This document shows positions 1 through 13,381 of a DNA stretch of 13,381 nt, piece after piece. Where the stretch lies: contig JAPDJF010000046.1 of assembly GCA_029259185.1 (NCBI GenBank), forward strand, positions 1-13,381, in the 5' to 3' direction. A program made the translations under genes and the position numbers. Below the pieces are notes generated by a model, which ran no database searches, was not told the origin of the DNA, and saw only the letters and a list, made by a program, of their open reading frames with translations. Numbering within the stretch: the first letter of the stretch is position 1; the number at the start of each line of letters is the position of its first letter. Source of the stretch: Hadesarchaea archaeon (lineage in GTDB: Archaea > Hadarchaeota > Hadarchaeia > Hadarchaeales > WYZ-LMO6).

Positions 1-50
1 AGGCGATCTTCCCGCAGTTCATATACACACTTTTGGTGACATTTCTTTGT

Positions 51-159
51 CGGGGACGCCTCTGGGACAGAGGTCTCCGTAAAGGGTCCCGTGCTGGAGT
101 TCCCCAAGCCGTGAAGGCACGGTCGGAGGAGCTCCTTCCGTGAGGGAGGAGTAGCTCAC
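51..159 (+). mobile_element. Orphan IS200/IS605 right-end / TnpB omega-RNA-like structured element (copy A)
   Basis: Terminal hairpin CTCCTTCC-GTGA-GGGAGGAG (132-151, GNRA loop, one G-U) followed by TAGCTCAC, matching the recalled IS605-family right-end pattern GGAAGC-[hairpin]-GTAGTTCAC. Further hairpins at 51-79 and 108-123. Shares collinear anchors with 10541-10649 and 4364-4482. No transposase ORF is adjacent. Confidence 0.6.
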
Positions 160-201
160 TCCACAGGTGTTCGGGAGCGAGGCGCGACGGTCTGGCGGAG
201 T

Positions 202-765
202 TCACCCGTCTGACTCTCCAAAGACTTCTCTCGCGGCTTCTTCGTAAGTTTTCAAATCGTTTTCGCTGAATAGAACGAAGACGACTTCTTTTAGTCCTCC
301 CTCTTTCTTCACGAACTCCTTCACCGTCTGCAAGGCGATGCGGCTGGCTTTATCCACAGGGTATCCGTACGCTCCCGTGCTTATGGACGGAAATGATACG
401 GTTTTGAGGCCCTTCTTGACTGCGAGCTTCAGGGAGTTGCGATAAGCCTCTGCGAGCAGCTGGGGTTCTCGCTTGTTGCCCCCTCTCCATATGGGTCCGA
501 CCGTGTGGATCACGTACTTGGCCTTCAAGTTTCCCCCCGTGGTGATGACGGCTTCACCCGTTGGGAGCCCTCCAGGCCATTCGAGCTCTCTTATTCGCTT
601 GCACTCCTCCAAGATCTTCGGCCCACCCTTTCGATGTATTGCCCCGTCTACCCCTCCTCCACCCATGAGGCTTGGGTTAGCGGCGTTGACTATGGCATCC
701 GTCTCCTGCTCTGTGATGTCACCTCTTACGAGTCTGATCAAAGTTTTTCCAACCCTTACCTCCAT
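202..765 (-). CDS. Macrodomain protein (O-acetyl-ADP-ribose deacetylase / ADP-ribosylhydrolase, MacroD/YmdB type)
   Basis: Motifs GDIT, DAIVNAAN, GGGGVDGAIH, VIHTVGP and FPSISTGAYGYP are hallmark macrodomain signatures; 187 aa. Confidence 0.95.
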   Translation of the reverse strand: MEVRVGKTLIRLVRGDITEQETDAIVNAANPSLMGGGGVDGAIHRKGGPKILEECKRIRELEWPGGLPTGEAVITTGGNLKAKYVIHTVGPIWRGGNKREPQLLAEAYRNSLKLAVKKGLKTVSFPSISTGAYGYPVDKASRIALQTVKEFVKKEGGLKEVVFVLFSENDLKTYEEAAREVFGESDG

Positions 766-820
766 CTCATTGAGTAGGGAATCTACTCATAAAATGCTTA
801 CTCGTTCGGGCTCATCAACT

Positions 821-833
821 AACTTTTAAAGTT
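821..833 (+). promoter_or_regulatory. TATA-like box within a palindrome upstream of hppA
   Basis: AACTTT-T-AAAGTT inverted repeat containing TTTTAAA (824-830), about 28 nt before the ATG at 859. Confidence 0.4.
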
Positions 834-858
834 GAAAATTCAAAACTCCTAGACGAAC

Positions 859-2850
859 ATGCAGCACGAATTGCTAGCCTGCATGTCGATGGCGATTGCC
901 GGGATGGTCTTCGCACTGGGCCTCATCATTTGGATCCTAAGAAAGCCTGCCGGTACCCCCCTCATGAAGGAACTCTCGGACACGATATATCAAGGTGCCA
1001 TGACTTTTTTGAACAGTGAGTATCGGATAATCTCCGTATACGCGCTCATTATGGCCCTCATCCTGTGGGCGTTCAAGGGATTCGAAACGAGCGTATGTTT
1101 CGTGGTGGGTGCCCTTCTCTCAGCCTTAGCCGGGAACGTTGGGATGAGGGTGGCGACGAAATCGAACGCCCGAACTGCGGAAGCGGCTAGGAGGGGGATA
1201 GGCAGAGGCCTTAAGCTCGCATTCTCGAGTGGCACAGTTATGGGGATGTGTGTCGTCGGGTTTGGTCTTTTCGGAATAAGTTTGATGTACCACCTCGTGG
1301 GTGATCCGAAGATGTTGGTGGGCTTCGGGTTCGGAGCTAGTTCCATAGCTCTCTTCGCCAGAGTGGGTGGCGGAATCTTCACGAAGTCTGCCGATATGGG
1401 TGCAGACCTTGTGGGAAAGGTTGAGGCTAGGATACCGGAGGACGATCCCCGTAATCCGGCCGTGATAGCGGACAACGTGGGGGACAACGTGGGTGATGTG
1501 GCGGGAATGGGTGCGGATCTGTTCGAATCTTACGTTGGTTCCATCATCTCAGCCATGGTGATAGGTGTGGGGGGCGTTACCCTCGGCGGGGCCATGATAG
1601 CGGAGGAAAAGGCGGTGCTCTTTCCCCTGATGCTCGCGGGGGTTGGAATACTGAGTTCGATTCTCGCTTGGAGCTTCGTGAGGTCGACCGGGAGGGCGAG
1701 TATAGGAGCCCTTCACTCCGCCCTCAACCGCGGCGTGTTCGGGTGTACTATCTTGGTCGGAATTTTGGCTTTCTTACTTTCCTACTGGTACTTGGGAAAA
1801 GTGGAGGTGTTCTTTTCGGTGCTTTCCGGGCTGTTGGCGGGGATCGTCATCGGGCTCTCCGCTGAGTACTTTACGGAAAGCAGGTTTCCGCCAGTGCTGT
1901 CCATCGCTAAGGCCACCACCACAGGTCCTGCTACCACCATCGTTTCCGGGTTTTCAATGGGCATGCTCAGCACCGCGATTCCGGTGGTCGCGGTGGTGGT
2001 AGCAATTGGGGTTTCATGGTATTTCTCGGAACTCTATGGGATAGCCGTAGCAGCGGTTGGGATGCTCAGCACCCTGGGAACGACCCTCGCGGCTGACACA
2101 TATGGCCCCGTGGCGGACAACGCAGCCGGGATAGCGGAGATGGCACACATGAGGCCGGAAGTGAGGCGGAGGGCAGAGAAGCTGGATGCTGTGGGAAACA
2201 CCACCGCGGCGATAGGGAAAGGGTTTGCGATAGGGTCGGCAGCCCTCACAGCCCTCGCCCTCTTCACGGCTTTCACCGAGCAGGGTGAAGGAGTGACACT
2301 AGCCCTGACCGATCACGTGGTCCTCATAGGGATATTCATAGGGGCCGTGCTTCCATTCGTGTTCTGCGCTCTCACGATGAGGGCGGTGAGTTCAGGGGCT
2401 TCGTTGATAGTGATGGAGGTGAGGAAGCAGTTCAAGAGTATCAAGGGCTTGATGGAGGGGAAGGCCAAACCAGATTACAACAAGTGTATTCGAATAAGCA
2501 CGAACGCGGCCCTGAAGAACATGGCTCCTCCAGCGATCATGGCCGTTGCGGCTCCGCTCGTGGTGGGGTTATCACTCGGTCCCGAGTGTGTTGGTGGCCT
2601 GCTCGCGGGGGCCATCGTCACGGGATTCTTGCTTGCTGTTACCCTCGCTAACTCGGGTGGGGCATGGGACAACGCGAAGAAATATATAGAGGAGGGAAAT
2701 CTGGGGGGGAAGGGAAGCGAGGCTCATGCAGCGGCGGTTATTGGAGACACGGTGGGCGACCCCTTTAAAGATACTTCCGGGCCTTCTTTAAACATACTGA
2801 TAAAACTCATGTCGATGGTCACACTCCTTTTCGCATCGCTCATCATCTGA
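859..2850 (+). CDS. hppA: Membrane-bound ion-translocating pyrophosphatase, K+-dependent, probably Na+-translocating
   Basis: GGGIFTKSADMGADLVGKVE, EDDPRN, DNVGDNVGD, GNTTAAIGKGF, GGAWDNAKK and GDTVGDPFKD motifs; many hydrophobic helices; 663 aa. Confidence 0.97.
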   Translation: MQHELLACMSMAIAGMVFALGLIIWILRKPAGTPLMKELSDTIYQGAMTFLNSEYRIISVYALIMALILWAFKGFETSVCFVVGALLSALAGNVGMRVATKSNARTAEAARRGIGRGLKLAFSSGTVMGMCVVGFGLFGISLMYHLVGDPKMLVGFGFGASSIALFARVGGGIFTKSADMGADLVGKVEARIPEDDPRNPAVIADNVGDNVGDVAGMGADLFESYVGSIISAMVIGVGGVTLGGAMIAEEKAVLFPLMLAGVGILSSILAWSFVRSTGRASIGALHSALNRGVFGCTILVGILAFLLSYWYLGKVEVFFSVLSGLLAGIVIGLSAEYFTESRFPPVLSIAKATTTGPATTIVSGFSMGMLSTAIPVVAVVVAIGVSWYFSELYGIAVAAVGMLSTLGTTLAADTYGPVADNAAGIAEMAHMRPEVRRRAEKLDAVGNTTAAIGKGFAIGSAALTALALFTAFTEQGEGVTLALTDHVVLIGIFIGAVLPFVFCALTMRAVSSGASLIVMEVRKQFKSIKGLMEGKAKPDYNKCIRISTNAALKNMAPPAIMAVAAPLVVGLSLGPECVGGLLAGAIVTGFLLAVTLANSGGAWDNAKKYIEEGNLGGKGSEAHAAAVIGDTVGDPFKDTSGPSLNILIKLMSMVTLLFASLII

Positions 2851-2859
2851 GTGGTGGGA

Positions 2860-3237
2860 ATGCACGTGCTTAAGATTCTCTTGAAATCGGTGGGTGAGAT
2901 AAGAGTTGGACTCTCAGGTGAAAATCCTAGAACGATCGAAGGGATATGGGCTTCCCTTCCATTCGAGTCCACGGTGAGCAAGTGGGGGGACGAGATTTAC
3001 TTCGAAATTCCTGTGGAGATGGGAGAAGAGAATAGTAAGGTCGAAGTGGAGGTGGGGGATGTCGCTTACTGGCCGGATGGGAGGGCGCTCTGTTTGTTCT
3101 TCGGGAGAACCCCTTCGAGCGTGGATGAGAAACCCAGAGCCTATGGTCCCGTGAACGTGGTCGGAAAAATCGAGGGGGATCCGACGATTTTGAGAAAGGC
3201 TAAGTCTGGAGAAAAGGTAAGAGTCGAGAAAGCCTGA
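2860..3237 (+). CDS. Cyclophilin-like fold protein (DUF369 / TM1367 family)
   Basis: WGDEIYF and GDVAYWPDGRALCLFFGRTP motifs. ATG at 2860 (in frame with the ORF from 2851) is preceded by a GGTGGG RBS-like site; probably co-transcribed with hppA. Confidence 0.85.
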   Translation: MHVLKILLKSVGEIRVGLSGENPRTIEGIWASLPFESTVSKWGDEIYFEIPVEMGEENSKVEVEVGDVAYWPDGRALCLFFGRTPSSVDEKPRAYGPVNVVGKIEGDPTILRKAKSGEKVRVEKA

Positions 3238-3240
3238 TCC

Positions 3241-3248
3241 TTTTTGTT
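3241..3248 (+). terminator. Possible archaeal oligo-T terminator
   Basis: TTTTTGTT a few nt after the stop of the cyclophilin-like gene. Confidence 0.3.
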
Positions 3249-3300
3249 CAGCCAACGTTGGATCTAGATTCTTATTTATCGGGTGGGAGAGAGTTGTGGA

Positions 3301-3672
3301 ATGGGTGGAGAGAGGCGGGGGGAAAATTTCAAGGCGAGGAGGAAGGAGCTCTTCCTGAGGTTGAGGAGGGAGGGAAAGCTCACGCCCGAGCTTGAGGAGG
3401 CGATAGTGGAGTTGTATGGATCACGGGGGAGGCATGCACTCAGGGCTATCAAAGAAGGAAAGGTGGTGAGGAGGGGTAAAAGGTGGTTCGTCAGGGGGAA
3501 GACAGAAGAATATGAGATCGTGCGCTCGCTCTGTAGTTGTAAAGATTATGTGCTTAACGTAGTTACGGGGAGAGCGAGAGTAGATATGTGCTACCACGCT
3601 TTGGCCAAAGTAGTATGTGAGCTCACGGGATGTTACTTCAAAATCGAAGATGAGAGAGGTCCGATAGGTTGA
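3301..3672 (+). CDS. SWIM zinc-finger protein (archaeal, SWS1/ZSWIM7-like)
   Basis: CSC-x16-CYH motif followed by ALA. Start chosen at ATG 3301, about 21 nt after TTATTTAT (3272-3279); the ORF track opens at GTG 3283. The stop overlaps the nth start (TTGA). Confidence 0.8.
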   Translation: MGGERRGENFKARRKELFLRLRREGKLTPELEEAIVELYGSRGRHALRAIKEGKVVRRGKRWFVRGKTEEYEIVRSLCSCKDYVLNVVTGRARVDMCYHALAKVVCELTGCYFKIEDERGPIG

Positions 3673-4304
3673 GAGACACGAGGGTGAGAGCAGTAGTGGA
3701 TATGTTGGAGAAAAGATATGGAAGGAGGATAATGGAGAAGTGGTACTCTGACCCTTTCCAAGTCCTAATCGCATGTATTCTGTCCCAGCGCACGAGGGAA
3801 GAAAACACGGATGAGGCTTCTAGATCGCTCTTCGCCGTCGCCTCCACCCCCGCGGAAATCTCCTCCCTCCCCCTTCCCAAGTTACGAAAACTCATAAAAG
3901 CAGCAGGCTTGGTGAAGCAGAAGGCGGAGAACATCAAGCGAACGGCTGAGACGATCGTGAAAGAGTACGGAGGTAAAGTTCCGACCTCTAGAGAGGCCCT
4001 GATGAGGCTCCCCGGAGTGGGACCGAAGACGGCAGATGTGGTTTTGTGTTACGGATTGAATGAGCCCACGATCCCAGTAGATACCCACGTGAACCGTGTG
4101 AGTAAGAGGTTGGGACTCGTAAGGGAGAATGCCGATCTGGAGGAGGTGAGGAAGACACTCCAACGCATTTTTTCTGTTGATCACTGGCACCTCATAAACA
4201 GGGGGCTGGTCCTCTTCGGTCGGGAGATATGTCTTCCTCGCTACCCGAGATGTGGGAAGTGTCCTCTCAGGAAGATCTGCATCACGGGAAGTAGAAGATG
4301 GTAG
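3669..4304 (+). CDS. nth: Endonuclease III (HhH-GPD DNA glycosylase/AP lyase, [4Fe-4S])
   Basis: PFQVLIACILSQRT, HhH motif LPGVGPKTA with catalytic Lys, PVDTHV with catalytic Asp, and C-x6-C-x2-C-x5-C cluster motif. Confidence 0.95.
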   Translation: MRDTRVRAVVDMLEKRYGRRIMEKWYSDPFQVLIACILSQRTREENTDEASRSLFAVASTPAEISSLPLPKLRKLIKAAGLVKQKAENIKRTAETIVKEYGGKVPTSREALMRLPGVGPKTADVVLCYGLNEPTIPVDTHVNRVSKRLGLVRENADLEEVRKTLQRIFSVDHWHLINRGLVLFGREICLPRYPRCGKCPLRKICITGSRRW

Positions 4305-4363
4305 AGGCCCTCTCTCCCGCGGTGCTTTTAGATCTCGAGCTTTGGATTAGAGATCTCGTCTTG

Positions 4364-4482
4364 GCCTCTCGGCAGGAGGTCTCCGTCATGTGTCCAGAAC
4401 GATTTCTTTGGCAATCGGGCTGGGGTTCGGGGCAGCGGTGCTCCCTCCCGTCTCTAGGGGTCTCCTAGGGGAGTAGGGCCGC
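4364..4482 (+). repeat. Degenerate copy (B) of the omega-RNA-like structured element
   Basis: 4364-4395 aligns ungapped to 58-89 at 25/32 nt, including an identical GAGGTCTCCGT. GTTCGGGGCAGC (4425-4436) matches GGTCGGAGGAGC (121-132) at 9/12. GCTCCCTCC...GGAGTAG (4440-4476) mirrors GCTCCTTCC...GGAGTAG (131-154). Anchor spacing is similar (76 vs 73 nt). The terminal TCAC is lost. Confidence 0.5.
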
Positions 4483-4501
4483 TCTGGGTAAGGGACGGGC
4501 G

Positions 4502-5086
4502 TCAGCGAATCTGAGTGAATCCCCTCCTTAGCTTCGAGAGGATGGCTCGAATTTCTGGAAAATATCTGAGTTCTGACTTAAGCTCCCTTTCCACGTCTAA
4601 CCAGAGCTCTTCTAGTCTCCGGGAGCGGTTCCCGCTTTCCCAATATTTTAGGGCTTGGACTAACATCGAGAATCGATCAGCTATATAAACTATTTTGGCC
4701 TCATCGGTCTTCTTCTCTAAATACTCCTCCCACAAGTTCGTCAATTCCCTTCCTCCAAGTATCCCCGCTAGGATGTTTTCCATAGCTTTTCTCTCAATTT
4801 TTTCCTTCACGTTCTTTTCCAGGTAATCGGTTGCAGAGCGTGGAAGGTCGCCAGTCATCGTTTCCGGCCAGTCGTGGAGTACCGCCATCGAGAGCGCTTT
4901 CCCCCTGTCTATCCTCCTCCCCCTATTTTCGAGTTCGATGCAGAGGAGGAGGGTAAGTGACGTGACCTCGAATGAGTGTTGGGCCACATCTTCCACAAGC
5001 CCCAGCGGAATGTTGCATGATATCCACCCAGTGCGGGGGGTTCTCTTCAGGTTATTCAGTCTCTGAAGGAGTTCACTCAGTTCCAT
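4502..5086 (-). CDS. HD-domain hydrolase, YfbR/HDDC2-like (putative 5'-deoxynucleotidase)
   Basis: LKRTPRTGW, EDVAQHSF, LHDWPE-x-x-TGD and a distal ADR motif; AGGAG RBS precedes the ATG. Confidence 0.88.
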   Translation of the reverse strand: MELSELLQRLNNLKRTPRTGWISCNIPLGLVEDVAQHSFEVTSLTLLLCIELENRGRRIDRGKALSMAVLHDWPETMTGDLPRSATDYLEKNVKEKIERKAMENILAGILGGRELTNLWEEYLEKKTDEAKIVYIADRFSMLVQALKYWESGNRSRRLEELWLDVERELKSELRYFPEIRAILSKLRRGFTQIR

Positions 5087-5210
5087 CTCCTAAGTTCATC
5101 CTCTTCTCCACATATAGGTTCTCAGTCTTCGTTCTCCAGACGACCCCTGCTGGAGGATTGGCTCAAAGACCAAAGGTTAAAATGTCTGAATCCTAACTTG
5201 AAACGAGAGT

Positions 5211-5465
5211 ATGGGGGAAAAGAAGCTCGTGGGGAAGATTACCCATTACTTCAATAAAATAGGAGTTGCCGTGGTAGAACTTTCGGATGAGCTCAGAGTG
5301 GGAGACAAGATCTCCATCGAAGGCCCTACCACGAATTTCCAGCAAACGGTGGAGTCAATGCAGATAGAGCATCAGAATGTTCAGTCAGCCGGGGCCGGGC
5401 AGTCGATCGGATTAAAAGTTATCCAGCGTGTCAGGGAGAAAGATCAGGTGTACAAGCTAGCCTGA
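5211..5465 (+). CDS. Small beta-barrel protein (translation elongation factor domain II-like / peptidase U32 C-terminal-like), function unknown
   Basis: 84 aa with the pattern VGKITHYFNKIGVAVVEL..LRVGD.I.IEG..F.Q.VESMQIEH..AGQSIGLKV..RVRE.D.VYK, typical of this conserved small family. Confidence 0.8.
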   Translation: MGEKKLVGKITHYFNKIGVAVVELSDELRVGDKISIEGPTTNFQQTVESMQIEHQNVQSAGAGQSIGLKVIQRVREKDQVYKLA

Positions 5466-5467
5466 GC

Positions 5468-6724
5468 TCAGGTTCCTCTTTCCCAAGATTTCAGGTATTC
5501 TCGTTGTTCGGCTGTTTGCCTTTCTAGCTTTATCCCCAAAGCCCTCAGCTTCAGTTCAGCCACTCTTCGATCTATTGTATCAGGAACTTCGTGAACCTTG
5601 GCCTCCATCCTCCTCCCGTGTTTCGCTAGGTACTCCACACCCAAGGCTTGGAGGGAAAAGCTCATATCCATGATCTCCATGGGGTGGCCGAGCGACCGCT
5701 TTCCCGCTAGGTTCACGAGCCTTCCCTCGGTCAGAAGATACAACCGTTTTCCATCCTTTAACTCAAATTCTTCCACATCCTCAAGCACCCGCTTGCGTCT
5801 CGTCGAGATCCTTGATAGAGTTTCTACGTCTATCTCCACATCGAAGTGGCCTGAATTGCAGAGAATGGCACCGTCGTGCATCAATTTCATGTGTTCCTCT
5901 CGGATTACGTGAAAGCTTCCGGTAGCCGTTATGAATATGTCTCCGTACTTGGCGGCTTCGGTCATGGTGGTGACTTTGAACCCTTCCATACTTGCCTCAA
6001 GGGCCTTTATGGGGTCGGTCTCCACCACAGTTACAATTGCCCCCATCCCCTTGGCGCGGGAGGCTATCCCTCTTCCCACGAATCCATATCCGACGACGAC
6101 AACGTTTTTTCCGGCTATCAGGGTGTTGGTCAACCCCATTAAGGCTTGGAGCGTCGATTCTGCTGTGCCGAACCGGTTGTCGAAGAACCTCTTTGCAGGT
6201 GAATCGTTCACCGCTATTACCGGAAACTTGAGTTCACCTCGGGATTCCATGATTCGAAGACGGTTAACCCCTGTGGTCGTCTCCTCACATGCCCCTATCA
6301 CCCGCTCCACGATCCTTGGTATATGATGGGCTTCCGACACTAGGTCAGCACCATCGTCTATGAGGATGTCCGGTTCCATGTTGAGCACCCTCCGCAGGTT
6401 CGTGTAGTAATCTCTTTCACTCTCCCCCCTCCAGGCATAGACACGCACCCCCTCCTTCGCTAGGGCTGCTGCGACCTCGTCACGCGTTGAGAGCGGGTTA
6501 CAGCTCGTCACGGCGACTTCAGCACCCCCCATTTTTAAGGTGAGAATGAGCACAGCGGTTTTGGCCTCGGTGTGGAGGGCAGCACCTATCCTAAGCCCCT
6601 TGAGAGGTTTGGACCTCGAAAATTCCTTCCTGATCTCTTCCAGTACCGGCATGTGTCGTTTGGCCCACTCGATCATCATCCTTCCCTTCGGTGCGAGTCT
6701 GATGTCTTTAACCCTGTATTCCAC
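5468..6724 (-). CDS. ahcY: Adenosylhomocysteinase (SAH/SIH hydrolase), archaeal short form
   Basis: HTEAKT, SCNPLST, DDGADL, EETTTG, K-x-x-FDNRFGT, GYGFVGRG, GHFDVEI, EGRLVNL and GHP motifs; GTG start; 418 aa. Confidence 0.97.
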   Translation of the reverse strand: MEYRVKDIRLAPKGRMMIEWAKRHMPVLEEIRKEFSRSKPLKGLRIGAALHTEAKTAVLILTLKMGGAEVAVTSCNPLSTRDEVAAALAKEGVRVYAWRGESERDYYTNLRRVLNMEPDILIDDGADLVSEAHHIPRIVERVIGACEETTTGVNRLRIMESRGELKFPVIAVNDSPAKRFFDNRFGTAESTLQALMGLTNTLIAGKNVVVVGYGFVGRGIASRAKGMGAIVTVVETDPIKALEASMEGFKVTTMTEAAKYGDIFITATGSFHVIREEHMKLMHDGAILCNSGHFDVEIDVETLSRISTRRKRVLEDVEEFELKDGKRLYLLTEGRLVNLAGKRSLGHPMEIMDMSFSLQALGVEYLAKHGRRMEAKVHEVPDTIDRRVAELKLRALGIKLERQTAEQREYLKSWERGT

Positions 6725-7312
6725 TCATCCACCCCTACTCATTCTCATGACCTCTTCATGAAGCTTTCTGAGACGCGTGATCGCTGGGTGGGTGCTCCCG
6801 AGTTCAGATTCGAACCTCTTCAAGATTTGGCCTATCTCGACTACCTGATTTCCCTCGATGAGCTTATCGGCATAAGTTACAATCTTTTCTTCGATCGTTC
6901 GGGGCATGAAGTCTCTCGCTGGAAGACCGAGTTTTACCGCCTCCTCCCTGGGTATCCCCGCCCCGAGGTGATTTTCTGCGAATTTCGATAATTTAGGTAA
7001 TCCCAATTTTCGAAGGATCTTGCCCCCTTCTATCCCGTGTTTTATCCCATGGGTCTTGGACCGACCTATGTCGTGCAGGATGGCACCCAGCCTCACGAGT
7101 TCGACATCGACCTCATATCCTCTTTTCTTCACGAGTTCAGCGAGTTCTACGGCCTTCTTCTCAACGGCCAAGGAGTGCCTGATGACGCTTTCTTGACATC
7201 CGGCCTCCCTTAGAAGCGAGAAGGCCTTCTCACGGGTTAACTTGAAGCCTTTCCCCCCAATTCTCTTTAAGGGATTTGATTTGGGATTCGAGACTCGAGA
7301 CCACACCCTCAT
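6725..7312 (-). CDS. HDIG-type HD-domain protein (TIGR00295-like); start uncertain
   Basis: HS..V, LHDIGRSKTHGIKHGIEG, ENHLGAGI and P.TIEEKIVTYADKL motifs. This family is commonly found next to tfe in archaea. The ORF as called overlaps tfe by 83 nt. Confidence 0.85.
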   Translation of the reverse strand: MRVWSRVSNPKSNPLKRIGGKGFKLTREKAFSLLREAGCQESVIRHSLAVEKKAVELAELVKKRGYEVDVELVRLGAILHDIGRSKTHGIKHGIEGGKILRKLGLPKLSKFAENHLGAGIPREEAVKLGLPARDFMPRTIEEKIVTYADKLIEGNQVVEIGQILKRFESELGSTHPAITRLRKLHEEVMRMSRGG

Positions 7313-7787
7313 TGTTCATGAATTCGAGTGCCTCCCCACAGTGGGGGCACTTGAACTCCAGCTCCGTGGCTTCCTCGAAAGTGATTTTTGGGCAGCCATG
7401 TTTGCAACCGAAGAACATATGATTTCGTTCGTATTCCAACCTCTCCTCCAACTTTCTAAGGAGCTCCGCTTGAATGGATTGAAAGTTTTCCATCGCGTTC
7501 TCTATCTCTACGTGCCAGTGGTAGACGTACCATCCATTGCTCTCATTCCTAGACCTCCTGTAGTTGACTATTCGATTTTCGTAAAGGTCATACAAGATTC
7601 GTCTGACTAAGTTGATCTTGAGATCGGTCAGCTTGGCTAGTTCTTCGTCTGTTAACTCCTTTCCCCAGAGATTCGAAATTACCACGATTCCTTGGTTTCC
7701 AGATATTCGCTTGATGAACTCCTTGAGCCCAGGATTTTTCTCGAATATCTCAGACTTTTTCTTGGGTTTCCTCTTTTTTTTCACCAT
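7230..7787 (-). CDS. tfe: Archaeal transcription factor E (TFIIE-alpha homologue)
   Basis: Winged-helix segment TDEELA..T.LKINLVRRILYDLYE..YRR.R...GWYVYHW, then zinc ribbon C-x3-C...FEEA..LEFKCPHCG. Confidence 0.95.
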   Translation of the reverse strand: MVKKKRKPKKKSEIFEKNPGLKEFIKRISGNQGIVVISNLWGKELTDEELAKLTDLKINLVRRILYDLYENRIVNYRRSRNESNGWYVYHWHVEIENAMENFQSIQAELLRKLEERLEYERNHMFFGCKHGCPKITFEEATELEFKCPHCGEALEFMNNEGVVSSLESQIKSLKENWGERLQVNP

Positions 7788-7810
7788 TCCTATAAACTCT
7801 GCGCTCTGAA

Positions 7811-7831
7811 CTTAAATTGATTTTTCAATTT
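7811..7831 (-). promoter_or_regulatory. Putative tfe promoter with overlapping 7-bp inverted repeat
   Basis: Minus-strand TTTAAG (7811-7816) lies about 24 nt upstream of the ATG. A perfect inverted repeat AAATTGA-TTTT-TCAATTT (7814-7831) overlaps it. Confidence 0.4.
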
Positions 7832-7911
7832 TTTCATCGGACCTTAATCTAGGGATGGGGCCGCCAAGATTTGCTCCCGCCTCGTGTTTCCCTCGAAGCA
7901 ATCGGGATCCG

Positions 7912-7936
7912 TTACCAATCTTACCAATCACCAATC
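7912..7936 (+). repeat. Tandem direct repeat TTACCAATC x2 + ACCAATC abutting the BRE of the flavoprotein promoter
   Basis: Read directly: 7912-7920, 7921-7929 and 7930-7936. Confidence 0.8.
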
Positions 7937-7950
7937 GAAAAGTTTATTTA
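7937..7950 (+). promoter_or_regulatory. BRE/TATA promoter of the Nox/CoADR-like gene
   Basis: GAAAAG followed by TTTATTTA, ending 22 nt before ATG 7973, consistent with a leaderless or short-leader transcript. Confidence 0.6.
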
Positions 7951-7972
7951 CTCTCTTTGGAATTGTGTTCAA

Positions 7973-9316
7973 ATGAAAAAAATTGATGTAGTGGTAGTGG
8001 GTGGGAGTGCAGCTGGTATTACGGCTTCTCTGACCGCTAAGATTCACTATCCTGAAAAGGAAGTCCTCTTGATAAGGAAAGAAAAAAAAGTCCTGATCCC
8101 GTGTGGAATCCCGTACATCTTCGGGACCGTTGGATCCCCCGAGAAGAACCTCATTCCTGATGCGATTTTGGAGAAGAACGGTATCCAGGTTCTGATCGAT
8201 GAGGTGAAGTCTGTGGATAGGGATAAAAAGGAGCTCTCCACCGCATCCGGGGAAAAAATAGGGTACGACCGACTCATCTTGGCGACAGGTTCTGTACCCG
8301 CGGTGCCTCCTATACCCGGGATCGATAAAGAAAATATCTTTGTGGCGAAGAAGGATGTCGATTATCTCCAACGCTTCTTGGAGACGCTCAAAGAGATCCA
8401 AGATCTCGTGATAGTGGGCGGAGGATTCATAGGGGTGGAGTTTGCGGATGAGTGTAGGAAGAATCCGAAACTGAACGTTTCGATCATAGAGATGCTTCCC
8501 CACTGCTTGATGCTGAGCGGTTTTGACGAGGACTTTTGTTCTGGAGCTGAGGGAATCCTTTCCCAAAATGGGGTAAAGGTGTTGACGAATGAGAGGGTCG
8601 AGTCGTTCACGGGGGATAAGAAGGTCACCGGAGTCAAGCTCGCCAGTGGGAAAGAGCTGAAGGCGGATGCCGTGCTCGTGGCTATTGGGGTTCGTCCAAA
8701 CATACAGCTCGCAAAGGAGGCGGGATTAGAGATGGGCGCCACGGGGGCGATCAAGGTGAACAATCATATGAGAACTTCAGATCCGAATATCTTCGCTTGC
8801 GGGGACTGCACTGAAAAGAAGTCGTTCTTCACCGGGGAGCCGGCTAGAACCCTCTTAGCCTCCGTAGCCACTTTGGAAGCCCGCGTGGCGGGTTGTAATT
8901 TGTTTAAAGCGAAGCGCGAGAACCCAGGCGTGATAGGGGTATTCTCCACGAGGATAGGGGACACCTCTTTCGCCTCAGCAGGTTTATCGGCTAGGCTGGC
9001 GAAGCAGAGCGGGTATGAAGTGGTGGTCGGGGAGGCTGTAGCCCCGGATCGGCATCCAGGGGGAATGCCCGAGATGAAGGAGACGAAGATGAGATTGACG
9101 TTCAATAAAGACACGGGGGTTCTGTTGGGTGGTCAGGTCATGGGAGGATGGGGTGTGGGTGAATTGATAAACGTGGTGGGCGCATGCATTCTTCACCGGA
9201 TGACTGCAAACGATATCGCCCAGTTTCAGATGGGCACCCATCCAGCACTAACAGCTTCTCCTATAGCTTACCAGCTCGTTAGCGCTGCCGAAAACGCGAT
9301 GAAACAAATGGGCTAG
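7973..9316 (+). CDS. FAD-dependent pyridine nucleotide-disulfide oxidoreductase (NADH oxidase / CoA-disulfide reductase family)
   Basis: N-terminal FAD fold DVVVVGGSAAG, single redox Cys in PCGIPY, LILATGS, GGGFIGVE followed by an acidic residue (IIEML, suggests NADH), IFACGD, and a C-terminal dimerisation domain. The true start is likely ATG 7973 (MKKIDVV), not TTG 7871. Confidence 0.92.
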   Translation: MKKIDVVVVGGSAAGITASLTAKIHYPEKEVLLIRKEKKVLIPCGIPYIFGTVGSPEKNLIPDAILEKNGIQVLIDEVKSVDRDKKELSTASGEKIGYDRLILATGSVPAVPPIPGIDKENIFVAKKDVDYLQRFLETLKEIQDLVIVGGGFIGVEFADECRKNPKLNVSIIEMLPHCLMLSGFDEDFCSGAEGILSQNGVKVLTNERVESFTGDKKVTGVKLASGKELKADAVLVAIGVRPNIQLAKEAGLEMGATGAIKVNNHMRTSDPNIFACGDCTEKKSFFTGEPARTLLASVATLEARVAGCNLFKAKRENPGVIGVFSTRIGDTSFASAGLSARLAKQSGYEVVVGEAVAPDRHPGGMPEMKETKMRLTFNKDTGVLLGGQVMGGWGVGELINVVGACILHRMTANDIAQFQMGTHPALTASPIAYQLVSAAENAMKQMG

Positions 9317-10476
9317 AAGTCTACTTCTTTCCCTTCGAACGCGTAAAGGAAAAGTCTTCTGTAGTCTTCTTCTCCCGGTACACGTGGATTGACGAAAGTG
9401 CACGCGGATTGGCACGATTTCGTCACCAGTTCATCCAGCCTTGCCTCGTAGTCTTCCTCGCTTATTCCCATCTCCTTTACGGATAGGGGCTCCTTGAGCT
9501 TCTTCCTCATGTCTTTGATGCATTCTATGAGTCTCTTGGTGGCCTCCTCCCCGGTTTTGGCCTTTATTCCCACTGCTTCTGCGATTTCGGCAAATCGGTT
9601 CATCACCACCTTAGAGCTGTATTCCATGACGTAGGGCAAGAACAAGCCTACCGCCCTACCGTGGGGGATATGAAATACCGCACCGAATGCATGCCCCATG
9701 GCATGGGTGGAAGCGACTTGAGAGTTGCTGAACGCCATCCCCGCCATCGTCGCGGCGATGTGCATACGCTCCCTAGCCTCTACATCCTCTCCGTTCTCAT
9801 AGGCCCTAGGGAGGTATTTGAACACTAGCTGGATGGCTTTTATCGCCATAGCATCAGAAAAATCGTTTCTCCACTGGCAAACGTATGCTTCGATGGCATG
9901 GGTGAGAGCATCCATCCCGGTGGCCGCGGTGAGCTGGGGAGGCATTTTCAATGTCAGCTTTGGATCGACCACCGATAGATCTGCCACGAGTTCCCTCGAC
10001 GAGAGTTCCATTTTGAACGATTCTTGTTTGTCGGTGATCACGGCAGCCCAAGTCGCATCGGAGCCCGTCCCACTCGTAGTGGGGATACATGCGAGTCTGG
10101 CCTTCTTCCTCAGCCCGAGTTCTGTCATCGGGGTTATGTCGTGAATCCGGAGATCGGGTCTCTCGTACAGAACCCACATCGCTTTTGCAGCGTCCATACA
10201 TGATCCTCCCCCCAAACCGACGAACCAGTCGGGGGAGAACTCCCTGGCGATCTCAACTCCTTTCATCACGTTTTCAATGGATGGTTCCGGCTCTACTTCA
10301 TCGAAGACTTTAGTCTCCATCCCCGCTTTTTTCAGGTGCTTGATGACGGTATCAACAAATCCCAGCCCGCGAATGGTTTTGTCTGTCACTACGAGGGCTC
10401 TTCTCCCCTTCATTCCCTCCAGAGATTCAAGGGCGTCTTCACCGAAAACCACTTTGGGTACGACAAACCACCACAA
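9313..10476 (-). CDS. Iron-containing alcohol dehydrogenase
   Basis: GLGGGSCMDAAK, IPTTSGTGS, GMDALTHAIEAY, HAMGH and PHG metal ligands; TTG start directly after an in-frame TAA. The stop overlaps the convergent flavoprotein stop on CTAG. Confidence 0.95.
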   Translation of the reverse strand: MWWFVVPKVVFGEDALESLEGMKGRRALVVTDKTIRGLGFVDTVIKHLKKAGMETKVFDEVEPEPSIENVMKGVEIAREFSPDWFVGLGGGSCMDAAKAMWVLYERPDLRIHDITPMTELGLRKKARLACIPTTSGTGSDATWAAVITDKQESFKMELSSRELVADLSVVDPKLTLKMPPQLTAATGMDALTHAIEAYVCQWRNDFSDAMAIKAIQLVFKYLPRAYENGEDVEARERMHIAATMAGMAFSNSQVASTHAMGHAFGAVFHIPHGRAVGLFLPYVMEYSSKVVMNRFAEIAEAVGIKAKTGEEATKRLIECIKDMRKKLKEPLSVKEMGISEEDYEARLDELVTKSCQSACTFVNPRVPGEEDYRRLFLYAFEGKEVDF

Positions 10477-10540
10477 TTATATCTAGATTCTTTGGGGGGG
10501 ATGCTAAAAAACTTTCATTTATAGGAAAGTACAGCTAACG

Positions 10541-10649
10541 GCCCGAACGAACGCCTGGAGACCAAGACCCCCGTAACCCCCCTTCCAAGGGGGATCGAGC
10601 CCTGGTCGTCGAAGAGGAAGCCCACCGCTTCAGCGGTGCGGTAGTTGAC
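10541..10649 (+). mobile_element. Orphan IS200/IS605 right-end / TnpB omega-RNA-like structured element (copy C)
   Basis: GCCCGAA..AACGCCTGGAGA ... GGTCGTCGAAGAGGAAGCC-CACCGC-TTCA-GCGGTG-CGGTAGTTGAC closely follows the recalled 3' end of tnpB elements (AACGCCTGTGGAGA ... GTCGNTGAAGCAGGAAGCCC-hairpin-GTAGTTCAC). Internal stems: GACCA/TGGTC (10560-64/10603-07) and CCCCCT/AGGGGG (10578-83/10588-93). No tnpB ORF upstream. Confidence 0.7.
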
Positions 10650-10669
10650 ATGCCTCGTTTCCAATGGTA

Positions 10670-10675
10670 TTTTTT
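10670..10675 (+). terminator. T6 tract, possible terminator for the copy C RNA
   Basis: Six T residues begin exactly 20 nt after the GTTGAC end of the element. Confidence 0.35.
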
Positions 10676-10763
10676 GACAAACCCGGAAAGACCATAAAAC
10701 TTAAAAGACAGACTTGCGAAAACCTTTAGTTAAAATCCTGATAACGGGGAGAGGTTTCGGGAG

Positions 10764-11789
10764 ATGCCGAAGAGGAAAGCAAAAAAAACTGGCATGAAAG
10801 CGGTAAAAAAAGAAAAATTGAAGTTCGCATTCTACTGGGCTGCGAGTTGTGGGGGGTGTGAGATAGCAGTCCTAGACATCGATGAAAAAATTTTAGATGT
10901 GGTTGAGGCTGCGGATATCCTCTTCTGGCCGGTGGCACTAGATTTCAAATACAAAGATGTTGAGGCGATGCCGGATGGACACATAGATGTGTGTTTTTTC
11001 AATGGAGCGATCCGAACCGAGGAGCAAGAACACATCGCCAAGCTTTTGAGGAAAAAGTCGAAGGTGATGGTAGCGTTCGGTTCTTGCGCTTGCATGGGAG
11101 GGATTCCAGGCCTAGCAAACTTAGCCGATCGGGAGGAAGTATTCCAACGGGCCTATCTGGAATCCCCCTCAACCGAGAATCCTTCGGGGGTCGTCCCCAA
11201 GACTTACGTGAAGGTCAGGGAGGGAGAACTGAGGTTACCAGAGTTTTATGACACGGTGAAGACCCTAGCCCAAACGGTGGATGTGGATTACTACTTGCCG
11301 GGTTGTCCTCCCACTCCTGAGCTGATTCTCCAAGCGGTTGAGGCCATAGTCAAGGGTGAGCTTCCGCCCAAGGGCTCCATCCTCCTCCCCCAGAGATCCG
11401 TGTGTGACGACTGCCCTAGGAATGAAACGAAACCCGAGAAGTTGAGCATCTCTGAGGTCAAAAGGCCCTATGAGGCCGACCTAGATCCGGAGAAGTGCTT
11501 TTTGGTGCAGGGAGTGATATGTTTAGGGCCGGCCACGCGCGGGGGCTGTGGAGCGAGGTGTCCGAGTGGCAACATGCCCTGTACGGGATGTCAGGGACCA
11601 TGTCCGAACGAAATCGACCAAGGAGCGGCGATGATAAGCGCTCTTTCCTCTATCTTGGGTGTGGAGCAAGAAAAGGAGGAAGGATACGACCCCGAAAGAT
11701 TGGTATCTCAAGTGGTGGATCCGGTGGGCACATTTTACATGTACAGTTTACCGGCCTCAATCCTCAGGAGGAGCGTGATGCGCAAATGA
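10764..11789 (+). CDS. mvhG: [NiFe]-hydrogenase small subunit, MvhG-like (F420-non-reducing, group 3c-like)
   Basis: YWAASCGGCE, GSCACMGG, PGCPP, CDDC, ICLGPATRGGCGARCP and PCTGCQGP Fe-S ligands. No Tat signal. GGAGAGGT RBS-like site upstream; alternative start at 10794. Confidence 0.9.
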   Translation: MPKRKAKKTGMKAVKKEKLKFAFYWAASCGGCEIAVLDIDEKILDVVEAADILFWPVALDFKYKDVEAMPDGHIDVCFFNGAIRTEEQEHIAKLLRKKSKVMVAFGSCACMGGIPGLANLADREEVFQRAYLESPSTENPSGVVPKTYVKVREGELRLPEFYDTVKTLAQTVDVDYYLPGCPPTPELILQAVEAIVKGELPPKGSILLPQRSVCDDCPRNETKPEKLSISEVKRPYEADLDPEKCFLVQGVICLGPATRGGCGARCPSGNMPCTGCQGPCPNEIDQGAAMISALSSILGVEQEKEEGYDPERLVSQVVDPVGTFYMYSLPASILRRSVMRK

Positions 11790-13246
11790 GCAAAGTAGTT
11801 ACCATAGATCCAATTACGAGACTCGAAGGACATGGGAAGATCTCGATCTTTTTGGATGAGAAGGGGAACGTGGAGAACGCGTACCTTCAGATCCCCGAAC
11901 TAAGGGGATTTGAGCGCTTCTGTGAGGGCAGGAGGGCAGAGCTGATGCCCCAGATAACCTCTAGGATATGTGGAGTATGTCCGGTTGCCCACCACATGTG
12001 TTCCACCAAAGCGCTGGATGCAGCGTTTGGCGTCGACCCTCCGAGCGCGGCGAAGAAGTTGAGGGAGCTGATGTATTGTGGTTACATGATATACGATCAC
12101 ACCCTCCACTTCTTCTACCTAGGGGGGCCGGACTTCGTCGTCGGGCCGGAGGCACCTCCGGGGGAGAGGAACATCCTTGGGGTCATCAAGAAGGCTGGTT
12201 TGGAAGTGGCAAAGGAGGTGATAAAGCATAGGGCTTACGGACAGAAGATTACAGCGATGCTCGGTGGAAAAGCCACCCACCCGGTTTCCGGGCTCCCAGG
12301 AGGGATAGCCAAATCACTCAGTGAGGACGAGCGAAAAGAAATAGAGAAAATGGCGAAGTCTAGTGTGGAGTTTTCAAAACTGGCCTTGAAGCTGTTCGAT
12401 GATATAGTACTCAAGAACGAGAAATACGTGGAGCTGATAAAGAGCGATGCGTACACGCTCAAAACCTACTACATGGGGCTCGTAGATGAAAATAATAAAT
12501 TGAACTTTTACGATGGAAAGGTTCGAGTGGTGGGGCCCGATGGAAAAGAATTCGTGAAGTTTCATGCCTCTCAGTATCTGGATGTGATAGGGGAACATGT
12601 GGAGGAGTGGACCTATGTCAAGTTCACTTATCTCAAGAAAGTCGGATGGAAGGGACTGGTGGGTGGACCGGATAGTGGTATTTACCGGGTTGGTCCGCTG
12701 GGGAGGCTGAATGCCGCTGATGGTATGGCAACACCACTCGCCCAGCAGGAGTACGAGAAGATGTATGAAATGCTTGGGGGGAGACCCGTGCACTCCACCC
12801 TAGCATTTCACTGGGCTAGGTTGATCGAGCTCTTGTACGCTTCTGAGAGGGCTGTAGAGTTGGTCCAGGACGATGAGATAACGAGCAAGGACATTCGAAA
12901 TCCTGTGGGGGCCCCAGGTGAGGGTGTGGGAGTGATTGAGGCTGCTAGGGGGACTCTCTACCACCACTACAAGCTTACTGAAGATGGAATGATCAAGAAG
13001 GCCAATCTCATAGTGGCGACCACGAACAACGCCGCTTCGATATGCATCTCCGTGAGGGAGGCGGCGAAGGCTCTGATCTCGGGGGGCAGAGTAAGCGATG
13101 GGCTACTCAACATGGTGGAGATGGCGTTCAGGGCGTACGATCCGTGCTACGCGTGCGCCACCCATTTCGCCATAGGGAAGATGCCATTGGAAGTCAAGAT
13201 ATACGATCACGAGAAGAATTTGCTCAAGACGATCACACGACCCTGA
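11786..13246 (+). CDS. mvhA: [NiFe]-hydrogenase large subunit, MvhA-like
   Basis: Start at ATG 11786 in an ATGA overlap with the small-subunit stop. IDPITRLEGHGKI, L1 motif RICGVC, EAARG-LYHHY, and L2 motif AYDPCYACATH followed by a cleavable C-terminal tail; all-Cys ligands. Confidence 0.95.
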   Translation: MSKVVTIDPITRLEGHGKISIFLDEKGNVENAYLQIPELRGFERFCEGRRAELMPQITSRICGVCPVAHHMCSTKALDAAFGVDPPSAAKKLRELMYCGYMIYDHTLHFFYLGGPDFVVGPEAPPGERNILGVIKKAGLEVAKEVIKHRAYGQKITAMLGGKATHPVSGLPGGIAKSLSEDERKEIEKMAKSSVEFSKLALKLFDDIVLKNEKYVELIKSDAYTLKTYYMGLVDENNKLNFYDGKVRVVGPDGKEFVKFHASQYLDVIGEHVEEWTYVKFTYLKKVGWKGLVGGPDSGIYRVGPLGRLNAADGMATPLAQQEYEKMYEMLGGRPVHSTLAFHWARLIELLYASERAVELVQDDEITSKDIRNPVGAPGEGVGVIEAARGTLYHHYKLTEDGMIKKANLIVATTNNAASICISVREAAKALISGGRVSDGLLNMVEMAFRAYDPCYACATHFAIGKMPLEVKIYDHEKNLLKTITRP

Positions 13247-13314
13247 CCTCATAATGAGTTGAGGACAACCCTTAGTTTTGAATCCTCGAGGTATTGAGAT
13301 TGGGGGGTTTATCG

Positions 13315-13381
13315 GTGGAGCAGGAAGAAGAGCTTGAGAAATGGTTTTCGGGGGCGAGGAAGGTGGTGGTCATGGGGGTGG
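13315..13381 (+). CDS. Hydrogenase maturation endopeptidase (HycI/HyaD family), 5' fragment
   Basis: GTG at 13315 after a GGGGGGT RBS-like run gives MEQEELEKWFSGARKVVVMGV(G), the typical N-terminus leading into the GxGN motif. Lies directly downstream of mvhA; truncated by the window end. Confidence 0.75.
   Translation, partial: MEQEEELEKWFSGARKVVVMGV

Follow-up and report, generated by a model that had tools for sequence, protein, structure and literature searches.

Probable relics of two protein-less, IS200/IS605-derived PATE families in a Hadesarchaea contig

The analysed stretch of 13.4 kb, here called the window, contains three intergenic segments, A, B and C, that an earlier note described as omega-RNA-like elements lacking a protein gene. 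This raises the question whether they are copies of one mobile element, guide RNAs for a TnpB encoded elsewhere, or something more ordinary. The gaps that hold them are indeed the three largest non-coding ones in the window, and the reported absence of tnpA and tnpB from the window was confirmed. We consider A and C, with a probability of about 85%, to be relics of two families of palindrome-associated transposable elements (PATEs), protein-less internally deleted derivatives of IS200/IS605 elements with an IS1341-type tnpB. Elements of this type, protein-less with a guide-RNA-coding tnpB tail, are known and are ordinary selfish DNA. The third claimed element, B, is a doubtful singleton. The proposed three omega-RNA-like elements thus reduce to two members of repeat families and one segment whose membership is unproven.

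Two repeat families and their origin

The features of A and C are as follows.

1-22, minus strand: 5' end of ksgA (rRNA dimethyltransferase), continuing on contig C5
11-159, plus strand: copy A, PATE family A, without left end (BLAST against the own genome, covariance model)
18-28, plus strand: TATA-like A/T-rich box TTCATATACAC; the conserved scaffold starts about 25-30 nt downstream
56, 77, 121, 126 and 151: anchors ACGCCT, CCGTAA, GGTCG, GAGGA and GTAGCTCAC in A
131-152, plus strand: subterminal hairpin at the right end of A, GCUCCUUCC-GUGA-GGGAGGAGU; it has a GNRA loop and includes G-U pairs (RNAfold and consensus fold)
149-159, plus strand: right-end terminus of A, GAGTAGCTCAC, a variant of GGTAGTTCAC, at which copy homology stops
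160-179, plus strand: 3' flank of A, native spacer DNA separating the macro-domain gene from ksgA, a guide if an omega-RNA is made
10519-10649, plus strand: copy C, PATE family C, without left end (own-genome copies)
10538-10649, plus strand: scaffold (omega-RNA region) of C, with homology to the 3'-terminal ~115 nt of the contig C34 tnpB gene
10551, 10571, 10604, 10614 and 10641: the same five anchors in C
10621-10641, plus strand: right-end hairpin of C, CCCACCGC-UUCA-GCGGUG(C)GG, in which a UUCA tetraloop caps a stem of 8 bp (RNAfold)
10640-10649, plus strand: right-end terminus of C, GGTAGTTGAC (copy alignment)
10650-10669, plus strand: 3' flank of C and its prospective guide, upstream of the gene for the NiFe-hydrogenase small subunit

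A BLAST search of the own genome recovered family A at 10 loci with 93-100% identity and as one diverged copy on contig C16; a full-length element measures about 195 nt. Covariance model R1 scored window positions 43-159 at 134 bits (E 2e-29), and homology to the other copies runs from position 11, not from 51 where A had been taken to start. The canonical left end, TTTAAC directly followed by CGATGCGGGCGGGAAG, is present in 9 other A copies and missing from the window copy; TTAAC stands at the left boundary in 9/9 copies that bear a left end. On the other side the transposon boundary lies directly after base 159, and the same terminus closes tnpB genes. Outside the own genome, family A was found at 27 metagenome loci and at 6 loci in species-representative genomes, whose hosts are Hadesarchaea, two MAGs labelled Thermococci and Ca. 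Alkanophaga. All outside copies with upstream DNA present are protein-less, left end included. A tnpB with an A-type 3' end was not found in the own genome, nor does any of the 33 outside copies lie behind a same-strand tnpB, so that the case for a tnpB descent of A is made by short remnants of peptide sequence together with intermediates and motifs held in common. Read in the TAG frame, A ends in ...GEAPSVREG(stop) and the C34 tnpB in ...KQEAPCESWG(stop).

Family C has 11 genomic copies of 82-97% identity, nine of them with a ~75-nt left end that the window copy lacks; full-length elements measure about 190-200 nt. The homology of C to a variant on contig C21 begins at 10519, which moves the start upstream from the proposed 10541. 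The element is flanked by an Fe-ADH gene and a hydrogenase gene, with a synteny break at the site. The TnpB ORF on contig C34 (373 aa; Pfam OrfB_IS605, 2e-28) matches the ISDra2 TnpB structures 8bf8/8exa/8h1j at E 3.5e-38, its stop codon is the TAG inside GGTAGTTCAC, and the cores of C and of a further family, C', can be aligned to its coding 3' end. The C core ACGGCCCGAACGAACGCCTG and the 3' module are also common to the 3' ends of family E tnpB genes.

The earlier note regarded A and C as diverged copies of one element. The five anchors that it listed do occur in both, in the same order. When the whole window was scanned on both strands, 109-nt windows holding all five in order were found at 17 start positions, all overlapping A or C, and 0/20000 shuffles of C contained them, a control that is partly circular given that the anchors were picked post hoc. 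A direct local alignment of A and C is not significant (19 vs 18.3 ± 3.2 for shuffles, 174/500 as high), and A-type models (covariance, nhmmer) fail to find C. They belong to two distinct repeat families linked by intermediates, with local alignment scores of 32 for A-C' (1/500 shuffles as high), 38 for A-D (0/500) and 43 for C-E (0/500; shuffles 19 ± 3.2). The terminal 3' hairpins behave as described, with arms that differ between A and C and nevertheless pair, and the same holds among the families generally. Within family A the left- and right-end hairpins are alike (CCCCTTCC-GAAA-GGGAGGGG vs CTCCTTCC-GTGA-GGGAGGGG). Since the hairpin and the GGTAGTT(C/G)AC end are common to both families and to tnpB genes, these PATEs derive from IS200/IS605 elements, and for A and C the proposal of a high-copy non-autonomous mini-element that has an IS200/IS605 right end and carries the omega-RNA scaffold is right.

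The genome (1.27 Mb, archaeal) contains about 50 elements with a GGTAGTT(C/G)AC-type right end, which were sorted into families. This corresponds to one per ~25 kb, or an expected ~0.5 per 13.4-kb window, so that two within 13 kb are unremarkable. The genome search for tnpB and tnpA that had been proposed returned 26 matches to PF07282 (the TnpB zinc-ribbon model), 19 of them above the Pfam cut-off, and four to the Y1_Tnp profile, two above cut-off, which are tnpA remnants. No intact tnpA is visible in the genome: an internal stop interrupts one, and the rest are incomplete or lie at contig ends. With so many right ends and tnpB genes or fragments, the setting is not the unusual one that it had been called. 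Searches against Rfam gave no family match even at E up to 5.

The insertion of A can be traced at its own site. The macro-domain gene and ksgA are separated by 1-27 nt in 4/4 relatives examined, compared with about 200 nt here, and it is this empty junction that identifies A as an insertion. The ksgA ATG (complement of 20-22) and the first four codons fall within the element, and the KsgA proteins of relatives can be aligned only from residue 8-9 onward. A inserted between the two genes and now supplies the start codon of ksgA. Insertion polymorphism was not seen in contigs of four other runs.

Guide RNA, scar or domesticated gene

Intact members of both families open with a left-end hairpin module, continue with ~115 nt that share homology with the tnpB 3' end, and finish with a right-end hairpin and the GGTAGTT(C/G)AC terminus. 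In the model that we propose, a conserved target motif of a few nucleotides, TTTAAC in A or TTTAGAAC in C, lies at the left boundary, followed by a left-end double hairpin and, in some variants, a TATA-like box; the part descended from tnpB is the one that encodes the scaffold of the TnpB guide RNA (omega-RNA/sotRNA), and the right-end hairpin and terminus close the element. By analogy with the transposon family, movement would proceed as single strands through a Y1 TnpA acting in trans. If transcribed, each element could give an omega-RNA with its 3' flank as guide, and a TnpB made elsewhere could, following the published model, cut the vacated donor site again so that the element is restored. 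Having lost the left end, the window copies A and C are most likely leftovers and probably immobile.

The TATA-like box in A, from which an omega-like RNA may be transcribed as from an archaeal promoter, is kept in 7 long-form own-genome copies and in every outside copy, from other genomes and metagenomes, with enough upstream DNA. The GUGA loop and G-U pairs of the right-end hairpin are strand-specific, as had been claimed; relatives carry GUGA, GCAA, GUAA or GAAA as the loop. Among 32 distinct family A sequences, 97.5% of cells pair, compensatory change occurs in 2/34 pairs (13 cells; 1/500 shuffles as high) and one pair is broken in 8/32 sequences. Covariation within the family is thin, and hairpin conservation could serve binding of TnpA to single-stranded DNA rather than an RNA.

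This bears on the possibility, which we consider distinctly less probable, that A and C are inert DNA scars in which the tnpB tail and hairpins are only cis sites for TnpA, with no RNA made or an RNA without a partner. The weak covariation agrees with it, as do the missing left ends of both window copies, the double role of such hairpins as IS200/IS605 TnpA recognition structures described in PMC4615843 and PMC10055086, the lack, among the tnpB genes found, of one cognate to the A-type scaffold, and the missing zinc ribbon in the multi-copy E-type TnpB, whose gene matches the C-type scaffold. However, in each of three independent protein-less families (A, C and C') 110 nt or more of the tnpB tail survive, whereas PMC3119063 shows that a PATE may be as short as 52 bp, and all A-type copies, drawn from several lineages, have the TATA-like box conserved at a constant distance from the scaffold. 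Tetraloops of RNA type (GNRA, UUCG, UUCA) moreover replace one another, including a UUCG-to-GCAA swap within the coding 3' end of tnpB, and PMC4615843 reports expression of PATE-derived RNAs in Halobacterium.

The 3' flanks of A and C, the prospective guides, are unrelated, as claimed, and so are those of different copies within the families, whose alignments end sharply at the 3' side. For the A flank as for the C flank, neither the complete 20-mer nor its first 12 nt, taken exactly, has a match in the genome outside the own locus. Near matches to the A flank (up to 4 mismatches) are never preceded by a TTTAA-like motif, nor are the two to the C flank, one at up to 4 mismatches (C3) and one at up to 2 (C2). 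Viral contigs gave no target for either flank. Guide targets beyond the own loci, in the genome or in viral contigs, were therefore not found, and the idea of a dedicated set of trans-acting guides for a live or dead TnpB is unsupported.

A related reading holds that copies without a left end are domesticated fixed-guide RNA genes through which a TnpB, or a nuclease-impaired TldR-like one, binds or regulates host DNA in trans. The immobilised copies do retain a complete scaffold and right end and an upstream TATA-like box, C lies upstream of the hydrogenase operon and points at it, the multi-copy E-type TnpB has no zinc ribbon, and the path from TnpB to TldR is documented (bioRxiv 10.1101/2023.11.30.569447). 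Against this, the guides are the elements' own flanks with no second target, the window has no tnpB-like gene, and about 9 of the 11 copies per family look like ordinary mobile elements and sit at sites unrelated to one another. Placement is not conserved either, the A site being empty in 4/4 relatives. We regard domestication, with binding or regulation of host DNA near ksgA/macro and Fe-ADH/hydrogenase, as very improbable. Relics of two PATE families remain the preferred description of A and C.

The doubtful third copy

Segment B comprises two parts.

4364-4395, plus strand: B core, a 32-nt block with 25/32 identity to the first hairpin region of family A, membership unproven
4396-4482, plus strand: rest of the claimed B, not significantly similar to any of the families and lacking both anchors and a right-end terminus

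The reported 25/32 block is real. Kinship to A did not hold up to the same degree, with 0/5 anchors and no GGTAGTTSAC end. B is either a heavily decayed A-like fragment or a chance resemblance, at about even odds. If the resemblance is accidental, the 197-nt gap would be a spacer specific to this lineage that remained when a small membrane-protein gene was lost, with no transposon ancestry. In relatives this place is occupied by a membrane ORF (more than 140 codons in the translated stretch) that is missing in this genome, and a second copy of B was found neither in the own genome nor in the other 64 genomes of the order. The family A covariance model gives B 3.0 bits (E 6.5), 12th of 15 window hits, similarity is confined to 27-32 nt, and contigs of three other runs span B unchanged. 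On the other hand, the block is the second-best nhmmer match in the window (7.5 bits, E 0.04 at window scale, over 27 nt), and its local alignment to A scores 36 vs 21.4 ± 3.5 for shuffles (0-1/500 as high). It also shares its strand with A, retains the first hairpin, in which one U-A pair has become U-G, and is followed at about the right distance by a GCTCC...GGGAG-TAG arrangement.

Comparison with known systems

PATEs that encode omega-RNAs and expressed PATE-derived RNAs are already in print. PATEs were defined in PMC3119063, where the HqIRS PATEs of Haloquadratum walsbyi are described as protein-less, multi-copy and without terminal inverted repeats, like A and C, with near-terminal palindromes resembling those of IS605-type transposons in the same genome and a conserved terminal oligonucleotide. 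Unlike these, the elements reported here occur in a hydrothermal archaeon instead of a haloarchaeon and are unrelated in sequence; the window copies lack the left end, and family A is so far represented by the protein-less form only.

The TnpB omega-RNA/sotRNA of IS200/IS605-IS1341 elements (PMC4615843; PMC10055086; 8exa/8h1j) occupies the same position, the last ~115 nt of tnpB. There too the scaffold extends as far as the right-end boundary, the flank serves as guide, and a stable hairpin stands just before the end. The 8-bp stem and UUCA tetraloop of C have the form of the sotRNA 'RE-like tetraloop' of PMC4615843, which also describes an expressed PATE-derived RNA with an RE-like UUCA tetraloop; use in trans of omega-RNAs encoded by PATEs is mentioned in print as well. 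In contrast, the window copies adjoin no tnpB, match no Rfam family and are known from sequence alone.

The TldR guide RNAs (bioRxiv 10.1101/2023.11.30.569447) are likewise TnpB-type guide RNAs detached from transposition, but as described there they adjoin tldR and target a host promoter elsewhere, whereas A and C have no adjacent tnpB-like gene and no second target. Further counterparts are repeat-derived ncRNAs of Thermococcales and Halobacterium, sRK48/sRK52 of P. abyssi and VNG_R0052 of H. salinarum, cited in PMC4615843 as repetitive intergenic RNAs that resemble the 3' end of IS1341-type transposase genes and are composed of fused left- and right-end parts. According to that source these RNAs were detected experimentally; A and C, known from their sequence, resemble them by description.

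Two repeat families in the gaps of the contig

The host genome comprises 1.27 Mb in 54 contigs, of which the window is contig C27; its TFIIE-alpha gene marks the host as archaeal. The ORFs of the window encode housekeeping functions (macro domain, H+-pyrophosphatase, endonuclease III, HD hydrolases, SAH hydrolase, Fe-ADH and NiFe hydrogenase) and no tnpA or tnpB domains were found among them. An earlier note had placed one omega-RNA-like element in each of the three biggest non-coding gaps, which were confirmed at positions 1-201, 4305-4501 and 10477-10763. No tRNA or tmRNA was detected in these gaps by ARAGORN, and Rfam searches at gathering thresholds gave 0 matches to A, B or C. At E-values up to 5 the sole Rfam match was an unrelated miRNA elsewhere in the window; the families covered included HgcC, which PMC4615843 ties to the UUCA motif. 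The elements considered are:

11-159 (+), copy A, family A element without its left end
4364-4482 (+), copy B, claimed element with a core block at 4364-4395
10519-10649 (+), copy C, family C element without its left end

The five short ordered anchor motifs from which A and C had been recognized were present at the claimed positions in both copies. A search of both strands of the window for 109-nt frames with the complete ordered series gave only frames overlapping A or C, and the series occurred in 0 of 20000 shuffles of C; this control is partly circular, since A and C themselves had supplied the anchors. BLAST of the gaps against the genome gave 10 loci of family A with 93-100% identity and, on contig C16, a further diverged copy; family C had 11 copies with 82-97% identity. 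A longer variant of the C type, termed C', occurred in 6 copies. BLAST and flanked alignments assigned A and C to two different repeat families instead of the single diverged family proposed earlier, and direct alignment of A and C was not significant (score 19, reached by 174 of 500 shuffles). Homology extends from window positions 11 (A) and 10519 (C), by which the start coordinates were corrected.

The elements of families A and C measure 130-200 nt and contain no transposase or other protein gene; reading frames through the scaffold are interrupted by stops and indels. An intact A element, about 195 nt long, begins with TTTAAC and a left-end hairpin in two tiers; the scaffold follows, preceded in the long form by a TATA-like box, and the right-end hairpin and then GGTAGTTCAC close the element. 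Intact C has a left end of about 75 nt that is unlike that of A, and a right end of the same kind. Hairpins at both ends were seen in 9 copies of A and 9 of C; of the two ends, the copies in the window have retained the right one only. All 9 A copies with a left end have TTAAC 5' of it. The right flanks of the copies are unrelated to one another, with multi-copy spread, and no direct repeat of flanking sequence (target duplication) was seen in the aligned A and C copies. The C16 copy (C16:36055-36165, minus strand) is a diverged A-like relic (70% identity) in which TTTAAC abuts a shortened scaffold with a GAAA-loop end hairpin; it is located 3' of a gene for a small HTH protein.

The surroundings of A show that it was inserted. 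The distance between the macro-domain gene and ksgA is 1-27 nt in all four sister-genus genomes with contiguous data. In the present genome it is about 200 nt, with A in between and antisense to both genes, and the empty junction of the relatives therefore identifies A as an insertion. Contig C5 ends in a stretch (C5:54622-54748) that is identical to window positions 1-127; the overlap lies inside the repeat and implies that the two contigs abut. The ksgA frame (rRNA dimethyltransferase) continues across this joint, with window 1-22 on the minus strand and the remainder on C5 (L039:622-1512). Its ATG and first four codons (MNCG) lie inside element A. The KsgA proteins of relatives begin with MELRERL or MDLRERL, and their alignment to the present protein starts only at residue 8-9. 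From these alignments the native ksgA start seems to have been replaced by the insertion of A.

Such a test was uninformative for C. Its gap, where Fe-ADH meets the NiFe-hydrogenase operon, is a synteny break, and the two are on different contigs in all five relatives. Among near-identical strains, represented by contigs of four other runs (X4-X7), no empty sites or joints were found on the window; A and C coincide with contig breaks there. The gap of C also contains a TATA-like TTTATAGG at positions 10518-10525, a feature of the variant of element C found on contig C21. On the opposite strand it reads CCTATAAA, some 40 nt upstream of the Fe-ADH start, where it could serve as a promoter.

Right ends of the elements and of tnpB genes

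A genome scan with the terminal decamer GGTAGTT(C/G)AC gave about 50 instances preceded by a hairpin, which belong to families A, C, C', D and E. The last two of these consist of tnpB 3' ends: the hairpin and decamer terminate tnpB ORFs on C34, C19, C2 and C29 and at many contig ends. The C34 ORF (373 aa) has OrfB_IS605 and HTH_OrfB_IS605 domains and matched ISDra2 TnpB structures with an E-value of 3.5e-38. It spans the whole scaffold, and its stop codon is the TAG within GGTAGTTCAC, 5 nt short of the transposon end. The C and C' cores, from GGGCTGGGACGGCCCGAACGAACGCCTG to the GAAGCAGGAAGC hairpin, align to the coding tail of this tnpB, and in the same frame A reads GEAPSVREG* where C34 has KQEAPCESWG*. 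Pairwise local alignments scored 43 for C-E (0/500 shuffles as high), 38 for A-D (0/500) and 32 for A-C' (1/500). By this homology C and C' would represent the omega-RNA region, which runs from the tnpB 3' end to the right-end boundary. The tie of A to tnpB, through the motifs and the EAPSVREG* remnant, is weaker.

The genome is rich in related genes, with 26 matches to the TnpB zinc-ribbon model (19 above cut-off), 11 to the OrfB_IS605 model and 4 to the Y1_Tnp model, of which 2 were above cut-off (one with an internal stop, the other partial). Many contigs end with a D- or E-type element 127 nt from the edge, a spacing that is the signature of collapsed near-identical IS copies. At 8 contig ends a D-type right end lies about 127 nt from the edge, so these IS families cause assembly breaks. 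The multi-copy E-type TnpB (C34, L021:2-1120; C19:21559-22125) has no CxxC...CxxC zinc-ribbon segment: TSQN is directly followed by IPEGFDRD, and the segment is kept in two other TnpBs of the genome. RuvC-like D/E/D contexts are still present in the predicted E-type protein.

A stable terminal hairpin was found in every family, with arms that differ in sequence yet pair. The loops seen were GUGA, GCAA, GUAA, GAAA, UUCA, UUUA and GAGA.

Arms of the terminal hairpins by element family
Family A: CUCCUUCC/GGGAGGGG
Family C: CCCACCGC/GCGGUG(C)GG
Families C' and E: CCCCCUGC/GCUGGGGG
Family D: CCCCUUCC/GGGAGGGG

For 32 distinct family A sequences, 97.5% of the cells pair, but compensatory change is limited to 2 of 34 pairs, and one pair is broken in 8 of the 32 sequences. 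The fold is strand-specific owing to several conserved G-U pairs. The hairpins alone are no proof of RNA function because the same hairpins are the structures that TnpA recognizes on single-stranded DNA. When A was compared with C, C' and E by eye and through RNAalifold runs on each family, the internal hairpins differed in number and length. In the E-type tnpB coding tail, the loop is UUCG in three copies (C15:128, C19:21551 and C44:3882) and GCAA in three others (C18:6263, C24:20141 and C34:1128). This swap takes four base changes and exchanges Ser and Gln in the protein, suggesting that selection at this loop puts the RNA fold above the peptide.

The region between endonuclease III and HD hydrolase

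The third claimed copy, B, is doubtful. The block that matches A at 25 of 32 positions is real, and the B-to-A local alignment outscored 499-500 of 500 shuffles. An nhmmer search of B gave 7.5 bits with an E-value of 0.04 over 27 nt only (4364-4390). None of the five anchors occurs in B, and neither a full-length family A match nor the right-end terminus was found there. A family A covariance model placed B at 4354-4481 with 3.0 bits and an E-value of 6.5, amid random hits; as the model is narrow (effective sequence number 0.99), finding A only and missing C, this failure is weak evidence. In its own genome B matches only itself, and no similar sequence was found in 64 other genomes of the order.

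In five sister-genus genomes (L042-L046) the corresponding site, between the endonuclease III and HD hydrolase genes, has a plus-strand membrane-like ORF. This ORF (starting MNALHLLLLLGSPFLGLEAV) is conserved and still open beyond 140 codons in the translated stretch; here it is missing, with the B region (4305-4501) in its place. Decay of that coding sequence into B was considered and rejected, since no likeness was found in any frame. B is the same in strain variants from other runs: contigs of X4 and X5 bridge it, and X6 covers it. The chances that B is a decayed A-like fragment or a coincidental similarity are about even.

Distribution, possible function and known relatives

Family A was absent from 5 genomes of the same family and present in one genome from another family of the order. 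A pattern scan of species genomes gave 6 loci (L070-L075) in four MAGs, labelled Hadesarchaea, Thermococci (two) and Ca. Alkanophaga, and a scan of metagenomes gave 27 (L082-L108). All 33 outside copies, and all 11 in the host genome, are protein-less. The left end and a TATATA box are present in every outside copy with enough upstream DNA; a few copies have TTCAC, the right-end motif, before the left end instead of TTAAC. A same-strand tnpB upstream of the scaffold was found at 0 of the 33 outside loci; two of them, L082 and L091, have a tnpB-like frame upstream in the opposite orientation. No parent tnpB ending in an A-type tail turned up in the host genome, nor in the species genomes and metagenomes scanned with a pattern that required 23 exact bases and that diverged parents would escape.

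A far-reaching interpretation of this pattern would be that family A is a free-riding guide-RNA gene, with promoter, omega-RNA scaffold and transposon ends but no tnpB of its own, that parasitizes in trans both TnpA and TnpB from IS elements to which it is unrelated, and spreads across lineages. Copies without a left end, such as A and C, would then persist as fixed-guide RNA genes, usable by the zinc-ribbon-less TnpB on neighbouring host DNA. We consider this scenario very improbable. Both over the full 20 nt and as exact 12-mers, the sequences flanking A and C on the 3' side had no match in the genome other than their own locus, and no exact 20-mer matches were found in viral contigs. Flanks without a second target are to be expected of transposons, whose guide is just neighbouring DNA. 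With no tnpB-like ORF in the window and guides that match their own flank only, the features of a TldR-type domesticated guide RNA, namely a nuclease-dead tnpB-like gene next to it and a distant host target for its guide, were absent. A near match of a flank at C10:14275 (18/19) was dismissed as a chance hit: it is in a coding region, has no TTTAA-like (TAM-like) motif and gave a BLAST E-value of 0.21.

Of the observation in the earlier note, copies A and C thus proved real, with B in doubt and the coordinates and the one-family idea revised. Of its interpretation, judged on sequence comparison, the part that describes A and C as non-autonomous IS200/IS605 mini-elements with an omega-RNA region probably holds. 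Their setting had been called unusual, a view that we do not share: about 50 such ends in 1.27 Mb correspond to about 0.5 expected per window-sized stretch, and in a genome rich in tnpB such mini-elements are not out of the ordinary.

The main value of the result is for annotation. The roughly 50 elements bearing this right end explain many of the larger intergenic gaps and several contig breaks in a small archaeal genome, and account for the altered start of at least one gene (ksgA). Scaffold types A, C, C', D and E form a compact natural set of omega-RNA scaffolds with one common right end. A single PATE family (palindrome-associated transposable elements) that occurs only in protein-less form in several hydrothermal archaeal lineages could be used to ask how scaffolds and TnpB pair in trans. 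The elements do not challenge current understanding.

PATEs were defined in Haloquadratum as protein-less IS605-type derivatives with near-terminal palindromes and a conserved terminal oligonucleotide, some of which keep part of the tnpB C-terminal coding region, according to PMC3119063. Gomes-Filho et al. (PMC4615843) describe sotRNAs at tnpB 3' ends and an 8-bp/UUCA 'RE-like tetraloop', a hairpin of exactly the kind carried by copy C. They also describe a PATE-derived RNA that is expressed in Halobacterium, and ncRNAs derived from repeats in Pyrococcus. According to Meers et al. (PMC10055086), PATEs often encode omega-RNAs, which are necessarily used in trans by the TnpB of other elements. 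The match to these published descriptions of PATEs and sotRNAs places A and C in an already known kind of element.
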